From the sequence record OR544955: a stretch of 64,000 nucleotides of DNA; one strand, written 5' to 3'. This document shows positions 1 through 64,000 of the stretch, piece by piece. A model generated the notes under the pieces. The model was not told the origin of the DNA. It searched no databases and saw nothing but the letters and a program-made list of their open reading frames with translations. This stretch comes from Escherichia phage vB_EcoP_EP32B. Within the stretch, counting starts at the first letter, position 1, and every line of letters starts with the position of its first letter. Both the position numbers and the translations under genes were made by a program.

Positions 1-1
1 T

Positions 2-565
2 GAAACTAAATTTGCTGATAAATTTGCTTGTGAATTCAATAACCAAGTGAATATGCTTTTTAAACATTCACGTAAATTATTCACTGGCGGCGATGGCCGT
101 ACAAATAAAGTTCATGTTAAAGATTGGGTTACTGCAGTATTCAAACCAACTGGTAATGGTAACGCATCGTTATCAATTGATATCCAGGTTCCTTATTATT
201 ACTCACGTAATCTCGGTACCATGAAAGCCGAAGAAATTAATAAGCGCAACAAAACCATTCGTTCTCTGTCTTATAAACTTCGCATGATGTTACAGACTAT
301 GGATGTTGTTGAAATGTTCGACGAAACCGAAGATAACGGTTCAATGTTATTCAGTTCTCGAATTAAAATTAAACTGAAGAACCCTAATGTGTTTAAGCCT
401 ATTAAAGAACCTAAAGCAGAAAAGGTCGATATCATGGCCGAAGAACGCGAATATCTCAAATCTCGTCTGAAAGAAGTCGAAGCCCAGATTGCAGAACAAA
501 CTAAATCGTTAAAAGCTCTGAATGCGAAAGCGGACGGTTTACGAAATGCCATTGAGGTGTTATAA
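2..565 (+). CDS. hypothetical protein, probably 5-prime partial (frame open to window start), coiled-coil C-terminus
   Basis: ORF 47..565; no in-frame stop upstream to position 2. Confidence 0.45.
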   Translation, partial: ETKFADKFACEFNNQVNMLFKHSRKLFTGGDGRTNKVHVKDWVTAVFKPTGNGNASLSIDIQVPYYYSRNLGTMKAEEINKRNKTIRSLSYKLRMMLQTMDVVEMFDETEDNGSMLFSSRIKIKLKNPNVFKPIKEPKAEKVDIMAEEREYLKSRLKEVEAQIAEQTKSLKALNAKADGLRNAIEVL

Positions 566-870
566 TGAACCTACGTCTTCTAGAGGATATTGATATGAGC
601 ACTAATCATGGCTTGGTTAAGTTTATTGACGATAGTTCAAAGATTGAATTTGTTCAGCGAGATAAAATCCACGGTGAAGAAGAGTTCGTTCCTCCGGCAT
701 GGAACGAAATAATGAAAATGGTTGAACGACGTGAAAATGCTGCCAAATCGGCAGCAAAACATCCATGTCCGGAATGTGGAACTATCCAAGTCCAACTGGT
801 TAACTGGACCACTGATAACTTGAAATTGAAATGCCGTAAATGCTTCCACAAATTTGAGAGAACATTATAA
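565..870 (+). CDS. small zinc-ribbon protein (CPEC...CRKC)
   Basis: 101-aa ORF, ATGA start/stop overlap with upstream gene, two Cys pairs. Confidence 0.5.
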   Translation: MNLRLLEDIDMSTNHGLVKFIDDSSKIEFVQRDKIHGEEEFVPPAWNEIMKMVERRENAAKSAAKHPCPECGTIQVQLVNWTTDNLKLKCRKCFHKFERTL

Positions 871-1283
871 TGAGATATAGCCTTCGTTGTTTTATCGCAG
901 CTTTAGTTTTTGCCATCATTCCATTCATTTGGAACAGCCAGAATACTTACATGGAAACTAAAGTAATTCCTGTGGAGGTAGTGGAATTAATTTCAGGTCA
1001 ATCTACAGGAAAATATTCTAAATTGGAATTTATTGCAGTTTATAAAGATGAACAAGGTCGAGTTTTTGACAGGCATGTATCACCATCGTTTTATACGCTT
1101 CTTAATAAAGGTGATACGATAGCTATAGAAATTCGTGAGATGGATATCAAACAAACTACTAAAGATAACCTGATTTGGTTCTTTGGTACAGTGTTGATGT
1201 TCTCTATCGGTATCACAGGTTTTATTACATGCATTGTATTTGGTGTTGCATATTTAATCGATGAAAGGAAAAATAATGTTTAA
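870..1283 (+). CDS. membrane protein, N- and C-terminal hydrophobic segments
   Basis: 137-aa ORF coupled to neighbours. Confidence 0.5.
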   Translation: MRYSLRCFIAALVFAIIPFIWNSQNTYMETKVIPVEVVELISGQSTGKYSKLEFIAVYKDEQGRVFDRHVSPSFYTLLNKGDTIAIEIREMDIKQTTKDNLIWFFGTVLMFSIGITGFITCIVFGVAYLIDERKNNV

Positions 1284-1539
1284 AGTGTACGGGTATGACT
1301 CTACTATTCATAAATGCATTTATTGCGATAATGCGAAACGATTGCTGACTGTTAAGAAACAGCCATTCGAATTCATTAATGTTATGCCAGAAAAAGGTGT
1401 GTTCGATGATGAGAAAATTGCTGAGCTTCTGGTTAAGCTTGGCCGTGAATCACAAGTCGGATTGACTATGCCTCAAGTGTTTGCTCCTGATGGAACTTCG
1501 ATCGGTGGCTTTGACCAACTACGAGAATATTTTAAATGA
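1276..1539 (+). CDS. nrdC: glutaredoxin/thioredoxin NrdC
   Basis: MFKVYGYDS..CIYCDNAKRLL..GGFDQLREYFK, recalled T4 NrdC match; CxxC active site; RBS GAAAGGA. Confidence 0.9.
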   Translation: MFKVYGYDSTIHKCIYCDNAKRLLTVKKQPFEFINVMPEKGVFDDEKIAELLVKLGRESQVGLTMPQVFAPDGTSIGGFDQLREYFK

Positions 1540-1676
1540 CAATGGTTACCATTACCGTTGAAGAATATAATCGCCTGCAAGCCATTGAAGAGCTTCTTTG
1601 GGAAATTGAATCTGATTTGCCATCTGGGCTAGAATCCTGGGTTGATTATGAAGAGATCAATAAGCTCCGCGGTTAA
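1536..1676 (+). CDS. small hypothetical protein (46 aa)
   Basis: ATG overlaps nrdC stop (ATGA). Confidence 0.3.
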   Translation: MTMVTITVEEYNRLQAIEELLWEIESDLPSGLESWVDYEEINKLRG

Positions 1677-1804
1677 ACCGTGGTATTCGGCTCGATGGGA
1701 GACAGTCGAGCCAGACGTCGAAACGGTTTACAACTACGAAGAACCATGTTATGATGAACCTTCAATAAATGAATTAATTGATATGGAAATGGGAAGAGAT
1801 TATT

Positions 1805-1975
1805 ATGCAAGTTAAATTATTATACCGTTTATTAAAAAATGGCAAGCATGATTGGTATTTGCTTATTAAAACCGATCCGAATTTTTTCTCTGGACAACCA
1901 TTTACAGTTCGTCCTACTAAACGTCAGCTTCGCAAAGCTAAACGTTCTCATCGTAACTTTTATAGAGAATATTGA
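1805..1975 (+). CDS. small basic hypothetical protein
   Basis: ORF 1778..1975, internal ATG with upstream purine-rich tract. Confidence 0.3.
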   Translation: MQVKLLYRLLKNGKHDWYLLIKTDPNFFSGQPFTVRPTKRQLRKAKRSHRNFYREY

Positions 1976-1976
1976 T

Positions 1977-2390
1977 ATGAATATTTCTGAAACTCGCGGT
2001 AAATGGTTCAAGATTGTTAAAGAAGACGAAGAACTCCAAGATAAGTTTCCTGAATTAAAGAAAGATACGATCATCAAGGTAATTGGTACTACTACCGAAG
2101 ATGGTTATGGCGACCATGGCATTATCGAAGTGATGTTGAACACAGGTGAGAAACTTTGCATCTATGACCGTGATACTTCTCTTTGGTGCTTCTGGGAATC
2201 CCATTCAATAGATGAACTCGAAGAAATTGACCAAGTAGTTTGTGATGGTGGTCTTGGCGAATTCGAAGGTGAACGTATTTCTTATGCTTTAGCTAAATTA
2301 GCCGGTCAAGAAAATAACGACGGTTATGAAGGTAATCTGATGCAAGCAGCCGCAGAATACATTGAATATTTAGAAAGACGTTTAAGTTAA
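1977..2390 (+). CDS. hypothetical acidic protein (T4 pin/49.x position)
   Basis: 137-aa ORF between nrdC and gene 49. Confidence 0.5.
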   Translation: MNISETRGKWFKIVKEDEELQDKFPELKKDTIIKVIGTTTEDGYGDHGIIEVMLNTGEKLCIYDRDTSLWCFWESHSIDELEEIDQVVCDGGLGEFEGERISYALAKLAGQENNDGYEGNLMQAAAEYIEYLERRLS

Positions 2391-2429
2391 GTAATAAATA
2401 CCCTTATCTATTTAAGGTAAGGGTTTATC

Positions 2430-2903
2430 ATGTTATTATCAGGCGCAAAATATAAAGAAGAAAAACAAAAATTTTATGATGCACAGAATGGTAAGTGTCC
2501 TATTTGCCACCGTGAATTAGACCCTGATGTTCAAGGTAACCATCTTGACCACGACCATGAATTAAACGGGCCAAAAGCCGGTAGAGTTCGTGGGTTACTA
2601 TGTAACCTGTGCAATGCAGCAGAAGGTCAAATGAAGCATAAGTTCAACCGTTCTGGTCTTAAAGGTCAAAACGTTGACTACCTCGAATGGCTTGAAGCTC
2701 TTCTTGCTTATTTGAAACAAGATTATTCTGATAATAATATCCATCCTAATTTTGTTCCAGACAAAACTAAAGAGTTCTCAAGACTAGGTAAAGAGGAAAT
2801 GATGGCCGAGATGCTTCAAAGAGGATTTGAATATAATGAATCTGATACTAAAACACAATTAATAGCTTCATTCAAAAAGCAGCTTAGAAAGAGTTTAAAA
2901 TGA
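2430..2903 (+). CDS. 49: endonuclease VII (Holliday junction resolvase)
   Basis: 157 aa, zinc motif CPIC..C..C, HLDHDHELNGPKAGRVRGLLCNLCN as in T4 gp49. Confidence 0.95.
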   Translation: MLLSGAKYKEEKQKFYDAQNGKCPICHRELDPDVQGNHLDHDHELNGPKAGRVRGLLCNLCNAAEGQMKHKFNRSGLKGQNVDYLEWLEALLAYLKQDYSDNNIHPNFVPDKTKEFSRLGKEEMMAEMLQRGFEYNESDTKTQLIASFKKQLRKSLK

Positions 2904-4717
2904 AAATTGAAAAAGAAATTGAAGGATTAATTCGTAAAACTAATAAAGATCTTTTAAACGAGAATGCTAATAAAGATTCTCGTGTTTTTCCAACTCAACG
3001 GGACCTTATGGCTGGTATTGTGTCTAAGCACATTGCCAAAAATATGGTCCCGTCTTTTATTATGAAAGCGCATGAAAGTGGAATTATCCACATGCATGAT
3101 ATTGATTATTCTCCTGCTCTTCCGTTTACTAATTGTTGTTTAGTCGATTTAAAGGGGATGCTTGAGAACGGATTTAAATTAGGCAATGCTCAAATTGAAA
3201 CGCCTAAATCGATTGGTGTTGCTACTGCAATTATGGCACAAATTACTGCACAAGTTGCTTCACATCAGTATGGCGGAACTACATTTGCAAATGTCGATAA
3301 AGTTCTTTCTCCTTATGTTAAACGCACATACGCTAAACATGTTGAAGATGCGGAAAAATGGCAAATCGCTGATGCGTTGAATTATGCTCAATCCAAAACA
3401 GAAAAAGATGTCTATGACGCGTTCCAAGCTTATGAATATGAAGTAAATACTCTCTTTAGTTCAAATGGGCAAACGCCTTTTGTAACAATTACATTTGGTA
3501 CGGGAACCGACTGGACTGAACGAATGATTCAGAAGGCAATTCTTAAAAACCGCATTAAAGGTCTTGGTCGTGATGGAATAACTCCTATTTTCCCTAAGCT
3601 TGTTATGTTTGTTGAAGAAGGTGTTAATCTTTATAAAGATGATCCGAACTATGATATTAAGCAGCTTGCTCTAGAGTGTGCAAGTAAAAGGATGTATCCT
3701 GACATTATTTCGGTTAAGAATAATAAAGCTATTACCGGTTCTTCAATTCCAGTTTCTCCAATGGGTTGCCGTAGTTTCTTGGGCGTATGGAAAGATTCGA
3801 CTGGTAATGAAATTCTTGATGGACGTAATAATCTCGGTGTTGTAACGCTGAATCTTCCTCGAATTGCGTTAGATTCTTATATTGGAACACAATTTAACGA
3901 ACAGAAATTTGTTGAATTATTCAATGAACGAATGGATTTGTGTTTTGAAGCATTGATGTGTAGAATTAGTTCCTTAAAAGGAGTTAAAGCGACTGTTGCT
4001 CCTATTCTTTACCAAGAAGGTGCATTCGGGGTTCGTCTTAAACCCGATGACGATATAATTGAGTTATTTAAAAACGGTAGAAGTTCAGTGTCCTTAGGAT
4101 ACATTGGTATTCACGAATTGAATATTCTTGTTGGTCGTGATATTGGACAAGAAATTTTAACTAAAATGAATGCTCTTCTTAAACAATGGACTGAAAGAAC
4201 TGGGTTTGCTTTTAGCTTGTATTCTACACCTGCTGAAAACCTTTGTTATCGTTTCTGTAAACTAGACACAGAAAAATATGGAAGTGTAAAGGATGTTACT
4301 GATAAAGGATGGTATACTAACAGTTTCCACGTTTCAGTAGAAGAAAATATTACTCCGTTTGAAAAGATTTCTCGTGAAGCACCATATCATTTCATTGCGA
4401 CAGGTGGTCACATTTCTTATGTTGAACTTCCTGATATGAAAAACAACCTAAAAGGACTTGAGGCTGTATGGGATTATGCTGCACAGCATTTAGATTATTT
4501 TGGTGTTAATATGCCAGTAGATAAATGTTTTACATGTGGAAGTACCCATGAAATGACTCCGACTGAAAATGGATTTGTTTGTTCTATTTGTGGAGAAACT
4601 GATCCTAAAAAGATGAACACAATAAGAAGAACATGCGGCTATTTGGGGAATCCGAACGAACGAGGATTTAATCTCGGCAAAAATAAAGAAATCATGCATA
4701 GGGTTAAACACCAATGA
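2900..4717 (+). CDS. nrdD: anaerobic ribonucleoside-triphosphate reductase NrdD
   Basis: 605 aa continuous ORF, glycyl-radical C-terminus (RRTCGYLG), C-terminal zinc Cys cluster. Confidence 0.95.
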   Translation: MKIEKEIEGLIRKTNKDLLNENANKDSRVFPTQRDLMAGIVSKHIAKNMVPSFIMKAHESGIIHMHDIDYSPALPFTNCCLVDLKGMLENGFKLGNAQIETPKSIGVATAIMAQITAQVASHQYGGTTFANVDKVLSPYVKRTYAKHVEDAEKWQIADALNYAQSKTEKDVYDAFQAYEYEVNTLFSSNGQTPFVTITFGTGTDWTERMIQKAILKNRIKGLGRDGITPIFPKLVMFVEEGVNLYKDDPNYDIKQLALECASKRMYPDIISVKNNKAITGSSIPVSPMGCRSFLGVWKDSTGNEILDGRNNLGVVTLNLPRIALDSYIGTQFNEQKFVELFNERMDLCFEALMCRISSLKGVKATVAPILYQEGAFGVRLKPDDDIIELFKNGRSSVSLGYIGIHELNILVGRDIGQEILTKMNALLKQWTERTGFAFSLYSTPAENLCYRFCKLDTEKYGSVKDVTDKGWYTNSFHVSVEENITPFEKISREAPYHFIATGGHISYVELPDMKNNLKGLEAVWDYAAQHLDYFGVNMPVDKCFTCGSTHEMTPTENGFVCSICGETDPKKMNTIRRTCGYLGNPNERGFNLGKNKEIMHRVKHQ

Positions 4718-5184
4718 ATTATGATAGATTTTATCCTTGCGATTTTGTGAATGGCCCTGGTTGCAGGGTCGTTCTTTTCGTTACGGGTTGTTTGCATAAA
4801 TGCGAAGGGTGTTATAATAAATCAACATGGAATGCTAGAAATGGTACTCCATTCACTGGAGAGACACTAGAACAATTAATTGAATGTTTGAATAATGATT
4901 ATATAGAAGGATTGACTATAACCGGAGGAGACCCTCTCTATCCTGATAACCGAGATGTTATTCATCGCATTGCTCAAACAGTAAAAAATCTTTATCCTAA
5001 TAAAAGCATTTGGTTGTGGACAGGATACAAGTTTGAAGATATTAAACAACTAGAAATGCTTAAATATGTTGATGTTATTATTGATGGGAAGTATGAGAAA
5101 AATCTTCCGACTAAAAAGCTGTGGCGAGGATCAGATAATCAGCGACTTTGGTCAAATACCGATGGGGTGTGGAAACATGATTAA
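4714..5184 (+). CDS. nrdG: anaerobic RNR activating enzyme NrdG (radical SAM)
   Basis: 156 aa, CxxxCxxC (CLHKCEGC), translationally coupled to nrdD. Confidence 0.93.
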   Translation: MNYDRFYPCDFVNGPGCRVVLFVTGCLHKCEGCYNKSTWNARNGTPFTGETLEQLIECLNNDYIEGLTITGGDPLYPDNRDVIHRIAQTVKNLYPNKSIWLWTGYKFEDIKQLEMLKYVDVIIDGKYEKNLPTKKLWRGSDNQRLWSNTDGVWKHD

Positions 5185-5294
5185 ATTGAATTACATTATG
5201 GATACTATAAATGATATGATTTTTCGTTTTGGTCCAGAATTTTATTCGCAATATAGTTTAATGATTATCAATGCTTAGTTAATTAAGGGTAAAT

Positions 5295-5510
5295 ATGTAC
5301 AAATTTCGTAAAGGTTTAGCTGATTTTCTTACAACTGTAACGTTCTTTTTGTTTATGGCAGTTGGAGCTATTTTTCTTATTCCTTTTACTGCTGTATTTT
5401 TCGTGATTAGTTTAATTTCTCCGGAAAAGGGTTTATCCTCCAGCGAATTCAATGAACGTTTGGACAAAATTACTAATAAACTGAATTCTGTTCTTGATAA
5501 AAAGGCTTAA
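5295..5510 (+). CDS. small membrane protein
   Basis: 71 aa, long hydrophobic core. Confidence 0.45.
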   Translation: MYKFRKGLADFLTTVTFFLFMAVGAIFLIPFTAVFFVISLISPEKGLSSSEFNERLDKITNKLNSVLDKKA

Positions 5511-5512
5511 TT

Positions 5513-5821
5513 ATGATTAGTTTTGAGATTGAAATTTATGGCATCCCTGAAGAAGTAGGACGTTGTCCAGGATGTTATACTGTTACAAAACTTTTAAAGG
5601 AACTCAATGCTCCTTATACATTTTATAAAGTCCTCACTAATAATGGTAAGATTGAATATGACCGTCCTTTAATCGTATCTCTTGCTAAACGTGCAGGATT
5701 CACTTCACTTAATATTCGTTATCCTGTCATATTTTTAAATGGTAAGAAACAAAAGAATATTGCAGAGTTTAAAAAGTCCTTGATTTCATTAGGATACGAC
5801 TCTGATATCATAGAAGATTGA
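5513..5821 (+). CDS. nrdH: glutaredoxin-like protein NrdH
   Basis: 102 aa, CPGC redox motif, position after nrdG. Confidence 0.8.
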   Translation: MISFEIEIYGIPEEVGRCPGCYTVTKLLKELNAPYTFYKVLTNNGKIEYDRPLIVSLAKRAGFTSLNIRYPVIFLNGKKQKNIAEFKKSLISLGYDSDIIED

Positions 5822-5987
5822 CCAGGTGCTGCCTGGTCTTCTTTATCCCATTTCTAATATAATCCATTGGAATCTTCACTTCACTATCTCCTTGTGCCCC
5901 TCTCAAATCAAAAATATTTTCATAAAACAGTTTACATCCTCAATAGATATGTTAAGATTAACACCATCTACCACAGAGGAAAATAAA

Positions 5988-6170
5988 ATGACAATTGAAG
6001 ATAAAGAAATTAAGGCTGACCAGTACTATTCTGTCAACGGTAATGCAGTACAGATAACCAGAGTTTCAAGCCTGGATGTTTGGTACCGTTCAATCAAATA
6101 TCCAGAAATTGGTGAAATGCTTTGTGACCGTGGTATCTTCTGTTCAATTGCGAAGGAAATTAAGCCATGA
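5988..6170 (+). CDS. hypothetical protein
   Basis: internal ATG of ORF 5826..6170 preceded by AGAGGAAAATAAA. Confidence 0.4.
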   Translation: MTIEDKEIKADQYYSVNGNAVQITRVSSLDVWYRSIKYPEIGEMLCDRGIFCSIAKEIKP

Positions 6171-6394
6171 TTAGTTTAGATTCAAAGAAAGTTGTTCTAA
6201 CCCTTAAAGTTAATGCGATTTGCATGTTGAAATTGCTAATGGCGTTCGTACTTATCAAGCAAATAAAACTCATTGGGATTATATCCCGATGTTGACGCTT
6301 ACTCAGCGTTTAGAATCAATCGGTCTTAAAGACCTTTCAGTAAGTGAAGTGAATTTTATCAAACGCGTTGTATCAATCAACCTCTGAGGTACTT

Positions 6395-6556
6395 ATGGGT
6401 AAAACGTATCGTCGTAAAGATTTGAAAGTTCGCGATTATGACTATTTTGGTAAACGTAAAGCTCCTGACGGTGTTAGCCACAAAGACATGGTTGAAAACA
6501 TATTCCGCTCTGATAAATGGAAGCGTATGAAAGGCGTTGATTCTGAAGTCAAATGA
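6395..6556 (+). CDS. hypothetical protein
   Basis: ATG preceded by GAGGTACTT. Confidence 0.4.
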   Translation: MGKTYRRKDLKVRDYDYFGKRKAPDGVSHKDMVENIFRSDKWKRMKGVDSEVK

Positions 6557-6693
6557 AATGAATCGACAACTCCGCAAAGAAGTTCGTAAGTTGAAAAAAG
6601 ATGTTTACAGTAAAGAAGAGTATGATTATAATACTTCTCATACTGAAGCCAAACGTAAAGCTAACGAATGTTATCGTTACAGTTGAGGAAATT

Positions 6694-6828
6694 ATGAATA
6701 TCAAACGAATGCTTTTTAAGCAGGGATTATATACTTTAAATGTTAATCCAAAGGGTGATACAACTAAATGGTCTGTAAATGACTGGATTAAGTTCATCGA
6801 TGAAAATGGGGCGTGGAACACAAAATGA
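6694..6828 (+). CDS. hypothetical protein
   Basis: ATG preceded by GAGGAAATT. Confidence 0.35.
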   Translation: MNIKRMLFKQGLYTLNVNPKGDTTKWSVNDWIKFIDENGAWNTK

Positions 6829-7025
6829 ATCCTGAAAATATTGTGTCATGGCAACTTCGTGAAGAACGTGCCGAATTCTTTGCCAATATGAAACTCAACG
6901 GTGTTGAGGATGAAGACTTTTTACGTTGGTTCTGGATTTACAAATACAAAGAATGCCAACATGCTGTGCTATTGACTTGCGCAGTTATGTACGAAGGCTG
7001 GAAAGGCGCTAAAAAGTTCGGTTAA
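6825..7025 (+). CDS. hypothetical protein
   Basis: ATGA overlap coupling. Confidence 0.4.
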   Translation: MNPENIVSWQLREERAEFFANMKLNGVEDEDFLRWFWIYKYKECQHAVLLTCAVMYEGWKGAKKFG

Positions 7026-7088
7026 TAATATACAACGATAGGAAGATAATAACATGACTTCCTATCGTCTTAAAATGAGGAAAATATC

Positions 7089-7328
7089 ATGGCCCAAGAA
7101 TTAGATTTTATCAAATTCAAAAAACACCTCGACGTTAAAATTGGGGATTCAATTGTTAGGATTGAGTATGACATTTTAACAGATGCTATTACTGTTAGTT
7201 GTGATGGAAATAGTTTCAGCTTCGATACAACCGAAAACAAATACCCAATATATAAAGGTATCTTTGATATGGGTGTCGATATCAGCCCACGCGATACAAA
7301 TTACTTGCTTTTCATGCTTAAAAAATAG
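7089..7328 (+). CDS. hypothetical protein
   Basis: 79-aa ORF with RBS. Confidence 0.45.
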   Translation: MAQELDFIKFKKHLDVKIGDSIVRIEYDILTDAITVSCDGNSFSFDTTENKYPIYKGIFDMGVDISPRDTNYLLFMLKK

Positions 7329-7358
7329 TGTACAGACTCTTGAGAGCAGAGTATAATG
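7328..7358 (+). promoter_or_regulatory. early promoter
   Basis: -35 TGTACA, 17-nt spacer, -10 TATAAT; duplicate of 51186-51216. Confidence 0.6.
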
Positions 7359-7394
7359 CCCTCGTTGGATAATAAAATAACCGAGGAAAATAAT

Positions 7395-7727
7395 ATGTCT
7401 ACTAAAATCAAAAACGTAGTTAATTCTTTCGCTTTCGATAAAGTTGTTGCTCTTCTGGAATCCGGCAATATTGTTACTCCTCAAGTTCTTGACGCGTGGG
7501 AATTCCGTCTTTATGAAATCATGCAAAAACACGACCAGAAAATTGGACGTAATTCTATTCGTGAAATTCTAGTACAATATATTCTTTCTGAATTTGACGT
7601 TGCTGCATTTGGTGTTGAATCTAAAGCTTATCAGAAACATGAAATCTCTGAAAAGACTATCCGTCGTATGAAAAATCAACGTAAGAAAAAATTCGCTGAC
7701 TTGAAAATTGTTAAGGCGGTAAAATGA
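7395..7727 (+). CDS. hypothetical protein
   Basis: RBS GAGGAAAATAAT, downstream of early promoter 7328-7358. Confidence 0.5.
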   Translation: MSTKIKNVVNSFAFDKVVALLESGNIVTPQVLDAWEFRLYEIMQKHDQKIGRNSIREILVQYILSEFDVAAFGVESKAYQKHEISEKTIRRMKNQRKKKFADLKIVKAVK

Positions 7728-7951
7728 GCGTATTAACAGAAACTTTGATTAATGACCTGCGTCTAGCTGGTTACGAAGTTGGTACAAATAGCCTAGGTCT
7801 TCCTCAGATTGAAGGTCCTGGATTTATTTTGGAATATGAATTCAAACAATGGTGGTTATATGCTACGGTTGACGATGCGTTGAATATTGATTTCGTTGAC
7901 CAATTTGATTCGCTGGATGCTGCTCTTGAAGCAGCAAAGGAACTAGAATGA
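7724..7951 (+). CDS. hypothetical protein
   Basis: ATGA-coupled ORF. Confidence 0.5.
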   Translation: MSVLTETLINDLRLAGYEVGTNSLGLPQIEGPGFILEYEFKQWWLYATVDDALNIDFVDQFDSLDAALEAAKELE

Positions 7952-8217
7952 AATTAACTCGAATCAGTATAACTGAAGAAAAGCTGGGCGAATTTTATGT
8001 TGACGAATACATGAAAGTTACGTATTTTCCATTCGTTAAAGGTGTTGGTTTTTGGGAAACTCATGTATCTCAATTAAACGAAGGCGACTATAACGAAACA
8101 CATGAGAACTTTTTAGATTTTCTTTATAATGCCGGTCTTACTGAGCTTTATATCGATATCCATGAGTTCAAACGTTTAATGGAAAAAGTGTTTCAGGCTT
8201 ATTGTTTGCTCCGATAG
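7948..8217 (+). CDS. hypothetical protein
   Basis: ATGA-coupled ORF. Confidence 0.5.
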   Translation: MKLTRISITEEKLGEFYVDEYMKVTYFPFVKGVGFWETHVSQLNEGDYNETHENFLDFLYNAGLTELYIDIHEFKRLMEKVFQAYCLLR

Positions 8218-8224
8218 TATCTCG

Positions 8225-8268
8225 TGCTTTAAGATAGGTCTCTAAATATTATGATATAATAGACCTAT
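8225..8268 (+). promoter_or_regulatory. gene 55 promoter region: MotA box plus -10, with 8-bp inverted repeat around a second TATAAT
   Basis: TGCTTTA 8225-31; TAAATAT 8243-49; IR ATAGGTCT 8234-41 / AGACCTAT 8261-68. Confidence 0.5.
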
Positions 8269-8289
8269 GAATTGAGCCAAGAGGTACTT

Positions 8290-8847
8290 ATGACTGAACA
8301 AAAACCTAAAAATAACTATGTGAATAATAAAGAGCTTCTCGCCGCTATAATCGAGTGGAAAAAGGAGCTCTTAAATAATAAAGACCCAAACAAAATTATT
8401 CGTCAGAATGATACCATCGGTTTAGCAATTATGCTTATCGCCGAAGGCCTGTCCAAACGTTTCAACTTTTCAGGATATACCCAGTCTTGGAAGCAGGAGA
8501 TGATTGCAGATGGGATTGAAGCCTCTATTAAGGGACTTCATAATTTCGACGAAACTAAGTACAATAACCCACATGCATACATAACTCGAGCTTGTTTTAA
8601 TGCTTTTGTCCAACGTATCAAAAAAGAACGTAAGGAAGTTGCAAAGAAATATAGTTACTTCGTTCATAATGTCTACGACAGTCATGACGATGATATGGTA
8701 GCGTTGGTAGATGAAACGTTTATTCAAGACATCTACGATAAAATGACGCATTATGAAGAATCCGCTTATAAAGCTCCTGGGGCTGAAAAGAAGGAAGTTG
8801 TTAGCGATTCGCCTAGTTTGGATTTTTTATATGAGGATGACAATTGA
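8290..8847 (+). CDS. 55: late-transcription sigma factor gp55
   Basis: 185 aa, [61 protein letters not shown], recalled T4 gp55 match. Confidence 0.93.
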
Positions 8848-9046
8848 CATCTCTAACTACTTAGAAGAACCTTTTGACGAAGCAATCCCTTATTTGGTAA
8901 AACTGTTGGGTCGTGAATTTAAAATTAATTTTGACATCGACCCTTTGAACCCACACGACGTGTCATTTTCGATAAATGGGACTCCAGTTGAGTACGAGTT
9001 CTGTATTGAAGAGGATGGACGTTTTTATTTTAATTTAATGAGATAA
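8831..9046 (+). CDS. hypothetical protein
   Basis: overlaps gene 55 end; start uncertain (8831 or 8837). Confidence 0.35.
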
Positions 9047-9047
9047 T

Positions 9048-9371
9048 ATGACTACCGAGATTATTGAAAATAAAGAAGCAGAAGATGCAGTAGCTAAAAT
9101 GCTACAAGAAATCCAAAAGAAAAATGAAGCTGAAGCACGTAAAAAATCCGAAAAGATTCTTAAAAAGAATCGTTTTGAACTAAACCGTCTTTATGCTCAC
9201 GCTCAAGAAGCAGCAATTCAAAACAACTTCGAAGCTTACGAATATGCTATTAAGAAATCTCGGGATATTCTACGACAACCATATAATGACAAGTTAATTA
9301 AAATCCAGTGGGTTACTACTCGTCAGGCTATTGAGGACATTATTAATGGCGCTAGTTCAAACAAAGTTTAA
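9048..9371 (+). CDS. hypothetical basic coiled-coil protein
   Basis: 107-aa ORF. Confidence 0.5.
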   Translation: MTTEIIENKEAEDAVAKMLQEIQKKNEAEARKKSEKILKKNRFELNRLYAHAQEAAIQNNFEAYEYAIKKSRDILRQPYNDKLIKIQWVTTRQAIEDIINGASSNKV

Positions 9372-9552
9372 ACGTCTGAAACTGAACGCAGGGTTCACCC
9401 TTAAATTGGGAGGTCCTCTTTGTGTTAAAATTTCTGAAAAGGAATATCACGACGGTTCTATTACAGAAATTTGTCCGCCTATTGTAAAGGCAGACCCAAA
9501 ACAACTCGTATGGGTCGATTCATTTCAAGTTAAGAAATGGTGGAAACGATGA
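9346..9552 (+). CDS. hypothetical protein
   Basis: ATG after GAGGA. Confidence 0.4.
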   Translation: MALVQTKFKRLKLNAGFTLKLGGPLCVKISEKEYHDGSITEICPPIVKADPKQLVWVDSFQVKKWWKR

Positions 9553-9591
9553 GAGAAATTGATTTAGGCATTTTCTGAGAGGTGCTTATGC

Positions 9592-9765
9592 ATGACGAAC
9601 ATCCCGACTTCTGAAAATTTCGATAAAATCCGTAAAGGCAAAGCAGAAAGAATGAGACGTTTTAAAGAGTCTTATGATAAAGCTAAAGCCGAAGGAACTA
9701 TTACATACAAGCCCATTCGATTTAAAAGTTCAAATGAGCCTCTGTACGGCGTACTATGTGGATAG
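9592..9765 (+). CDS. hypothetical protein (57 aa)
   Basis: ATG after GAGAGG; ends at hairpin terminator. Confidence 0.4.
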   Translation: MTNIPTSENFDKIRKGKAERMRRFKESYDKAKAEGTITYKPIRFKSSNEPLYGVLCG

Positions 9766-9789
9766 GAACTCTTCGGAGTTCCTTTTTTT
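9764..9789 (+). terminator. UUCG-tetraloop hairpin plus T7 run
   Basis: AGGAACTC TTCG GAGTTCCT then TTTTTTT. Confidence 0.75.
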
Positions 9790-9813
9790 GCTTTATAAAC
9801 GGATGATAGAATG
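9786..9813 (+). promoter_or_regulatory. middle (MotA-dependent) promoter upstream of gene 47
   Basis: MotA box TGCTTTA at 9789-9795, -10 TAGAAT at 9807-9812. Confidence 0.55.
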
Positions 9814-9835
9814 AATTAATTAATGAGGAAATAAT

Positions 9836-10855
9836 ATGAAAATTTTGCACTTAGGCGACTTCCATATCGGAGTCAAACAAGACGACCCATGGGTTCAAGA
9901 TATTCAACGTGATGGTATTCGTCAAGCAATTGAATACTCTAAGAAACACGGGATTAAAACTTGGATTCAGTACGGTGATTGGTTTGACGTCCGTAAAGCA
10001 ATAACGCATCGTACAATGGAATTCAATCGTGAAATCGTTGATATGATTTCTAAAGCAGGCATTCACGTTCATGTCACGATAGGAAACCATGACATGGCGT
10101 TTAAGAATACAATAACACCTAACACTGTTTCTGAATTGTTAACTCAATTTGAAAACTTTACTATTTACGAACATCCAACTACTGTAGATTTTGACGGATG
10201 TCTGATTGATATCGTTCCATGGATGTGTGAAGAAAATACAGGTGAAATCTTAGAGCACATCAAGACTTCTTCTGCGGCGTATTGTGTTGGTCACTGGGAA
10301 CTGAACGGCTTCTATTTCTATAAAGGAATGAAGTCTCATGGGCTTGAACCTGATTTCTTAAAGACCTATAAACAAGTTTGGTCCGGCCACTTCCACACAA
10401 TCTCTGAAGCTGCTAACGTCAAATATATTGGAACACCGTGGACCCTTACTGCAGGCGATGAGAACGATCCTCGCGGATTCTGGGTATTTGACACTGATGT
10501 TGAACGTATGGAATTTATTCCTAATGAAACAACATGGCATCGACGAATCACTTATCCATTTAAAGGCAAAATCAATTATTCTGATTATACTAATCTAGCC
10601 GTACGTGTTATAGTATCAGAAATTGATTCAGAGTTGACTAAGTTTGAATCTGAACTTGAAAAAGTAGTTCACTCTCTTCGTATGGTTTCTAAAGTTGATA
10701 ACAGTGTTGAATCTGATGACGACCAGGAAATCGAGATTAAATCACTTCAAGATATCATTAAAGAATATATTGACGCGATTCCGGATATCTCAGACGAAGA
10801 CAGAGAAGCGCTGGTCAAATATTCAAACGAACTTTATATTGAGGCAACACAATGA
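9836..10855 (+). CDS. 47: recombination endonuclease subunit gp47 (Mre11-like)
   Basis: 339 aa, phosphoesterase motifs LHLGDFH, GDWFD, GNHD, GHWE, GHFH. Confidence 0.95.
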   Translation: MKILHLGDFHIGVKQDDPWVQDIQRDGIRQAIEYSKKHGIKTWIQYGDWFDVRKAITHRTMEFNREIVDMISKAGIHVHVTIGNHDMAFKNTITPNTVSELLTQFENFTIYEHPTTVDFDGCLIDIVPWMCEENTGEILEHIKTSSAAYCVGHWELNGFYFYKGMKSHGLEPDFLKTYKQVWSGHFHTISEAANVKYIGTPWTLTAGDENDPRGFWVFDTDVERMEFIPNETTWHRRITYPFKGKINYSDYTNLAVRVIVSEIDSELTKFESELEKVVHSLRMVSKVDNSVESDDDQEIEIKSLQDIIKEYIDAIPDISDEDREALVKYSNELYIEATQ

Positions 10856-11109
10856 CTTTAGATGAATTTAACAATGCCGGGCTTGGGCTTGAAGTTGAAA
10901 TAGACGTTAAAGATGATGATGGATTCGAGAACACTATTAAGTATTGGATTGAGCCATTACGCGTTGAAGGCAATGAAGTTAAAGCCGTTCATGTCTGTAC
11001 CGACTGGGCTATTGAATTTAGCTTTAATATAATGGACACTGATACTCCTGGCTCTATTCTTAAAATGGCTGAAGCGTGTATTGAGGATGCGTATAATGAC
11101 GAAGACTGA
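10852..11109 (+). CDS. hypothetical acidic protein
   Basis: 85-aa ORF coupled to 47. Confidence 0.5.
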   Translation: MTLDEFNNAGLGLEVEIDVKDDDGFENTIKYWIEPLRVEGNEVKAVHVCTDWAIEFSFNIMDTDTPGSILKMAEACIEDAYNDED

Positions 11110-11317
11110 TTATGAAATCCATCGTCATGAATTTAGTATTGGTGACGGTTATATTGGTATAGTTTTATGAGGAGACAACTCCTCGTTTCTTTGGAACCAT
11201 GTATGTTACTTGTGAGTACGCACCAGGTGTTGTTATGTATGCAGAACTAGATGAATATTTTGCTGATAGAGATGACATGTTAAAATATGTAGAGGACTTC
11301 ATTCGAAGAGAATACAT

Positions 11318-12880
11318 ATGAAATCATTTAAATTAAATCGTGTTCGTTATCAAAACATCATGTCAGTAGGTGGGAATCCTATTGATATCCAATTAGATAA
11401 AGTCCAAAAGACATTAATCACTGGTAAAAATGGCGGTGGTAAATCTACGATGTTAGAAGCCATTACTTTCGGACTTTTCGGTAAACCATTTCGTGATGTT
11501 AAGAAAGGACAAATCATTAATAGCATGAACAAGAAAGAGCTCTTAGTTGAGCTTTGGATGGAATTCGATGATAAAAAATACTTCATTAAACGTGGCCAAA
11601 AGCCCAATATTTTCGAAATCTCCGTTGACGGTGTTCGTCTCGATGAATCTGCCAGCAGTCGTGACTTCCAAGAAGAATTTGAACGTAGCATCGGAATGTC
11701 ATACGCGTCTTTTAAACAAATCGTTGTGCTTGGGACGGCAGGGTATACCCCTTTCATGGCTCTTAGCACCCCTGCTCGTAGAAAGCTTGTTGAAGACTTA
11801 TTAGAAGTTGGCACACTCGCTGAAATGGATAAAATCAATAAGTCTCAAGTTCGCGAACTTAATTCTCAGGGACAAGTTCTTGATGCCAAGAAAGATGGTA
11901 TTATCCAACAAATTAAGATTTATAACGAGAATATCGAACGTCAAAAGAAATTATCTGGTGATAATGTAGCGCGTCTACAGAATATGTATGACGACCTAGC
12001 CAAAGAAGCTCGGTCATTAAAAGCAGAAATCGAAGAAGCTAATGAGCGACTACTTAATATCGTTCTTGATGAAGACCCTACTGAGGCATTCAACAAGATA
12101 GGACAAGAAGCATTCTTGATTAAATCTAAAATTGACTCATATAACAAAGTTATTAAGATGTATCATGATGGCGGTACATGTCCTACTTGTGCATCACAGT
12201 TGCACCAGGGTGACCCTATTGTCTCTAAGATTACCGATAAGCTTCATGAATGTAATCACTCATTCGAGCAACTTACATGTCACAGAGATAATCTGAGTGT
12301 CCTAGTGGACGAATATAGAGCTAATGTCAAGACTAAACAGGACCTTGCATCTGATATTCGTACCAAGAAACAAGCAATGATTGCCACTATTGATAAAGCT
12401 AAGAAAGTTAAAGCTGCAATAGAACAAGCCTCAGCAGAATTTATCGACCATGCCGATGAGATAGCTTTGCTTCAAAAAGAACTTGATAAAATCATTAAAA
12501 CAAAATCGGATATCGTTCTTGAAAAATACCATCGTGGTATTATCACAGATATGTTAAAAGATTCTGGTATTAAAGGTGCTATCATTAAAAAATATGTGCC
12601 TCTGTTCAACAAGCAGATTAACCATTATCTTAAAATCATGGAAGCTGATTACGTGTTTTCTATTGACGAAGAATTCAATGAATCTATAAAATCACGTGGC
12701 CGTGAAGAGTTCAGTTATGCTTCATTTAGTCAAGGCGAAAAAGCGCGTATCGATATCGCATTGTTGTTTACATGGCGAGATATTGCTGAAAAGGTCTCTG
12801 GTGTTAAAATCAACACAACGTGTTCATTATTTCTCACAGAGACCATGACCCACAAGCTTATGGACAACATCTTCAAATGA
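11318..12880 (+). CDS. 46: recombination ATPase gp46 (Rad50/SbcC-like); C-terminus disrupted, H-loop segment continues in another frame to 12918
   Basis: Walker A GKNGGGKST, zinc hook CPTC, signature SQGEKARIDIAL; no Walker B in frame; VFIISHRDHDPQ in other frame. Confidence 0.85.
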   Translation: MKSFKLNRVRYQNIMSVGGNPIDIQLDKVQKTLITGKNGGGKSTMLEAITFGLFGKPFRDVKKGQIINSMNKKELLVELWMEFDDKKYFIKRGQKPNIFEISVDGVRLDESASSRDFQEEFERSIGMSYASFKQIVVLGTAGYTPFMALSTPARRKLVEDLLEVGTLAEMDKINKSQVRELNSQGQVLDAKKDGIIQQIKIYNENIERQKKLSGDNVARLQNMYDDLAKEARSLKAEIEEANERLLNIVLDEDPTEAFNKIGQEAFLIKSKIDSYNKVIKMYHDGGTCPTCASQLHQGDPIVSKITDKLHECNHSFEQLTCHRDNLSVLVDEYRANVKTKQDLASDIRTKKQAMIATIDKAKKVKAAIEQASAEFIDHADEIALLQKELDKIIKTKSDIVLEKYHRGIITDMLKDSGIKGAIIKKYVPLFNKQINHYLKIMEADYVFSIDEEFNESIKSRGREEFSYASFSQGEKARIDIALLFTWRDIAEKVSGVKINTTCSLFLTETMTHKLMDNIFK

Positions 12881-12972
12881 GCAAAGTTGGACGATTTACG
12901 GTAATGACTGTTTCATAAACGCTTTAACACGATGTGGTTATAATGACCACATCAAATTAAATGGAGAACAAC

Positions 12973-13161
12973 ATGGAGTATTCAACCGGTCAACATCTTC
13001 TTGTTGTCCCTGAAATTAAAAAATATGTTTTGACCAATACGTTTTCAGGTGAAGAACATATTGTTACTGAACAAATGCTCAAATCTGCTTTTAAAGATGA
13101 GTATAATAAAATAATGTCTAATCGCAATTCCGCATGGACAGTTACCGACTTCTACGAATAA
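12973..13161 (+). CDS. hypothetical protein (T4 45.2 position)
   Basis: 62 aa, RBS GGAG. Confidence 0.55.
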   Translation: MEYSTGQHLLVVPEIKKYVLTNTFSGEEHIVTEQMLKSAFKDEYNKIMSNRNSAWTVTDFYE

Positions 13162-13173
13162 GAGAGAAATAAT

Positions 13174-13590
13174 ATGTTTACTACTGCTAAAGGTTTTACC
13201 GCTGCTGATCTGAAAGTTACTTCTATCCGTACTGACGCTAACCCGCATAACCATAATCGTGTTCGTAAAGCATGGGTCCTGCATTGTGATGACGCAAGTG
13301 CTAAAAAGCTTCAATCTTTGCCACAAGAAACTCGTTTTATGATTTATGGTTTTATTGATAACGATGTATCTGATATGTGGATTCATTTGATGCGTAAGCA
13401 CTATAAAGATTCTATCGAAGCAGGTGCTAAAATCGTTCTTGATAAAGATGGTTCTGAGCGTCTGGAAGATTTCTACTGTGTTGATGCCGATGAACAATTA
13501 ATTGCAGCTGGCGAAATTGTTGCTTCTAAAATTCCAGAATATATTGAATCACTGCCTGAAGCTATTAAAAAGCAGATGGTTGCTGCATAA
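13174..13590 (+). CDS. rpbA: RNA polymerase-binding protein RpbA-like (by synteny)
   Basis: 138-aa ORF between 45.2 and 45. Confidence 0.55.
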   Translation: MFTTAKGFTAADLKVTSIRTDANPHNHNRVRKAWVLHCDDASAKKLQSLPQETRFMIYGFIDNDVSDMWIHLMRKHYKDSIEAGAKIVLDKDGSERLEDFYCVDADEQLIAAGEIVASKIPEYIESLPEAIKKQMVAA

Positions 13591-13632
13591 TAAATTTGTT
13601 ATAAACTTTGAATTGTCTTGAAAGGAAATAAA

Positions 13633-14319
13633 ATGAAACTGTCTAAAGATACTATCGCTATTCTGAAAAACTTTGCCTCTATTAACTCAGGCATTCTGCT
13701 GAGTCAAGGTAAATTTATTATGACTCGTGCAGTTAATGGCACCACTTATGCGGAAGCAAATATCTCTGATGAAATTGATTTTGACGTAGCACTTTATGAT
13801 TTGAATAGCTTCTTAAGCATTTTGAGTCTAGTGTCTGATGATGCTGAAATTTCAATGCACACCGATGGCAATATTAAAATTGCAGACACACGTTCCACAG
13901 TTTATTGGCCTGCCGCTGACAAGAGCACCATTGTTTTTCCTAATAAGCCAATTCAATTCCCAGTGGCTTCTGTGATTACTGAAATTAAAGCTGAAGACCT
14001 TCAACAATTGCTTCGAGTTTCACGTGGTCTTCAGATTGATACAATTGCTATTACAAATAAAGATGGTAAAATTGTTATCAACGGCTATAATAAAGTTGAA
14101 GATTCCGGACTAACTCGTCCTAAGTATTCTTTGACTCTTACCGATTATGATGGCTCTAATAACTTTAACTTTGTAATCAATATGGCTAATATGAAAATCC
14201 AGCCAGGTAACTATAAAGTAATGTTGTGGGGAGCTGGTGATAAAGTTGCAGCTAAGTTTGAAAGCTCTCAAGTAAGTTATGTTATTGCAATGGAAGCCGA
14301 TTCTACTCACGACTTCTAA
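13633..14319 (+). CDS. 45: sliding clamp gp45
   Basis: 228 aa, MKLSKDTIAILKNFASINSGI...ADSTHDF, recalled T4 gp45 match. Confidence 0.95.
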   Translation: MKLSKDTIAILKNFASINSGILLSQGKFIMTRAVNGTTYAEANISDEIDFDVALYDLNSFLSILSLVSDDAEISMHTDGNIKIADTRSTVYWPAADKSTIVFPNKPIQFPVASVITEIKAEDLQQLLRVSRGLQIDTIAITNKDGKIVINGYNKVEDSGLTRPKYSLTLTDYDGSNNFNFVINMANMKIQPGNYKVMLWGAGDKVAAKFESSQVSYVIAMEADSTHDF

Positions 14320-14394
14320 GACAAAGATTTACGTTTAATGTGATACGATTATGGAGGAGAAATCCTCCAGTTTAATGATAATGAGGAAAATTAC

Positions 14395-15357
14395 ATGATT
14401 ACTATCAATTCCAAAGAACACATTCTAGAACAGAAATATCGTCCTTCTTCCATTGACGAATGTATTCTGCCTGCGTATGACCATGAAACATTCAAGTCTT
14501 TAGTATCTAAAGGAAAACTTCCTCATATTATTTTACACTCTCCATCTCCTGGTACCGGTAAAACCACCGTGGCAAAAGCATTATGTAATGATATCAACGC
14601 TGAAATGATGTTTGTCAACGGTTCTGATTGTAAAATTGATTTTGTACGCGGTCCGTTAACTGCATTTGCTCGTTCAGTCTCAATGGAAGGCAAGCCTAAA
14701 GTTATTGTTATTGATGAATTTGACCGTAGTGGCCTCGCCGAATCACAACGTCACCTTCGTACGTTTATGGAAGAATTCTCTAGTAACTGCTCTATTGTTA
14801 TTACTGCTAACAACATTGATGGAATTATTGAACCATTACGTAGCCGTTGTCGAGTTATAGAATTCGGTCGTCCGACTGAAGAAGATAAAATCTCGATGAT
14901 GAAGAAAATGATTCATCGTATGGTTGAAATCTGTAAGAATGAAAATATCGAAATCGCTGATATGAAAGTTGTTGCAGCTCTGGTTAAAAAGAACTTCCCG
15001 GACTTTCGTCGTACAATTGGTCAATTAGACCAGTACTCGTCTAAAGGTGTTCTTGATGCAGGTATTTTGTCTATCGTAACTAATGACCGTGGCACAGTCT
15101 CTGATGTTATCGAAGCAATGAAGAACAAAGATATCAAACAACTTCGTGCATTAGCTCCAAAATATGCTGCAGATTATTCATGGTTCATCGATAAATTAGT
15201 TTCAGAATGTTATGACCAAGTTGCACCTGGTAAAAGTATTATTTCGCTTTATGAAATTGCAGGCGAAAATAATAAGTTTCATGGATTAGCAAGTAATATT
15301 GAATTACATGTTATGTATATGCTTCTTCAACTGACCTGCGAACTGACTTGGAAATAA
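14395..15357 (+). CDS. 44: clamp loader large subunit gp44 (AAA+)
   Basis: Walker A GTGKTT, Walker [12 protein letters not shown] motif. Confidence 0.95.
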
Positions 15358-15358
15358 T

Positions 15359-15922
15359 ATGAACTTATTTGATGATGACGTCCGGCTTAACGAGCACCAA
15401 ATTGCATGGAAGTCTAATGACGCTGATGCGATTCAAAAATGTGCTGACATGTTTAAAGAAAAACCTGAGAATGAATTCTTTAAAATCATTAATGCTATTA
15501 ATGAAAAGAAATCTATGTCAATTGCTCAGGTCGACTACTCAAAATTTATGGTTGAGAACTCATTATCACAGTTCCCGGAATGTATGCCAGCTGTTTACAT
15601 GATGAACTTAGTCGGTTCTGAATTAAGTGATGAAGCGCACTTCAACTATATGATGGCGGCAATTCCGCATGGTCGTCGATTCTCTAAATGGGCTAAACTA
15701 GTCGAAGACACTTCAGAGTTACTAGTTATCAAACTGTTGATGAAACGTTACACAATCAACATGAATGATGCTACCGAGTATAAGCGGCTCCTTGAAAAAA
15801 ATAACAAGCTGCCAATAGTCCTTAAAGAACTGAAGGCCATGGTCACTGATGAGTTTCTCAAAGAAGTTACAAAAAATGTGAAAGAACAAAAACAATTTAA
15901 AAAATTAGCATTGGAATGGTAA
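15359..15922 (+). CDS. 62: clamp loader small subunit gp62
   Basis: 187 aa, coupled to 44. Confidence 0.88.
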
Positions 15923-15924
15923 AA

Positions 15925-16293
15925 ATGATCGAAATTAAATTGAAGAACCCCGAAGATTTTCTTAAAGTCAAAGAGACTCTGACCCGTATGGGCATCGCTA
16001 ATAACAAGGATAAAGTTCTTTATCAGTCCTGTCATATCCTCCAAAAGCAAGGTAAATATTACATCGTCCACTTTAAAGAAATGTTGCGTATGGACGGGCG
16101 TCAAGTTGATATTGATGGTGAAGACTACCAACGACGTGATTCGATTGCCCAGTTGCTTGAAGACTGGGGATTGATTGCTATTGAAGACTCTGCTCGTGAA
16201 GATCTGTTTGGCCTAACTAATAACTTCCGTGTTATCTCTTTTAAACAGAAAGATGACTGGACTTTGAAAGCAAAATATACAATTGGTAATTAA
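15925..16293 (+). CDS. regA: translational repressor RegA
   Basis: MIEIKLKNPEDFLKVKETLTRMGIANNKDKVLYQSCHILQK, recalled T4 RegA match. Confidence 0.9.
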   Translation: MIEIKLKNPEDFLKVKETLTRMGIANNKDKVLYQSCHILQKQGKYYIVHFKEMLRMDGRQVDIDGEDYQRRDSIAQLLEDWGLIAIEDSAREDLFGLTNNFRVISFKQKDDWTLKAKYTIGN

Positions 16294-16297
16294 AGCA

Positions 16298-16315
16298 ATG
16301 GGACTTCGGTCCCAT
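16298..16315 (+). other. UUCG-tetraloop hairpin between regA and 43, followed by TATAAT
   Basis: ATGGGAC TTCG GTCCCAT; no long T run. Confidence 0.5.
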
Positions 16316-16374
16316 TTGGAGTATAATAAGTTCATCAACAAACAAAAGACAATAACTCGTCTAAAGGAAATTAA

Positions 16375-19059
16375 ATGAAAGAATTTTACTTAACGGTTGA
16401 ACAGATTGGTGATTCAATTTTTGAACGTTACATCGATTCTAATGGCCGTGAACGTACTCGTGAAGTAGAATATAAACCATCACTGTTTGCTCATTGTCCA
16501 GAAAGTCAGGCTACGAAATATTTCGATATCTACGGTAAGCCGTGTACTCGTAAGTTGTTCGCTAATATGCGTGATGCCTCCCAATGGATTAAACGTATGG
16601 AAGATATCGGACTTGAAGCACTTGGCATGGACGATTTCAAATTGGCGTATTTGTCTGACACTTATAACTATGAAATCAAATACGACCATACAAAAATTCG
16701 TGTGGCTAACTTCGACATCGAAGTAACATCTCCGGACGGGTTCCCTGAGCCGTCACAAGCAAAACATCCGATTGATGCTATCACCCATTATGACTCAATT
16801 GACGACAGGTTCTACGTATTTGATCTATTGAATTCTCCATATGGTAATGTAGAAGAATGGTCTATCGAAATTGCAGCTAAGCTTCAAGAACAAGGTGGTG
16901 ATGAAGTTCCATCCGAAATTATCGATAAAATCATTTATATGCCGTTCGATAACGAAAAAGAATTGTTGATGGAATATCTCAACTTCTGGCAACAGAAAAC
17001 TCCTGTCATTTTGACTGGATGGAACGTTGAGTCATTTGATATTCCATATGTGTATAACCGAATCAAGAATATTTTTGGCGAATCTACTGCGAAACGTTTA
17101 TCACCACATCGTAAAACTCGTGTTAAAGTTATCGAAAACATGTATGGTTCTCGTGAAATCATTACATTGTTCGGTATCTCTGTTCTTGATTATATTGACC
17201 TTTACAAAAAATTCTCTTTTACCAATCAACCGTCGTATTCTCTGGATTACATTTCAGAATTTGAATTGAACGTTGGTAAACTGAAATACGACGGTCCTAT
17301 TTCTAAACTTCGTTATAACATCATCGACGTATATCGTGTATTGCAAATTGATGCTAAACGCCAGTTCATTAACTTGAGTTTGGACATGGGTTATTATGCT
17401 AAGATACAGATTCAATCTGTGTTTAGCCCAATTAAAACATGGGATGCTATTATTTTTAATAGCCTTAAAGAACAAAACAAGGTGATTCCACAAGGTCGTT
17501 CGCATCCAGTTCAACCTTACCCGGGTGCTTTTGTTAAGGAACCTATTCCAAATCGATACAAATATGTAATGAGTTTCGACCTTACATCTCTGTATCCAAG
17601 TATTATTCGCCAAGTGAATATTAGCCCGGAAACAATAGCAGGAACGTTTAAAGTAGCTCCACTGCATGATTATATTAACGCAATCGCTGAACGTCCTTCA
17701 GATGTGTACAGTTGCTCTCCTAACGGCATGATGTATTATAAAGACCGTGACGGTGTTGTTCCAACTGAAATCACTAAGGTCTTTAATCAACGTAAAGAAC
17801 ATAAAGGTTATATGCTTGCAGCTCAACGTAATGGTGAAATAATTAAAGAGGCATTGCATAATCCTAATCTTTCTGTTGACGAACCATTAGATGTTGATTA
17901 TCGTTTCGACTTCAGCGATGAGATTAAAGAAAAGATTAAAAAGTTGTCTGCTAAATCTCTTAATGAAATGTTGTTTAGAGCTCAACGTACTGAAGTTGCA
18001 GGTATGACTGCACAGATTAACCGTAAATTGCTTATCAACTCACTTTATGGTGCACTTGGAAACGTTTGGTTCCGTTATTATGATTTGCGTAATGCTACTG
18101 CAATCACAACATTCGGACAAATGGCTTTACAGTGGATTGAACGTAAAGTTAATGAATATCTGAATGAAGTTTGCGGTACAGAAGGTGAAGCTTTCGTTCT
18201 TTATGGTGATACAGACTCTATTTACGTATCTGCTGATAAAATTATCGATAAGGTTGGTGAATCTAAATTCCGTGATACCAACCATTGGGTAGACTTCTTA
18301 GATAAGTTCGCTCGTGAACGTATGGAACCTGCTATTGATAGAGGTTTCCGTGAAATGTGCGAATACATGAATAATAAGCAACATTTGATGTTCATGGACC
18401 GAGAAGCTATCGCTGGTCCTCCGCTCGGTTCTAAAGGTATTGGTGGATTTTGGACTGGTAAGAAACGTTATGCATTAAACGTGTGGGATATGGAAGGTAC
18501 TCGTTACGCTGAGCCTAAACTCAAAATCATGGGTCTAGAGACTCAGAAATCTTCGACACCTAAAGCAGTACAGAAAGCTCTTAAAGAATGTATTCGTCGT
18601 ATGCTTCAAGAAGGTGAAGAATCATTACAAGAATATTTTAAAGAGTTTGAAAAAGAATTCCGTCAATTGAATTATATTAGCATCGCGTCGGTATCTTCTG
18701 CGAATAACATTGCTAAATATGATGTCGGTGGATTCCCTGGCCCCAAATGTCCGTTCCATATTCGTGGAATTCTGACATATAACCGAGCTATCAAAGGTAA
18801 TATCGATGCACCGCAAGTTGTAGAAGGTGAAAAAGTATATGTTCTGCCTTTACGTGAAGGAAACCCATTCGGTGATAAATGTATCGCATGGCCTTCTGGT
18901 ACGGAAATCACTGATTTAATCAAAGATGATGTACTTCATTGGATGGACTACACGGTTCTCCTTGAGAAGACATTTATTAAACCACTTGAAGGATTCACAT
19001 CAGCAGCTAAACTCGATTACGAGAAGAAAGCATCTCTGTTCGATATGTTTGATTTTTGA
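16375..19059 (+). CDS. 43: DNA polymerase gp43 (family B, RB69-type numbering)
   Basis: 894 aa; Exo I FDIE (D114/E116), D222, YGDTDS, KILINSLYG; strong match to recalled RB69 gp43. Confidence 0.97.
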   Translation: MKEFYLTVEQIGDSIFERYIDSNGRERTREVEYKPSLFAHCPESQATKYFDIYGKPCTRKLFANMRDASQWIKRMEDIGLEALGMDDFKLAYLSDTYNYEIKYDHTKIRVANFDIEVTSPDGFPEPSQAKHPIDAITHYDSIDDRFYVFDLLNSPYGNVEEWSIEIAAKLQEQGGDEVPSEIIDKIIYMPFDNEKELLMEYLNFWQQKTPVILTGWNVESFDIPYVYNRIKNIFGESTAKRLSPHRKTRVKVIENMYGSREIITLFGISVLDYIDLYKKFSFTNQPSYSLDYISEFELNVGKLKYDGPISKLRYNIIDVYRVLQIDAKRQFINLSLDMGYYAKIQIQSVFSPIKTWDAIIFNSLKEQNKVIPQGRSHPVQPYPGAFVKEPIPNRYKYVMSFDLTSLYPSIIRQVNISPETIAGTFKVAPLHDYINAIAERPSDVYSCSPNGMMYYKDRDGVVPTEITKVFNQRKEHKGYMLAAQRNGEIIKEALHNPNLSVDEPLDVDYRFDFSDEIKEKIKKLSAKSLNEMLFRAQRTEVAGMTAQINRKLLINSLYGALGNVWFRYYDLRNATAITTFGQMALQWIERKVNEYLNEVCGTEGEAFVLYGDTDSIYVSADKIIDKVGESKFRDTNHWVDFLDKFARERMEPAIDRGFREMCEYMNNKQHLMFMDREAIAGPPLGSKGIGGFWTGKKRYALNVWDMEGTRYAEPKLKIMGLETQKSSTPKAVQKALKECIRRMLQEGEESLQEYFKEFEKEFRQLNYISIASVSSANNIAKYDVGGFPGPKCPFHIRGILTYNRAIKGNIDAPQVVEGEKVYVLPLREGNPFGDKCIAWPSGTEITDLIKDDVLHWMDYTVLLEKTFIKPLEGFTSAAKLDYEKKASLFDMFDF

Positions 19060-19099
19060 TATAATGCCAAGGACGGCCAACTAATTAAATGAGAGAAAT

Positions 19100-19408
19100 A
19101 TGAAAACTACTCCTATTACTATCGCTATTGACGCAATCATAAAACAAGCTTCTTCTTTGGCCGCTATGGCCAAAGTAATTAGTCAAAACCCTGCTCGTTA
19201 TAATGCTATTCTAGAAACTCTTCGACGCCCTGGACTGAGTAATTATGAAAGTCGTGTAATTATTACAGGTGTTGGTAAGAACGCTAATATCGCAACTAAA
19301 GCTTCCGAGACATTTGCTTCACTCGGTATCCCGAGTATGTACTTGAACACTGGGCATTATTCTCACGGTGATGCAGGATTCATTGCGCCTAATGAGGCAT
19401 CGCGGTAG
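19100..19408 (+). CDS. KdsD/GutQ-like SIS-domain sugar-phosphate isomerase, N-terminal part (gene frameshifted, continues 19396-19575)
   Basis: ITGVGKNANIATK..TFASLGIPS..HGD; downstream frame has LAPTMSTT and HPGGALG. Confidence 0.6.
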   Translation: MKTTPITIAIDAIIKQASSLAAMAKVISQNPARYNAILETLRRPGLSNYESRVIITGVGKNANIATKASETFASLGIPSMYLNTGHYSHGDAGFIAPNEASR

Positions 19409-19575
19409 AGGTTGATGAGAATTCTCTGGCTCCGACAATGTCTACTACATTGTTGTTAGCGCTTATCGATACGTTCGCTATCAACCTTTCGTCTGAACGT
19501 GGATTTACCTCTAATGATTTCCTTAAGTTCCATCCAGGCGGTGCACTAGGTGCCATGTTACGAGGCGAACAATGA
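19396..19575 (+). pseudogene. C-terminal segment of the SIS isomerase in the -1 frame
   Basis: open frame from 19396 encoding GIAVEVDENSLAPTMSTT...GFTSNDFLKFHPGGALG, no start codon. Confidence 0.55.
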
Positions 19576-19715
19576 AAGCAATAACAATAGGACTTTTACT
19601 ATTGATGCTTGTCATGACTATCTACTGGAGCTTAACGGCTCCGGTAATGATTCCAACACTTGTAATTGGATGGATTATGATTGGACTACAAGCAAAGTAT
19701 GAATGCTTTAACTAG
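19572..19715 (+). CDS. small membrane protein (47 aa)
   Basis: ATGA overlap, hydrophobic. Confidence 0.4.
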   Translation: MKAITIGLLLLMLVMTIYWSLTAPVMIPTLVIGWIMIGLQAKYECFN

Positions 19716-19756
19716 AATAGTGTACAATACACCTACTTACCAATGAGGACTTCAAC

Positions 19757-21442
19757 ATGAAAAAAGCTGTTATTCTTGGTGCTGGACTGGCAACTCGTTT
19801 GTATCCAATAACGCATCATATTCCAAAAGTTCTTGTGAACTATAAACAAGACACTATTCTGAGCAATTTGTATACAATTTATTCTGACCTTGGCGCAGAT
19901 GAAATTATTGTAGTAGTTCATTCAAAATTTGCTGAAACTGTTCGAGCTTATTGTGAGCAAGAAGGGTTCAATGTGACTATTCGTACAGTTGATGAAGCGT
20001 ATGGTTCTGCTTATGCTCTTGCTAAATTACACAAAGATTTAGATGGCCATAACGTAATTGTTAACTGGTGTGATATTATTCCTGATTTTGGTTCATGGTC
20101 TTGGAATGTTAATGCAATCTATGTTAAGGGTGACGAATGTCGATATAATTTTGACGGTGAAAATATCACTAACGTAGGTTCAACAGGTGGTAATGTTGTA
20201 GGAATTTATCAGTTCAAAGACTGGGAATTCTACATGGGTTCTACTGATGAGGAAATTCACGAATACTGCAAAGGTCGTGATTTCGTAGAATTCCTTTACG
20301 GCAGCGCATTCAATAAATCAGAGCTTATGAATCTAATTGATTTAGGTGATATGCCTAAACTTGAAAAAGCTCATGAAGTTCGTGAACTTAATCGTAGTTT
20401 TAATGCAGTTGAAATTGGTGAAGAAACTGTAACTAAATTCGCATTAACCGAACAAGGTCGAGCTCTTCAAAAAGATGAGATTTCATGGTATTTGAAAGTG
20501 AAATCAGATTCAGTTCCTCAGTTAGTTTCGGTAAATGAAAATAATTTTGAAATGGAACGCATTAAAGGTAAGCCGGCATTTGAATATATTAAATCCAAAT
20601 CAAGTCTTGCTCGTCCACAAATTGTTGATGCAATTTTAGATGCACTGAAATTCAGCACAGACACTTATTTTGTAAGTCCTGAAACTGTTCGTCGTGATTT
20701 CACTAAAGAATTCTATACGAAAGTTATTGATCGTTGTGAAAGCATTCAGCCATTGATTGATTCATTTGGTAAAATCACACACGTGAACTACACTAAGATT
20801 GGACGTCTGAAGCCAATGCTGAAGCAAGCTTTAGAACATCTTATTCGTTATCATACCCGTTCTCAGGGACAGTACTCTGTTATTCATGGTGACCCGAACT
20901 TCAGTAATACTATGATTACTGATAATGGCGAAGTCAAGTTTATCGACCCTCGTGGATATTTTGGCGAAACCAAGATTTACGGGCCAAAATTGTACGATGA
21001 AGCTAAAGTGCTTTATGCTGTTTCAGGTTATGATGAATTCAACGCTAATCCGACCTGGGGACAGTTTACTATTGACGAAACAACTTGTAATGTGACTATT
21101 AACATCAATCCATTAGTTTACAAATATGGAAAGATGAGTTCGTTTAACGAGTATCATCATTTGGCTGTAGCAATTATCTGGATTGCATTAGGTGGTTATT
21201 TCAAGAATAATCCACTTAAAGCGGTAGCCGCATATTATAAAGGTATGGAACTTCTGACTAAGCAATTACGTAACATGGGCCGTGTACTTCAAGACGGCTC
21301 TATTAGTTATGACGTAGCAGAACCTGTAACGGCTACTCTGATTACAAAAAATCCTGGTAAATGGGTACTAACTGATAAAGAAACTGGTGTTTCTTATCGT
21401 CCAATCGGTGGCGATATCACTCATCAATGGGAACGAATCTAA
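19757..21442 (+). CDS. bifunctional sugar-1-phosphate nucleotidyltransferase / sugar kinase (APH-choline-kinase-like)
   Basis: N-term GAGLATRL; C-term HGDPNFSN catalytic loop and IDPRG; 561 aa. Confidence 0.75.
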   Translation: MKKAVILGAGLATRLYPITHHIPKVLVNYKQDTILSNLYTIYSDLGADEIIVVVHSKFAETVRAYCEQEGFNVTIRTVDEAYGSAYALAKLHKDLDGHNVIVNWCDIIPDFGSWSWNVNAIYVKGDECRYNFDGENITNVGSTGGNVVGIYQFKDWEFYMGSTDEEIHEYCKGRDFVEFLYGSAFNKSELMNLIDLGDMPKLEKAHEVRELNRSFNAVEIGEETVTKFALTEQGRALQKDEISWYLKVKSDSVPQLVSVNENNFEMERIKGKPAFEYIKSKSSLARPQIVDAILDALKFSTDTYFVSPETVRRDFTKEFYTKVIDRCESIQPLIDSFGKITHVNYTKIGRLKPMLKQALEHLIRYHTRSQGQYSVIHGDPNFSNTMITDNGEVKFIDPRGYFGETKIYGPKLYDEAKVLYAVSGYDEFNANPTWGQFTIDETTCNVTININPLVYKYGKMSSFNEYHHLAVAIIWIALGGYFKNNPLKAVAAYYKGMELLTKQLRNMGRVLQDGSISYDVAEPVTATLITKNPGKWVLTDKETGVSYRPIGGDITHQWERI

Positions 21443-21828
21443 TGCACCGTGTAGAAAACATGCTTAATCTTTGTTTTGATGTCGATGATTGTATAACAGA
21501 GTGGAATAACAATCGTGATTACGTGAACTTCAAACCAGACGTCGAAATGGTGACTGCTATTAATGCCCTGTATGATGCAGGGCATACCATAACGCTTTAC
21601 ACTGCTCGTGGTATGAAGTCAGTAGGTCCTGGTCGTATAGCAATTGACATTCTCCCAAGTCTGATTCAGAACTTGGAAAACATTGGTTTGAAGTACCATA
21701 ATTTGCTAACACATAAACCAGTATATGATTGGATTATCGACGACAAAGCTATGCGTCCCGACGAATTCAAAGCTCTTATGAATAAAGGCGAATTCGAAAC
21801 ATTTAAATCATATAAACCGAATCTATAA
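21442..21828 (+). CDS. HAD-superfamily phosphatase
   Basis: motif I FDVDDCIT (DxDxT); TAATG coupling. Confidence 0.65.
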   Translation: MHRVENMLNLCFDVDDCITEWNNNRDYVNFKPDVEMVTAINALYDAGHTITLYTARGMKSVGPGRIAIDILPSLIQNLENIGLKYHNLLTHKPVYDWIIDDKAMRPDEFKALMNKGEFETFKSYKPNL

Positions 21829-21884
21829 TAATTTAAGTAAGACCTGCAAAAACCATCGCATAAATTAACGTGAGATGCAAAAAA

Positions 21885-23045
21885 ATGAATACTTTTAAAA
21901 TTGGAACGAATTTTGATTTAGCTCTTCTTGATAAAATCGTAGAGCTCAATAAAACTTATCCTAATAGCTTGATAAACGAAGTATACGGCTCTACAAGAGA
22001 AATGGCTTTTGTAGCAGCCAGACCTGATTTTAGGCTTCCTGACGTTGACAAAAAGATGTTAGAAGATTACGTTAAACGTTGTAACGAATTAGGTATTTGC
22101 TTTAACTATACACTCAACACGATAAATCCTGGTTCAAAAAGAGAACTAGTCGAGTGGAAGAAGAAAGCTATTCAGGATTATGTTCAGTATCTTTGGTCAA
22201 TAGGCGTATGGCGTATTACTATCGCTAACCCTGTTGTTATGGAAATTGTTCGTGAAGTCAATAAAGACATTGAGATTGAAGTTTCAACAATTCTACATGT
22301 CGATGCTGTAACTCAAATAAAATACTTGCATGACCAATATAATATCAAAAAGGTCTGCTGTGGAATTCATAAGAACCGTTCAGTTTCTTTCCTGAAGCGT
22401 GCAGCAGAGTTTTGCAATAAGAACAATATAATATTTGAAGTTCTTGTAAATGAGTTCTGTTCTAATGCTGGTAAAGGGTATACAACACATTGTAGCTATC
22501 GTGACTCTTGCTATATTTTCCATAGTACTGATGTTACAGCCGATGATGCTAAATCCTTAAACGGGTATCCTATGCAGCACTGTATTAAAGCTCGTGATAC
22601 AGACCCATTTAACTGGTTGAGAACTCGTTTTGTTCGTCCTCAAGATTTGAAACTTTATAATGATATTGGTATCACTCAATTCAAAGTTTCAGGACGTACA
22701 GGTAGCACAGACTACATTTTGAAAGTTCTTGAAGCATACGCTTCTGAAAAGTTTGAAGGTAATTTGTTAGAACTGTGGAAGCCTTTAGAGACTATTTTCA
22801 CTCTTGAAAATGAAACTGAGTTTTCACATACAGTAAATATTGAAACCTCTTTGTTAGATGGCTTTTTAGAAAAAAGGTGGTTCAGACATCCAGATTTTGA
22901 TTGTGCTAATGAAATCTGTGGATCAACGTGTACATATTGTGAAAGATATTATAAACGTCAATTATCTAAAAACGGGTTAGCAGAAAACTCTATATCTATT
23001 ATTGATATAACTAACTCTGATGACGCTTTGAGGTACCCGGAATGA
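21885..23045 (+). CDS. hypothetical protein with Cys-rich C-terminus; faint peptidase-U32-like motif
   Basis: 386 aa; NEFCSNAGKGYTTHCS and CANEICGSTCTYC. Confidence 0.5.
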   Translation: MNTFKIGTNFDLALLDKIVELNKTYPNSLINEVYGSTREMAFVAARPDFRLPDVDKKMLEDYVKRCNELGICFNYTLNTINPGSKRELVEWKKKAIQDYVQYLWSIGVWRITIANPVVMEIVREVNKDIEIEVSTILHVDAVTQIKYLHDQYNIKKVCCGIHKNRSVSFLKRAAEFCNKNNIIFEVLVNEFCSNAGKGYTTHCSYRDSCYIFHSTDVTADDAKSLNGYPMQHCIKARDTDPFNWLRTRFVRPQDLKLYNDIGITQFKVSGRTGSTDYILKVLEAYASEKFEGNLLELWKPLETIFTLENETEFSHTVNIETSLLDGFLEKRWFRHPDFDCANEICGSTCTYCERYYKRQLSKNGLAENSISIIDITNSDDALRYPE

Positions 23046-23323
23046 TTTCTAGAAAAACTTTTAATCACCAACTTAATGAAGAGATTTTGACTATTAAAAT
23101 TAACACTAACGAACAAATTCTTAAAAAGGCCCTTATGGGCCTGTTTGAAACTAAAGCGGCTAAAGTGATTAAAGAACCTGTTCAATTGGAATACTACGCT
23201 GATGCATTTCTTCATAGTGTTCTTGGAAGTATCGATGCTGAAGCTTTACGTTATATCAACATTGTCAAGAAATTCAAATAAGCTTTACGAATTGAGTATA
23301 TAATAAATTGTATTGAGGTAAAC

Positions 23324-24040
23324 ATGGGAAAACATAACACAATGAAATATATCAAAGCCGCAGATTTTCAAACCGCATTTAAAGCAGTCAATCGTGAAAT
23401 TTTAGAAAACCCGGAATTCGTAACTGATTCTCGTATTGGACGTTGTAATGAAATTGGGTCTATGACAGTAGTTGTTGACACTCCATCATCATTCAAAATG
23501 ACCGACCCGCGTATTAACCGCATCTCTTATGAATATGCCGAAGACTTCTGGAAGTTTATGATTTCTGGTGGTACTGACGCAGAAGAAGCGTTTAAGGCAT
23601 ATCCTAATGTCGCTAAATTTATTTCTAAACCAAAATCAGATGCTTTGCCTGCAAACTTCAACACTTTCTATGGTCCTCGCATTGCGGCCCAATTACCAGC
23701 TCTTCTAAAAGAACTTAAAGAGAAGCCTAACTCCAGAAGAGTTGTGTTCCAAATTCTAGAAAGTTCTGATCAGGCTTTGCTTGATTCGGACGAAACGCTT
23801 GAATATCCATGTACTGACTCAGTGACTTATTATATTCGTGACGGTAAGCTTTATACCCACTGTCATATGCGTTCCCAGAACTGTGCTGTTGTTATGCAGT
23901 TGGATTTTTATCTCCAAGGAAAATTACTTCATTATATCGCTAACGAATGCGGTGTAGAAGTTGGTGATTATACTCATACCATGGTAAGTGCCCATGTGTT
24001 TGAACGTGATTTTGATTATGTTAAAGGATTCCTTGACTAA
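23324..24040 (+). CDS. thymidylate-synthase-family deoxypyrimidylate hydroxymethylase (gene 42 position)
   Basis: NSRR, catalytic Cys in YPCT, MRSQN..D; RBS GAGG. Confidence 0.65.
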   Translation: MGKHNTMKYIKAADFQTAFKAVNREILENPEFVTDSRIGRCNEIGSMTVVVDTPSSFKMTDPRINRISYEYAEDFWKFMISGGTDAEEAFKAYPNVAKFISKPKSDALPANFNTFYGPRIAAQLPALLKELKEKPNSRRVVFQILESSDQALLDSDETLEYPCTDSVTYYIRDGKLYTHCHMRSQNCAVVMQLDFYLQGKLLHYIANECGVEVGDYTHTMVSAHVFERDFDYVKGFLD

Positions 24041-24939
24041 TGGCTATTTTCCGCGTACCAATCTTGAGTATGCGGTCTTATGAAACTGGTCAGTATGCTA
24101 TCCTTAAGGATGGCAACTTCCAACTTCATTTGCACCGTGCTAATCCGGGTGATGTGATTACATATCCACGTAATGCATCTGATATTAAAGAATGCGAACG
24201 TCTTTTTCCGGAATTTAAGTTTGTTCCATTATGGTATAAAGATAACGCGTATAACACTCGTAAATATTTCTGGTCTGAAAATGAATTTGTGGTTGATTCA
24301 TTAATTGCTTATTATGATTGTGATTTTCTAATCACAGATATCACTGGTTATGATGGCGCTTTTGACGTAGAATTCAATTTCAATATCACTGCAGACCCTA
24401 ATAAACCACGTTTTTATATTGATGAATTCTTAAAAACTGATATGTTGTCGGTTAATCGTTCACTTCAAACTACTGTGTTGAATGAACGTCAAAAAGAAGT
24501 GCTGGTTAACGCAGGTGCAGATGGTAATAAGATTATCGTAACGCAGAAAGTTATACGTCCTTCCGTCATGCAGCGTCTTGTAGGTGATTTGGCTCCTATT
24601 CATCTAGATGGTATTTTTCATCCATTTCGAATTAGTGACCCATGCTATCGTTTTGAACAAGTGGTTGAATGCGCAATTCAATTAGGTCAACCGCTTTATA
24701 TAACTGATCCAAATAATAGTTTCGACAGAAATAAGTATCCTGAAGAAGCGCTGATTCGAATTTTTAATCCAACTAAAACTGAGTACTATCAAATTCTTAA
24801 AGGACGTCCGAAGATTCAATATTTCGAAAATCCTGAAGAAGTATTCCATCCAGGTCTTGGTGAGTTCATCTACTTTAATGCTTTAATTTCTTCACCGTAT
24901 AATATACCTAAATACGAAGATGTCGTAATCGAGGAATAA
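24040..24939 (+). CDS. hypothetical protein (beta-gt position, no recognisable motifs)
   Basis: 299-aa ORF coupled ATGGCT after TAA. Confidence 0.5.
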   Translation: MAIFRVPILSMRSYETGQYAILKDGNFQLHLHRANPGDVITYPRNASDIKECERLFPEFKFVPLWYKDNAYNTRKYFWSENEFVVDSLIAYYDCDFLITDITGYDGAFDVEFNFNITADPNKPRFYIDEFLKTDMLSVNRSLQTTVLNERQKEVLVNAGADGNKIIVTQKVIRPSVMQRLVGDLAPIHLDGIFHPFRISDPCYRFEQVVECAIQLGQPLYITDPNNSFDRNKYPEEALIRIFNPTKTEYYQILKGRPKIQYFENPEEVFHPGLGEFIYFNALISSPYNIPKYEDVVIEE

Positions 24940-24940
24940 A

Positions 24941-25489
24941 ATGGCTAAAATTATTTTAGTAGACGGGCCGGATAATGCTGGTAAAACAACTTTCATTAAT
25001 GACATAATGGAAATTAGTGAAAGATATGTAAAGATTGATTTCCCTAAACGAACAGTTGATGGGCGTTTCGATGTTAAGTCTCGAAATGAAGTCGGCTGTT
25101 TCGAAACGATGTTGAATTATTTGGACCCTACTAAGATTTATCTGTTAGACCGTGGATATATTAGTAACTGGGTTTATGGACGTATTCGACAAGATGTGGA
25201 CTCGGTTCTTGACGTTTATGAACAGGATTATGTTCGTCTTTGCCAAAACCATGATGTGTTCACAATTATTTTAACACGTAACGAAATGACTGAAAGTTTT
25301 GAAGACGACCTTATTACTTTGTCTTCATTCGGTTTTAATACAGTCATTTCATATTTTGAAGAGTTTGCAATTCATAACAAAATCCAAACGTATCAATTAC
25401 TTAATCATGATGGTGCTAATAAAGTTATAGGATTTAACGCAAGCGAACGTAATAATTTGATTACAGAAATCATCAAATGGGCTCGTTAA
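24941..25489 (+). CDS. P-loop nucleotide kinase-like protein
   Basis: ILVDGPDNAGKTTF Walker A; 182 aa. Confidence 0.6.
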   Translation: MAKIILVDGPDNAGKTTFINDIMEISERYVKIDFPKRTVDGRFDVKSRNEVGCFETMLNYLDPTKIYLLDRGYISNWVYGRIRQDVDSVLDVYEQDYVRLCQNHDVFTIILTRNEMTESFEDDLITLSSFGFNTVISYFEEFAIHNKIQTYQLLNHDGANKVIGFNASERNNLITEIIKWAR

Positions 25490-25587
25490 GAGCCATTTAA
25501 AGTTTTAAATGCTGTATAACCCTTAGTATATAATCATCTTATCTTTTAAACATGAGTAAAATATAATGATGCCTATGGAAAAATACA

Positions 25588-26760
25588 ATGTCTGATTTAA
25601 AATCTCGTCTGATTAAAGCTTCTACTTCTAAAATGACTGCAGACTTGACTAAGTCTAAGCTGTTTAATAATCGTGATGAAGTCCCTACTCGTATTCCGAT
25701 GTTGAATATTGCATTAGGTGGTGCACTGAATGCCGGGTTGCAATCAGGCTTAACTATTTTTGCTGCTCCTTCTAAACACTTTAAAACGTTGTTTGGACTA
25801 ACTATGGTTGCAGCGTATATGAAGAAATATAAAGATGCAATCTGTTTGTTTTATGACTCAGAATTCGGTGCTTCGGAATCTTATTTTCGTTCAATGGGTG
25901 TTGATTTAGACCGTGTAGTTCATACTCCGATTCAATCTGTCGAACAACTTAAGGTTGATATGACTAATCAGCTTGACGCGATTGAACGCGGTGATAAAGT
26001 TATTATCTTTATCGATTCAATCGGTAATACTGCATCTAAGAAAGAAACCGAAGATGCGTTGAACGAGAAAGTTGTAGGTGATATGTCTCGTGCTAAGGCA
26101 CTTAAATCTCTGTTCCGCATTGTGACTCCTTATCTGACTATTAAAGATATTCCGTGTGTTGCAATTAACCATACTGCAATGGAAATTGGCGGACTATATC
26201 CTAAAGAGATTATGGGCGGTGGTACAGGTATTCTTTATTCTGCCAACACGGTATTTTTTATCTCTAAACGTCAGGTTAAAGAAGGTACAGAATTGACCGG
26301 TTATGACTTTACGTTGAAAGCGGAAAAATCTCGTACAGTTAAAGAGAAATCTACTTTCCCGATCACGGTTAATTTTGATGGCGGTATTGACCCATTCAGT
26401 GGCTTGTTAGAAATGGCAACTGAAATTGGATTTGTTGTTAAGCCTAAAGCCGGGTGGTATGCTCGTGAATTCCTTGACGAAGAAACAGGTGAAATGATTC
26501 GTGAAGAAAAATCATGGCGTGCTAAAGCTACTGATTGTGTAGAATTCTGGGGACCTTTGTTTAAACACAAACCTTTCCGAGATGCAATTGAAACTAAATA
26601 TAAACTAGGTGCTATCTCTTCTATTAAAGAAGTTGATGACGCTGTTAACGACCTTATTAATTGCAAAGCAACAACTAAAGTTCCGGTTAAAACTTCTGAT
26701 GCTCCGTCTGCAGCAGATATAGAAAACGACCTTGACGAAATGGAAGATTTCGATGAATAA
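25588..26760 (+). CDS. uvsX: recombinase UvsX (RecA-like)
   Basis: 390 aa, RecA fold motifs, recalled T4 UvsX match. Confidence 0.96.
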   Translation: MSDLKSRLIKASTSKMTADLTKSKLFNNRDEVPTRIPMLNIALGGALNAGLQSGLTIFAAPSKHFKTLFGLTMVAAYMKKYKDAICLFYDSEFGASESYFRSMGVDLDRVVHTPIQSVEQLKVDMTNQLDAIERGDKVIIFIDSIGNTASKKETEDALNEKVVGDMSRAKALKSLFRIVTPYLTIKDIPCVAINHTAMEIGGLYPKEIMGGGTGILYSANTVFFISKRQVKEGTELTGYDFTLKAEKSRTVKEKSTFPITVNFDGGIDPFSGLLEMATEIGFVVKPKAGWYAREFLDEETGEMIREEKSWRAKATDCVEFWGPLFKHKPFRDAIETKYKLGAISSIKEVDDAVNDLINCKATTKVPVKTSDAPSAADIENDLDEMEDFDE

Positions 26761-27094
26761 TCTCGATGATTTAAATCTAGAAATCGTTGATGAATCCCCT
26801 TCTTTGGAAGGGGAGGACATTCGCAAAGAACGAGTGTTTAATGAATCTCTTAAAATTGTCCGTTCAGCAATGGAAAATGTCATTCAAGAGATTCTGATTA
26901 CACTTGAAGACGGTTCCCATCATATAGTCTATATTACAAAACTAGACTGGGTTGATGGTAAAATCGTAATGGACTTTGCAGTTCTTGACCAGGACAGAAA
27001 AGCAGAACTTGCGCCACATGTTGAAAAATGTGTTACAATGCAAGTACAACAAGCTTTTAATGAACGGACCAAGAAAAAATTTAAATTCTTTTAA
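26753..27094 (+). CDS. 40: gene 40-like protein (by synteny)
   Basis: 114-aa ORF between uvsX and 41. Confidence 0.55.
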   Translation: MNNLDDLNLEIVDESPSLEGEDIRKERVFNESLKIVRSAMENVIQEILITLEDGSHHIVYITKLDWVDGKIVMDFAVLDQDRKAELAPHVEKCVTMQVQQAFNERTKKKFKFF

Positions 27095-27103
27095 GGAGTT
27101 ATC

Positions 27104-28546
27104 GTGGTAGAAATTATTTTGTCTCATCTCGTATATGACCAGGCTTATTTTTCTAAGGTCTGGCCTTATATGGATTCTGAGTATTTTGAGCGTGGACCGG
27201 CAAAAAACGTCTTTAAAATTATAAAGAGCCACGTTAACGAATATAATGCAATGCCATCTATCAATGCATTAAAGGTGGCTTTAGATAACAGTTCTTTAAC
27301 TGAAGCCGAATATAAAGGAACTTCAGACCTAATTGAAAAATTGGCTGATACTCCTGAAGACCATGAATGGTTGGTTAAAGAAACTGAGAAATATGTCCAG
27401 CAAAAAGCGATGTATAATGCTACATCCAAAATTATTGAGATTCAGTCTAATGCTGAACTACCTCCAGAACAACGTAACAAGAAAATGCCTGATGTAGGAG
27501 CTATTCCTGATATTATGCGTCAAGCACTTTCAATTTCGTTCGATAGTTATGTTGGGCATGACTGGATGGAAGACTATGAAGCACGTTGGCTTTCTTATCT
27601 AAATAAAGCACGTAAGGTCCCGTTCAAATTAAACATTTTGAATAAAATCACCAAAGGCGGCGCAGAAACAGGTACACTAAACGTTTTAATGGCTGGTGTT
27701 AACGTCGGTAAATCTTTAGGCCTTTGTTCACTTGCTGCAGATTATCTTCAAACAGGTCATAATGTTCTTTATATTTCCATGGAAATGGCTGAAGAAGTTT
27801 GTGCTAAGCGTATAGATGCAAACATGCTTGACGTATCACTTGATGATATTGATGATGGTAACGTATCTTATGCTGAATATAAAGCCAAGATGGAAAAATG
27901 GCGTTCAAAAACAACATTAGGACGTTTAGTAGTTAAACAGTATCCTACTGGTGGAGCTAATGCTAATACATTTCGTGCATTGCTTAATGAGTTAAAACTT
28001 AAGAAGAACTTTGTGCCATCTGTAATCATGGTTGATTACTTAGGTATTTGTGGGTCTTGTCGTATCAGAGTTTACACTGAAAATAGCTACACATTAGTTA
28101 AAGCTATCGCAGAAGAACTTCGTGCATTAGCAGTAGAATCTGAAACAGTTCTATGGACTGCAGCTCAAGTAGGACGTGCAGCATGGGATGCTTCGGATAT
28201 GAACATGAGCGATATTGCAGAATCAGCAGGTTTACCAGCAACGGCAGATTTCATGTTGGCCGTAATTGAAACCGAAGAACTTGCACAAGCTGAACAACAA
28301 CTTATCAAACAAATCAAATCACGATACGGTGATAAGAATAAGTGGAACAAGTTCTTGATGGGTGTACGTAAAGGCAACCAGAAATGGATTGAGATTGAGC
28401 AAGAAGGCATGAACACACCTAACACAGTAAATGAAAACGCAGGTGCTCAGATGCGTCAGGCAGAGGTGAATCGTACGGAACGCGTAGGTAAAGCCAAAGC
28501 AACACGTGCTGACCTAGATAGCTTAGCCAATGAGTTAAAATTTTAA
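27104..28546 (+). CDS. 41: replicative helicase gp41 (DnaB-like)
   Basis: GTG start after AAGGAG; Walker A GVNVGKS; recalled T4 gp41 match. Confidence 0.96.
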   Translation: MVEIILSHLVYDQAYFSKVWPYMDSEYFERGPAKNVFKIIKSHVNEYNAMPSINALKVALDNSSLTEAEYKGTSDLIEKLADTPEDHEWLVKETEKYVQQKAMYNATSKIIEIQSNAELPPEQRNKKMPDVGAIPDIMRQALSISFDSYVGHDWMEDYEARWLSYLNKARKVPFKLNILNKITKGGAETGTLNVLMAGVNVGKSLGLCSLAADYLQTGHNVLYISMEMAEEVCAKRIDANMLDVSLDDIDDGNVSYAEYKAKMEKWRSKTTLGRLVVKQYPTGGANANTFRALLNELKLKKNFVPSVIMVDYLGICGSCRIRVYTENSYTLVKAIAEELRALAVESETVLWTAAQVGRAAWDASDMNMSDIAESAGLPATADFMLAVIETEELAQAEQQLIKQIKSRYGDKNKWNKFLMGVRKGNQKWIEIEQEGMNTPNTVNENAGAQMRQAEVNRTERVGKAKATRADLDSLANELKF

Positions 28547-28550
28547 TAAA

Positions 28551-28570
28551 AAGGAGACTTCGGTCTCCTT
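28551..28570 (+). other. UUCG-tetraloop hairpin after gene 41
   Basis: AAGGAGAC TTCG GTCTCCTT; weak U tract. Confidence 0.5.
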
Positions 28571-28634
28571 TCGGGGTTTACATCTTCCTCTAGGCATGAT
28601 ATGATGTACTTACACAAACCAAGAGGAAAACATT

Positions 28635-29009
28635 ATGAATATGTCTCAAGCAATTTTTACTGCAATCACCGAAAACACAACTGTTGAAGTAGTTTCTCCG
28701 CTGGCAACCTACGTTATTCTTGCTCCTAAAACTATTGTATCTCGTATGGAAAACATGGGCAAACGTATCGTACAAATAGTTGGAGCTGGAAATCAAAAAC
28801 TTGATTATCTACGAACCATCAAAGCTTATGAACATTTCCAACTCGAAAAAGGTTCTCCTATCCAGGTAGAACTCGTAAATGGTGATATCGTTCGAGCAAT
28901 GTTCCATCATTTCTATGCATTGAATGACCCATCTAAAGCGGTTCGTTTAATTGCATACGACGCAAACCAAAACGAAATCAACGCAGACATATCTAAATTA
29001 CGTTTTTAA
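28635..29009 (+). CDS. hypothetical protein
   Basis: 124 aa, RBS AGGAAAACATT. Confidence 0.5.
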   Translation: MNMSQAIFTAITENTTVEVVSPLATYVILAPKTIVSRMENMGKRIVQIVGAGNQKLDYLRTIKAYEHFQLEKGSPIQVELVNGDIVRAMFHHFYALNDPSKAVRLIAYDANQNEINADISKLRF

Positions 29010-29060
29010 GTTTACTTCTCCAGTAGTTGTGTTATTATAGACCTATCAACTACTGGAGAA
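29010..29060 (+). promoter_or_regulatory. early promoter with 14-bp inverted repeat flanking the -10; distal arm contains the SD of the next gene
   Basis: -35 GTTTAC 29010-15, -10 TATTAT 29033-38, IR 29016-29029 / 29047-29060. Confidence 0.6.
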
Positions 29061-29064
29061 CAAA

Positions 29065-29382
29065 ATGAAAACCATCGATTGTAAAGCAGAATTTAAGATT
29101 TTTTATCACGGTTCAAGTAGTTCAGCTAACATCGAAAACATGCTTTGTCCTCCTGAGGAAACAGGAGTTCTGTCTGAAACTGGACGTAAGAAAAACTTGG
29201 ATCGTGTATTCTTTACTGAAGATATCGGTTTAGCAAAGATTTATGCAGGACGAGCAGCACGCTCTTATGGAGGTGAACCACGTCTCTATCGAGTAATTTC
29301 TCCGGTAGATGTAGTTCAAATGAATGATACTAAAGGTGCTACAGTTTATCACGCTGAATGGGCATTTTGCGAGGAAATATGA
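29065..29382 (+). CDS. hypothetical protein
   Basis: 105-aa ORF. Confidence 0.5.
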   Translation: MKTIDCKAEFKIFYHGSSSSANIENMLCPPEETGVLSETGRKKNLDRVFFTEDIGLAKIYAGRAARSYGGEPRLYRVISPVDVVQMNDTKGATVYHAEWAFCEEI

Positions 29383-29633
29383 GCAAATTAACTAAGGTTA
29401 CTTTTATCGGTTGGTTTAAAAGCGGTGAGATGTTCACTAAAGATATCATGTTATCAGGTGATCGCGAAGAAATCGAGTGGGTTACGGTACAACTTGCTGA
29501 AGTGAACAAAGCATTAGTTAAAGCGTTTGTTAATGACGAGAAAGTTTTTGAAGCTGATTTCAAGTTTAAAATAGCTGTTTACAAGCCCCACATATTGTGT
29601 TACTATCTTTCTATCAACTACAGAGGAAATTGA
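29379..29633 (+). CDS. hypothetical protein
   Basis: ATGA coupling. Confidence 0.45.
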   Translation: MSKLTKVTFIGWFKSGEMFTKDIMLSGDREEIEWVTVQLAEVNKALVKAFVNDEKVFEADFKFKIAVYKPHILCYYLSINYRGN

Positions 29634-29634
29634 A

Positions 29635-30003
29635 ATGAAAAAATTAATCGCTTTAGCAATGGTATTTGGATTAACCGGATGTGGTGCCCATGGCTTTATC
29701 CCTAATAACGTTGGCCAATTGATTTACAATCCGAATGTTAAACAGTATGACCAACCTAAAGTTGAAGTGGAAGACCCGGTTACTGTAGGTAATCGAATGA
29801 TTCAAGCTGATGCCCATGCTCAACGTTATCGTGACTCTGATACTGTAGCATTGTCAAAAGAACAACGCGTTAAAGAACATTGTCTACAGGCTACTGAAAT
29901 CGCATTCATTCGCTATGTTGAAACAACTGGTAAAGAGCCTACCCAGAAACAAATAGCGAATAACTACGTCCAGTGTATTGAACGTTTAAACAAATTTAAT
30001 TAA
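29635..30003 (+). CDS. putative lipoprotein
   Basis: signal peptide plus lipobox LTGC. Confidence 0.55.
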   Translation: MKKLIALAMVFGLTGCGAHGFIPNNVGQLIYNPNVKQYDQPKVEVEDPVTVGNRMIQADAHAQRYRDSDTVALSKEQRVKEHCLQATEIAFIRYVETTGKEPTQKQIANNYVQCIERLNKFN

Positions 30004-30064
30004 TTGGTTTACACCAAAGTTAAAACAAGATACTATAAACATAACAAATCAAGAGGAAATTAAC

Positions 30065-30313
30065 ATGGAATTATTCGTGGCTAGTTCAGTAGCAGTTTTA
30101 ATCGCAGGTATTGGTTCAATCATCATTTACATGTTGCCTTGGGTAATCGCACTTATTCGTGGCACAAAAAGCACAACAGCAATCTTCTTTGTATCTTTAC
30201 TCTTTAACTGGACGATGGTTGGTTGGATTGGAACTTTAATTTGGTCTATCGTTGCCGAAAAGAAATCTGCTCAGCAGCCTCAACAAGTAATTATTATTCG
30301 CGAAAAAGAATAA
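30065..30313 (+). CDS. two-TM membrane protein, possible superinfection-immunity type
   Basis: 82 aa, two hydrophobic helices. Confidence 0.45.
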   Translation: MELFVASSVAVLIAGIGSIIIYMLPWVIALIRGTKSTTAIFFVSLLFNWTMVGWIGTLIWSIVAEKKSAQQPQQVIIIREKE

Positions 30314-30317
30314 ACTT

Positions 30318-30353
30318 GTTTACATTATAGATGGACTATAGTATAGTAGTCCT
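30318..30353 (+). promoter_or_regulatory. early promoter with GGACTA/TAGTCC inverted repeat around -10
   Basis: -35 GTTTACA 30318-24, -10 TATAGT 30342-47. Confidence 0.5.
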
Positions 30354-30376
30354 ATCAAATCAACTAAGGAGTTAAA

Positions 30377-30670
30377 ATGAAAAAGTTATCATTGGCAGCA
30401 ATCTTACTTGCAGTATCATGTGCACCGGCTCCAGTTACGGCAGGTTATGATAAAGACCTCTGTGAGTGGTCAATGACTGCAAATCAAGAAGATGTTGAAC
30501 AACAAATCTTCTCTGATATCATGAACATCACTAAACGAGACCGTCCTAATATGGTTAATAAAGTTGTTGAACAACTTAAGTCTGGCGGTATCATGCAGTA
30601 CAACTATGTTTTGTATTGTGACCCTAATTTCGATAACAAAGATATCGTAACCGAAATCACAGGTGAATAA
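30377..30670 (+). CDS. sp: periplasmic superinfection-exclusion protein Spackle
   Basis: 97 aa, signal peptide, GYDKDLCEWSMTA..LKSGG.MQYNYVLYCD as recalled for T4 sp. Confidence 0.75.
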   Translation: MKKLSLAAILLAVSCAPAPVTAGYDKDLCEWSMTANQEDVEQQIFSDIMNITKRDRPNMVNKVVEQLKSGGIMQYNYVLYCDPNFDNKDIVTEITGE

Positions 30671-30671
30671 T

Positions 30672-31088
30672 ATGATTTATTATATGCACAAAAATGCGCC
30701 ATTTAAATATGGTAAATTTCCTAATGCACAATGTTATAATATAACGCCTAATGAAAATAATAACGGATACCATCTCGGTGTAATTTTTGTAATTGTTAAA
30801 GATAACGAAATCGTTGCCTGGGCAGATTTTAAAGGTACAACATATGATGTTAATCCTGTGCCTTTCACATATTATAATTTAATGGATTTGGCATATGATT
30901 ATAATTGGTTTAATCATGAAGGATTTGACATCTCTTATTCTAGCTATTCATTATGTCCTATGAGCCGAGCTCACGGTAAAGATGTATCATATCTTTCAAT
31001 TCGGAAACGTGTAAACTTCAAACGTAGTACAGAGTATGTTGGTGGACTCTTTGTTAAAGATAATAAAATAACATTAGTTATCCTCTAA
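30672..31088 (+). CDS. hypothetical protein; reading frame appears to continue in -1 frame to about 31294
   Basis: 138-aa ORF; adjacent start-less open frame 31067-31294. Confidence 0.4.
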   Translation: MIYYMHKNAPFKYGKFPNAQCYNITPNENNNGYHLGVIFVIVKDNEIVAWADFKGTTYDVNPVPFTYYNLMDLAYDYNWFNHEGFDISYSSYSLCPMSRAHGKDVSYLSIRKRVNFKRSTEYVGGLFVKDNKITLVIL

Positions 31089-31295
31089 GTGTAGGCCAAA
31101 AAGATGTTGATGTTGATTTGGACTTAACTGAAAATAACATTAATCGTATTGCTTCTGTATATTTTGATATCGATGAAAAAATTGTAGTGTGTGGATACGA
31201 ATTACCACCTGAAGAAAAGGCCGAAACAATTGAAGTCGAATTAGAAATTTCTGTTGATGACCAAATATTTAATGCATTTATGAATCGAGGTTAAA

Positions 31296-31481
31296 ATGAC
31301 TACTGCAATTTGCACTGGTTCTAAAATTAGTGTTTTTACAAGTTTTGAAGATTATGAAGTTGTTTCAAAACACCAATGCCATATTAGCGTAAAAGCTAAT
31401 GACGGTGTAATTTGGAATATTCCACAGTATGAAGGCACTACATATGAAGTCACAGATAAAGCAATCTTTGTAATTGATTAA
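31296..31481 (+). CDS. hypothetical protein
   Basis: 61-aa ORF. Confidence 0.4.
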   Translation: MTTAICTGSKISVFTSFEDYEVVSKHQCHISVKANDGVIWNIPQYEGTTYEVTDKAIFVID

Positions 31482-31500
31482 ATATACTCAGGAGGTACCT

Positions 31501-31968
31501 ATGGGTATTATTAACACTGCAATAGATTCTGTTTACGCATATAAGTTTATTCGACTAATGCAAAAACCTTTTACCGAATGGAAAGCGTACGAAGCCAAAA
31601 TAATCGATGAACGTGGAAGTGTTCTTAAACGTCCTTCTACTCCTGAAGAGAAAGCGGCTTATACACCTTTTCATGCTTCAGTTCGTTCAATGAAGCGAAT
31701 GATGAGTACTGTTCCAGGTCTTAATGGAATGGCCTCAATGATGTCTGCCTGGAGTGCTGTAGCTTCACGCTATAACATTACTGAAGAACAACAGAAAGAA
31801 ATATTTAAAGAACTCCCTTTATTTGAGGATATGGTTGCTGGTGATTCAGGCGGCAGTCCTCAAGCTATTGCATCAGGAACAACTACAGGTGCAGTCGTAA
31901 ATAAAGGTCCAGAACAAATTCCTTCCAAGAAAAGAAAGCGAATTAAAGTAAATATTAATAAGTTGTGA
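31501..31968 (+). CDS. hypothetical protein
   Basis: RBS CAGGAGG. Confidence 0.5.
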   Translation: MGIINTAIDSVYAYKFIRLMQKPFTEWKAYEAKIIDERGSVLKRPSTPEEKAAYTPFHASVRSMKRMMSTVPGLNGMASMMSAWSAVASRYNITEEQQKEIFKELPLFEDMVAGDSGGSPQAIASGTTTGAVVNKGPEQIPSKKRKRIKVNINKL

Positions 31969-32007
31969 TAAGATGGCCTTATTAATTTAAGGCCTCTGGA
32001 GAATACT

Positions 32008-33030
32008 ATGGCTGAATGGATAGATAATGAATTTGCTTATCGTGCGTTTTCTCACCTACCTCGTTTTAGACAAATCAATAATTCAAGTACATTTAAATTA
32101 ACATTTCGATGTCCAGTTTGTGGCGACTCCCAGACAGATGCAATGAAAGCTCGCGGATGGTATTATGGCGGTACTCCTGGTAATGTACATTGCTATAACT
32201 GTCAATACCACAATACAATTTCAGGATACTTAAAAGAGTATGATGAAGAGCTTTATCGCGAATATCTAATGGAAGTTCGTAAAGAAAAAGCTAGAATGGA
32301 ACCAAAGATTGAAAAGGTTCCTGAACATAAACCAGAACCGGAGAAAAAGACTATAAATTCTTTGCCGTCTTGTTCTCGTCTAGACAAGTTGCCTGAAGAG
32401 CATCCTATTGTGAAATATGTTAAGTCTCGGTGTATTCCTAAAGAATCGTGGAATAGATTATGGTTCACATTAGAATGGCCTAAATTGGTCAACAAGATTC
32501 AACCTGGTACGTATAAGAAAGAGATTCCCGAGCCACGTTTAGTGATTCCTATTTTTAATAAAGACGGGAAGGCCGAGTCATTCCAAGGACGTGCACTTCG
32601 TAAAGATGCTCCTCAGAAATATATCACTATTAAAGCGTTTGAGTCTGCAACAAAAATTTATGGCGTTGAACGTGTTAAGGAAGGAGACGTCTGGGTAATG
32701 GAAGGCCCTATTGATAGTTTATTCATACCCAATGCAATCGCTATTACAGGCGGCTCGATAGATTTAGATGTGGTACCATTTAAAGAACGACGGGTATGGG
32801 TAATGGATAATGAACCTAGGCATCCGGATACTATAGCTCGCATGAAGCGATTAGTTGATGCAGGCGAACGTGTCATGTTCTGGGATAGAGCTCCATGGAG
32901 TTCAAAGGATGTGAATGATATGGTAATGAAAGAAAATGCAACACCACAAGAAATTTTAGAATATATGAAACAGAATATTTCAAGTGGGTTGCATGCTAAA
33001 ATGAGATTATCTCGTTATTCGAAGATTTAA
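32008..33030 (+). CDS. 61: DNA primase gp61
   Basis: 340 aa, zinc ribbon CPVCGDS..CYNC, TOPRIM; recalled T4 gp61 match. Confidence 0.95.
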   Translation: MAEWIDNEFAYRAFSHLPRFRQINNSSTFKLTFRCPVCGDSQTDAMKARGWYYGGTPGNVHCYNCQYHNTISGYLKEYDEELYREYLMEVRKEKARMEPKIEKVPEHKPEPEKKTINSLPSCSRLDKLPEEHPIVKYVKSRCIPKESWNRLWFTLEWPKLVNKIQPGTYKKEIPEPRLVIPIFNKDGKAESFQGRALRKDAPQKYITIKAFESATKIYGVERVKEGDVWVMEGPIDSLFIPNAIAITGGSIDLDVVPFKERRVWVMDNEPRHPDTIARMKRLVDAGERVMFWDRAPWSSKDVNDMVMKENATPQEILEYMKQNISSGLHAKMRLSRYSKI

Positions 33031-33224
33031 ACAAGCCCTATAATAGCAAAGGCCAAATCAACTACAGTATCCAATGGAACAGAAGGAACTATAATACCAT
33101 GGGCAACTAACAATGGTGCAATCCCGAAGTTCCATGAAATAATGCCACCTACAACTATTGCAGCGATAGCATTTTTCTTTTTATTGCCTTTAATAGCGTT
33201 GATTAACGATGGAAGTTTAAACAT
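33027..33224 (-). CDS. small membrane protein on opposite strand
   Basis: 65 aa, RBS TAAGGAG on - strand; late-promoter-like AATAAATA upstream. Confidence 0.45.
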   Translation of the reverse strand: MFKLPSLINAIKGNKKKNAIAAIVVGGIISWNFGIAPLLVAHGIIVPSVPLDTVVDLAFAIIGLV

Positions 33225-33313
33225 AATATCTCCTTAGTTACCTATTATTTATTACGCTTTATAAAATTAATGTTAGAATTAACTCACTTATTACTGAATT
33301 GAAAGGAAAAATA

Positions 33314-33628
33314 ATGGCGCACTTTAATGAATGTTCACAACTTATTTCTGGTGTTGATAAAGCAGAAGAAGCTTATTTTAATGCTCTGATTCACGAAGAT
33401 AAAGACCCACTTCAGGTAATGCTTGATATGCAGAAATCTTTACAGGTTCGTCTGGCAAATGACAAGCCTGAACATAACAAACATCCTGATGAATTGGCTA
33501 CTGCCGGTGATGTTGTTGATTGGCTGCGTAATCAGAAAGATTATATTGATGATGAATTCCGTGAACTGTTGACTTCACTTGGTGGTATGATTATAAATAC
33601 ACCTGTAATTAAACAACAAAGGAGTTAA
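33314..33628 (+). CDS. MazG-like all-alpha NTP pyrophosphatase (gene 56 dCTPase-like), possibly short
   Basis: 104 aa; DDEFRELL motif; position after 61. Confidence 0.45.
   Translation: MAHFNECSQLISGVDKAEEAYFNALIHEDKDPLQVMLDMQKSLQVRLANDKPEHNKHPDELATAGDVVDWLRNQKDYIDDEFRELLTSLGGMIINTPVIKQQRS
33592..33599 (+). promoter_or_regulatory. late promoter TATAAATA for soc
   Basis: exact TATAAATA about 32 nt upstream of soc ATG. Confidence 0.7.
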
Positions 33629-33630
33629 TT

Positions 33631-33774
33631 ATGGGTGGTTATGTAAACATCAAAACCTTTACGCATCCTGCTGGTGAAGGCAAAGAAGTTAAAGGTATGG
33701 AAGTTTCTGTACCGTTTGAGATTTATTCAAACGAACATCGGATTGCTGATTCTCATTACCAAGTAAGTGGTTAA
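33631..33774 (+). CDS. soc: small outer capsid protein Soc, short form (47 aa)
   Basis: MGGYVNIKTF..EVSVPFEIYSNEHRIADSHYQ resembles recalled T4/RB69 Soc N-terminal half. Confidence 0.6.
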   Translation: MGGYVNIKTFTHPAGEGKEVKGMEVSVPFEIYSNEHRIADSHYQVSG

Positions 33775-33782
33775 ATAATTTA

Positions 33783-33808
33783 AGGAATCCTTCGGGATTC
33801 CTTTTTTT
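33783..33808 (+). terminator. UUCG-tetraloop hairpin plus T7 run
   Basis: AGGAATCC TTCG GGATTCC TTTTTTT. Confidence 0.75.
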
Positions 33809-33817
33809 GTTTCTACA

Positions 33818-33848
33818 GTTTACAACCACTAAAAACTGTGTTAAGATA
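33818..33848 (+). promoter_or_regulatory. early promoter
   Basis: -35 GTTTACA, 17-nt spacer, -10 TAAGAT. Confidence 0.55.
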
Positions 33849-33875
33849 TTTTTACTTACTCAAGAGGAGAACAAT

Positions 33876-34103
33876 ATGTTAAATCGTTGGATTAAACCTA
33901 ATAACACATTAGGTGCTTTGATTGCTCAAGAAGTTTCATTAAAGTACGGTCTTGGATATTACGATGATGTAGTCGTACACTCATTCATGATGGATGGTGA
34001 AGACGTCAAATTTAATGCCGAAATCCGCTGGGATGACGGTGGTGTTCGTTTTGTTCGAGGAACAATTAATGCTTACGATACTGAAGAAGTTGTTTGCTGT
34101 TAA
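33876..34103 (+). CDS. hypothetical protein
   Basis: RBS GAGGAGAACAAT. Confidence 0.45.
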   Translation: MLNRWIKPNNTLGALIAQEVSLKYGLGYYDDVVVHSFMMDGEDVKFNAEIRWDDGGVRFVRGTINAYDTEEVVCC

Positions 34104-34116
34104 ACCAGGCGAAGGT

Positions 34117-34317
34117 ATGATGCCTATTCCTGATACACACGAAAAAAGTTGGGAATATATCGGTGACGGCATGATGGAAGAAGTTGTTCGTCCAAAAACA
34201 AAACAGGTTAATGCTTCAAGCTCTTCAAGTTATAATCATTCATACGTATCGTCTTGGCCTGGTGATTCTGGGTCAAGTTATTCTGATTGTGGTTCAAACT
34301 CAGGGAGCTGCGAATGA
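34117..34317 (+). CDS. hypothetical Ser-rich protein
   Basis: internal ATG of ORF 33994..34317. Confidence 0.35.
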   Translation: MMPIPDTHEKSWEYIGDGMMEEVVRPKTKQVNASSSSSYNHSYVSSWPGDSGSSYSDCGSNSGSCE

Positions 34318-34493
34318 ACAAGATAGTTAAATGGTTTAAAAGCTGGGACGATGGTGTCGGTCCAGAAGATTGGCTGGATGTTCTTGAAGAGAATATGGCT
34401 AAAGAATTCCAAAAACATGAAGAGAAGCTCGTCGAAGATGAAGGCGAACGTATTGTAAAACTTTATATGGGTGAACCATCGAGGAAATTATAA
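34314..34493 (+). CDS. hypothetical protein
   Basis: ATGA coupling. Confidence 0.35.
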   Translation: MNKIVKWFKSWDDGVGPEDWLDVLEENMAKEFQKHEEKLVEDEGERIVKLYMGEPSRKL

Positions 34494-34957
34494 TGGATGC
34501 TATGTTATTTAAAATGTATTTGCTTGAAGCCAAGTCGTTTAAACATATACCAGTAGAAGATAAGACTCCACTAGAAATAGCTATTCTCATTAACAAAAGT
34601 CTAAATAATCCGCAATATATCGTAGAAGAATTCTGCAAATTGCAGATTCCTAAAGGTTACAAAATTCGTGTAGAGCGAGTTGGAGCTATTACTCGTTCTA
34701 AAAATTCTCCGTTTAGTCTTGAAGAAGGCATAAAGGACTTAGGTTATGAATCTACGGAAAATGCCGTTTATGCGAATCCTGAAAAGCGTTTAGACTTGTT
34801 TGAAAAGCGAGACCACAAATATTTTGCCAAAAAATACTTTATTACATCATTAGCAGATTTAATCCATTTGCAACGAGCTATTTGGAAATTTTTTAAGACA
34901 AAAGGTGTAGCGCTAGAAACATTTTCTGAACCGGCTAGTTTTTATCTCGGTGAATAA
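34493..34957 (+). CDS. hypothetical protein
   Basis: 154-aa ORF. Confidence 0.5.
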   Translation: MDAMLFKMYLLEAKSFKHIPVEDKTPLEIAILINKSLNNPQYIVEEFCKLQIPKGYKIRVERVGAITRSKNSPFSLEEGIKDLGYESTENAVYANPEKRLDLFEKRDHKYFAKKYFITSLADLIHLQRAIWKFFKTKGVALETFSEPASFYLGE

Positions 34958-34958
34958 T

Positions 34959-35138
34959 ATGGACTTGATGAGTATGTTTGATGAGCCTGAAGTTGAGGCT
35001 CCTAAAGTTCATCGTAGTGAACTTGTCGATGAACTAGATAGTATTATACAACGTCACGGCTTTAGTTTACCATTAGAAGTCCTGAAAGACCTTGCCTCTT
35101 ATTATGATGACCCTCCACCATGGAGTCCTTGGAAATGA
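34959..35138 (+). CDS. hypothetical acidic protein
   Basis: 59 aa. Confidence 0.4.
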   Translation: MDLMSMFDEPEVEAPKVHRSELVDELDSIIQRHGFSLPLEVLKDLASYYDDPPPWSPWK

Positions 35139-35299
35139 AAGAGAAATTGAAAGAGAAATTCTTACTAGAAATCAAGGAAAAAGACTTTGAGACATGGTAT
35201 CGAATGGTGAAAGGGTTGACATTGCTTTTTAAAGCATCGTTATTCATGTTAGAACAACCTGGTCCTGATGGTCCTTTAGTAGGAAAGCTTAAAAAGTAG
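35135..35299 (+). CDS. hypothetical protein (54 aa)
   Basis: ATGA coupling. Confidence 0.3.
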   Translation: MKEKLKEKFLLEIKEKDFETWYRMVKGLTLLFKASLFMLEQPGPDGPLVGKLKK

Positions 35300-35328
35300 T
35301 TTACATTCCCTCCTCTCGTGTTATGATA
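35299..35328 (+). promoter_or_regulatory. early promoter
   Basis: -35 GTTTACA 35299-305, -10 TATGAT 35322-27. Confidence 0.55.
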
Positions 35329-35354
35329 GGCTTATCTTTAAATGGAGGTCTATC

Positions 35355-35936
35355 ATGACATGTCAATCTGAACTTCAAGAACGCGAATACCTAACAAATC
35401 TGATTGATAGCAAATTCACCCGCCAAGAACAAAACATTCTCTGGGCTTGCACCGATTCTAAGGAAGACCCGGATTTCCACTATGAATTAGACCATCTTGT
35501 TCGTAAGCATATGACTTCTACAGTACCGGTAGAGCTCTACCGTGGTGTAACTCCAGAAGAAGTAGAACGTCTTTCCCTTCTTTCTGTTGGATGCCATTGG
35601 TCTCCTGGACGAGTAACATCGTTCACAACTGATTTCAGTACAGCTCGTCAATTCTCCGGGAGATGGGAATATCAGACGTACACTATTCTTAGTCTCAGGA
35701 ATGCTCCATTCATTTTTGATTACTACCAAAACATGGTTAACATTGTACTCGCCGGAAAGAACCCTAAGCATGTTATGGAAGAAACGCGTGTTGACGTCCT
35801 AGATATGATTGAATCTGAACAAGAGTACATGGTCTCAGGTATCTCTAGATTTGAGATTGTGGAAATTGAAGACTTAGAATATGACCCTTTATCTCGATTA
35901 TACAAAATCATTCATTTGAAAATGTTGAATTTTTAG
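35355..35936 (+). CDS. ADP-ribosyltransferase, ModA/ModB family
   Basis: R-S-E motifs: ELYRG, SFTTD, ESEQEY; 193 aa. Confidence 0.6.
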   Translation: MTCQSELQEREYLTNLIDSKFTRQEQNILWACTDSKEDPDFHYELDHLVRKHMTSTVPVELYRGVTPEEVERLSLLSVGCHWSPGRVTSFTTDFSTARQFSGRWEYQTYTILSLRNAPFIFDYYQNMVNIVLAGKNPKHVMEETRVDVLDMIESEQEYMVSGISRFEIVEIEDLEYDPLSRLYKIIHLKMLNF

Positions 35937-36046
35937 TGTACAAACTCTTCCGATGATGATACTATACCTCTATCAACCACAGGAGAAACCTAAATGTTTA
36001 TGCCGTATAACGAGTGTGAAATTGAAGAAATGGTTCGTCGTGCTCA

Positions 36047-36505
36047 ATGCCCGGATTATCAAGATTAAGTGCAATTGTTCGTAGAAATTGGTCGTCTTCT
36101 GTTCCTGAGACAATGTATCGTGGAATCTCTAAGAAAACTATGGCCACACTCGATGATAAAGGTATTGGTAGTATTATTAAATTTGACAGAGTAATGAGCT
36201 TCAGCCCAGTGTTCGGTGTAGCACGTAACTTTGCTTCGTATAATTTTTACGGAACATTTAATATGTTCTGCATCAAAGATGCACCATTTGCTTTCAACTT
36301 CCGTGAACATATGCTTAACATGATTCTGGCTGCGCCATCTTGTGAGTTCAATGGAGCTTTCCCTGAAGCGACAAGACGGTCTAATGCTAGACTTATATCT
36401 GACGAATGTGAATTTATGCTCCCTATAGGGACTACACTGCGTGTAGATTCTATTATTCAAGATGGAAGTTATACAATCTGGAATCTGTCTATTGTCAGTT
36501 ACTGA
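36047..36505 (+). CDS. ADP-ribosyltransferase paralog; N-terminus apparently frameshifted (RBS and ATG at about 35994 in another frame)
   Basis: MYRG, SFSPV, ECEFML motifs; upstream 24-codon ORF with strong RBS ends at 36069. Confidence 0.55.
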   Translation: MPGLSRLSAIVRRNWSSSVPETMYRGISKKTMATLDDKGIGSIIKFDRVMSFSPVFGVARNFASYNFYGTFNMFCIKDAPFAFNFREHMLNMILAAPSCEFNGAFPEATRRSNARLISDECEFMLPIGTTLRVDSIIQDGSYTIWNLSIVSY

Positions 36506-36658
36506 CTGAATTGGAATAACCGGATGGAACTCAGAACCATTATAACACATAAAAAATTAAAGCATTTTATGAAAAAAGAGTGTACACTACCTGAGGGCAT
36601 GATATTATAAGCTTATCAGCTAAATGACCTTAACGTCCGTAAGACAGAGGAAAATATT

Positions 36659-37405
36659 ATGTTATCAAATAATAAAATTAACAAAATCAATCGTCGTCTT
36701 GACCACACCAGAGCTTCTGCGAAGAGACGCTCTAAGGATTTTAACTTAGACTTTAATTACCTTAAAAACATTCTTGATCAAAAGGTCTGCGCTTACTCAG
36801 GTGAATCTTTTAATAACTCTGTTGAAGGTGAGAAATTATCCTTAGAACGTTTTAATAATGATATAGGCTACATTAAAGGTAATGTTATCCCAGTTAAGAA
36901 AAAATATAACACGGCTCGTTCTGATTTAACACTAGAAGAACTTATTGGGAAACGCGATGCCATTGCAAGACGTATCGCTAATCCTTCTGCCCGTAAAGTA
37001 GAGAAACTTAATCTCGACGAGAAGAAATGGGCCCAAATTAAAAAGGTTTATGGTACTATTTTAAAAATCCGAGCAAAACGTGAAAATCGTGTTAAGCATA
37101 TGGCGAACATGATGAAAAATCAACCTTTATCTAACGAATCTAAACTTAGAATTGTTGCTTTGAAAGCACGCATTAATGGCTCACATCAAGCAGAAGGCCA
37201 TGAACTTACTAAACTCAACGTTCTTCTTAAAGGCTCTGACTGGAAAACTAAAACTAAATTAACTGACGCTGAATCGCTTTTCGATACATATGATAAAGTT
37301 ATCCAAGGTCTGCAACGTTTTGAAAAGATTGGTTTCATTGGTAAATTAAAATTGAAACGTGGCTTACCACTTAGCGCATCATTATTCCAACTGATTAAAG
37401 GTTAA
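36659..37405 (+). CDS. hypothetical basic protein (Srd position); faint HNH-like segment
   Basis: 248-aa ORF. Confidence 0.45.
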   Translation: MLSNNKINKINRRLDHTRASAKRRSKDFNLDFNYLKNILDQKVCAYSGESFNNSVEGEKLSLERFNNDIGYIKGNVIPVKKKYNTARSDLTLEELIGKRDAIARRIANPSARKVEKLNLDEKKWAQIKKVYGTILKIRAKRENRVKHMANMMKNQPLSNESKLRIVALKARINGSHQAEGHELTKLNVLLKGSDWKTKTKLTDAESLFDTYDKVIQGLQRFEKIGFIGKLKLKRGLPLSASLFQLIKG

Positions 37406-37407
37406 TT

Positions 37408-37719
37408 ATGGTTTATGTATATGCAATAGTTTATCGAGATATGGAAGGATTTACTGTCCCGGTTCCACTTGATGAGCATCGTCCTGCAGTATTTTTTAGA
37501 AAGGATATTGCAGATAAAGTTTTCGATACTTTGAAAACACAGTATAAAACAGATTTAAAAATGGGAGTTCTAAGAATGGTCGAAACTCCGCGTAAGTTCT
37601 GGTTTAATAAGCTTGAAATGAAACACGTTAAACTAGATGCGGAGACGCAAAGATTGTATCAACGAATCCTGGACACAGGCCGTATTGTTAGTATTCCAAT
37701 TGCAGGGACTTTACGATGA
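37408..37719 (+). CDS. hypothetical protein
   Basis: 103-aa ORF coupled to dda. Confidence 0.5.
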   Translation: MVYVYAIVYRDMEGFTVPVPLDEHRPAVFFRKDIADKVFDTLKTQYKTDLKMGVLRMVETPRKFWFNKLEMKHVKLDAETQRLYQRILDTGRIVSIPIAGTLR

Positions 37720-39029
37720 CATTTGATGATTTGACTGAAGGCCAGAAAAACGCCTTCAACGTTGTTATGGAAGCTATTAAAGAAAAGAAACATCATGTAA
37801 CTATTAATGGACCTGCTGGTACAGGTAAAACAACCCTTACTAGATTCATCGTTGAAGCCCTTATTTCTTCTGGAGAATCAGGTATTATTTTAGCAGCCCC
37901 TACACATGCTGCTAAAAAGGTTCTAAGCAAACTTGCAGGTCAAGAAGCATCGACTATTCATAGCATTCTTAAAATCAACCCAACTACATACGAAGAAAAC
38001 GTATTGTTTGAACAGAAAAAGGTTCCCGACTTAGCCTTGTGTCGTGTACTGTTATTTGATGAAGCGTCAATGTGCGACCGTTCTCTGTTTAAAATAATGT
38101 TAGCTAGTATCCCTAAATGGTGCACAGTAATTGGAATCGGCGACCGATGCCAGATTCGTCCGGTAGACCCAGGCGAATCAACTGCGTATCTAAGTCCTTT
38201 CTTCACTCACAAAGACTTCGTGCAATGCAACCTTACAGAAGTTAAACGTAGCAATGCACCAATTATTGATGTTGCGACCGATATTCGTAATGGCAAATGG
38301 ATTTACGATAAAGTAGTTGATGGACACGGTGTTCATGGATATACAGACCTTAAATCATATATGATGAACTATTTTAACGTCGTTAAAACTCCTGAAGACC
38401 TTTTCGAAAATCGAATGATGGCATTCACAAATAAGTCGGTGGACAAGTTAAATTCAATTATTCGCCGAAAACTTCTTGAAACAGAAAAACCATTTATTAA
38501 AGACGAAGTCATTGTTCTACAAGAGCCATTTACTAAGACATATAAGCTAGACGGTAAAAATATGACCGAAATGCTTTTCAATAATGGGCAATTCGTTCGT
38601 ATTCGAGATGCTGTAGAAACGTCTACATTCGTTAAAGCACGTGGCGTTTCAGGCGAATATATGATACGATACTGGAATCTTACAGTAGAAACATATGGCG
38701 ATGATGAAGAATACGTCCGAGAGGATATAAAGGTTATTTCTTCTGAAGAAGAGCTTTATAAATTCAATTTGTTTTTGGCTAAGACCGCAGAAACATACAA
38801 ATTCTGGAATAAAGGTGGTAAAGCTCCATGGAGCGAATTCTGGGATGCTAAACGTATGTTCACTAAGGTGAAGGCACTACCAGTATCAACCTTCCATAAG
38901 GCCCAGGGTATGTCTGTTGACACGGCCTTTGTTTATACACCGTGTATCCATTATGCTGATTCAGAATTAGCTAAACAGTTATTGTATGTCGGCACGACTC
39001 GTGGTCGTTTTGACGTCCATTTTATTTGA
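37716..39029 (+). CDS. dda: DNA helicase Dda (SF1B)
   Basis: 437 aa, Walker A GPAGTGKTT, Walker B LLFDEASM; recalled T4 Dda match. Confidence 0.95.
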   Translation: MTFDDLTEGQKNAFNVVMEAIKEKKHHVTINGPAGTGKTTLTRFIVEALISSGESGIILAAPTHAAKKVLSKLAGQEASTIHSILKINPTTYEENVLFEQKKVPDLALCRVLLFDEASMCDRSLFKIMLASIPKWCTVIGIGDRCQIRPVDPGESTAYLSPFFTHKDFVQCNLTEVKRSNAPIIDVATDIRNGKWIYDKVVDGHGVHGYTDLKSYMMNYFNVVKTPEDLFENRMMAFTNKSVDKLNSIIRRKLLETEKPFIKDEVIVLQEPFTKTYKLDGKNMTEMLFNNGQFVRIRDAVETSTFVKARGVSGEYMIRYWNLTVETYGDDEEYVREDIKVISSEEELYKFNLFLAKTAETYKFWNKGGKAPWSEFWDAKRMFTKVKALPVSTFHKAQGMSVDTAFVYTPCIHYADSELAKQLLYVGTTRGRFDVHFI

Positions 39030-39038
39030 GAGAAAATT

Positions 39039-39716
39039 ATGAGCACTGATGTTATTATAGATTTTGAAACATTCGGCAATACATCAAAAGCGGCTGTTAT
39101 TGACCTTGCGGTTATTGCATATAATTCCGACCCTGAAGTTGTTGAATCATTTGAAGAACTTGTTCAACGAGGTAAGCGAATTAAATTTAATTTAGCTTCT
39201 CAAAAAGGGAAGCGAGTTTTCGCTAAATCCACTATGAAATGGTGGAAAGAACAGTCAGCAGAAGCGCGTAAAAACCTGGCTCCGTCTGAAGACGATGTCA
39301 CTACGCTTGAAGGCATTAAAATCTTTTTAGACTATTGCCGAGCTAATAAAGTTGACCAATGGAAATCACAGATGTGGTGCCGTGGTATGAGCTTTGACTT
39401 CCCGATCTTGGTCGATTTGATTCGTGACCTCTATCGTGATGAAGGTGTTCTTGAACCAGATATTGATACTGATAAATTAGAACCGGTTAAATTCTGGGCT
39501 CAACGTGATATTCGTACGGCAATCGAAGCTTACTCGTTGACACGAGGATTAAGTATGTGTCCATTACCGATGGGTACGCTAAAAGGATTCGTTGCCCATG
39601 ATAGTATTCATGATTGTGCTAAAGATATTTTGATGTTAAAATATGCTCAGCGTTATGCGCTTGGCCTTGAAGATGTCCCTGAGAATCCTGACCCGTTAAG
39701 TGTAAAACAGCGATAA
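39039..39716 (+). CDS. dexA: exonuclease A DexA (DEDDh)
   Basis: 225 aa, IIDFETFG exo motif, HD near C-terminus. Confidence 0.85.
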   Translation: MSTDVIIDFETFGNTSKAAVIDLAVIAYNSDPEVVESFEELVQRGKRIKFNLASQKGKRVFAKSTMKWWKEQSAEARKNLAPSEDDVTTLEGIKIFLDYCRANKVDQWKSQMWCRGMSFDFPILVDLIRDLYRDEGVLEPDIDTDKLEPVKFWAQRDIRTAIEAYSLTRGLSMCPLPMGTLKGFVAHDSIHDCAKDILMLKYAQRYALGLEDVPENPDPLSVKQR

Positions 39717-39722
39717 AACCAG

Positions 39723-39753
39723 TTTACAACCAAGGATGGTTGGAGTATAATGA
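39723..39753 (+). promoter_or_regulatory. early promoter
   Basis: -35 GTTTACA, 17-nt spacer, -10 TATAAT; shares CCAAGGATGG box with 40280 promoter. Confidence 0.6.
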
Positions 39754-39781
39754 ATCTATCTTAACCAAACAGGAAACCATT

Positions 39782-40276
39782 ATGAATATCAATACTACGG
39801 CTACTTACATCCTGAAAGATGAAAAACAAATCAACTGGTATGGTGCTTCAGTGCGAGCTTATGAAAAGTTTTGTGAAATTTTAGGTGCCACTCAAGGTAA
39901 TAGTTTCACTATTGTTAACTTCATCAAACAAGTTGAAGGCCCTTGGTTATTCTTAGAAATTAAAAATTCATATGGTACAATTTCTACTACCGCCCTTCCA
40001 AGCACCGACTTTGAACTGTTGATTGAAGAAGCACCTGTTAAAGATGGTCTCCACTTTGATATGGATATCGCTTGTATGTACGGTACTTTAGTTAAACCTA
40101 TCGAGCCTACAGACTTGTTGTGTAAAGCAGTTTCAATTCGTCGACCATTCGCTGGACCGGTAAGTGGCTGGGTAACTGACCAGTGGATTGAAGACGGTGT
40201 TGAACTTCTGAACGTTGTTCATGCAGGTGATTTTAGTGTAGTTCCACGTAGTGCTGTGGTTAATATTCTAAATTAA
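39782..40276 (+). CDS. paralog family member 1 (C-terminal WxxDxWIEDG..LxNVV motif)
   Basis: RBS CAGGAAACC; C-terminal motif shared with next two genes. Confidence 0.55.
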   Translation: MNINTTATYILKDEKQINWYGASVRAYEKFCEILGATQGNSFTIVNFIKQVEGPWLFLEIKNSYGTISTTALPSTDFELLIEEAPVKDGLHFDMDIACMYGTLVKPIEPTDLLCKAVSIRRPFAGPVSGWVTDQWIEDGVELLNVVHAGDFSVVPRSAVVNILN

Positions 40277-40279
40277 TGT

Positions 40280-40310
40280 TGTACATCCAAGGATGGATGG
40301 AGTATAGTGA
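40280..40310 (+). promoter_or_regulatory. early promoter
   Basis: -35 TTGTACA, -10 TATAGT. Confidence 0.55.
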
Positions 40311-40336
40311 ATTCAATTTAAACAAAGAGAGAAATT

Positions 40337-40792
40337 ATGATTACTATTGGTGAAATTAAGCGTGTATCAACTGCATCCCGTTCTAAAGCCGCAGGTCGTC
40401 TGGTTGAAGTAGTAGGACTTCGTACTAATGGCATGGGCCGTATTAAAGAAGTTAAAGTTCGAATCATTCCTAGTTTTGGACGTCAGGATACTCAGTACGC
40501 TTACGTAAGTCCTAAATTCTTGGAAACTCATGTGAGCGCTCATTTTGCTTCTACTGAACCTAATGTACAGTTCAAATGGGCCCTTTGCAAAGGCGTTGAA
40601 TTCCGGACTGATAAAGAATTTGATTTCATCGACGAATACGGCTATCCAAACAAAACTGATATTATGTGCGGCTTCATCAGTGACCGATGGGTTGAAGATG
40701 GTGAAAAGTTATACAATATCGTATTCTTAGGTGACTTCCGAGTTGTTAAAGAATCTGAAATCACTCGCTATGTGTCTCCTCGTAAAGCTTAA
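40337..40792 (+). CDS. paralog family member 2
   Basis: 151 aa; CGFISDRWVEDGEKLYNIVFLGDFRVV. Confidence 0.6.
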   Translation: MITIGEIKRVSTASRSKAAGRLVEVVGLRTNGMGRIKEVKVRIIPSFGRQDTQYAYVSPKFLETHVSAHFASTEPNVQFKWALCKGVEFRTDKEFDFIDEYGYPNKTDIMCGFISDRWVEDGEKLYNIVFLGDFRVVKESEITRYVSPRKA

Positions 40793-40801
40793 GGAATTAT
40801 T

Positions 40802-41221
40802 ATGAATATTGTAAATCTCTCTACAGGTGATTACGTATATGTATCTGTTGCTTCTCGCTCTAAAGTTGCCGGGAAGTTGGTTGAAGTTCTTTCTGTGAGT
40901 GATCCGGTTTTTGGTCGTAACCAAGTTAAAGTTCGTGATGCTAATGGTAATATTGGCTACGTTACAAGCCAATTCATTGAACCAGAAGAAAAAGCGTTCA
41001 AATGGGGACTATGCAGATCAGTTTCTGTTGAAAAAGACCATGAATTCACTATTGCTGCAGCAACTGATGGAACACCGTGGAAAACTAAGCAAATCGCCGG
41101 ATTTATTAGCGACCGTTGGGTAGAAGATGGTGTTAAGCTTTATAACATCGTTTTCGCTGGTCAGTTCATGGTAGTTCCTGAATTCCAAATCAAAAAATAT
41201 AGCCCAGCTGCTTTCGCATAA
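40802..41221 (+). CDS. paralog family member 3
   Basis: 139 aa; AGFISDRWVEDGVKLYNIVFAGQFMVV. Confidence 0.6.
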   Translation: MNIVNLSTGDYVYVSVASRSKVAGKLVEVLSVSDPVFGRNQVKVRDANGNIGYVTSQFIEPEEKAFKWGLCRSVSVEKDHEFTIAAATDGTPWKTKQIAGFISDRWVEDGVKLYNIVFAGQFMVVPEFQIKKYSPAAFA

Positions 41222-41225
41222 AGTT

Positions 41226-41275
41226 GTTTACTTCTCCTCTGGTTTTGATATTATATCCATATCAACCAGAGGAGA
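41226..41275 (+). promoter_or_regulatory. early promoter with 12-bp inverted repeat flanking -10; distal arm includes SD
   Basis: -35 GTTTAC 41226-31; IR 41233-41244 / 41264-41275. Confidence 0.6.
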
Positions 41276-41280
41276 ATAGT

Positions 41281-41805
41281 ATGTTAGTTTACCGCGTAGA
41301 ACGTAGTTTTTGTACTCAACGTGAATCATTACCAGGAATTGCTATCGAAGACGGTAAAGCCGTCAGAATTTGGGAAACCTCTTGGAATAAAGAACCTCGC
41401 TCGCCTTACGGTTGGTCGGGCACTGACAACTCTGAAGAAACATGGGAGTTCCTTGATAAGCATGGAATACTCTCAGGCAACTTCTACCATCACGGCGACA
41501 ACTATAATGTCCCTAATCGTCCTACAGTAAATGAAGACAAACTCCTTGAACAAAATATCTTAAGATACTATAGAATTGATTACACATTTGAATTGAGTGA
41601 AGATTGGGCTCAAGGGTTCTATTTTGGATTTGAAAGTGTTGACGCGGTTTATGCATGGTTTGATGACCAGGTGGATGTTGAACTCTTGAAAGCTAAAGGA
41701 TACTACATCGCGGTCTATGAAGCACCTGATTTCATCCTCGGAAGTTGTCAATTAATGTTTAGACGTTCATTGGCAGAACAAGTTGATTTTATTTTGCTAA
41801 AATGA
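41281..41805 (+). CDS. hypothetical protein
   Basis: RBS AGAGGAG. Confidence 0.5.
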   Translation: MLVYRVERSFCTQRESLPGIAIEDGKAVRIWETSWNKEPRSPYGWSGTDNSEETWEFLDKHGILSGNFYHHGDNYNVPNRPTVNEDKLLEQNILRYYRIDYTFELSEDWAQGFYFGFESVDAVYAWFDDQVDVELLKAKGYYIAVYEAPDFILGSCQLMFRRSLAEQVDFILLK

Positions 41806-41862
41806 TGTACAACAACTATGGTCTATGATACTATAGACCTATCAAAACAAGAGGAGAATATT

Positions 41863-42090
41863 ATGAAACGTCAAATCATTAAAAACGTAACTACTGATTC
41901 AAACATCGATGAGTTTGAAGATGTTCTGTTTAATCCTGATTTAGTTGTTGTACAGAAAAACTGGACTGAATTTTTATGCTACACTGAAGTGGTTTACGTT
42001 TACGAAAAACTAGGTGACGAAATGCCTATCTATGGTATCTTCCGTGAAATCACTGAAAATGGTACAACTTATTGGAAGGAAACTTACTAA
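41863..42090 (+). CDS. hypothetical protein
   Basis: RBS AAGAGGAG. Confidence 0.45.
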
Positions 42091-42500
42091 TGGCTAATAA
42101 ATTCCGCGTTAACTCATGGTACCAATTTATAGATAAACGTGCCCAAGAAGAGTTTATTAAAGACCACACTGATAATGGGATTTATGCACGACGTCTTGGC
42201 ATGGAACCATTTAAAGTATTAGATGTTGACCATCTTGGTCGTCCTACTAAAATTGTGACATCTACTGGCACGGTTGGATACGCAACAGGCGGTGATATCC
42301 TTGATGAAAACTTTATCTGGCTCTCCACGAACGAAGCAGAGTTTTTTGATGAAGTGGAAAATCCATATCAAGCGTCTGAAGAGCAAGATTCTGGTGAACT
42401 TGGCGAATTGTCTGAATTTCCTGTGATGACGATTACTATCGAAAATAATGACCAGGCATGGTCTTTGTATCAAATGTTGAAAGCACATTTTAAGGAATAA
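42090..42500 (+). CDS. hypothetical acidic protein
   Basis: TAATG coupling. Confidence 0.5.
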
Positions 42501-42502
42501 TA

Positions 42503-42682
42503 ATGCCGTTATACGACTATAAATGCCAATCTGAAGATTGTGGTCATGAATATGAAAAAATTAAAAGAATTTCTGAACGAGAAAACGATGTTTGCCCTGA
42601 ATGTCATCGTCTGTCTACTCGTCGGGTTTCTGCTCCTAAACATGTGAACGGTGGTTTTTACGACTTACTTAAGAAGGGTTAA
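42503..42682 (+). CDS. zinc-ribbon protein (CxxxxC...CxxC), 59 aa
   Basis: MPLYDYKCQSEDCGHEYEK...CPECHR; RBS AAGGAATAAT. Confidence 0.5.
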   Translation: MPLYDYKCQSEDCGHEYEKIKRISERENDVCPECHRLSTRRVSAPKHVNGGFYDLLKKG

Positions 42683-42684
42683 TT

Positions 42685-43107
42685 ATGGCTTTTAAAGGTT
42701 TTGAAGTTGGTAAGAAATATCGTATTATCAAAGGTCAAGAAGATAATTTCTTGAGAATTCTTAATACAACTGGTAAACGTCTTAACACTACTCTGCATAC
42801 AGTTTTATTATCAAGAGATTTTATTGTAGAAGAGATGATTGGTTACGGTGTTTCAATGATTGCCGCTGAAACCGATGGACCTGGGCGTACAATCATTAGT
42901 ATGCAAGGTGATATTCTGCTTTATGGTGCAGAATTTAAATTCTTTGAAGAAGTTCCGGAACCAGATACAGCTGTCGATTTCAAAAAAGGCTCTATAGAAT
43001 TTGTTGATGGTTCGGTGATCGTATCAGGCGATGTGGTCATTACAGTTAAAAGTGAACAAGGGCGTTTGGCTGCAATTGATGCACTTCAGAAAATTAAATT
43101 TAAATAA
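42685..43107 (+). CDS. hypothetical protein
   Basis: 140-aa ORF. Confidence 0.5.
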   Translation: MAFKGFEVGKKYRIIKGQEDNFLRILNTTGKRLNTTLHTVLLSRDFIVEEMIGYGVSMIAAETDGPGRTIISMQGDILLYGAEFKFFEEVPEPDTAVDFKKGSIEFVDGSVIVSGDVVITVKSEQGRLAAIDALQKIKFK

Positions 43108-43124
43108 GGGCTTCGGCCCTTTTT
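43106..43124 (+). terminator. UUCG-tetraloop hairpin plus T run
   Basis: AAGGGC TTCG GCCCTT TTT. Confidence 0.7.
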
Positions 43125-43149
43125 GCTTTAGATTTCGGATGATAGAATA
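43121..43149 (+). promoter_or_regulatory. middle (MotA-dependent) promoter upstream of gene 39
   Basis: MotA box TGCTTTA 43124-30, -10 TAGAAT 43143-48; near-identical to cassette at 9786-9813. Confidence 0.55.
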
Positions 43150-43170
43150 CCTTCATAACGAGGAGACAAC

Positions 43171-44988
43171 ATGATTAAAAATGAAATTAAGGTATTGTCA
43201 GATGTAGAACATATTAAGAAACGTAGTGGTATGTATATTGGTTCTTCGGCCAAAGAAGCACATGAGCGTTTTTTGTTTGGTAAATATCAACAAGTTGAAT
43301 ATGTTCCTGGTCTGGTTAAATTAATCGATGAGATTATTGACAACTCGGTTGATGAAGCTATTCGTACATCATTTAAGTTTGCAAATAAAATTGATGTGCA
43401 AATTAAAAATAATCAAGTTTCGGTGGAAGATAACGGGCGTGGTATTCCTCAAGGTTTAGTTACCGACCAAACAGGTGAACAAATTCCTGGGCCTGTAGCA
43501 GCCTGGACTATTCCAAAAGCCGGTGGTAACTTTGGCGATGACTCTGAACGCAAGACTGGTGGTATGAACGGCGTCGGGAGTAGTTTAACTAATATCTTCT
43601 CTACGTTGTTTACAGGCATCACGTCAGATGGCGAAAACGAAATCACTGTTAACTGTTCAAACGGAATGGAAAACAAATCATGGTCTTCTAAGAAATCTAA
43701 AGGTAAAGGCACTAAAGTAATCTTCACTCCTGATTTCTCTTCGTTTGAAGAGCATAATTTATCTCAAATTTATTTAGATATTACTTTAGACCGACTTCAA
43801 ACATTGGCAGTCGTTTATCCTGATATCAAGTTCACATTTAACGGTAAAAAGGTTGATGGTAATTTTAAACGATTTGCTAAACAATTTGGTGAAGATAACA
43901 TCATTCAAGAAAATGATAAAGTCTCTATAGCATTCACAACATCACCAGATGGCTTCCGTCATTTAACTTATGTGAATAACATCCATACTAAAAATGGCGG
44001 TCATCATGTTGAATGTGTAATGGATGATATCTGTGAACATCTTTTACCTGGTATTAAAAAGAAATATAAGGGTATTGAAGTCACTAAAGCTCGTGTTAAA
44101 GAATGCCTCACAATGTTGATGTTTATTAGAGACATGAGCAACATGCGTTTTGATTCTCAGACTAAAGAACGTTTAACGTCAACGTATGGTGATATTCGTA
44201 ATCATATCCAATTAGATGCTAAGAAAATTGCTCAGGCACTTCTTAAAAACGAAGCCTTGATTATGCCTATTGTTGAAGCGGCATTAGCTCGTAAATTGGC
44301 GGCAGAAAAGGCTGCAGAAACTAAAGCGGCTAAAAAGGCAACTAAAGCTAAGGTTCATAAGCATATTAAAGCTAACCAATGTGGTAAAGATGCAGATACG
44401 ACATTGTTCTTAACAGAAGGTGATTCGGCAATTGGTTATCTCATTGATGTTCGTGACCGTGAACTACACGGCGGATTCCCATTACGTGGTAAGGTGATGA
44501 ACAGCTGGGGTATGTCATATGCTGATATGATGAAGAACAAAGAGCTCTTTGATATCTGTGCTATCACAGGTCTTATTCTTGGTGAAAAGGCAGAGAATAC
44601 GAACTATCGTAATATTGCAATTATGACTGATGCAGATCACGACGGTCTTGGAAGTATCTATCCGGCTTTGCTTGCTTTCTTTAGTAATTGGCCCGAATTG
44701 TTTGAACAAGGACGTATTCGCTTTGTTAAAACGCCTGTAATTATTGCACAAATTGGCAAAACTCAAAAATGGTTTTATACTGTAGCTGAGTATGAAGAAG
44801 TTAAAGATACACTGCCTAAGCATAGTATTCGATACATCAAGGGATTAGGCTCACTTGAAAAGTCAGAATATCGTGAAATGATTCAGAACCCTGTGTACGA
44901 CGTAGTTAAACTTCCTGAAAATTGGAAAGAACTCTTTGAAATGTTGATGGGTGATGATTCAGAACTTCGTAAAGAATGGATGTCCTAA
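43171..44988 (+). CDS. 39: DNA topoisomerase II large subunit gp39 (GyrB-like; 39 and 60 fused)
   Basis: 605 aa; GHKL ATPase motifs, TOPRIM; single continuous ORF. Confidence 0.95.
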   Translation: MIKNEIKVLSDVEHIKKRSGMYIGSSAKEAHERFLFGKYQQVEYVPGLVKLIDEIIDNSVDEAIRTSFKFANKIDVQIKNNQVSVEDNGRGIPQGLVTDQTGEQIPGPVAAWTIPKAGGNFGDDSERKTGGMNGVGSSLTNIFSTLFTGITSDGENEITVNCSNGMENKSWSSKKSKGKGTKVIFTPDFSSFEEHNLSQIYLDITLDRLQTLAVVYPDIKFTFNGKKVDGNFKRFAKQFGEDNIIQENDKVSIAFTTSPDGFRHLTYVNNIHTKNGGHHVECVMDDICEHLLPGIKKKYKGIEVTKARVKECLTMLMFIRDMSNMRFDSQTKERLTSTYGDIRNHIQLDAKKIAQALLKNEALIMPIVEAALARKLAAEKAAETKAAKKATKAKVHKHIKANQCGKDADTTLFLTEGDSAIGYLIDVRDRELHGGFPLRGKVMNSWGMSYADMMKNKELFDICAITGLILGEKAENTNYRNIAIMTDADHDGLGSIYPALLAFFSNWPELFEQGRIRFVKTPVIIAQIGKTQKWFYTVAEYEEVKDTLPKHSIRYIKGLGSLEKSEYREMIQNPVYDVVKLPENWKELFEMLMGDDSELRKEWMS

Positions 44989-45030
44989 GCTCCTTCGGGA
45001 GCTTCATTTTAATTTTAATAAGGCTTAATT

Positions 45031-45621
45031 ATGAAAGTTATGTTTATCCCATCTCGCGCAGTCCCATTTAATCCTGACCGTGTACAAGGTGGACTTGAAG
45101 CAGTACATTTAAATGTGTTGAAATATTTAGTTTCTATCGGTGCCGATATTGATTATATTGGTTTTGATAATGACACATTTGGTGATTGGAAGGTTAATCA
45201 TCATCCTGTTGGTCATCTGACTAAATTCAGTCTAGGTATGAGTTATACTATGGCCCGTAAGATTGTTGAACTAGCCGGCATCCATGAATACGATTTTGTT
45301 GTTACTATGGAACCGACTAAACTAACCGTCCAAGCAATTAAAGATGCTGGACTCTCTAAAGTTCATAAGAATTTTATGGCAACACCGTTTGAACCGGTAT
45401 CTCGTGGCATTGTTCAAATTTGGGACCAGACTATTCAAATTCATAAGAATGGTGGTAAGAGTTATGCTCCTACTAAAGCCTTCCGTGAATTTGAACGTAA
45501 ATATTGTTATATGACTTCAGGTCTGACTGACAAAATTGATTATGATTATTGGCGAGCAAATCCGTTGTTTGAAGCCGAAGATTATCCGGTTATTTGTTTG
45601 AATGAGAAACCTGAGATCTGA
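45031..45621 (+). CDS. GT-B-fold glycosyltransferase, N-terminal domain (gene split by frameshift)
   Basis: MKVMFIPSRAVPFNPDRVQGGLE..; ends NEKPEI. Confidence 0.55.
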   Translation: MKVMFIPSRAVPFNPDRVQGGLEAVHLNVLKYLVSIGADIDYIGFDNDTFGDWKVNHHPVGHLTKFSLGMSYTMARKIVELAGIHEYDFVVTMEPTKLTVQAIKDAGLSKVHKNFMATPFEPVSRGIVQIWDQTIQIHKNGGKSYAPTKAFREFERKYCYMTSGLTDKIDYDYWRANPLFEAEDYPVICLNEKPEI

Positions 45622-46115
45622 TTATTAGTGCACAACGTTATGACACTAAAATGCGTCGTACTGATGTTGCTCTTGAAGCGATTAAAGCACTAGGCGAAAA
45701 TGGTGCAGGATACTGTCCAAGCAAATGGGCACCACCAGCTAAATATCCTGTTATTATTGATGCTCAACACAGTGAAATCATGGAACGTCTTAAAACAGCT
45801 AAAGCACTTATTAATACGTGTCCTGACACAGGTACGGTAGAGAATAGTTCTATTGAAGCCATCTCTAAAGGTGTCCCTGTAATCCAGTTAGTTTTTAAGG
45901 ATTATCCTCATGCGACATTCGAATACGACCCAGATACTGTGCGTGTAGAAATTGATTCCTCTACTCCTAAGAAAGAAGTAGTTGCGCTTTACACAAAAGC
46001 TGTATTAGAATTCACTGACACATACGAAGCTCGAGTTAAACGTGCTGAAGCAGTATGGAAGAAGTATAATCGAGATGCAGTTGTTGCGATGTGGGATAAA
46101 ATCTTCACAGCGTAA
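45615..46115 (+). CDS. GT-B-fold glycosyltransferase, C-terminal domain (-1 frame; first ATG at 45651)
   Basis: frame open from 45615: DLIISAQRYDTKMRRTDVALEAIKAL, typical of GT4 C-domain start. Confidence 0.55.
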   Translation, partial: DLIISAQRYDTKMRRTDVALEAIKALGENGAGYCPSKWAPPAKYPVIIDAQHSEIMERLKTAKALINTCPDTGTVENSSIEAISKGVPVIQLVFKDYPHATFEYDPDTVRVEIDSSTPKKEVVALYTKAVLEFTDTYEARVKRAEAVWKKYNRDAVVAMWDKIFTA

Positions 46116-46207
46116 ATCCTGAATAGCCTGAGGCACTATTACACATAAGATGATAAATTATATGGTCTTTAGTAATAGTGTCCTAGGAATCTACTGAAGA
46201 GAATATT

Positions 46208-46408
46208 ATGAGAACGTATAACGTGGACTTGGAACTTTTTGATAAAGCAGTGCTCCGGGAATTCCGGCTTATCCAAAGATTTTTTGATATCGAGTCAGCA
46301 GAGTCCTTTAAAGAACGCTTTAAAGAAATACGATATAAAATACAAACCGATACAGCTACTAAAGAAGAACTTCTTGAAGTAGCAGAAATTTTTAAACGTA
46401 ACTTGTGA
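46208..46408 (+). CDS. hypothetical protein (rIIA.1 position)
   Basis: 66-aa ORF. Confidence 0.45.
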   Translation: MRTYNVDLELFDKAVLREFRLIQRFFDIESAESFKERFKEIRYKIQTDTATKEELLEVAEIFKRNL

Positions 46409-46420
46409 TGAGAGAAAAAT

Positions 46421-48634
46421 ATGATTATTGAAACGGCTAAAGAAACGATTATTGGTTCAGGCGGTAAGAGCACAGCATTCACTATTCAAGGCAATAGCAA
46501 AGTTTATAAGATTTTGTCTAATGACCTTTATACAAACAAAGAATTGGCTTGTGTACGTGAATTAATCACAAACTGTATCGACGGACAAATTCTTAATGGT
46601 TGCACTGATAAGTTTATTGTTCAGGCTCCAGGTCGTTTAGACCCACGTTTTGTAGTTCGAGACTTTGGTCCTGGTATGAGTGATTTCACCATTCGAGGTA
46701 ATGACGAAGAGCCAGGAATCTATAACTCATATTTTGCTTCAACTAAAACATCGAGTAACGATTTCATTGGTGGATTCGGACTCGGCTCTAAAGCTCCACT
46801 AGCATATACCGATACGTTTAACCTTACGTCTTATCACAACGGTGAAGTTCGTGGTTATGTAATTTACCAAGATGACACAGGTCCACAAATTAAGCCGACC
46901 TTTGTAGATAAGATGGGTCCTGATGACCGTACGGGTGTAGAAGTAGTCGTACCGGTTAACCCGGAAGATTTTGAAAAGTTTGCATCCGAAATTGCATATG
47001 TTATGCGTCCTCTAGGTGATATTGCAGAAGTTCGTGGTGTTAAAGATATTAAATACTTCCCTGAATTTGACGATGTATATTTGGCCAAGGAAGCTCCATG
47101 GGGTGAACGCGGTAATATCATGGCTGTTTATGGTGGTATTGTATATCCAATCGGAAGTGTTATTAAAGAACAAACATGGATGATGACGCGATGCACTACA
47201 GCTTATATTAAATTCCCTATGGGTGAACTAGATGTAGCTCCGTCTCGTGAAGCATTGTCATTTGATAAACGTACAGTAGCAAATATCCATAAACGCGTTG
47301 CAGAAATCGATGCTAAATTGTTCGCTGAAGATTCTAAGAAATGGATTGATTGTAAATACCCGCGTCATGTATTCCGTGAAATTGATTCTCTCGGCTATAC
47401 CGCTCGTAAATACATGGAAAAGGCCGGGTCTAATATTGAATCACTGAAATACTCTAAAGAACAACTAACTTATTCTGAGTTGTACAAACGTTTTAAAATG
47501 GGGCCTGAGTGGTGTAATCTTGGCGTCGTATACGATATCGTTGAATCCCCTCGTCTTCGTCGTATTCGTGAAAGTGGTAGCTCATCATCAACTATTTCAA
47601 TTAACAGCCTGATTGGCATTAACATTAAAAACGTTGAAATTGTTATTGACGACGTTAAGGGACGCGTTCCATTAATGCGAGCTCTTAATTCGATTGAAAT
47701 GTCTAAAGACGAGGTTAAATTAACCGGTAAAGTTCCACGCGGTTTTGGTAAAAGCGTACTATTCGTTGACCCTACAGACGAAGATGCAATGAAACTTCTT
47801 GAACGTCTTAAAGTTATCTTTGATGGCGACAACATTAACATGTACAAGACTTCAGAGCTTTTACAAATCGTTAAGCCATGGATTGAAGTCAGGAAACGGA
47901 CTAATGAGCCTCGCCCTAAATCACCGAGTGCCCATCGTTTCTTCAAGAACGAAAACGATGTTTGGGTATCGGAAGATCTCTTTATTCCAGCGAGTGAAGC
48001 TGATGAAATCCAAGGTTATGCTATAGTTCGTAATCGTTCTAATGCTGAATGTCTTGACGCAGATAAAGGTTGGTTGAACTATGACTCTAATTTCTTGACT
48101 CGTATTGCCGATTTGTCAGGTATTAAAGAGTTCACTGTAGTTCGCCCACAAATTGCTAAGAAAGTTCGTAAACTTGGTGAAGTAGAATGTTTGTTTGAAA
48201 AATCAATTAATGACTATATTATGCTAATCGATAAAGTAGATTATGATGAGTATGTATCACCAAGTCGTAGAGCACAGCCTTATTTGAATCATATTACTCG
48301 TAATGAAGAGCTTAACTTCCTTAGTAAGTATTTTAGCTCTAAGAACAAAGAAATCAGTAAAGACTTTGCAAAACTCTCAACAGTAAATAATCGCTGGGGA
48401 TGGAATCGATTCGCAGGTGCTGATAACAGAGACCTTAACAGGAAGTTAGAATTGTGTGCTAAAATTTTCGATAAGCTTAAAGATAATGCTTACGATAATG
48501 ATGATAAAATGGTTATTGAATTTGAAACCAATTATCATATTGTGTCAGAATACATGGGACGACGTGGTACTCTTTCCAAAGAACAGGTCGCTCAAATCGT
48601 TAAATTCATGAAGGCCGTGGAAGCGGCCAAATAA
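46421..48634 (+). CDS. rIIA: rIIA protein (GHKL-ATPase-like)
   Basis: 737 aa; N-terminus MIIETAKETIIG..VRELITNCID..FGPGMS as recalled for T4 rIIA. Confidence 0.9.
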   Translation: MIIETAKETIIGSGGKSTAFTIQGNSKVYKILSNDLYTNKELACVRELITNCIDGQILNGCTDKFIVQAPGRLDPRFVVRDFGPGMSDFTIRGNDEEPGIYNSYFASTKTSSNDFIGGFGLGSKAPLAYTDTFNLTSYHNGEVRGYVIYQDDTGPQIKPTFVDKMGPDDRTGVEVVVPVNPEDFEKFASEIAYVMRPLGDIAEVRGVKDIKYFPEFDDVYLAKEAPWGERGNIMAVYGGIVYPIGSVIKEQTWMMTRCTTAYIKFPMGELDVAPSREALSFDKRTVANIHKRVAEIDAKLFAEDSKKWIDCKYPRHVFREIDSLGYTARKYMEKAGSNIESLKYSKEQLTYSELYKRFKMGPEWCNLGVVYDIVESPRLRRIRESGSSSSTISINSLIGINIKNVEIVIDDVKGRVPLMRALNSIEMSKDEVKLTGKVPRGFGKSVLFVDPTDEDAMKLLERLKVIFDGDNINMYKTSELLQIVKPWIEVRKRTNEPRPKSPSAHRFFKNENDVWVSEDLFIPASEADEIQGYAIVRNRSNAECLDADKGWLNYDSNFLTRIADLSGIKEFTVVRPQIAKKVRKLGEVECLFEKSINDYIMLIDKVDYDEYVSPSRRAQPYLNHITRNEELNFLSKYFSSKNKEISKDFAKLSTVNNRWGWNRFAGADNRDLNRKLELCAKIFDKLKDNAYDNDDKMVIEFETNYHIVSEYMGRRGTLSKEQVAQIVKFMKAVEAAK

Positions 48635-48643
48635 GGAAACATT

Positions 48644-49591
48644 ATGTACAATATCAAATGCTTGTCCCAAGAAGAACAGTTAGAAGCTTACGGCCTTGTT
48701 GAATCAGGCAAATGGACTCGTAAAGAAATTGCCGATTACTTCGACATTTCAACAGATACTCTTCGTAAGATTGTTAAGAATTTTAAAGCAGAAGGCGTTG
48801 TCCCTGAAGCAAACGATGCCTCTTATGTAATCGAAGAAGTTCCAGAAAATGATGAACCTATTATCGGCGGACATCGTCCTGAAATCGTATGGAACGCGTC
48901 ATCTAAATTTATTTCAATTATTGAAGGACGCGTAGCATACAATGCGACCCCATCAAGTCATGCAAATTTTGAAGAAATTAAAGCTAATTTGGTCGCAGGA
49001 AACCTTAGTAAAGCTGTCGAACTTATTAACATCAAGAAAGCTATTAGTAAGTTTGTTGATGGTAATGTTACTATTGAAGGTGGTAGTTTATTTTATCAAG
49101 GTATAGAAATTCGTTCAGGACTGGTTAACCGTATTATTGATTCCATGGAAAAAGGTGAAGACTTTAAATTCTATCTGCCGTTCCTTGAAAACCTGTTAGA
49201 AAACCCAAGCGAAAAAGCTGTACAACGTTTATTCGACTTCTTGGTTGCAAATGATATTGAAATCACTGAAGATGGGTATTTCTATGCGTGGAAAGTAGTT
49301 CGTAAGGACTATTTAGACTGCTATAGTGGTACATTTGATAACTCCCCAGGTAAAGTTGTTTCAATGCCTCGTACTCGTGTTAACGATGATGATACGCAAA
49401 CCTGTTCTCGCGGTCTCCACGTTTGTGCTAAATCTTATATTCGCCACTTTGGTTCAAGCTCAGATAAAGTTGTTAAGGTTAAAGTTCATCCACGTGATGT
49501 TGTGTCCATCCCAGTTGACTATGGTGATGCTAAGATGCGTACTTGTCGTTATGAAGTAATTTCAGACGTTACTGAATTATTTGCAGAATAA
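48644..49591 (+). CDS. rIIB: rIIB protein
   Basis: 315 aa; MYNIKCL..; FDFLVANDIEITEDGYFYAWKVVR as recalled for T4 rIIB. Confidence 0.9.
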   Translation: MYNIKCLSQEEQLEAYGLVESGKWTRKEIADYFDISTDTLRKIVKNFKAEGVVPEANDASYVIEEVPENDEPIIGGHRPEIVWNASSKFISIIEGRVAYNATPSSHANFEEIKANLVAGNLSKAVELINIKKAISKFVDGNVTIEGGSLFYQGIEIRSGLVNRIIDSMEKGEDFKFYLPFLENLLENPSEKAVQRLFDFLVANDIEITEDGYFYAWKVVRKDYLDCYSGTFDNSPGKVVSMPRTRVNDDDTQTCSRGLHVCAKSYIRHFGSSSDKVVKVKVHPRDVVSIPVDYGDAKMRTCRYEVISDVTELFAE

Positions 49592-49596
49592 TAATT

Positions 49597-49618
49597 GGGG
49601 ACTTCGGTCCCCTTTTTT
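49597..49618 (+). terminator. UUCG-tetraloop hairpin plus T6 run
   Basis: GGGGAC TTCG GTCCCC TTTTTT. Confidence 0.8.
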
Positions 49619-49632
49619 CTTTAGGGGTAATT

Positions 49633-49920
49633 ATGATTCATCCATTTGACGTATCAGAATCCAAAATTGCTAATCTTCGTGGTCATCATAAGTGTAAATC
49701 AGTTTATTGTGCTAAATTGGTAAAACATCCTGGCGATGCACACTACGGCTGGTTAGAATGCGACGAAGTTGTTATTGAAATTCCGCCGGTAGATGCAGAA
49801 TATCTTGAAGAAGGTGACCGCATTTATTTTGGCGAACTACACATCAGAGGTATCTATGGTAAAGACGAACTTGGGACTGTTGAGACTGAAGAATCTTCCG
49901 ACATTTATCCTGTCGAATGA
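49633..49920 (+). CDS. hypothetical protein
   Basis: 95-aa ORF. Confidence 0.5.
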   Translation: MIHPFDVSESKIANLRGHHKCKSVYCAKLVKHPGDAHYGWLECDEVVIEIPPVDAEYLEEGDRIYFGELHIRGIYGKDELGTVETEESSDIYPVE

Positions 49921-49935
49921 GTTTTTGACTAGTGA

Positions 49936-50399
49936 AATGAAGGTTAAGATCGCTGATACTGCTCGGTACTCGTTGACAAATAAAAGAAGACGTTGTTCGA
50001 CGTTGTAAGGTTGCAATCTTTGCAGAGTATGTAGTAGCAAATTGGCTAGATGGATATGTTAATAAAGGTAATGAAGACGTAGAAGACCCGTACACGTATG
50101 CATGGGACGTTTTAGCTCATCCTAAGTACTGTGGTCTACGCGTAGAAGTAAAGACCCATCAGATGGATTCGAAATGGATTTCGGTTACCACAGGATACAG
50201 TGGTGATTATCCGGGTGGTAATGGAATCAATATAGGGCCCTTCTTGAACCATCGAGTCGCAGATTGCATTATTATATTAGATGTCAAAGAAACCTCACCT
50301 GACGTCTTCTCTTATTCTATAAAGTTCGTGGGAGACCATGAAGACCTAAAGAAAATCGTCCGTAAGAGCAACTACAACGGGTGGTATCTTCATCTTTAA
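49936..50399 (+). pseudogene. interrupted ORF: 23-codon start segment (49936-50007) plus start-less open frame 49977-50399 (possible DenB-position nuclease)
   Basis: 62 codons of open frame with no ATG/GTG/TTG before M at 50163. Confidence 0.4.
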
Positions 50400-50411
50400 T
50401 TTCATAAAGGT

Positions 50412-50447
50412 GTTTACAACTAAGTAGGACTATGATATAGTAGTCCT
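50412..50447 (+). promoter_or_regulatory. early promoter with AGGACTA/TAGTCCT inverted repeat
   Basis: -35 GTTTACA, -10 TATGAT. Confidence 0.5.
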
Positions 50448-50467
50448 ATCTAAAAGAGGATAACATC

Positions 50468-50731
50468 ATGAAATTTAAATTTTTCTACGCAAAACATAAA
50501 GTAACAGGTGAGTTTGTTTCAATGTACAACACCGCAGATGACGAAGGGATGATTTATACCCATTTAGGTCTATCTCACTGGGACTCGGACGTGCCTTATA
50601 TGTCATCTGAAGCCGAAATAACTCGTTTAGTTAACGGACATATGAACGACCATTTTGGTGTTATTCTTTCTAAAGACCTTAAAGAGGTTATCAACAAAGG
50701 ATATATGGAACTCGCGGAAGTTGAGATATGA
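50468..50731 (+). CDS. hypothetical protein
   Basis: 87-aa ORF, RBS AAGAGGA. Confidence 0.5.
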   Translation: MKFKFFYAKHKVTGEFVSMYNTADDEGMIYTHLGLSHWDSDVPYMSSEAEITRLVNGHMNDHFGVILSKDLKEVINKGYMELAEVEI

Positions 50732-50981
50732 GCTCTAAAATGTGGATCGGAATATGGTTGCTTAGTATCCCAATGATTTGTATAATATTTTCAATTGTGT
50801 TGAGGTACTTATGAAAAATGCACTTCTTATTGTACTAAGAACAATTTGCGATACAGGTTTTTACATCGCATGTTCGTTCACTGGAACATGGTTGGCTTTA
50901 ACATATTTTAATGTAATTTAATTGTTTACATCAAGGTAGGATTATGGTATAGTAGTCCTATCGAAACACGAGGAATACAAA

Positions 50982-51182
50982 ATGGCTAAGCTTTTTAAAG
51001 ATGTTGAAATTGGTGAAAAATTTGTCCTGAATAATGGTCAGCAGCTTATTCGTGTAGCTTCTATCGCCGGACAAACTCATAACTGTATCGCCCCAACGTG
51101 TTGGACTCGATTTTTTATTGAAGATGACACTGAATGTTTAACTGTTGAAGAGCTTTTTGAACGTTCTGATATAGCCGAATAA
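50982..51182 (+). CDS. hypothetical protein
   Basis: 66 aa, RBS GAGGAATAC. Confidence 0.45.
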   Translation: MAKLFKDVEIGEKFVLNNGQQLIRVASIAGQTHNCIAPTCWTRFFIEDDTECLTVEELFERSDIAE

Positions 51183-51185
51183 AAT

Positions 51186-51216
51186 TGTACAAACTCTTGA
51201 GAGCAGAGTATAATGC
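51186..51216 (+). promoter_or_regulatory. early promoter, near-identical copy of 7328-7358
   Basis: TTGTACAAACTCTTGAGAGCAGAGTATAATGC. Confidence 0.6.
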
Positions 51217-51258
51217 TCTCATGGATTACAAAAACATTAATCAATTGAGGAAATTAGC

Positions 51259-51705
51259 ATGTCCAAATATTTAACTCGTAAAGACCTTCTGGCAGTTGGC
51301 GGTGAAGTTGTTGCAGTAGTTCGTAATGGCGAATATGGTTCTGAAGTTTCTAAAGAGTTTCGTTCTCGTGAAGGTTTTTACTTCTTTGTTAAAGGTTCAT
51401 CAGATTGGCGACAAGTAGCAGCACGGTTCTTTGTAGGACGTCAACGTTCTAAACAAGGGTTGGATGCAATTCTTTCTCACATTCGTCAAGGCCGTTCGCA
51501 ACTGGCTCGTACCATGGGCACTAACAATATTGAATATGATGTAATCTTTGTTGCAGCTAAGAACATGAAACCACTGACTACTGGTTACGGTAAAGGTCAA
51601 TTGGCTCTGGCATTCACTCGCAACCATACATCAGAATATCAAACACTCACTGAAATGAACCGTCTTCTGGCTGATAACTTCAAATTCATTCTGCAGAGTT
51701 ATTAA
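51259..51705 (+). CDS. ndd: nucleoid disruption protein Ndd
   Basis: 148 aa; ..[56 protein letters not shown] as recalled for T4 Ndd. Confidence 0.75.
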
Positions 51706-51758
51706 TTTATACGGGGCCTATTAAGTTGGGCCTTTAATTTATTTTTGAGGTAATTAAA

Positions 51759-51905
51759 ATGGTAGCATGGATTATTGCATTGCTGTGTTGGTCGTTTTTA
51801 TTCGTTAACACTTTAGTTACAGGCGAAACAACAGTATTTCAACAGGCCGTATCACAAGGTACCTTAGCGGTCTTAGCTCTTCTTAACGTGTTAAAAGGCG
51901 AGTAA
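51759..51905 (+). CDS. small membrane protein (48 aa)
   Basis: RBS GAGG; hydrophobic. Confidence 0.35.
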   Translation: MVAWIIALLCWSFLFVNTLVTGETTVFQQAVSQGTLAVLALLNVLKGE

Positions 51906-52045
51906 TGATTAAGAAAATCTTAGCAGGAGCCTTCGGGCTCTTGTTGCTGCTTACGGTTCTGTACTATGGTGTGATGTTTGGACTAATCCAAGTAGTGCTT
52001 TTCATTTCAGATGTTATAATGGTTATTCGTTCATTAATATGGTGA
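51905..52045 (+). CDS. small membrane protein (46 aa)
   Basis: TAATG coupling. Confidence 0.35.
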   Translation: MIKKILAGAFGLLLLLTVLYYGVMFGLIQVVLFISDVIMVIRSLIW

Positions 52046-52049
52046 AAAT

Positions 52050-53375
52050 ATGCAATTGAATTCTCGTAATCTAAAAAGTATTATTGATAACGAAGCCTTA
52101 GCATATGCGATGTACACCGTTGAAAACCGTGCAATCCCAAACATGATTGATGGATTTAAGCCGGTTCAACGTTTTGTGGTTCATCGTGCGTTAGATTTGG
52201 CTCGTGGTAATAAAGAAAAATTTCATAAACTTGCGTCAATTGCAGGAGGTGTTGCAGATTTAGGTTATCACCATGGTGAATCTTCTGCACAAGATGCAGG
52301 TGCATTGATGGCTAACACGTGGAACAACAACTATCCACTGTTAGATGGCCAAGGCAACTTTGGTTCTAGAACAGTCCAAAAAGCTGCAGCATCTCGTTAT
52401 ATTTTTGCTCGTGTAAGTAAAAATTTCTATAACGTATATAAAGATACTGAATATGCTCCAGCTCATGAAGATAAAGAACACATTCCACCAAAATTCTATC
52501 TTCCTATTATTCCGACAGTTCTTTTGAATGGTGTTTCTGGTATTGCAACCGGTTACGCAACAAATATTCTGCCTCATAGTTTTAAATCGGTAAAAAAGGC
52601 TGTATTACAAGCTCTTCAAGGTAAAAATGTCACTAAGCCAAAAGTTGAATTCCCGGAATTCCGTGGTGAAGTACATGAAGTTGATGGGCGTTATGAGATT
52701 CACGGAACATATAAGTTCACATCTCGTACTCAAATGCAGATAACTGAAATCCCATATAAATTCGACCGTGAAACGTATGTGAGTAAGGTTCTTGACCCGT
52801 TGGAAGACAAAGGTCTAATCTCATGGGAAGATGATTGCGGTGAACACGGCTTTGGGTTTAAGGTGAAGTTCCGTAAAGAGTACTCGCTTCCTGATGATGA
52901 AGAGCTACGTCATGAAAAAATCATGAAAGATTTTAGTCTCATCGAACGTCGTTCACAAAACATCACAGTGATTAATGAAAAGGGTAAATTAGCTGTCTAC
53001 GATAACGTAGTGGACTTAATCAAAGATTTTGTTGAAGTCCGTAAGACTTACGTTCAGAAACGTATTGACAACAAAATCCTTGAATCTGAAAAAGCATTTA
53101 AACTTGCTTTTGCTAAGGCACACTTCATCAAAAAAGTTATCAGTGGTGAAATTGTGATTCAGGGCAAGACTCGTAAAGCTTTGACTGAAGAGCTAGCACA
53201 AATCGAAATGTATAAAGAACATGTCGATAAACTGGTATGTCTTAACATCTTCCATATCACTTCCGACGAAGCACGTAAACTAGCAGAAGAAGCTAAAGCT
53301 AAGAAAGAAGAAAATGAGTATTGGAAGTCTACTGATGTTGTGACAGAGTACACTAAAGACTTGGAGGCACTTTGA
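52050..53375 (+). CDS. 52: DNA topoisomerase II medium subunit gp52 (GyrA-like)
   Basis: 441 aa; ..AIPNMIDGFKPVQRF.. and active-site Tyr region. Confidence 0.95.
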   Translation: MQLNSRNLKSIIDNEALAYAMYTVENRAIPNMIDGFKPVQRFVVHRALDLARGNKEKFHKLASIAGGVADLGYHHGESSAQDAGALMANTWNNNYPLLDGQGNFGSRTVQKAAASRYIFARVSKNFYNVYKDTEYAPAHEDKEHIPPKFYLPIIPTVLLNGVSGIATGYATNILPHSFKSVKKAVLQALQGKNVTKPKVEFPEFRGEVHEVDGRYEIHGTYKFTSRTQMQITEIPYKFDRETYVSKVLDPLEDKGLISWEDDCGEHGFGFKVKFRKEYSLPDDEELRHEKIMKDFSLIERRSQNITVINEKGKLAVYDNVVDLIKDFVEVRKTYVQKRIDNKILESEKAFKLAFAKAHFIKKVISGEIVIQGKTRKALTEELAQIEMYKEHVDKLVCLNIFHITSDEARKLAEEAKAKKEENEYWKSTDVVTEYTKDLEAL

Positions 53376-53450
53376 GTGCCCTAGCCTTAGGATTTCTCGG
53401 TGCAATAGCTGCACTAGTGATTTGGCTGTATTGGTTGGACAAACATGATT

Positions 53451-53474
53451 AGGGAGCTTCGAAGCTCCCTTTTG
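53451..53474 (+). terminator. perfect palindromic hairpin plus T run
   Basis: AGGGAGCTTCGAAGCTCCCT TTTT. Confidence 0.7.
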
Positions 53475-53494
53475 TGCATTTTTCTCACAAAACA

Positions 53495-53525
53495 GTTTAC
53501 ATGTGCTTCAAACATGATATTATAG
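53495..53525 (+). promoter_or_regulatory. early promoter upstream of motA
   Basis: -35 GTTTACA, -10 GATATT/TATTAT, then conserved ATAGACCTATCAA start region. Confidence 0.55.
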
Positions 53526-53562
53526 ACCTATCAAAACAAAACAACCAAATTGGAGAAATGAA

Positions 53563-54195
53563 ATGTCTAAAGTTACTTACATCATCAAAGCTTCTGAAAA
53601 CGCTCTGAATGAAAAAACTGCTGCAATAATGGTTTATATCATTAAGAACAACTTCACCACTGCTGCCAATGTCCGTGAAGCTCTGGAAGCAGAATACAGT
53701 GCATCAGTTGTTAACTCTAACATTGGTGTATTGATTAAGAAAGGTTTAGTCGAAAAATCCGGTGATGGACTTGTAGCAACAGGCGAAGCAATGGATATTA
53801 TCCAAAAAGCTGCAGACCTCTTTGCCCAAGAAAATGCTCCAGAACTTCTTCAGAAACGTAACACCAGAAAAGCACGTGGAGTTACTCCTGAAATGCATGA
53901 ACTAGCAAACTTTGTTTTTGAAAATATTAAAGATAAAGTTGAAGTTAAAGAAATTGGTGAAAACCGTAGTAACTTAGAAGTTCGATTTGCAAAACGAGTT
54001 CTAGGTATTCGTCAGATCGAAATTCGTCGAGATGGTTCTCTTAGAATCTTTGCATACAACATGTCAGAAACTGAATCAAAGCTGTTTACTTCTCTTGAAA
54101 ATGATGTTAAGATTAAGATCGGTGGTAAATATACTTACATTGACTTCCCTAATGTGTCCAAAGAAATCATTACCCTTGTAACTAACGTACTGTGA
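53563..54195 (+). CDS. motA: middle-transcription activator MotA
   Basis: 210 aa; MSKVTYIIKAS..NSNIGVLIKKGLVEKSGDGL as recalled for T4 MotA. Confidence 0.9.
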   Translation: MSKVTYIIKASENALNEKTAAIMVYIIKNNFTTAANVREALEAEYSASVVNSNIGVLIKKGLVEKSGDGLVATGEAMDIIQKAADLFAQENAPELLQKRNTRKARGVTPEMHELANFVFENIKDKVEVKEIGENRSNLEVRFAKRVLGIRQIEIRRDGSLRIFAYNMSETESKLFTSLENDVKIKIGGKYTYIDFPNVSKEIITLVTNVL

Positions 54196-54205
54196 GGAAT
54201 ACATA

Positions 54206-54535
54206 ATGAATAAGCTGAATATTATTAACGAACTTCGTAAATGTGCAGAACCTACTCAAGAAGGATGGGATATTTGGTACCACGGTGCTTATTTAGGGAC
54301 AATTGTAAAGATTAAAGCAGGCCAATATACGGTTATTCGTGAAAATAATGACGCGCCATTTGGTCTTCGTAAAAACTACATGGCAGCGATCAGTTCGTTT
54401 GTTGATGCAGCTTACGAAATCTATAAAGAAGATTATAAAGAGTATCAGCAGTCACAACCGGTTATTCGTTCGATTGGTGTAAATAAACAAGCACAAAAAT
54501 CTATTTGGCAACGTATTAAGGAATGGTTTAAATGA
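54206..54535 (+). CDS. hypothetical protein
   Basis: 109-aa ORF. Confidence 0.5.
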   Translation: MNKLNIINELRKCAEPTQEGWDIWYHGAYLGTIVKIKAGQYTVIRENNDAPFGLRKNYMAAISSFVDAAYEIYKEDYKEYQQSQPVIRSIGVNKQAQKSIWQRIKEWFK

Positions 54536-54623
54536 AATCATTTAAAGAACGTTTAGAAATGAAGTTCCTGAAATCTGTTGGCAAACTCTGGTTATTCCTG
54601 GAGTTCGTCATTACTCTAAAGAT

Positions 54624-54818
54624 ATGGCTGAAGTACTTGATATAGTTGGTCCTCAATTAGTCTCGCAACAAGTTTGTGGCGATGACCAAGGCTTTATCGA
54701 CCAATACTCTAATTACTGGACTCGTGAAGAAGCAATGATTATTGCAACATATGCTGGACAGGTACGTATTGAACGTGGCGGAAGTGAGAAAGAACTTTAT
54801 TCAGAGGACCTTTATTAA
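54624..54818 (+). CDS. hypothetical protein
   Basis: 64-aa ORF. Confidence 0.4.
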
Positions 54819-55099
54819 TGAATATTAAACAACTCCAGAAAGATGCTATTGAATCACGTATCCAAGATATCAAACGCCTGAATGCTATGATGGAAGAAAA
54901 TTATGGTATGTATGCTAATCAGCCTGGTTGGGATGCTTTAGACCATCCTTATTTGGTTAATTTATGTAAAGGTGATACGTTAGCAATTATTCGTGATGGG
55001 TTAAAACCTTTCTTGCGAGACATGTATATTAAAATGAACGAAGAAATTATTAGCTCGTTGCAATATCAATTAAGGAAATTAGATGATGAGAATAATTGA
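54818..55099 (+). CDS. hypothetical protein (Arn-like position)
   Basis: 93-aa ORF between motA and asiA. Confidence 0.4.
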   Translation: MNIKQLQKDAIESRIQDIKRLNAMMEENYGMYANQPGWDALDHPYLVNLCKGDTLAIIRDGLKPFLRDMYIKMNEEIISSLQYQLRKLDDENN

Positions 55100-55310
55100 T
55101 TCTAAAGCAGATTATTTTAATTCTGTTAATGATAAGAATAAAGCTTTAATTCGCCACTTTATTACTAAGATGGGTTATACTGACTCTAAAGATTTGAAAG
55201 AGCACATTATCGAATGTTCTGTGGCTAAAAAGTTTTCTTTCACAGACAAATGTTTAAACGAGGTTATAAATCATTATGAACAATCTTGTAGCAAAACACG
55301 ATTTCAATAA
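55083..55310 (+). CDS. hypothetical protein
   Basis: 75-aa ORF. Confidence 0.4.
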   Translation: MMRIIDSKADYFNSVNDKNKALIRHFITKMGYTDSKDLKEHIIECSVAKKFSFTDKCLNEVINHYEQSCSKTRFQ

Positions 55311-55384
55311 GGCTTCTGTTCATAAGGACAAGAAGAAATCAGAACTTCAATCTAAACGCAAACAAAAACATAAGGGTAAAGACT

Positions 55385-55684
55385 ATGCTTACTAAAATCA
55401 AAGAAAATCCTGCCACTGAACTTGTTATTCGATGTGAAGAACTTGCAGAGCTTTATCAGGTTAACAGAGAAGTGTGTCGTAGTGTTATCGTAGATATGGA
55501 AGATGAAGTCTGTTCTCGTATTCCTTTTAGTGTCGATTTCAATCACATGAAGCCTGGTGAAATCACTATCGTCTTTGGTTCTGACTATACTGAAGAACGG
55601 GCTCTTAATGTCCTAGAATATGAAATGTCATTCTTTGACATACAGGACTACATTGATAGTTATAAGGAACAATATGAGTCATAA
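55385..55684 (+). CDS. hypothetical acidic protein
   Basis: 99-aa ORF. Confidence 0.45.
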   Translation: MLTKIKENPATELVIRCEELAELYQVNREVCRSVIVDMEDEVCSRIPFSVDFNHMKPGEITIVFGSDYTEERALNVLEYEMSFFDIQDYIDSYKEQYES

Positions 55685-55835
55685 TCTTCAGAACGTAGTA
55701 GAGGCCGAACGTGAGCGTGAGGCTTTAGTCTATAATGAACTATTAGCTTTGTTCTTAGCCTTAAACTCGTACGAACAGGAAGACTACACTAATTACGTTA
55801 AAAGCGTAGAAAAAGCCGTTTACAATCAACACTGA
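55674..55835 (+). CDS. hypothetical protein
   Basis: internal ATG of ORF 55620..55835. Confidence 0.35.
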   Translation: MSHNLQNVVEAEREREALVYNELLALFLALNSYEQEDYTNYVKSVEKAVYNQH

Positions 55836-55881
55836 TAATGGTACTATATCCATATCAACTAAGTGGAATGAATAAAACGTT

Positions 55882-56154
55882 ATGAATAAAGACATTGAAA
55901 TCGTACGTGAAATTATTACTATTGCTTCTATTTTGATTAAATTCTCTAGGGAAGATATTGTTGAAGACCGAGCAAGTTTCATCGGATTCTTGAATGAGAT
56001 TGGAATTAAAAAAGATGGTCGGCAGCTAAATCAGAATTCGTTCAGAAAACTAATTACAAATTTAACTGCCGAAGAAAAGAAAACACTGATTAGTGAATTC
56101 AATGAAGGTTTTGAAAATATTTATCGTCATTTAGCGATGTATTCTAACAACTAA
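55882..56154 (+). CDS. asiA: anti-sigma-70 factor AsiA
   Basis: 90 aa; REIIT.ASILIKFSREDIVE.RA.FI.FLNEIG...GR.LNQNSFRK as recalled for T4 AsiA. Confidence 0.9.
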   Translation: MNKDIEIVREIITIASILIKFSREDIVEDRASFIGFLNEIGIKKDGRQLNQNSFRKLITNLTAEEKKTLISEFNEGFENIYRHLAMYSNN

Positions 56155-56814
56155 TTATTTAGCCCTTCCTAGTATTCGGACCGCTTGGTTGCATATAGCC
56201 GCTAAGCGATCTTCCTCAAGTATATTATTCCCCTTATACCAATACATCGTCACAGTTCCAGCATAGATGTTATCCAAATTAAAGTATGGACAACTATACA
56301 TATAAGAAAGTTCGGCAGTCTTAGATTTTGTAGGCAAAAATGCAAATTCTGATTTAGATGAGAAATGACGGCCGCTTAAATGAATTATATATTCATTAGC
56401 CGTTTTATCCACTGGGAATCCGCCAAGGGACTTTTCAGAAATTGTGCTAGGTAGTTTGCCTTCATAAGCTATAAGGTCGACAAAATAATTTAAGTTTTTA
56501 GGTCTGAAAGAATACACAGCACTAAAATCTGCACCAGATGAGATATGAACTATTTGCAGTTGTTCTAGAGCCGCAGATTCAAAACGTAAAGCTCGTTCTT
56601 TTTGGATTATTTCAGTATAAGTATCATACTTAGCTCTTACATAATAATCCAGCAAAATACTTCCTTTGTACCATATTAGTGCCATTAGGAACAAAAGAAT
56701 AATTACCGCCACTCGGGACATTAAAACCTTTCCGGTAGCGTTATCTTTGAAAATACGATCTAGCAACCCAAATAGAATATCACTAAGCGAAAATGATACT
56801 TTTGGTGTTGCCAT
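56155..56814 (-). CDS. t: holin T
   Basis: 219 aa; single N-terminal TM, FSLSDILFG.LDR.FKDNATGKVL; recalled T4 t match. Confidence 0.95.
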   Translation of the reverse strand: MATPKVSFSLSDILFGLLDRIFKDNATGKVLMSRVAVIILLFLMALIWYKGSILLDYYVRAKYDTYTEIIQKERALRFESAALEQLQIVHISSGADFSAVYSFRPKNLNYFVDLIAYEGKLPSTISEKSLGGFPVDKTANEYIIHLSGRHFSSKSEFAFLPTKSKTAELSYMYSCPYFNLDNIYAGTVTMYWYKGNNILEEDRLAAICNQAVRILGRAK

Positions 56815-56823
56815 AATACCTCC

Positions 56824-57375
56824 TTACTTAAAGATATTTATAATCGCTTTGATAATAGATTTGTTTTCAAGGTCAGGGAATTTAGGGAATTCGCCGCCAA
56901 GATGTTCATGTTTTTCTAAAAGGGCAAAGAATTTTTTGAGCTCTTTAAATTTTCGTTTTTCTTCTCTATTAGCAACCTCTGCGTCAATAAGAGAACTTAA
57001 AACACTGAATAATTTATAGAGTTCATGAATTTTCTTATCACGTTGAACTACACGTTTATATGCTTCATCTTCCTTCCACCCGTCGTCGGTCCAAAGGTCA
57101 AATTCACCAGGTTCTTCTGTAGTAACATTTTGAAGAGCACCTGGAGTGTCAATAACAATTTTTTGCTTATCATATGTCCATACTGTTTTTCCACGATGGT
57201 CTTCAACATATACCCATTCTTGTTCGCGTTCATCAAATACAACAGCATAGCCTTCTTTAGGGTCTAAAGGTTTTTTTGGTGTCGAATGAGCCGGAAATCC
57301 TACGCCTTTTAATGGTTTATAATTTTCTTCTTTGTAAAATTCTTTAGTGTCAAAATAATAGTGATAGAGTTTCAT
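56824..57375 (-). CDS. 38: tail fiber assembly/adhesin protein gp38 (T4 type)
   Basis: 183 aa; MKLYHYYFDTKEFYKEENYKP..FALLEKHEHLGGEFP. Confidence 0.9.
   Translation of the reverse strand: MKLYHYYFDTKEFYKEENYKPLKGVGFPAHSTPKKPLDPKEGYAVVFDEREQEWVYVEDHRGKTVWTYDKQKIVIDTPGALQNVTTEEPGEFDLWTDDGWKEDEAYKRVVQRDKKIHELYKLFSVLSSLIDAEVANREEKRKFKELKKFFALLEKHEHLGGEFPKFPDLENKSIIKAIINIFK
56835..56842 (-). promoter_or_regulatory. late promoter TATAAATA for t (inside 3-prime end of gene 38)
   Basis: + strand TATTTATA about 20 nt upstream of t start. Confidence 0.6.
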
Positions 57376-57408
57376 ATTATAAAAAAGGGACCGAAGTCCC
57401 TTCTCCTT
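57376..57408 (-). promoter_or_regulatory. gene 38 translation initiation region: SD separated from AUG by a UUCG hairpin
   Basis: mRNA UAAGGAGAA GGGACUUCGGUCCC UUUUUUAUAAU AUG. Confidence 0.65.
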
Positions 57409-58992
57409 ATGCTAAACGAACGATATAGTTAAAAGCAACGTTTTTAACTGTGTTTTCTGTATTTCCTGTGGCATTTACAGTTATTGTATGTCCATGGGAA
57501 CCAATTGCAACAGTATGAGAATGAGCACCAATACCTACCGAATGGGTATGAGCGCCAATACCCACAGTATGAGCATGGTTACCCGTGGTACTTGTGGTTC
57601 CTGACCAAGAGTGTGTATGGTTACCTTCTGAAGAAGTTTTGGCTATATTCGACCCTGCAGTAGCACCGTTCACGGTTCCAGTGAATTTAGAGCACTATGG
57701 TTATGAGACTTAATACCATCTGCTTCTGTACTTAATACAGCACGCCCAGATGGTTTACCTTTAATCGTTTGCCCACGCATATCAGGCAGAGAGCCGGAAG
57801 GATACACCGCAGCTAACTTAGGATACAAGCCAGCATCAAATGTTTGACCTTCCATTATGGCATAACCTTCAGGAGGTGTATCAGTAGGCCATGGAATCGG
57901 AGCACCAATTGGGTAACTCGACACAATATCCGTCTTAAGGTTATTTATTGTGGTATTCAAGTTAGCAAAATTACCAGAACCGCCGGTGATATTACCATCA
58001 GTACCAATAATTGTCCTAATTGCATACGGTAATTAGGAGAAATGCGACTATGACTAGTTATAACAACAAGTTTATTATCATTATCAACGGTCACCATATT
58101 ACCGCCAGCACCATCATCACCTAACGTAACAGAATGGCGCATTTGAACCATACCGTTAATAGTGGTTCATTTTACCACCAGCATTGTACCCGATATGGGT
58201 TTGTCCGTCTCCAGCATTGTTATTATCAGCTTGTGTTTGAACCCTTGGTCTTCTGAACGTCCAAATATACCTTTACGAGTACTACGGAAACTGTCAGGAG
58301 TAATAGAAGCAACAGAATTCCAATTACCTACTAAATCATAAACTCCTTGCTTAATATATTTTAAGCCAGTAGCAGCATCCCCCAAAGCAATATATCTTTC
58401 TCCCATTGGAGTAGGAGAGCCGTAGTTATTGGTATTTTCGTCAGCAGTAATTGTGCCAATAGCAAGTGAACGACGTAATACCATTGCTCCATCATTACGA
58501 AGACCCATTAATTTAGTAGTAAGTATATTTCCGGTCCACCAAGAAATTTCATCATTCTTACCAGTTTGAGCTGAAGCGATTTCATGGTAAATAGTTCCGC
58601 CTGATTTAGCTCGAACTTTACGAAGATAGTTTATACCATTTTCTTCACCTGTTCCAGGATAAACATATTGAACTAATGACTGCGAATCGTATTGTCCAAA
58701 TGCTTTTGTGTCCAAAACAATGGTTTTCGTATTAACTTGCGGAGCAGAAACTATACCATTAGCGGAGTTAATATTGCCGGACGCAGAAATATTACCTGCG
58801 TTGAGTTACATTACCGTTAATATCCCCGCCCTTAGCAAAGCCTAGGCTAATAATATTACCGAGGTCATCTTTAGTAAAAAGAGTTCGATCTTTTAAGTTT
58901 ATCGCTAATTCGCCTTCGGCTAATTGTGCTGCAGTAGGATTAACTCCTGCTACTTTGCTTCTTTTAAATTGTATCTGTTTTAATGTAGCCAT
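57407..58992 (-). pseudogene. 37: distal tail fiber gene 37 (T4 type), reading frame broken into at least five segments
   Basis: N-term [13 protein letters not shown]; internal [23 protein letters not shown]; His-box C-term [22 protein letters not shown]; frame changes near 58790, 58235, 58155, 57670. Confidence 0.8.
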
Positions 58993-59000
58993 AAGTCCTC

Positions 59001-59666
59001 TTAATAATAGCCGAAATCTTGAACAGAATCTTTAATTACAATCTGGTCGAAACGAGGAACATGATTAGCCTCAGACGCCGGATTCTGTGAGAAAAAGTTT
59101 GGTGCTGTTAAAGTACCAGTCATGGTATCGCCTTTACGCAATACACGGGAATTTGCGTTATCCGTAACAATATTTATTCGTCCATCAACATAATCTTTTC
59201 TTGTGAGATCATTTGCTGCTATAGGAGCAGCCGCATCACTTCTTACTTGACCAGCTGCCGACACAACGCCTTTTGTATTAATATCACCATTACGTGTATT
59301 AATTACTACAGTTCTACCCGCTGTTCCTTGTGATGATTTAAAACCAATACCATACCACGAAACAATATCAATATTTGCTGTAACAAAAGTAGCTGCATCT
59401 CCATTACCAGGATAAATACCAGATTGATTTGTATTGTTTATAGCATATGGTATTTGAACACCGCCGTTAAATGTTACCTTTGAAGCATAAGTACCACCAT
59501 TAGCTTTAGAAACGAAATCGTTATCAGCAGCTTGTGGTTTATTATATTCTGAATAGAGTTTAAACGTTTTATACAGGACGTCATCACCTGCTGGCATTAA
59601 AGGGAAATTACCTTGATGCCATATAACAGCACCGCCAGTTGTACTACCAGCTTTTAAATCGGCCAT
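59001..59666 (-). CDS. 36: tail fiber protein gp36
   Basis: 221 aa; [38 protein letters not shown]. Confidence 0.92.
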
Positions 59667-59690
59667 AGTTGTCTCCTTATATGTATACCA

Positions 59691-59698
59691 TATTTATA
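59691..59698 (-). promoter_or_regulatory. late promoter TATAAATA upstream of gene 36
   Basis: + strand TATTTATA, 24 nt upstream of gp36 ATG. Confidence 0.7.
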
Positions 59699-59705
59699 CA
59701 AAAAT

Positions 59706-59723
59706 GGGAGCCCGAAGGCTCCC
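59706..59723 (-). terminator. UUCG-tetraloop hairpin after gene 35
   Basis: GGGAGCC TTCG GGCTCCC on - strand. Confidence 0.6.
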
Positions 59724-59728
59724 TAAAT

Positions 59729-60856
59729 TTATTCTGATGCTTCTTTAAATTCTTGTCCAAATACCTTACCAGTATCAGTTGAAGATTGAGTAGGTAATGT
59801 CATTATGTCTGGAGCACTTAAAGATTCTGAAACATAATTTACACGAATACCATTTATACCAAACTCCGCAGGTTTTGAAACGCTTCCATTACATGATACT
59901 TCAGTGAATATAACGTTTCTTAATCCACCTTGCCCGACTGGAGCCGTACGATAACAATAAATCGTGAACCCGTCAGCACCAGCAGGAATTTCTATGTAGT
60001 CTTCATATATCTTCCATTCACCTGCACCCCCGTCAAAGTTTATATCCTTAAATGAAATAGGTGAAGTAGAAGGAGATTTAAAGAAACGAATAGAAAGTCG
60101 TGTCGTCCCTTGTGCTAACAAATCAGCATCGGCCATTAGTTGGAATTTCATATAAAGGAAATCTCCAGGCTTCAATTTATACCCAGCGAGAGGTGTAATA
60201 ATGGATGTTGTAGGCATCCTTTTAATTTCATTATTAGTACCTCCAATGGCAGATAAAAATGTGTCTGTCGATTCGTACGTACGTCTAGGGAAGCCGGTAG
60301 CACCAATATCATCGATCGTGTCGTACACAACATCAAGTGGTGTACTATAGTCGGTTGAAGTTTTCTTATTACTATACTTAATATGTTCTAGTGCTATAGC
60401 ATTCTTACCAGAAATATAAAATGCAGAATAAGAAATGTCCACTATATTTAAAACTTGTTGAGCTAATGGAATAGCAGAACTCCCAGCTTTAGTAAACCAT
60501 GCAAGAACTTCTGGTGGAAAGTTTGTTTTAGCGTTAGTAACAAGAGCAAATATAAAATTTGAAGCATATGTGTCCATGAAAGTAACAAATGCACTTGACG
60601 TGGCGTCGTTTTCAGTAGAGAAATTATATGTCTTAGATTCAACTACTGTACCTGTTGTAGGATTTATTACACGAACGTTTAATCCAACGGAAAAAACCTG
60701 AGACCCAAGTGGATTATCCTGGAACTTAATATAAGCAGGAGATGTTGATAGCGGGCAAGAGCCCGCTATGCTTAATTTAAATCGTACTGAATTGCTTTCC
60801 GATAAAAATGGCGTTTGGACGTATCCTTGTCCAAACTTAGCCATAAATTTTTCCAT
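59729..60856 (-). CDS. 35: tail fiber hinge protein gp35
   Basis: 375 aa; MEKFMAKFGQGYVQTPFLSESNSVR. Confidence 0.92.
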   Translation of the reverse strand: MEKFMAKFGQGYVQTPFLSESNSVRFKLSIAGSCPLSTSPAYIKFQDNPLGSQVFSVGLNVRVINPTTGTVVESKTYNFSTENDATSSAFVTFMDTYASNFIFALVTNAKTNFPPEVLAWFTKAGSSAIPLAQQVLNIVDISYSAFYISGKNAIALEHIKYSNKKTSTDYSTPLDVVYDTIDDIGATGFPRRTYESTDTFLSAIGGTNNEIKRMPTTSIITPLAGYKLKPGDFLYMKFQLMADADLLAQGTTRLSIRFFKSPSTSPISFKDINFDGGAGEWKIYEDYIEIPAGADGFTIYCYRTAPVGQGGLRNVIFTEVSCNGSVSKPAEFGINGIRVNYVSESLSAPDIMTLPTQSSTDTGKVFGQEFKEASE

Positions 60857-60864
60857 AATACCTC

Positions 60865-63800
60865 TTATTCAATCCACTCGAATTTAACAGATTTATTCAC
60901 AGGGTCTGGAATAATGCGGACATTACCAATCCTTAAGAAATCCCTTATTGTCAAGTTTCCGATTGTTGCATTATCAGAAGGTAAAGCACCAATATCAGAA
61001 GGTTGAGGAGGGTTTCCACCATCAAATACCTGAACAAAACTTGACCAAGAATTTTTAGTTTTCTGCCATGTACGAGTCCAACGGGTTGTACGTGCTTCTG
61101 GAGTTGTTGGATAAGTAATCCAATCTTGGTAAAGTGAATCAAGTGTGTTACCAAACTGAGTCAAAGTACCAGGAGATTTAACTTCTTCACCACGTTCTAA
61201 GTATGGAAGTCCAGACACTTCATTAGTTTTTTCAACCATTTTAAAATAACCCGGGAATTGGTTATAAGTGGCTGAATCGTTAATATCAATTGACCAGAAT
61301 CCTACATTATCAGATGTTGGCGCACGGGTATATAAATCGGATGTTTTAGTACCCTGAGAACGAATTCTCGAGTTAACAGTCAAACCGCCAGAATTTATAG
61401 TAGCACCATTGGCAATGATTAAGCCTTCACCAATTGTAATCTGACCGGATTGGTTATTAATTGATAATGGACGTAATCCATTAAATCCGCCAGTCTGATC
61501 ACCGGATGCGGTGATCATAAAATATGTGCTGCCGCCATCATTGCGAATAAAGAATCCATAATCACCACTAATTGCTCTAAATGCATTTGCAGACTTGCTA
61601 ATGAATTCGCCATTGGCTGTAACTGAACGACCAAATGTTGCAACGCCATTCGCATTTAACGTGCCTGAAGCGTTAACATTTATTGGCATCACAGTACCAT
61701 TAATGCTAAACGTTATATTCCCAGCTTTATTACGTTGAGAATAAAAGTGATTAGATGTTTCATCGCCAACTTCAAATACAGTAGAACGTGTTGTATCTGA
61801 ACCACCACCAAATTCATTTCCCCAAACTCTGATAGTTATCGTTTGAGCAGGATTTGTTCCAGTTTGAGGTCCTTTTTCAAAAATCAGACGAGTTGCTGTT
61901 CCAGTATTAGAAATAGTTAATGTACTATTTGCCGAAACTGAACCACCAAACGTAGCAGTACTAGATGATACAAGAGGGGCACTCAGATTCGTTTGCTGGG
62001 TTAAGGTTAGTGAACCATTAACCGTCTGTGCAATGTCCCTACGAATGAACTGAGATGAATCTAGGCCATCTAATAAATTACTATCTATGGCTTTTGCTTT
62101 TAATGGTAAATAGTTAGCAAGTACACGGTTTAATTCATATGGTGATATAGCATAGCTATTTTTTTCATATGATTCTAAAGGTTGTGTTGAACCAACTGTA
62201 TCATTACCAACAAATGTAATAGAACCGGATGAAGTTTTAACGAATCCGCGAATTGCCGTAGTAGCAGCCCATGTTGGTTCGTTCTGGACAATCCATTTTA
62301 AATTCTTAGGCGATACAGCAGTATTAGCAGAAGTTCCTGTTACAGTTTCAGCCCGAGTAGCAACCTTAATTACACCTTCAGACGTTTCAGTGGACTTAGT
62401 CCCTAAAAGCTTTTTAGGAGTAATAAGAACATCATCTAAAGTTCCTGCATTAGATTCTGCCTGAGTCGCTACGCGAAGTGTACCACGTTGTGTTTCATTT
62501 GCTTTAGAAATATCAAGAGTATAATGGTTCCACAAGGTTCCTTCTTCAATAAGTCCGGAATCAGAATTAACACTGGTACGGTCAGAAGAATCAAAATGAG
62601 TTTTAATTTTCAGTGGAGTCGAGATACGAGTATCATCAGTTCCAGTATCAAATTCAACTTGCGTAGCAATTTCGGCTATGCCGGATAATCCTTCCGTAGC
62701 TTTCCTATCATTTAACGTCTTAGGCGTTACTGCACGTGTATAATCAGTCCCAGCATTAGTTTCTACTTGCGTAGCAATTTCAATTAAACCAATACGTCCA
62801 TCAGTAGAAGTTTTCTTATGTAGTGTTTCAGGAGTTACTACAGCGTGAGAATAACCTGCTTGAGATTGTCCAGCAATTACTTCACTATCAACAGCTAAAA
62901 TTACTGCACCTTGTTGAGCATAAGTTGCTTTATATTGGTCAAGGGCTTTAGGAGAAATAGTTAAATTATTTACGGTTTTATTATAAACGTTAGTGCCTGC
63001 GGCCCCACGAGTTTCAGCAGGAGTAGCAGAAGTAGTTGATACATATTTAACTATACCAGATAGTGTTTCAGAACCCTGACGTGCCTGCAATTTCTTAGGT
63101 GTAATAATCGTTGTGTCATCAAGACCAGCATCGGTTTCAGCCTGAGTAGCAATTTCAGCAAGACCACGACGAGTTTCAGTTGCTGTACGCTCATTTAGTT
63201 TTTTAGGCGTAACAATAGTATCGTCAACGAATGTTGCTGTGGAATTCTGATTAACTTGTGCTGTTGTAGCAATTTTAGCGATACCACGTCGAGCTTCGGT
63301 TGCTGTACGATTTGCCAACGTTTCAGGAGTAATAGCCACTTCTTTAGCTGGAGTATTCTCTAAATCAACATTTGCTTGCGCTTGAGTAGCAAGAGCAATA
63401 ACACCTAAACGAGCTCGTGTAGCATCAGTTCCAGCATCAACACGTTCTACCGTAGGGACATTCTGTTGCACAACCCAATAATGAGTGTCGGAATCGGTGT
63501 CTTCAATATATGCTAATTCTAATACAGGAACATATGAAGTAGTGCCATTGAATTCTAGTTCAGTAACAGAGACCCATTGAGCATCAGGTGGATATTCAGA
63601 ACGTTTAGGGAACTGAAGCAATGCAACAGAAGAAGCAATTGTATCACCTTCGGCAGCTTTAATTTTTACTGTTTGGCCTTTACGCATGTAGTTCATTGAA
63701 ATTTTAACAGTGTCACCACTCAAAATTCCTGTAGGCAGCGTAAGATTAATAGTTCCGGTTGTAGCGTTATTTGTGCCAAAAATAAGAACTTCTTCATTTG

Positions 63801-64000
63801 GACGAATATTTGAATCCGCACGGATAATACGAAGACGTGATTTCTGATCGCCTTCCCATATACGCCATAAACTATTTGAAGCATCAAAAACAAAAAACGC
63901 GTCAGAGTCATTTCTGCCTTCGGCAATATGAGTCCCGACTTCACCAATAGACGTTGTATCATCAAATGTTTTAACAATTGTATGATACAGTGGGTTTAAT
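60865..64000 (-). CDS. 34: proximal long tail fiber protein gp34, 5-prime partial (runs off window end)
   Basis: frame open from 60865 to 64000; ..RIIRADSNIRPNEEVLIFGTNNATTGTINLTLPTGILSGDTVKISMNYMRKGQ.. to ..VKFEWIE. Confidence 0.95.
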   Translation of the reverse strand, partial: LNPLYHTIVKTFDDTTSIGEVGTHIAEGRNDSDAFFVFDASNSLWRIWEGDQKSRLRIIRADSNIRPNEEVLIFGTNNATTGTINLTLPTGILSGDTVKISMNYMRKGQTVKIKAAEGDTIASSVALLQFPKRSEYPPDAQWVSVTELEFNGTTSYVPVLELAYIEDTDSDTHYWVVQQNVPTVERVDAGTDATRARLGVIALATQAQANVDLENTPAKEVAITPETLANRTATEARRGIAKIATTAQVNQNSTATFVDDTIVTPKKLNERTATETRRGLAEIATQAETDAGLDDTTIITPKKLQARQGSETLSGIVKYVSTTSATPAETRGAAGTNVYNKTVNNLTISPKALDQYKATYAQQGAVILAVDSEVIAGQSQAGYSHAVVTPETLHKKTSTDGRIGLIEIATQVETNAGTDYTRAVTPKTLNDRKATEGLSGIAEIATQVEFDTGTDDTRISTPLKIKTHFDSSDRTSVNSDSGLIEEGTLWNHYTLDISKANETQRGTLRVATQAESNAGTLDDVLITPKKLLGTKSTETSEGVIKVATRAETVTGTSANTAVSPKNLKWIVQNEPTWAATTAIRGFVKTSSGSITFVGNDTVGSTQPLESYEKNSYAISPYELNRVLANYLPLKAKAIDSNLLDGLDSSQFIRRDIAQTVNGSLTLTQQTNLSAPLVSSSTATFGGSVSANSTLTISNTGTATRLIFEKGPQTGTNPAQTITIRVWGNEFGGGSDTTRSTVFEVGDETSNHFYSQRNKAGNITFSINGTVMPINVNASGTLNANGVATFGRSVTANGEFISKSANAFRAISGDYGFFIRNDGGSTYFMITASGDQTGGFNGLRPLSINNQSGQITIGEGLIIANGATINSGGLTVNSRIRSQGTKTSDLYTRAPTSDNVGFWSIDINDSATYNQFPGYFKMVEKTNEVSGLPYLERGEEVKSPGTLTQFGNTLDSLYQDWITYPTTPEARTTRWTRTWQKTKNSWSSFVQVFDGGNPPQPSDIGALPSDNATIGNLTIRDFLRIGNVRIIPDPVNKSVKFEWIE

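Follow-up and report, generated by a model that had tools for sequence, protein, structure and literature searches.

A motB.1-motB-motB trio in the early region of an RB69-like T-even phage

Three consecutive genes of the window (the whole 64 kb stretch of DNA analysed), here called ORF1, ORF2 and ORF3, were found to be paralogues of the MotB.1/MotB family. The best explanation as a whole, to which we give a probability of about 0.8, is that they form the motB locus of an RB69-like T-even phage, in which an early trio of motB.1, motB and a second motB is situated between dexA and motB.2/cef and ORF2 acts like T4 MotB. The source phage is a Mosigvirus, an RB69-like T-even phage. The segment 39000-42100 showed 97.5% identity to O157 typing phage 3 (Mosigvirus O157tp3) and 96-97% identity to many other Mosigvirus genomes. 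The gene order in the window is dda-dexA-(3 genes)-motB.2-cef-goF-39, and this location on the same strand in the early dda-dexA...cef-goF-39 region is that expected of MotB proper (PHROG 1671). ORF1, ORF2 and ORF3 follow each other on the plus strand. The features of the locus are as follows.

37716-39029, dda, upstream of the trio
39039-39716, dexA, upstream of the trio
39722..39751, plus strand, P1, early-type sigma-70 promoter GTTTACA-N17-TATAAT upstream of ORF1 (11/12 consensus match)
39782..40276, plus strand, ORF1, 164 aa, MotB.1 homologue (phrog_2333, Pfam motB, T4 MotB.1 match)
40106..40273, plus strand, shared C-terminal domain, copy 1 (PTDLLCK...GWVTDQWIEDGVELLNVVHAGDFSVVPRS; tblastn, alignment)
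40280..40308, plus strand, P2, degenerate promoter-like site TGTACA-17-TATAGT upstream of ORF2 (9/12 match)
40337..40792, plus strand, ORF2, 151 aa, MotB orthologue with a basic KOW-like N-terminal domain and a C-terminal domain
40571..40789, plus strand, shared C-terminal domain, copy 2 (tblastn, alignment)
40802..41221, plus strand, ORF3, 139 aa, second full-length MotB paralogue of the RB69 ORF010c type (Pfam, phrog_1671)
40997..41218, plus strand, shared C-terminal domain, copy 3 (tblastn, alignment)
41226-41254, plus strand, early-type promoter GTTTACT-N16-TATTAT downstream of ORF3, preceding ORF4
41229-41281, plus strand, hairpin embedding that promoter; boundary of the unit, 41226..41281
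41281..41805, plus strand, ORF4, 174 aa, MotB.2 homologue (34% identity to T4 MotB.2; phrog_1106)
41863-42090, cef, downstream of ORF4

RB69 possesses the identical arrangement of motB.1, motB, second motB, motB.2 and cef (RB69p010, p011 and p012+p013), with 91-96% amino acid identity. In T4, the order is dexA-motB.2-motB.1-motB-cef, whereas here and in RB69 it is dexA-motB.1-motB-motB'-motB.2-cef; motB.2 is thus positioned after the trio here and before motB.1 in T4. The family, its domain architecture, the paralogy of MotB and MotB.1 and the occurrence of three copies in RB69-type phages are already published (PMC7827196). That study described two motB and one motB.1 in RB69, and a conserved C-terminal domain common to MotB and MotB.1 along with differing N-terminal domains, probably resulting from duplication. 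As the paralogy is published and the three-copy state was reported for the same genus, the trio is a rediscovery; the sequence-only reading had not identified it as the named MotB/MotB.1 family. The present analysis corrects the promoter picture to one strong promoter, one weak copy and an apparently co-transcribed ORF3, and finds conservation of the copies instead of diversification, their evolution proceeding by whole-domain swaps.

Family membership was analyzed with Pfam, BLASTP and tblastn. ORF1, ORF2 and ORF3 scored 35.8, 124.8 and 75.9 bits, respectively, against the Pfam motB family (PF17613, "motB, modifier of transcription"), all of them above its gathering cut-off of 25 bits. In pairwise BLASTP, ORF2 and ORF3 aligned over their whole length (E=2e-31, 44% identity over 148 columns), while ORF1 matched ORF3 with E=6e-10 and ORF2 with E=1e-8. 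Searching with the C-terminal domains by tblastn detected exactly three copies in the 64 kb window and no further copy elsewhere in it. The shared domain is all-beta and composed of about 55-73 residues. It is rich in W, D, N and G and is not of low complexity. The motif G-[FWY]-[IV]-[ST]-D-[QR]-W-[IV]-E-x-G-x-x-L-[YL]-N-[IV]-V is situated at the C-terminal end of all three ORFs and is near-invariant in the homologue alignments. A profile of the three C-terminal domains matched only 26 clusters (50% identity) among 1.84 billion proteins, and in all but two of these clusters the domain is also at the C-terminal end. BLASTP and the Pfam scores above cut-off thus confirm what the sequence-only reading had noticed, namely three consecutive ORFs of 164, 151 and 139 aa with a C-terminal block in common. 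Its description of the N-termini as divergent holds for ORF1 only, since the 44% identity of ORF2 and ORF3 extends over the whole length and an N-terminal SRSKxAGxLVEV...VKVR domain is common to both.

ORF1 consists of a putative LSm/SH3-like N-terminal domain, a disordered linker and a MotB-type C-terminal domain. It matched phrog_2333 over its full length (residues 1-164, E=1e-81) and Pfam motB with residues 88-159, and its last 38 residues gave a secondary match to phrog_1671. T4 MotB.1 is the PHROG 2333 protein, the 'Category 2' of Patterson-West et al. 2021 (PMC7827196), and its N-terminal domain was described by Kim et al. 2025 as a five-stranded LSm/SH3-like barrel and placed in an LSm-like family with GoF and Frd.2 (PMC12152347). 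BLASTP of ORF1 with T4 MotB.1 gave E=8e-28 and 38% identity to the reference form, which rises to 55% with the intact 143-aa form. The two proteins are alike in that they align over both the N-terminal and the C-terminal domain, are acidic and are encoded directly upstream of motB. ORF1 differs by a 21-residue linker insert (DGLHFDMDIACMYGTLVKPIE) and by a strong early promoter of its own, whereas motB.1 of T4 and RB27 begins about 10 nt after motB.2 and has no promoter. The mechanical ORF list begins ORF1 at TTG 39740. As this codon sits inside the promoter spacer, ATG 39782, preceded by AGGAAA, was taken as the real start, in agreement with the annotation of related phages.

In the reference records of T4 and RB69, motB.1 is truncated by frameshifts inside the shared C-terminal domain. 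Two single-base insertions split it into ORFs of 132 aa and 29 aa in the RB69 record; unlike there, the gene is intact in the window and in five other Mosigviruses, and re-sequenced T4 also lacks the break of its reference record. The published MotB.1 experiments were carried out with a truncated form of 119 aa and 13.8 kDa (PMC12152347). Because this form ends inside the C-terminal domain, a function of MotB.1 could have been missed. The truncation in the records affects the reading of these experiments as well as that of the 29-aa "Category 3" peptide.

ORF2 and ORF3 both matched phrog_1671 ("MotB-like transcriptional regulator"), with E=3e-63 and E=1e-50, respectively. In BLASTP with T4 MotB, ORF2 showed 47% identity (E=6e-41) and ORF3 37% (E=2e-24). 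The match of ORF2 is full-length. Like T4 MotB, ORF2 combines a conserved C-terminal domain with a basic, KOW-like one at the N-terminus, and both genes are found between dexA and cef in the early region; ORF3 resembles T4 MotB in layout at its lower identity. The KOW-like N-terminal domain with the SRSKAAG-LVEV motif, as expected of MotB proper (PHROG 1671), is present. At 151 and 139 aa, ORF2 and ORF3 fall short of the 162 aa of T4 MotB, the difference lying mainly in the linker. ORF3 additionally differs from T4 MotB in being near neutral and lacking the IIPxxG loop, and the promoter of ORF2 is weaker than that of T4 motB.

Searching all PDB chains with the sequence of ORF2 gave no match at E<=1, and ORF2 is therefore without a solved relative. 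The AlphaFold2 models of ORF2 and ORF1 (pLDDT 83.3 and 78.7, respectively) each possess two small all-beta domains and a disordered linker, and the alignment places the common C-terminal domain in all three ORFs. Foldseek against viral models (BFVD) retrieved MotB.1/MotB proteins including T4 P39415, and weakly GoF. The N-terminal domain of ORF2 and ORF3 is KOW/SH3-like, while that of ORF1 is probably another kind of small beta-barrel, for which the literature uses the term LSm-like. Patterson-West et al. 2021 predicted that MotB has a KOW domain at its N-terminus and an OB fold at its C-terminus (PMC7827196). The likeness to the KOW domains of NusG/Spt5/RfaH and to the SH3-like barrels of the Tudor/PWWP 'royal family' is a fold-level resemblance only (10-20% identity) and gives no sign of RNA polymerase or histone-mark binding. 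The three proteins also differ in charge. The N-terminal domain of ORF2 is basic (pI 11.0, net +8) and its C-terminal domain slightly acidic (pI 5.1), ORF1 is acidic throughout (pI 4.65) and ORF3 is near neutral (pI 7.8). Nonspecific DNA binding, toxicity in E. coli and co-purification with H-NS/StpA are known for T4 MotB only (PMC6070864, PMC7827196); the basic N-terminal domain of ORF2 would be compatible with them, and the near-neutral ORF3 less so.

Promoters were found to be unequally distributed over the trio. P1 is one of three exact matches to GTTTAC-N16-18-TATAAT in the 64 kb window, against 0.09 expected. Both of its hexamers are unchanged in all seven Mosigvirus sequences compared (7/7), with a single base change in the spacer in ST0. 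The 9/12 score of P2 is also reached by random shuffles. P2 lies in a 48-nt segment (40282-40329) which directly repeats the P1/5'UTR region (39725-39772) with 81% identity. The GTTTAC/TATAAT site upstream of motB in T4 occupies the same intergenic interval as P2, but the sequences do not align base for base. ORF3 has no promoter, because only 9 nt separate its start from the stop of ORF2, and the plus strand between 40308 and 41227 yielded no promoter-like site; ORF3 has a Shine-Dalgarno of its own, AAGGA. A search for terminators between the genes gave only a weak 5-bp stem within the end of ORF1, without a T-tract, which was rejected. RNA structure around P1 and P2 was like that of shuffles (z 0.26 and -1.37). 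With P1 strong, P2 degenerate and no promoter for ORF3, it is most likely that ORF1, ORF2 and ORF3 form one transcription unit from P1, within which P2 may serve as a weak additional start. ORF2 and ORF3 look co-transcribed, and we infer the operon structure from these sequence signals. The sequence-only reading had assigned a GTTTAC/TATAAT promoter to each gene. This was right for ORF1, is doubtful for ORF2 and was wrong for ORF3, as the third GTTTAC site (41226-41254) lies downstream of ORF3 and belongs to ORF4. Its picture of tandem early paralogues is retained in that the genes are paralogues in the early region with an early-type promoter upstream; 'triplicated, each with its own promoter' applies to two of the three at best.

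T4 MotB, an early, non-essential protein, is toxic in E. coli. Its binding to DNA, whether modified or unmodified, shows no sequence specificity, H-NS and StpA co-purify with it, and burst size is up 2-fold (PMC6070864). It also de-represses H-NS-silenced host genes and changes H-NS footprints, with 75 host genes up-regulated (PMC7827196). The link between MotB and H-NS in T4 is based on co-purification, footprints and overexpression. Knock-down of motB in T4 barely altered the phage transcriptome. The sequence signals and, for the function of ORF2, the 47%-identical T4 orthologue suggest the following course. Host RNA polymerase would fire P1 right after infection, and perhaps the weak P2 too, and ORF1, ORF2 and ORF3 would be transcribed together, giving three proteins from one early transcript, with ORF3 translated from its own Shine-Dalgarno. 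Like T4 MotB, ORF2 may coat DNA with its basic KOW-like domain in a sequence-independent manner, and this coating would perturb H-NS/StpA nucleoprotein filaments, relieve H-NS-type silencing and improve burst size. ORF1 and ORF3 would present the same C-terminal module with other N-terminal modules, and the acidity of the former and the neutrality of the latter argue against a simple duplication of MotB DNA coating. The simplest guess, drawn solely from charge and domain shuffling, is that the N-terminal domain contacts nucleic acid and the C-terminal domain serves for partner binding or self-association. A partner-binding role would explain the recombination of the C-terminal domain with several types of N-terminal domain.

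Such a role leads to an alternative which we consider unlikely, in which the C-terminal domain serves for dimerisation or for docking to a partner and the paralogues form mixed complexes, for example with acidic MotB.1 tempering the toxic basic MotB, or with an LSm-like RNA-binding domain brought to the same site. The C-terminal domain is not basic (pI around 5 in ORF1 and ORF2) while the MotB N-terminal domain is, and it is joined to at least three N-terminal types and to tandem N-terminal domains. Homologue alignments contain chimeras with a T4-type N-terminal and an ORF3-type C-terminal domain (P0095), a window-type N-terminal and a T4-type C-terminal domain (P0038) and KOW-type N-terminal domains with a MotB.1-type C-terminal domain (P0156, P0197, P0208 and P0159), and two tandem N-terminal domains are present in P0145 and P0225. 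T4 MotB.1 appeared as monomer and dimer in non-reducing SDS-PAGE (PMC12152347), and MotB.1 and MotB are adjacent in every examined locus having both. However, AlphaFold3 yielded no confident MotB.1 homomultimer, the form used being the truncated 119-aa one, and deletion of motB.1 in T4 had no phenotype (PMC12152347); phage F48, moreover, has a single copy. More doubtful again is a version in which the C-terminal domain is not a DNA binder but a common dock for H-NS/StpA or the paralogues, so that a three-copy phage assembles mixed MotB/MotB'/MotB.1 complexes and MotB.1 moderates the toxicity of MotB. If true, basic KOW, neutral KOW and acidic LSm-like domains would be brought to the same nucleoid target.

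Another alternative, along the lines of the sequence-only reading, is an arms-race cassette of anti-defence paralogues which diversify and are each expressed independently right after infection. The genes are indeed early and small, belong to a dispensable mosaic region and vary in copy number from 1 to 3 in related phages. HMM counts on fetched loci gave three genes in the window, in all six Mosigviruses fetched (6/6) and in Tequatrovirus RB27, two in T4, teqskov, Dhakavirus E33 and Gaprivervirus VR20, and one in Klebsiella phage F48 (Marfavirus); all Mosigviruses examined thus have three. A word-indexed homologue search with ORF2 yielded mainly ORF2-type MotB homologues and, among the proteins listed, one with an ORF3-type C-terminal domain, and the copy-number picture needed tblastn against phage genomes, in which 777 phage records matched ORF3 and 753 matched MotB.1. 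Synonymous divergence (dS) is 0.13-0.63 at the motB genes against 0.05-0.10 in the flanking dexA and ORF4, which points to the exchange of old alleles, and the chimeric combinations of N-terminal and C-terminal domains exist. Variation proceeds by the swapping of whole alleles and domains. H-NS silences foreign DNA, and countering it is defence-related in a broad sense (PMC7827196). Pairwise Nei-Gojobori dN/dS between the window and six Mosigvirus orthologues was, however, only 0.07-0.21 for ORF1, 0.10-0.25 for ORF2 and 0.07-0.21 for ORF3, compared to 0-0.06 for the flanking dexA and cef. Selection on the trio genes is purifying, if somewhat relaxed, and not diversifying; there is no gene-wide positive selection. 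The near-invariant C-terminal motif across the family, the missing promoter of ORF3 and the weak one of ORF2 also stand against such a cassette, and PMC6070864, PMC7827196 and PMC12152347 report no link to a defence system. We regard it as improbable. T4 MotB is a host-interaction protein (PMC6070864, PMC7827196), and to that extent the proposed host-interaction function stands; a specific anti-defence role is not supported for any member.

That the trio includes one or two redundant duplicates in decay is highly improbable. T4 can dispense with the region, motB.1 is broken in the T4 and RB69 reference records, and a 43-aa MotB.2::MotB.1 fusion remnant (P0236) was found among the library proteins. 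However, the window and six related phages all have the three ORFs intact, dN/dS does not exceed 0.25, the T4 break is absent from re-sequenced T4, and 207 of the 777 records matching ORF3 contain a copy at least 80% identical, of the ORF3 type. An origin of the shared block by chance or low complexity, which the sequence-only reading had named as its refuter, is excluded by the E-values of 1e-8 to 2e-31, the Pfam scores above the curated cut-off, the W/D/N/G-rich composition and the near-invariant motif in 26 clusters.

The motB trio is bracketed by early-type promoter sites. The relaxed T4-early pattern GTTTAC-N16-18-TAHNAT occurs 15 times in the window, always on the plus strand, against 0.69 expected, and the sites at 39722 and 41226 are the two which enclose the trio. 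Some GenBank records label ORF4 "transcriptional regulator", and its membership was checked for this reason. ORF4 showed no significant BLASTP match to ORF1-3 and lacks the shared C-terminal domain, and was therefore rejected as a fourth family member; it gave no Pfam match. The hairpin at 41229-41281 has a fold dG of -24.8 kcal/mol (z -6.0) and pairs with the ORF4 Shine-Dalgarno only in read-through RNA, the z of RNA started at the promoter 41226-41254 being 0.12. An equivalent arm pair of different sequence was seen by eye in T4 and RB27.

The T4-early-type promoter pattern GTTTAC-N16-18-TAHNAT was found 15 times in the whole window, while 0.69 matches are expected by chance. All 15 of the 15 matches are on the + strand, which indicates that one long rightward early region dominates the window. 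Matches outside the MotB neighbourhood and the repeat at the trio are as follows.

537, 1726, 5930, 6603, 28576, 29010 and 29577 (+): T4-early-type promoter matches, examples
30007, 33818, 35299, 53495, 54084 and 55818 (+): T4-early-type promoter matches, further examples
39725-39772 and 40282-40329: direct repeat of 48 nt, 81% identical, over the promoter spacer, -10 box and 5'UTR of ORF1 (MotB.1 homologue) and ORF2 (MotB)

In the ORF2 copy, GTTTACA of ORF1 is replaced by GTTGTACA and TATAAT by TATAGT. The repeat suggests that the duplication unit took in the promoter, which was later weakened in front of ORF2. In Escherichia phage ST0 (MF044457.1), an open motB frame of the ORF2 type with a strong C-terminal domain match was observed at positions 2000-2600 of the extracted locus, and it is unannotated in the GenBank record.

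Exchange of domains was also found in the MotB family. The chimera set consisted of the homologous proteins P0095, P0036, P0038, P0156, P0197, P0208, P0159, P0145, P0225 and P0236. Some natural chimeras join a MotB N-terminal domain of one allele type to a C-terminal domain of another, with the recombination point in the linker, while others carry a MotB.1-type C-terminal domain on a KOW-type N-terminal domain. Some family members possess two N-terminal domains in tandem. A 43-aa protein, in which the first 15 residues of MotB.2 are fused to the last 28 of MotB.1, is a deletion remnant.

The T4 reference NC_000866.4 contains an extra G at about 7291-7300 (GGATTGGAAGATGG against GGATTGAAGATGG, compared with window 40185-40200), and AF158101.6 is identical to it in sequence. 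The extra base shortens MotB.1 to 119 aa and breaks it in the middle of the C-terminal motif shared by the trio. Past the break, the +1 frame reads EDGVELLNVVHAGEYSVVPRSAVVAILN, which is perfectly conserved. MotB.1 is intact with 143 aa in re-sequenced T4 (MT984581), and 256 contigs carry this intact sequence (P0107 of the protein library). The main tblastn piece reached E=1e-91 in about a dozen other T4-type records versus 2e-73 in the T4 reference, suggesting from sequence that motB.1 is intact in those records also. Kim et al. 2025 made motB.1 synthetically and reported a protein of 13.8 kDa (PMC12152347), which is the truncated form; 'frameshift' and 'truncat' have zero occurrences in the text of that paper.

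The RB69 reference NC_004928.1 (8376-8872) shows two insertions of one base each in motB.1, separated by about 60 nt, when compared with window 40140-40276, leaving a 132-aa ORF (RB69p013) and a 29-aa ORF (RB69p012). Reading through three frames wholly regains the conserved MotB.1 sequence, and thus the peptide of 29 aa that Patterson-West et al. 2021 placed in 'Category 3' is simply the MotB.1 tail. The splits are probably sequencing errors, because motB.1 is unbroken in the window and in five other Mosigviruses.

ORF4 (motB.2) is positioned before motB.1 in T4 but after the second motB in Mosigvirus. The following features surround it.

41232-41250 and 41840-41858: inverted repeat of 19 nt, 95% complementary, flanking ORF4
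41264-41283 and 41846-41865: direct repeat of 20 nt, 90% identical, formed by the ORF4 and cef Shine-Dalgarno regions, flanking ORF4
41229-41281: strong hairpin with arms TTCTCCTCTGGTT / AACCAGAGGAGAA, dG -24.8 kcal/mol, z -6.0

The repeats might mark a transposition junction, or they might be merely similar ribosome-binding sites. The -10 box of the ORF4 promoter falls inside the hairpin, whose predicted fold sequesters the Shine-Dalgarno of ORF4. RNA started at the ORF4 promoter misses the 5' arm and shows no structure (z 0.12). Ribosomes would thus translate ORF4 on the transcript of its own promoter, but not on RNA that reads through from the MotB trio. The same arrangement is present in T4 genes e, soc and 49. 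T4 and RB27 possess an arm pair judged equivalent by eye, although its sequence differs (TCCTCGGTTAG / CTACTGAGGA).

Follow-up and report, generated by a model that had tools for sequence, protein, structure and literature searches.

The denB (endonuclease IV) locus of Escherichia phage vB_EcoP_EP32B is disrupted by a 14-bp deletion in its sequence record

DenB and its locus in the window

Endonuclease IV of phage T4, the 185-aa product of denB, is a Mg2+-dependent enzyme that cuts single-stranded DNA 5' of unmodified dC and spares glucosyl-hmC DNA; expression of denB kills E. coli, and the phage grows without the gene (PMC1635256). Ser176 has an important part in the polarised cleavage by the T4 enzyme (PMC2175332), and Mg2+-dependent, dC-specific cleavage of single-stranded DNA is known for the DenB proteins of T4 and T2 only (PMC1635256, PMC12916289). 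DenB carries a PD-(D/E)xK motif, its cleavage of the msDNA of retron Eco2 triggers the defence, and phages that escape retron Eco2 have mutations in denB, one frameshift included (PMC12405507, PMC12916289).

The window analysed here is the whole 64,000-nt stretch of phage vB_EcoP_EP32B (record OR544955), the genome of a Mosigvirus (RB69-like T-even phage), and its gene order is that of RB69 and T4: rIIA (46421-48634), rIIB (48644-49591), an intact gene for a DUF7418 protein homologous to RB69ORF272c (49633-49920, plus strand; Pfam PF24193, E = 1.2e-37), denB, an ORF270c homologue, ndd.1 and ndd (51259-51705). By its sequence, the locus at 49856-50399 is denB, disrupted by a deletion. It has rIIB upstream and ndd downstream; the original prediction had placed an open frame in the DenB position, and the locus indeed follows rIIA and rIIB as it does in T4 and RB69. 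Across 151 Mosigvirus records, the denB region has 96-97% nucleotide identity to that of the window, with DenB annotated there in each, and every relative has one ORF at this locus, labelled DenB or DNA endonuclease IV. Two possible regulatory elements were seen nearby. A GC-rich hairpin with T-runs on both strands, resembling a bidirectional terminator, stands 3' of rIIB (49597-49612), and a promoter-like site just 3' of the denB stop (50413-50441; TTTACA-17-TATAGT with an extended -10 TG) precedes an ORF at 50468-50731.

The original prediction had proposed a profile search of the conceptual fused protein and had suggested, tentatively, a nuclease. The fusion matched PHROG 1360 (“DenB-like DNA endonuclease IV”) over positions 1-188 (E = 2.1e-83), and each half matched its own part of the profile: the 5' frame, read from 49856, over positions 1-44 (E = 7.8e-9) and the 140-aa peptide of the 3' frame over positions 46-188 (E = 2.3e-72), the latter placing this frame far beyond chance. 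Homologues of denB contain the Pfam domain PF26887 (Phage_T4_End_IV), and a search of a Pfam set lacking PF26887 with the denB product returned a weak match to NOV_C alone (E = 0.16). The suggestion of a nuclease was borne out in that the family is that of T4 endonuclease IV and a structural model resembles PD-(D/E)xK nucleases. The AlphaFold2 model of a DenB homologue with 97% identity (mean pLDDT of 84) is consistent with the PD-(D/E)xK superfamily type, having a predicted restriction-endonuclease-like alpha/beta core with D...(D/E)-x-K. A Foldseek search of the model against the PDB gave nothing significant, and a sequence search of solved structures in the PDB with DenB gave no detectable similarity. 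In public assemblies, truncated or frameshifted DenB proteins of the T4 type were seen with lengths of 86 aa and 159 aa (P0018, P0023); one example of a truncated DenB is at 3001-3261 of a Logan contig (L008, ERR2001085), and one of the two truncated cases lies at a contig end.

Reading frames, start codon and the 14-bp deletion

The original prediction had described a strong open frame of about 140 aa at 49977-50399 with no start codon for 62 codons, and the sequence is as described. The frame (plus strand, +1 relative to the 5' frame) comprises 140 sense codons and a TAA, follows immediately on a TGA at 49974-49976, and is without ATG, GTG or TTG until the ATG at 50163, the only near-cognate codons before that point being ATA at 49980 and ATC at 50016. 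Its peptide shares 98.6% identity with residues 19-158 of the O157 typing phage 3 protein. The two segments that had been pointed out are both there, with WDV...EVK encoded at 50103-50153 and DCIIILD at 50262-50282 (in full, the frame encodes EDPYTYAWDVLAHPKYCGLRVEVKTHQ and ADCIIILD). Residues of catalytic type are D-P (50085-50090), the D of WDV (50106-50108) and E-V-K (50145-50153), and the equivalent of Ser176 lies within K-S-N-Y (50364-50375); the columns of D-P, D, E-V-K and K-S-N-Y are invariant across the DenB family, and all are encoded in the 3' frame.

The short upstream ORF does have 23 codons in a different frame, as had been claimed, and its actual position is 49937-50008 (plus strand) rather than 49936-50007: an ATG at 49937-49939 is followed by 23 sense codons encoding MKVKIADTARYSLTNKRRRCSTL and by a TAA at 50006-50008. 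This ATG is an internal Met, equivalent to the annotated denB start of the RB69 type. Its frame stays open further upstream, where a second ATG is found at 49856, and the 5' fragment of denB read from there (49856-50008, plus strand) consists of 40 native codons (MVKTNLGLLRLKNLPTFILSNEFLTSEMKVKIADTARYSL, to 49975), 10 out-of-frame codons (TNKRRRCSTL) and the same TAA.

We consider ATG 49856, which gives the gene 185 aa as in T4, to be probably the true start, and more likely than the ATG at 49937, the one that the original prediction had noted. It has AGAGG 5 nt upstream. The N-terminal extension that it adds (M-x-K-x-N-P-G-L-x-R-L...D-L-T-x-E) matches positions 1-27 of PHROG 1360 and is kept in T4 DenB and in distant homologues, including several without a Met at the internal site. 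T4 DenB itself begins 27 residues before “MKVKIADT”, the annotated start of the RB69 type, and in each of the four Mosigvirus relatives tested the frame is open from the ATG equivalent to 49856, with LH01 annotated in the long form (558 nt, 185 aa). In the window, the long form overlaps the last 65 nt of the DUF7418 ORF. A by-product of this comparison is that Mosigvirus DenB as usually annotated, with 158 aa (RB69 NC_004928, NP_861961.1), probably starts 27 codons late and misses 27 N-terminal residues.

Relatives carry one intact ORF at this locus, which upholds the earlier reading of a frameshifted gene; the lesion is a deletion of 14 bp, however, and not a single-base slip. Alignment with 11 relatives (RB69, vB_EcoM_G2469, O157 typing phage 3, LH01, six contigs with an identical RIIB, and T4) placed the junction at 49976/49977 on the plus strand. 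The missing bases (AACAAGATCCAGGT in most relatives) correspond to the codons for K-Q-D-P-G less one base, and they are present in all 11, in each of which denB occupies one frame. The 151 records that span the denB region likewise have about 14 extra bases relative to the window. There is no microhomology at the junction. A 48-mer search for the junction in INPHARED gave no match, nor did a 28-mer search in IMG/VR, JGI metagenomes and GTDB genomes. Searches of E. coli RefSeq genomes and of PLSDB plasmids with the denB region were negative, from which it follows that the window is not a phage copy residing in a sequenced host.

The remainder of the gene shows no decay. The retained parts differ from relatives mainly at synonymous positions, as in the comparison with LH01 (5 nonsynonymous and 31 synonymous codons), and this predominance of synonymous differences indicates that denB was under selection until essentially now. 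LH01 has an RIIA protein identical to that of the window, but with an identity of only about 97% and an intact denB it is not the parent. The locus has every sequence feature of the DenB family that was looked for except an uninterrupted ORF, the 14-bp deletion having shifted the frame. The missing 14 nt put the two halves out of frame, so that no enzyme would be made by ordinary translation. Within the 3' fragment, the sole ORF with a canonical start is one of 78 aa (50163-50399, plus strand), which lacks a good Shine-Dalgarno sequence upstream and the entire D...E-x-K region; it would be without an active site because the catalytic residues (50106-50153) lie upstream of its ATG. Taken at face value, the denB of the window would thus be a null allele and a disrupted rather than a functional member of its family.

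Origin of the frameshift

Some two dozen similar deletions lie in the window, which the original prediction had missed, and they change how the frameshift is to be read. Compared with O157 typing phage 3, the window lacks stretches of 4-722 bp at 22 or more sites, insertions of a comparable kind being absent, and the deletions inside the LH01-aligned region also appear against LH01. Microhomology is zero at 18 of 22, and the lengths modulo 3 are distributed 7/8/7 over the 22 deletions; the lack of an in-frame bias suggests that they have not passed through selection. When 14 junctions (denB and 13 others) were sought in 50,697 phage records, none was present.

The deletions also cluster. The distal long-tail-fibre gene gp37 (57407-58992, minus strand, an interval with junctions at 57691, 58010, 58158, 58243 and 58801) has five deletions (247, 334, 722, 43 and 350 bp) with changes of frame, all in the roughly 2.8 kb of the gene in which the alleles of relatives are most variable, where about one would be expected at the window-wide rate. 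Its remnants are ORFs of 88, 96, 64, 182 and 66 aa, compared with 1,093 aa in O157 typing phage 3, and a tail fibre could not be made from this sequence. The dCTPase gene gp56 (33299-33774) has a 594-bp deletion (junction 33589/33590), which removes two small ORFs and joins gp56, cut off at residue 92 where relatives have 173 aa, to the final 12 codons of a small ORF further downstream. In gp46 (SbcC/Rad50-like; 11318-12880), an 88-bp deletion (junction 12816/12817) shifts the frame, leaving 520 aa compared with 562. By T4 genetics gp37, gp46 and gp56 are essential, and a genome carrying all of the lesions could not form plaques.

Further deletions affect a soc-like gene (89 bp at about 33760, shortening it to 47 aa), the gp43 DNA polymerase (16375-19059; 27 bp in frame at 17313, giving 894 aa rather than 903) and a kpsF-like arabinose-5-phosphate isomerase gene (19100-19408; about 159 bp missing at 19395). 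Exact lookup of the altered gp43 (894 aa) and gp46 (520 aa) proteins found neither on record. The remaining differences from O157 typing phage 3 are deletions of 214 bp at 1540, 176 bp at 2391, 296 bp at 5526, 28 bp at 6216, 14 bp at 11165, 24 bp at 30920, 4 bp at 31073, 12 bp at 31458, 91 bp at 36063 (modB) and, with a 26-nt island kept, about 175 bp at 54557-54584 (arn.3). A 16-bp deletion (AGTTCTTCCGGCGACT in relatives; junction 45614/45615) splits the 366-aa homologue of ORF003c (45031-46115) into ORFs of 196 and 154 aa; the homologue in LH01 is split independently, into 274 and 58 aa, by a 1-bp difference. RB69 ORF003c is a proposed arabinosyl-hmC transferase (PMC6024577).

With a probability that we put at roughly 0.72, the denB frameshift is a lesion of the sequence record and not a product of phage evolution. 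An artefact is favored because the denB deletion is one of at least 22 unselected deletions that break essential genes as well. Uncovered stretches may have been dropped from a consensus, contigs may have been abutted without Ns, or the sequence may have been edited in some other way; alternatively, the deletions might stem from a non-replicating template. Enrichment of GC in the deleted segments, as a sign of coverage dropout, was not seen (0.388 versus 0.372). Some points count against an artefact: differences from relatives are mostly synonymous, which indicates that the sequence is not generally error-ridden, a real null allele of the dispensable denB is biologically plausible, and other natural records also have frameshifts in neighboring accessory genes, the ORF003c homologue of LH01 among them.

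Of the other explanations, the one that fares best is that the phage DNA truly lacks the 14 bp and that denB, which encodes a toxic nuclease not needed for growth, has recently lost its function, the allele being either neutral or selected because DenB activity sets off host defences such as retron Eco2; we regard this as unlikely. Such an allele is biologically plausible, since T4 does not need denB for growth (PMC1635256) and frameshift mutants are viable and selected by retron Eco2: T-even escapers carry a denB +T frameshift and W181* (PMC12405507, PMC12916289). Truncated DenB products in public assemblies (P0018, P0023) point the same way, and the undecayed remainder of the ORF fits a very recent event. 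However, at least 21 other deletions of the same kind lie in the window, 13 of their junctions were checked without one being found in the phage collection, and frame-breaking deletions without in-frame bias reach gp37, gp46 and gp56. The denB junction is common to no relative, and the prior for denB being the sole real exception is low. The narrower proposal of a real DenB-null allele in the phage population, kept because defences of the retron Eco2 type sense DenB activity, is improbable, and more exotic still would be a variant in which low-level +1 slippage yields traces of a DenB shorter by five residues and so attenuates the toxic enzyme.

It seems very improbable that the locus holds two functional genes, one for a small N-terminal peptide and the other for a C-terminal protein of 78 aa with its own expression. 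The ATG at 50163 and the 78-aa ORF are intact, but this ATG is an internal Met in the intact gene of close relatives and an Ile in RB69, no Shine-Dalgarno sequence precedes it, and the 78-aa piece would contain only half of the modelled fold and no catalytic D...E-x-K. The 78-aa product is also unrecorded anywhere: exact lookup, in an index of 153 billion genes for the 78-aa sequence, found neither this product nor the 50-aa one.

Hardly credible, finally, is that a programmed +1 shift at A-AAA-AGA-AGA (49982-49990, plus strand), or a bypass of the gap, supplies a low and controlled amount of full-length DenB-like protein, as all 11 aligned relatives, T4 included, read the gene in one frame and conserve no such signal. 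The site, a four-A run and tandem AGA codons in the 5' frame, falls within the 29-nt overlap of the two frames and is the only one where a +1 slip could formally join them, giving a hypothetical product with the junction peptide ARYSLTNKEDVV. E. coli uses AGA codons rarely, and rare Arg codons in tandem are known to provoke +1 slips; DenB is toxic, and T-even phages are known for recoding, as in the bypass of gene 60. In the in-frame relatives, though, the A-run is native coding sequence, and RNA folding around the site does not stand out from that of shuffled sequences (z = -0.31). The slip product would also be without five residues, including a Gln that is invariant in the family (Q41 of P0001). 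An Rfam search of the junction region gave no match at E ≤ 1.

A deliberate dC-DNA or modification-deficient mutant, in which gp56, denB and the ORF003c homologue would be affected as in T4 dC phages, was considered and rejected as the principal interpretation: the same kind of damage is seen in gp37, gp46, soc, modB, arn.3 and numerous small ORFs, and gene 42, glmU and phosphoheptose isomerase (arabinose pathway) are intact.

Under the preferred reading of a damaged sequence record, the denB frameshift is a quality flag and should enter annotations neither as a new arrangement of genes nor as recoding, and the whole window is best treated as sequence with many unselected deletions before any of its “pseudogenes” are interpreted. 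Were the deletion true, the phage would be a natural DenB-null, the Mosigvirus counterpart of laboratory escape mutants. This would bear on sensitivity to retron Eco2, and on transduction and the breakdown of host DNA when therapeutic T-even phages are chosen.

Comparison with known systems

Nothing at this locus is new in kind: the family is well characterised, and viable escape mutants with a denB frameshift have been described before. Set against restriction-endonuclease-like nucleases of the PD-(D/E)xK type, such as NhoI, SwaI, DpnI, HincII, Hjc and DXO/Rai1, DenB has no detectable sequence similarity to any solved structure, and its helical N-terminal part is specific to DenB. As to T4 DenB, the locus occupies the same site downstream of rIIB, the intact Mosigvirus orthologues have 73-74% protein identity to the T4 enzyme, and the window encodes the N-terminal extension, the D-P...D...E-V-K-T-H-Q core and the C-terminal R-K-S-N-Y-x-G-W-Y with the equivalent of Ser176; in contrast to T4, the copy in the window is without 14 nt and out of frame. 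RB69 denB (NP_861961.1, annotated as 158 aa) and about 150 Mosigvirus orthologues are near-identical to the window in nucleotide sequence on either side of the junction (96-98%), and all of them are intact.

With the denB escape mutants of retron Eco2 the window shares an early frameshift, a premature stop and a DenB-null outcome. Those mutants, however, have genomes that form plaques and are intact apart from a point mutation or the insertion of one base, and they arose under a known selection, whereas the denB of the window has a 14-bp deletion without microhomology, accompanied by broken essential genes and with no known history of selection.

Follow-up and report, generated by a model that had tools for sequence, protein, structure and literature searches.

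Among the T-even phages of the genus Mosigvirus (RB69-like), the nearest described counterpart of the locus considered here is that of O157 typing phage 3 (tp3), in which gene 37 runs between genes 36 and 38 with a length of 3,282 nt. Seven complete Mosigvirus copies of this gene were compared, and in all of the six besides tp3 (JN02, JS09, ST0, p000v, mar007P3 and ATK47; 6/6) it is a single ORF of 3,099-3,282 nt. For T4, the structure 2XGF covers the tip of gp37 (T4 residues 785-1026), in which the stretch from the collar to the last His-box repeats is said, after the paper on that structure, to contribute to the needle and the distal tip, a mapping that is approximate. The genomes of the typing phages, of phiC120 and of five STEC phages from 2025 are all de novo assemblies; the tp3 record itself is a Velvet assembly, and its contig end is arbitrary and falls inside gene 34. 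In the record of typing phage 13 (KP869111.1, positions 153789-157706), which is described as a partial genome, 206 N lie inside gene 37 and the gene is unannotated; gene 37 is a place where assembly in this group repeatedly runs into trouble.

The window analysed here is a stretch of 64,000 nt from the record of Escherichia phage vB_EcoP_EP32B (OR544955). It belongs to a T-even phage of the same genus and is about 98% identical to tp3, and no database record was found to be closer to it than tp3. We establish that genes 36 and 38 flank a true gene 37 of the T4 type, encoding the distal half of the long tail fibre, from which five internal segments are absent in the record; and we argue, with a probability of roughly 85%, that this loss is an artefact of the building of the record, by whatever route, and does not reflect the biology of the phage. 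The late tail-fibre cluster (34-35-36-37-38-t) lies on the minus strand in an order identical to that in tp3, and the genes around gene 37 are the following.

60865 to past the window end, minus strand: gene 34, an open frame running off the window
59729-60856, minus strand: gene 35, intact, in an ungapped alignment block
59001-59666, minus strand: gene 36, 221 aa, intact
56824-57375, minus strand: gene 38, intact, for a T4-type chaperone of tail-fibre assembly (183 aa, Caudo_TAP)
56155-56814, minus strand: holin gene t, the 3' member of the cluster

Genes 35, 36 and 38 have the lengths found in relatives and lie within ungapped alignment blocks, gene 38 being 552 nt long as it is in JN02, JS09 and ST0; Pfam-type matches on the flanks are to Phage_T4_gp36, Caudo_TAP and holin. 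The product of gene 38 is a T4-type gp38 chaperone and not a T2-type adhesin. A break in gene 34, which might be read from an ORF list that starts at an internal TTG, was considered and rejected, since translation keeps the frame open to the window end. Two further features of the cluster may be recorded. The gp35 sequence (59729-60856, minus strand) matches the Pfam family ILEI (PF15711) with E = 5.8e-7, above the gathering score, a match that is unexpected for a fibre hinge protein. A hairpin, GGGACTTCGGTCCC, followed by T6, is found at 57381-57400 (minus strand), between the stop of gene 37 and the start of gene 38; to judge from its sequence, the hairpin with its T6 tract looks like a candidate intrinsic terminator or stabiliser within the fibre operon.

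Gene 37 occupies 57407-58992 on the minus strand, that is, 1,586 nt, in which five short minus-strand ORFs (66, 182, 64, 96 and 88 aa) are present. Using blastn and blastx we mapped six pieces of the gene onto tp3 gp37, and these pieces abut exactly in the window yet skip 350, 43, 722, 334 and 247 nt of tp3. Read in the direction of the gene, the pieces and the junctions between them are the following.

58801-58992, minus strand: piece A, the gene 37 N-terminus (tp3 gp37 aa 1-64, frame 1)
58800/58801: junction 1, tp3 gene nt 193-542 missing (350 nt), with 0 nt microhomology
58243-58800, minus strand: piece B1 (tp3 gp37 aa 182-367, frame 2)
58242/58243: junction 2, tp3 gene nt 1101-1143 missing (43 nt)
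58158-58242, minus strand: piece B2 (tp3 gp37 aa 382-410, frame 1)
58157/58158: junction 3, tp3 gene nt 1229-1950 missing (722 nt)
58010-58157, minus strand: piece C (tp3 gp37 aa 651-699, frame 2), 100% identical to tp3
58009/58010: junction 4, tp3 gene nt 2099-2432 missing (334 nt), with a gap of equal size against ST0
57691-58009, minus strand: piece D (tp3 gp37 aa 812-917, frame 1), with the phage tail collar domain and a match to 2XGF
57690/57691: junction 5, tp3 gene nt 2752-2998 missing (247 nt)
57407-57690, minus strand: piece E (tp3 gp37 aa 1000-1093, frame 3), with the needle of His-x-His repeats and, at the conserved C-terminus, ...NYIVRLA

The pieces are colinear with tp3 gene 37, with nucleotide identities of 90.7-100% (the lowest value includes the 43-nt gap) and amino-acid identities to tp3 gp37 of 96-100%, and the reading frame changes along the gene as 1/2/1/2/1/3. 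In total 1,696 nt are missing with respect to tp3, or 565 of 1,093 residues; none of the five deletion lengths is divisible by 3, and at all five junctions (5/5) the microhomology is 0 nt. Piece A is identical to tp3 gp37 and in frame over aa 1-64 (blastx), and a stop two codons past the junction closes it as the 66-aa ORF 58792-58992, so that the first stop comes after 66 codons where a continuous gene 37 would have about 1,030-1,090. The identity of the gene is nevertheless plain from its position between genes 36 and 38, its N-terminus, its collar domain and its His-x-His needle. Domain matches within the pieces are to PF07484 (5.7e-12) and PF03335 (5.6e-6), and pieces D and E together match the T4 gp37 tip in 2XGF with E = 3.5e-82. 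The locus is thus like that of tp3 in its place between genes 36 and 38 and in the colinearity of what is retained, and differs from it in that tp3 has one continuous ORF whereas the window copy is without the five internal segments. Likewise, it shares with the T4 tip the collar domain, the His-x-His repeats and the ...NYIVRLA end, carried by pieces D and E, but is without the stretch from the collar to the last His-box repeats.

A preliminary description of this DNA had reported much of this layout, and in these respects it is borne out. It gave gene 37 as shortened to about 1.6 kb, and we find 1,586 nt against 3,099-3,282 nt in the seven Mosigvirus genomes; the gp37 peptides that it quoted from different frames are all present, in the frame order given above; and the loss of about 15 codons with a change of frame that it placed near 58235 is the 43-nt deletion at 58242/58243. 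At that site each of the 76 database relatives with coverage of 80% or more for the piece around junction 2 aligns in two pieces (76/76), with 686 nt in place of the 643 nt present here. Its statement that the flanking genes are intact also holds, genes 35, 36 and 38 being full length and ungapped and gene 34 being open to the window end.

Loss of sequence is window-wide and not peculiar to gene 37, a point on which the preliminary description is silent. Aligned with tp3 and with ST0, the whole window has about 20 deletions of 12-722 nt, while the longest insertion is no more than 3 nt; besides those in gene 37 there are about 15, of 12-594 nt, and the sequence lost in them is present in both tp3 and ST0. 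The gaps seen against tp3 recur against ST0, an independent genome, often with equal size, whereas between tp3 and ST0 there are only a few indels, of the cassette type and in either direction. The share of sequence lost is 52% in gene 37 and 3.1% in the remainder of the window. The gaps outside gene 37 are located as follows (window positions).

1540: gap of 214 nt
5526: gap of 296 nt
6216: gap of 28 nt
11165: gap of 14 nt
12816: gap of 88 nt in gene 46, frame-breaking
17313: gap of 27 nt in the DNA polymerase gene, in-frame
19395: gap of 159 nt in kpsF, in-frame
30920 and 31458: two gaps near 31000, of 24 nt and 12 nt
33589: gap of 594 nt
33762: gap of 92 nt
36063: gap of 91 nt in the gene for a Mod-like ADP-ribosylase, frame-breaking
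45615: gap of 16 nt
49977: gap of 14 nt in denB, frame-breaking
either side of the 29-nt island 54557-54586: within a small hypothetical gene, a pair of gaps of about 92 nt and about 80 nt

As a result, gene 46 is cut to 520 aa from 562 aa, the NTP pyrophosphohydrolase is also truncated or shortened by deletion, and two genes near 33300-36500 are without their ends. Searches for the gene 37, kpsF and DNA-polymerase junctions found none of them uninterrupted in any phage record, and a 37-mer across junction 3 of gene 37 had no exact match in the viral, genome and metagenome collections. A 36-mer with five substitutions private to the window likewise had no exact match there, and exact protein look-ups found no entry for the 66-aa N-terminal fragment or for gp38. 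The retained island at 54557-54586, at 29 nt, is too short for a contig or a single read. One further difference from tp3, of 176 nt, lies at window 2378-2391 between pinA and the gene for endonuclease VII, where two tiny ORFs are gone; the junction has a 14-nt overlap, and on its right side the window and ST0 align without a break. Judged from this alignment, this site (about 2385) resembles a naturally variable cassette rather than a dropout.

The gaps differ in character from the substitutions that surround them. Five of the 20 deletion lengths are divisible by 3, which is the random expectation, and microhomology at the junctions averages 0.2 nt where 0.73 nt would be expected at random. 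The substitutions with respect to tp3 number 1,207 (1.9%); within 20 long ORFs, which hold 582 of these 1,207 and to which the codon-position figures apply, 507 of 582 (87%) fall at codon position 3. Synonymous changes make up about 88%, with a Ts/Tv of about 3.9; 44% of the substitutions are common to ST0, and private alleles behave like shared ones. Indels of 1-4 nt lie mostly between annotated genes. The codon-position, synonymy and Ts/Tv statistics rule out a noisy or non-natural backbone, and the first two of them are also unlike the relaxed selection of a decaying pseudogene or defective remnant, as is the 96-100% amino-acid identity of the retained gp37 pieces. Since the backbone is under strong purifying selection and the gaps are blind to frame, the record must rest on a well-selected natural genome, over which the large gaps were superimposed without ever being exposed to selection. 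The underlying phage is an ordinary, natural, previously unsampled Mosigvirus.

Where the gaps fall is also informative. What gene 37 has lost is its least conserved sequence, agreement with tp3 among the seven Mosigvirus genes being 0.76 for lost and 0.90 for retained sequence; a placement as good was obtained in none of 3,281 circular shifts (0/3,281) and in 1 of 20,000 random placements, and the first gap starts exactly where conservation drops from 0.99 to 0.73. Outside gene 37, tp3 and ST0 agree at 96-100% over many of the lost segments, and an account of all gaps by divergence alone, which holds inside gene 37 only, was therefore rejected. Within 30 nt of the junctions the substitution rate is 0.0098 (12 observed), against a background of 0.019. 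Finally, at the one end of the record that was compared, window base 64000 falls on position 168731 of the 168733 nt of tp3, within gene 34. Because a match with the arbitrary contig end of tp3 is not credible as a coincidence, this shared end suggests that tp3 supplied the coordinates for the source sequence.

Considering these observations, loss of sequence in this record, which the preliminary description had offered as one of two possibilities, is the reading that we favour, the loss being record-wide, one-directional, frame-blind and without homology at the junctions. Consensus records from which positions of zero or low coverage have been removed are a known class of artefact. As to the specific route, we lean towards read mapping onto tp3, though with much less assurance than we hold the artefact itself. 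In a pipeline of the kind that we infer, a consensus would have been laid on the coordinates of the tp3 record, for instance by mapping reads and applying a depth threshold, and positions without usable coverage would have been deleted rather than written as N. Reads from the hypervariable fibre segments would be unmappable to a diverged reference, so that gene 37 would be hit hardest, and smaller gaps elsewhere would stem from scattered low-coverage spots; an alternative consensus anchored on tp3, or a gap-stripping step, would lead to the same outcome. The likeness between the window and a reference-guided consensus with uncovered positions removed lies in the presence of deletions only, the end shared with the reference and the clean junctions, and further in the concentration of dropouts in hypervariable segments and the lower SNP rate beside gaps. 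In particular, the one-directional pattern would arise because mapping cannot call long insertions, the low substitution rate by the junctions fits a reversion to reference bases at low depth, and a depth threshold is compatible with the short islands (29, 85 and 148 nt) that are retained.

The window departs from such an artefact in that some of its gaps lie in conserved sequence. Since tp3 and ST0 are much alike at many of the gaps outside gene 37, these would have to stem from low depth and not from divergence. Two counterpoints bear on mapping as the route. The 29-nt island between two gaps needs the depth-threshold explanation, and around the 27-nt gap in the DNA polymerase gene phages ESCO47 and a20, not tp3, are the closer matches to the window, so that reads evidently can map across about 8% divergence. 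At that place (window 17253-17373) the sequence is 99.2% identical to ESCO47 and a20, and tp3 is not among the best eight matches listed, of which the lowest is at 91.9%; by sequence similarity this indicates a probable mosaic ancestry of the underlying phage.

We have weighed these data against readings in which the deletions are real. That the record describes a defective, multiply deleted T-even genome, without distal half-fibres and non-infective, for example present as degraded DNA or carried by a helper, appears to us improbable. It would account directly for a sequence that, as written, stops after 66 codons and changes frame five times in an adsorption-essential gene, and for the damage to other genes. 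It would also demand about 20 independent deletions without insertions, nonsense mutations or a relaxed substitution pattern, and junctions free of the short direct repeats that illegitimate deletions in T4 typically use. Moreover, the gaps in gene 37 track inter-phage divergence, which mapping senses and mutation would not, the end in common with the tp3 record points to a derived sequence, and T-even phages are strictly lytic, with no prophage state in which decay could proceed. The non-infective genome that the preliminary description gave as its other possibility is thus true of the sequence taken literally, which would provide no long tail fibres, but we do not think that the real phage has this sequence. 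Very improbable, in our judgement, are physically real losses, biased towards the hypervariable fibre segments, in a population of T-even genomes that carry multiple deletions and lack fibres; if real, such a population might consist of helper-complemented defective genomes, or of degraded phage DNA persisting in the sample.

Collapse of a de novo assembly through internal repeats of the fibre gene is, we consider, exceedingly unlikely, even though short repeated motifs do occur near the 3' end of gene 37 and the typing phage 13 record has its 206 N inside the same gene. A collapse needs a k-mer shared by both endpoints, and in tp3 no nucleotide is shared at any of the five junctions (5/5), although the junction flanks are 96-100% identical to tp3; the sole repeats, units of 27-30 nt and a 51-nt pair 207 nt apart, lie at no endpoint. 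The check for collapse in the repetitive fibre region that the preliminary description had proposed thus found no repeat at any deletion endpoint, and repeat collapse would in addition leave the gaps in the non-repetitive DNA polymerase gene and kpsF unexplained. We give next to no credence to a functional short or split fibre gene, expressed by programmed frameshifting or as separate subunits. The retained pieces are 96-100% identical in amino-acid sequence to intact gp37, which speaks for such a reading, but the five frame changes go in different directions with stops at or just past the junctions, none of these changes is shared by relatives (one ORF in 7/7), and lesions of the same type occur in unrelated genes; that a trimeric shaft could lose 565 of its 1,093 residues at arbitrary phase seems implausible.

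Loss during the building of the record therefore remains our preferred account of gene 37, and the main value of the finding is as a warning about data quality, the record being gapped throughout. Read at face value, it would lead to gene 37, gene 46 and the Mod-like ADP-ribosylase gene being wrongly called pseudogenes, with the same risk for denB through its 14-nt gap, to the DNA polymerase and kpsF being mis-sized, and to a fibre-less phage being inferred. If, on the other hand, the deletions were real, these would be genomes unable to make distal half-fibres. We find nothing new here on tail-fibre biology, and the state of gene 37 is best filed as a record artefact; what is missing from it are exactly the segments of the fibre for receptor specificity, and no other part of the fibre tells as much about host range.

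Follow-up and report, generated by a model that had tools for sequence, protein, structure and literature searches.

Two ribosome binding sites of phage T4, those of genes 38 and 25, have been called 'noncontiguous or split' (PMC7297116). At gene 38, a 22-nt gap between the Shine-Dalgarno sequence (SD) and the start codon folds to about 5 nt (PMC3014915, which adds that destabilising mutations reduce initiation); in the account of Gold (1988) given in PMC7297116, the enhancing role of this structure is only 'suggested'. The same principle applies to the split translation initiation region (TIR) of T4 gene 25, at the 26-25 junction, where a hairpin reduces an SD-AUG gap of 27 nt to 11 nt (PMC3014915). 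As cited in that source, the gene 25 site has been experimentally tested and is conserved in close T-even phages (Nivinskas et al. 1999; Malys and Nivinskas 2009, via PMC3014915), and it is for gene 25, not gene 38, that reporter and DMS-probing work is detailed (PMC3014915).

The DNA analysed here, referred to throughout as the window, is a stretch of 64,000 nt from Escherichia phage vB_EcoP_EP32B (OR544955). It belongs to a Mosigvirus-like T-even phage, and the region shows 98.5% nucleotide identity to Escherichia coli O157 typing phages 3, 6 and 13, and 95-97% to many Mosigvirus records. The gene order is 37-38-t, and the 37/38 junction aligns base for base with that of T4. The gp38 protein shares 67% identity with its T4 counterpart over 98% of its length. 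With the gp38 proteins recorded for Mosigvirus and related Tevenvirinae the identity is 95-99.5%, and the N-terminus, MKLYHYYFDTKEF, is conserved starting at residue 1. The junction of gene 25 lies outside the window, and the gene 25 TIR, which belongs to a different gene, is unrelated in sequence to the element described below, the features of which are collected in Table 1.

Table 1. Positions of the 37/38 junction features, late promoters and other C(UUCG)G hairpins in the window.
Feature	Position	Strand	Basis or remark
Gene 37 3' end, long tail fibre distal subunit, His-box needle region	57407..57673	-	ORF list and translation
Gene 37 stop TAA	57409-57407	-	Sequence
Shine-Dalgarno AAGGAG of gene 38, overlapping gene 37 stop	57403..57408	-	Sequence; invariant in 17/17 distinct junctions
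Core hairpin GGGAC-UUCG-GUCCC, 5 bp, C(UUCG)G tetraloop	57387..57400	-	Folds and comparison
Stem 5' arm	57400-57396	-	
Loop UUCG	57395-57392	-	Closed by C57396/G57391 pair
Stem 3' arm	57391-57387	-	
U6 run directly 3' of core stem	57381..57386	-	Sequence; terminator-like look
AUAAU spacer ahead of start codon	57376..57380	-	Sequence
gp38 AUG	57375-57373	-	ORF
Maximal predicted stem-loop, 11 bp	57381..57406	-	MFE and centroid structures
Gene 38, T4-type tail fibre assembly chaperone, 183 aa	56824..57375	-	ORF and similarity
Consensus T4 late promoter TATAAATA upstream of gene 36	59691..59698	-	Pattern search; nearest exact match upstream of gene 38
Consensus late promoter TATAAATA inside gene 38 3' end	56835..56842	-	Presumed for holin gene t (56155..56814)
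C(UUCG)G hairpins	9765-9782, 16300-16313, 28553-28568, 33784-33801	+	
C(UUCG)G hairpins	43108-43119, 44989-45002, 49597-49612, 51924-51943	+	

On the minus strand the junction reads GCA-UAA-GGAG-AA-GGGAC-UUCG-GUCCC-UUUUUU-AUAAU-AUG. The initial annotation had placed the sole SD, AAGGAG, about 30 nt upstream of the gp38 start and over the gene 37 stop codon, with a GGGAC-UUCG-GUCCC hairpin and a U-run between SD and AUG. The position of the SD was confirmed, the gap being 27 nt from the last G of AAGGAG to the AUG (33 nt from SD start to AUG start), and the hairpin with its U-run is exact at 57400-57381. The 16 nt before the AUG read GUCCCUUUUUUAUAAU; purine-rich SD-like motifs are absent from the interval 4-13 nt ahead of the gp38 AUG, and no in-frame start codon occurs upstream of it before a stop. 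A plus-strand reading of the hairpin (GGGAC-CGAA-GUCCC) was discarded, there being only spurious ORFs on that strand at this position, with the nearest plus-strand gene (asiA) ending 1.2 kb off.

The surroundings of the junction show some irregularities. From 54584 to 64000 the window is collinear without gaps with E. coli O157 typing phage 3 (NC_041863.1) at ~96-100% identity, except in gene 37 (57407-58992, minus strand), which is fragmentary. Relative to NC_041863.1, five clean deletions of 247, 334, 722, 43 and 350 nt, with junctions at 57690/57691, 58009/58010, 58157/58158, 58242/58243 and 58800/58801, reduce this gene from 3282 to 1586 nt (1696 nt missing); none is a multiple of 3, and the ORF pieces lie in different frames. 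These deletions are probably an assembly or consensus artefact over a hypervariable fibre gene, or mark a defective genome. The deletions spare the last 284 nt of gene 37 as well as the junction, and so do not affect the hairpin finding; the 3' end of the gene matches gp37 of O157 typing phage 3 collinearly at about 98%. Further away, downstream of motA, 26 nt of the window (54558-54583, plus strand) stand in place of 201 nt of O157 typing phage 3, with collinear flanks.

We conclude that the element is, with good probability, the orthologue of the split (noncontiguous) TIR of T4 gene 38, judged from its sequence and position; as the counterpart of a repeatedly cited T4 element, it is already known. 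It lies at the 37/38 junction, has a distant SD only, and contains an intervening hairpin which restores the spacing and is conserved through compensatory change. The T4 junction runs AAGGAG-AGGGGC-UUCG-GCCC-UUCU-AAAU-AUG, and shares with the window the locus, the AAGGAG over the UAA, a GGG...CCC stem, a tetraloop closed by a C-G pair and a looped-out spacer. The two differ in the raw gap (27 nt in the window, 22 in T4) and the folded gap (9 versus 5-6 nt), in one stem pair, which is A-U in the window and G-C in T4, and in an extra A before the window stem. In addition, the window has UUUUUU-AUAAU where T4 has UUCU-AAAU, a change that makes the element more terminator-like and permits pairing of the U-run with GGAG. 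The likeness to T4 gene 38 that had been suggested for this site is thus borne out by the orthologous junction, together with the published descriptions of the T4 element (PMC3014915, PMC7297116).

By homology with T4, initiation at gene 38 would proceed as follows. The gene would be carried on the late message 36-37-38, on which its sole SD, AAGGAG, at 27 nt from the AUG, would be too far away for normal initiation. The stem-loop, in its 7-bp form with the SD free, would loop out 18 of the 27 nt, and a 30S subunit bound to AAGGAG would meet the AUG ~9 nt away. Work on T4 suggests that the hairpin enhances gp38 translation.

The RNA structure prediction that had been proposed as a check recovered the hairpin in both a 76-nt and a 241-nt context. 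In the shorter one the core hairpin is the dominant fold, seen in the centroid as well, with a minimum free energy (MFE) of -16.2 kcal/mol and a z-score of -2.34 (4 of 200 shuffles as good); in the longer one it is present in both the MFE and the centroid structure, the remaining region folding no better than shuffles (z = -0.30). The ViennaRNA energies include no extra bonus for UUCG over UUCU or UUAU, so the computed values understate the experimentally known stability of the tetraloop. An outer helix between CAUA (the end of gene 37 and its stop) and UAUG (the start codon) appears in short-context MFE folds, and was rejected as a conserved feature because each natural change breaks a pair and none is compensated.

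Two forms of the stem are relevant to SD accessibility. If AAGGAG is left free, A57402 and A57401 pair with U57386 and U57385 to give a 7-bp stem, AAGGGAC-UUCG-GUCCCUU, of -10.7 kcal/mol; 18 of the 27 nt are then looped out, with a computed SD-AUG gap of 9 nt, near the upper limit of useful spacings. In the 11-bp stem (GGAGAAGGGAC/GUCCCUUUUUU), GGAG (57406-57403) is weakly paired with U57384-57381 through G·U and A-U pairs, and the SD is masked. The SD of the window variant is accordingly predicted to be mostly paired, P(unpaired) being 0.01-0.28, and freeing AAGGAG costs about 4 kcal/mol, whereas in the T4 counterpart the GG of the SD is predicted to be free. In this model, pairing between the U-run and GGAG would oppose initiation unless the 30S subunit or a terminating ribosome opens the weak pairs.

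A scan of both strands of the 64-kb window for a distant SD with an intervening hairpin and no near SD, covering ATG starts in the first 40% of open frames of at least 80 codons, returned only the gp38 start and one weak candidate at 39234. The latter (39194-39234, plus strand; AAAAGGGA-AGCGAGTTTTCGCT-AAATCCACT-ATG) has a 5-bp stem and only AAGG as SD, and its ATG is possibly not a true start.

The junction was compared with those of 22 further sources, namely GenBank phage records, one IMG/VR contig and three metagenome contigs, which with the window gave 17 distinct sequences. The classified records are from Tequatrovirus, Mosigvirus, Gaprivervirus and Dhakavirus; scans of public collections added few junctions (2 from IMG/VR, 3 from metagenomes), and the diversity comes mostly from GenBank phage records. 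No record of the phage collection matches the window at 100% over the 65-nt junction. The overlap of AAGGAG with the stop codon is present in all 17 distinct junctions, and the core stem is paired in 85 of 85 cells (17 junctions x 5 pairs). The observed paired fraction or covariation score was reached by 0 of 500 shuffles, and pairing falls to 66-75% when the partners are displaced by one column.

The variation within the stem is concentrated at the pair adjoining the closing pair, which is G-C in eight junctions, A-U in seven (including the window), C-G in one (ESCO47) and G·U in one (LH01). The GGG/CCC part and the closing C-G pair are constant, barring a change of the outermost G-C to G·U in T4; of the five core pairs, therefore, one changes on both sides, one shows this single substitution and three never vary. 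The covariation evidence comes from one pair, with three or four independent pair types. Besides UUCG, the loop may be UUCU (the IMG/VR contig, 308Ecol101PP and ST0), UUAU (O157 typing phage 3), UUUG (SHBML-50-1) or UUAG (C6), and the absence of UUCG from the closest relatives, which have UUCU or UUAU, indicates that the special tetraloop is not required. Following the stem, T4-type junctions have UUCU and others U4, U5 or U6; the spacer varies too. Across the variants the raw SD-AUG gap is 22-27 nt, with the window at the top, and the folded gap, taken with AAGGAG single-stranded, is 6-9 nt in every one of 16 variants, the window having 9. Selection on the stem and on the folded spacing, rather than on the tetraloop or the U-run, would be expected to give this pattern. 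The proposal that folding brings the SD to a normal distance from the AUG is supported by this contraction from 27 to 9 nt and by a stem kept through compensatory change.

Several natural variants of the junction merit separate description. Among near-identical Mosigvirus junctions the U-run is U4 in ST0 and LH01, U5 in most, and U6 in the window, 308Ecol101PP and O157 typing phage 3, and these length differences give folded SD-AUG spacings of 7, 8 or 9 nt. The UUAU loop of O157 typing phages 3 and 6, and presumably of phage 13, gives rise to an additional AUG (NC_041863.1, locus L015, 1791-1818; the corresponding window position is 57393-57391). This AUG is in frame with the conserved gp38 start, 18 nt upstream of it and only 9 nt from GGAG, and RefSeq annotates a 189-aa gp38 from this loop AUG. 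As read from the sequence, it could be a natural variant that bypasses the split site, though it lies half inside the stem. The 37/38 junction of Salmonella phage Lv5cm (MZ150757.1, ~488-603) is duplicated in tandem: the SD-hairpin-ATG and ~60 nt of the gene 38 5' end are followed by a second hairpin-ATG, the annotated gene 38 start, and no AAGGAG precedes the hairpin of this second copy.

UUCG hairpins are also abundant elsewhere in the window, which contains 14 UUCG-loop hairpins of at least 5 bp against 4.4 +/- 2.1 in dinucleotide shuffles. Tuerk et al. reportedly treated C(UUCG)G hairpins of T4 mRNAs in 1988. Nine further hairpins of the C(UUCG)G type with at least 5 bp were found, mostly intergenic, and five have U-runs and terminator-like scores. 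That at 49597-49612 (GGGGAC-UUCG-GUCCCC followed by U6) is nearly identical in sequence to the 37/38 hairpin. Between genes 35 and 36, a 7-bp GC-rich hairpin (GGGAGCC-UUCG-GGCUCCC; 59723-59706, minus strand) is followed by AUUUUUG, and 7 nt after it by the TATAAATA promoter (59698-59691), a terminator-then-promoter arrangement spanning 59723-59691. At 16297-16326 (plus strand), the hairpin 16300-16313 has the same core, GGGACUUCGGUCCC, as the 37/38 hairpin and precedes an SD-like AUUUGGAGUAUAA, while at 28550-28571 (plus strand) the UUCG stem itself holds an SD-like AAAGGAGAC, which is sequestered. A search for Rfam families found none for the 37/38 hairpin, an E-value scan of 56700-58000 giving chance hits only (E at least 1.9).

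The initial annotation had also assigned the element a role as terminator for gene 37 transcripts. Taken further, the hairpin might be mainly a partial Rho-independent terminator or attenuator ending gene 37, giving a high gp37:gp38 mRNA ratio and a 3' hairpin that shields gene 37 mRNA from 3' exonucleases, with any effect on gene 38 translation secondary; we consider this rather less likely than a split site, with which it could coexist. The GC-rich 5-bp stem, the UUCG loop and the U6 that follows immediately are those of an intrinsic terminator, and the same hairpin in vB_EcoM_WFbE185 (MK373778.1) is annotated as a putative transcriptional terminator (-11.80, ARNold). A d'Aubenton-Carafa-type score, used for relative ranking only, is +19, within the +11 to +39 of the terminator-like C(UUCG)G hairpins of the window. 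With these, and with T4 mRNA C(UUCG)G hairpins and Rho-independent terminators, the element shares the C-G closed UUCG, the GC-rich stem and, here, the U-run. Unlike them, it stands within an operon before a promoterless essential gene, rather than at the end of a transcription unit whose downstream genes have their own promoter, and its loop is unconserved in close relatives. The stem is also short (5 G/C-closed bp), and the U-run is lineage-specific, junctions with UUCU-AAAU scoring negative (-25 in T4, about -9 in a typical type A junction), whereas the SD, stem and folded spacing are conserved in all junctions. A terminator scan of the window did not list the site, probably through greedy stem extension into the U-run, and this was not counted as contrary evidence.

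The distribution of late promoters bears on the same question. From its sequence match, the promoter upstream of gene 36 presumably gives the 36-37-38 transcript. No exact TATAAATA follows in the window from 59691 down to gene 38, and in 7 sampled relatives the 600-1800 nt that precede the gene 38 start also contain none. One-mismatch copies on the minus strand at 59178 (gene 36), 58062 and 57949 (gene 37) occur at chance frequency and were rejected as late promoters of gene 38's own, as was the TATAAT-like spacer run, which matches no late promoter and would start transcription inside coding sequence. The late promoter within gene 38, conserved as TATAAATA in T4, PhiZZ30, VR25, ESCO10, JK45, WFbE185 and O157 typing phage 3, presumably serves the holin gene t, so termination at the hairpin would affect only gene 38. 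For gene 38 itself, however, efficient termination would abolish an essential chaperone; with no promoter between that of gene 36 and gene 38, the gene is reached by read-through, and termination can be at most partial. No mapped transcript 3' ends for this site were found in the searchable literature. A terminator role is thus plausible from the stem, the U6, the ARNold annotation and the positive score, but an unconserved U-run (UUCU in T4-type junctions) and a gene 38 with no consensus late promoter would make it at most a leaky, lineage-specific extra. As such, the U-run element may reduce, though only in part, the transcription that continues into gene 38, and may leave gene 37 mRNA with a 3' hairpin that protects it.

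A different reading, which appears doubtful, couples gp38 synthesis to gene 37 translation: the ribosome ending at the UAA would melt the hairpin, stay on the SD and re-initiate at the AUG after refolding, with the hairpin and the U-run/GGAG pairing excluding free 30S subunits. The overlap of stop and SD in every distinct junction fits this, as does the masking of GGAG by the extended stem of the window variant. The 5' arm of the hairpin lies 5-11 nt downstream of the UAA, and the footprint of a terminating ribosome would cover and melt a hairpin so placed. Against this, the 31 nt between stop and AUG is long for simple re-initiation, the GG of the T4 SD is predicted to be free, and the sequence does not separate coupling from de novo initiation. 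The T4 accounts cited here invoke de novo initiation at a split site in its folded form (PMC3014915, PMC7297116). Equally doubtful is a combination in which the T4 gene 38 translational hairpin has been reshaped, in the Mosigvirus-type lineage, as a dual-purpose switch, the expanded U4-U6 run both making a leaky intrinsic 37/38 attenuator and masking GGAG by G·U pairing. Were this true, gp38 output would depend both on transcription passing the hairpin and on the unmasking of the SD by ribosomes that complete gene 37; natural variants that bear on it are those in U-run length, the loop changes, and the loop AUG of the O157 typing phages, a normally spaced upstream start. Finally, the hairpin could have arisen by chance or be neutral, either as a recombination leftover at the 37/38 cassette boundary or as a T4-type C(UUCG)G hairpin with no role. 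The z-score of the 76-nt fold is by itself modest, C(UUCG)G hairpins are common in the window (10 with at least 5 bp), and a stem that is mostly invariant is uninformative either way. Yet one position takes the forms G-C, G·U, A-U and C-G with none of the 85 cells unpaired while loop, U-run and spacer drift, the folded spacing stays at 6-9 nt despite a 5-nt change in the raw gap, and the essential gene 38 has no alternative SD. The covariation and the constant folded spacing make a chance hairpin very unlikely.

The gene 38 site of T4 has long been cited as a case in which RNA structure aids initiation, a distant Shine-Dalgarno sequence being brought beside the start codon. To this the present comparison brings modest added support, with a stem kept via G-C, G·U, A-U and C-G pairs, and a folded spacing of 6-9 nt, against a drifting loop, U-run and raw gap. 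It also carries a practical message for annotation, where automated pipelines label the hairpin a terminator or, in one lineage, shift the gp38 start to the loop AUG, and where annotators should take the split site into account.
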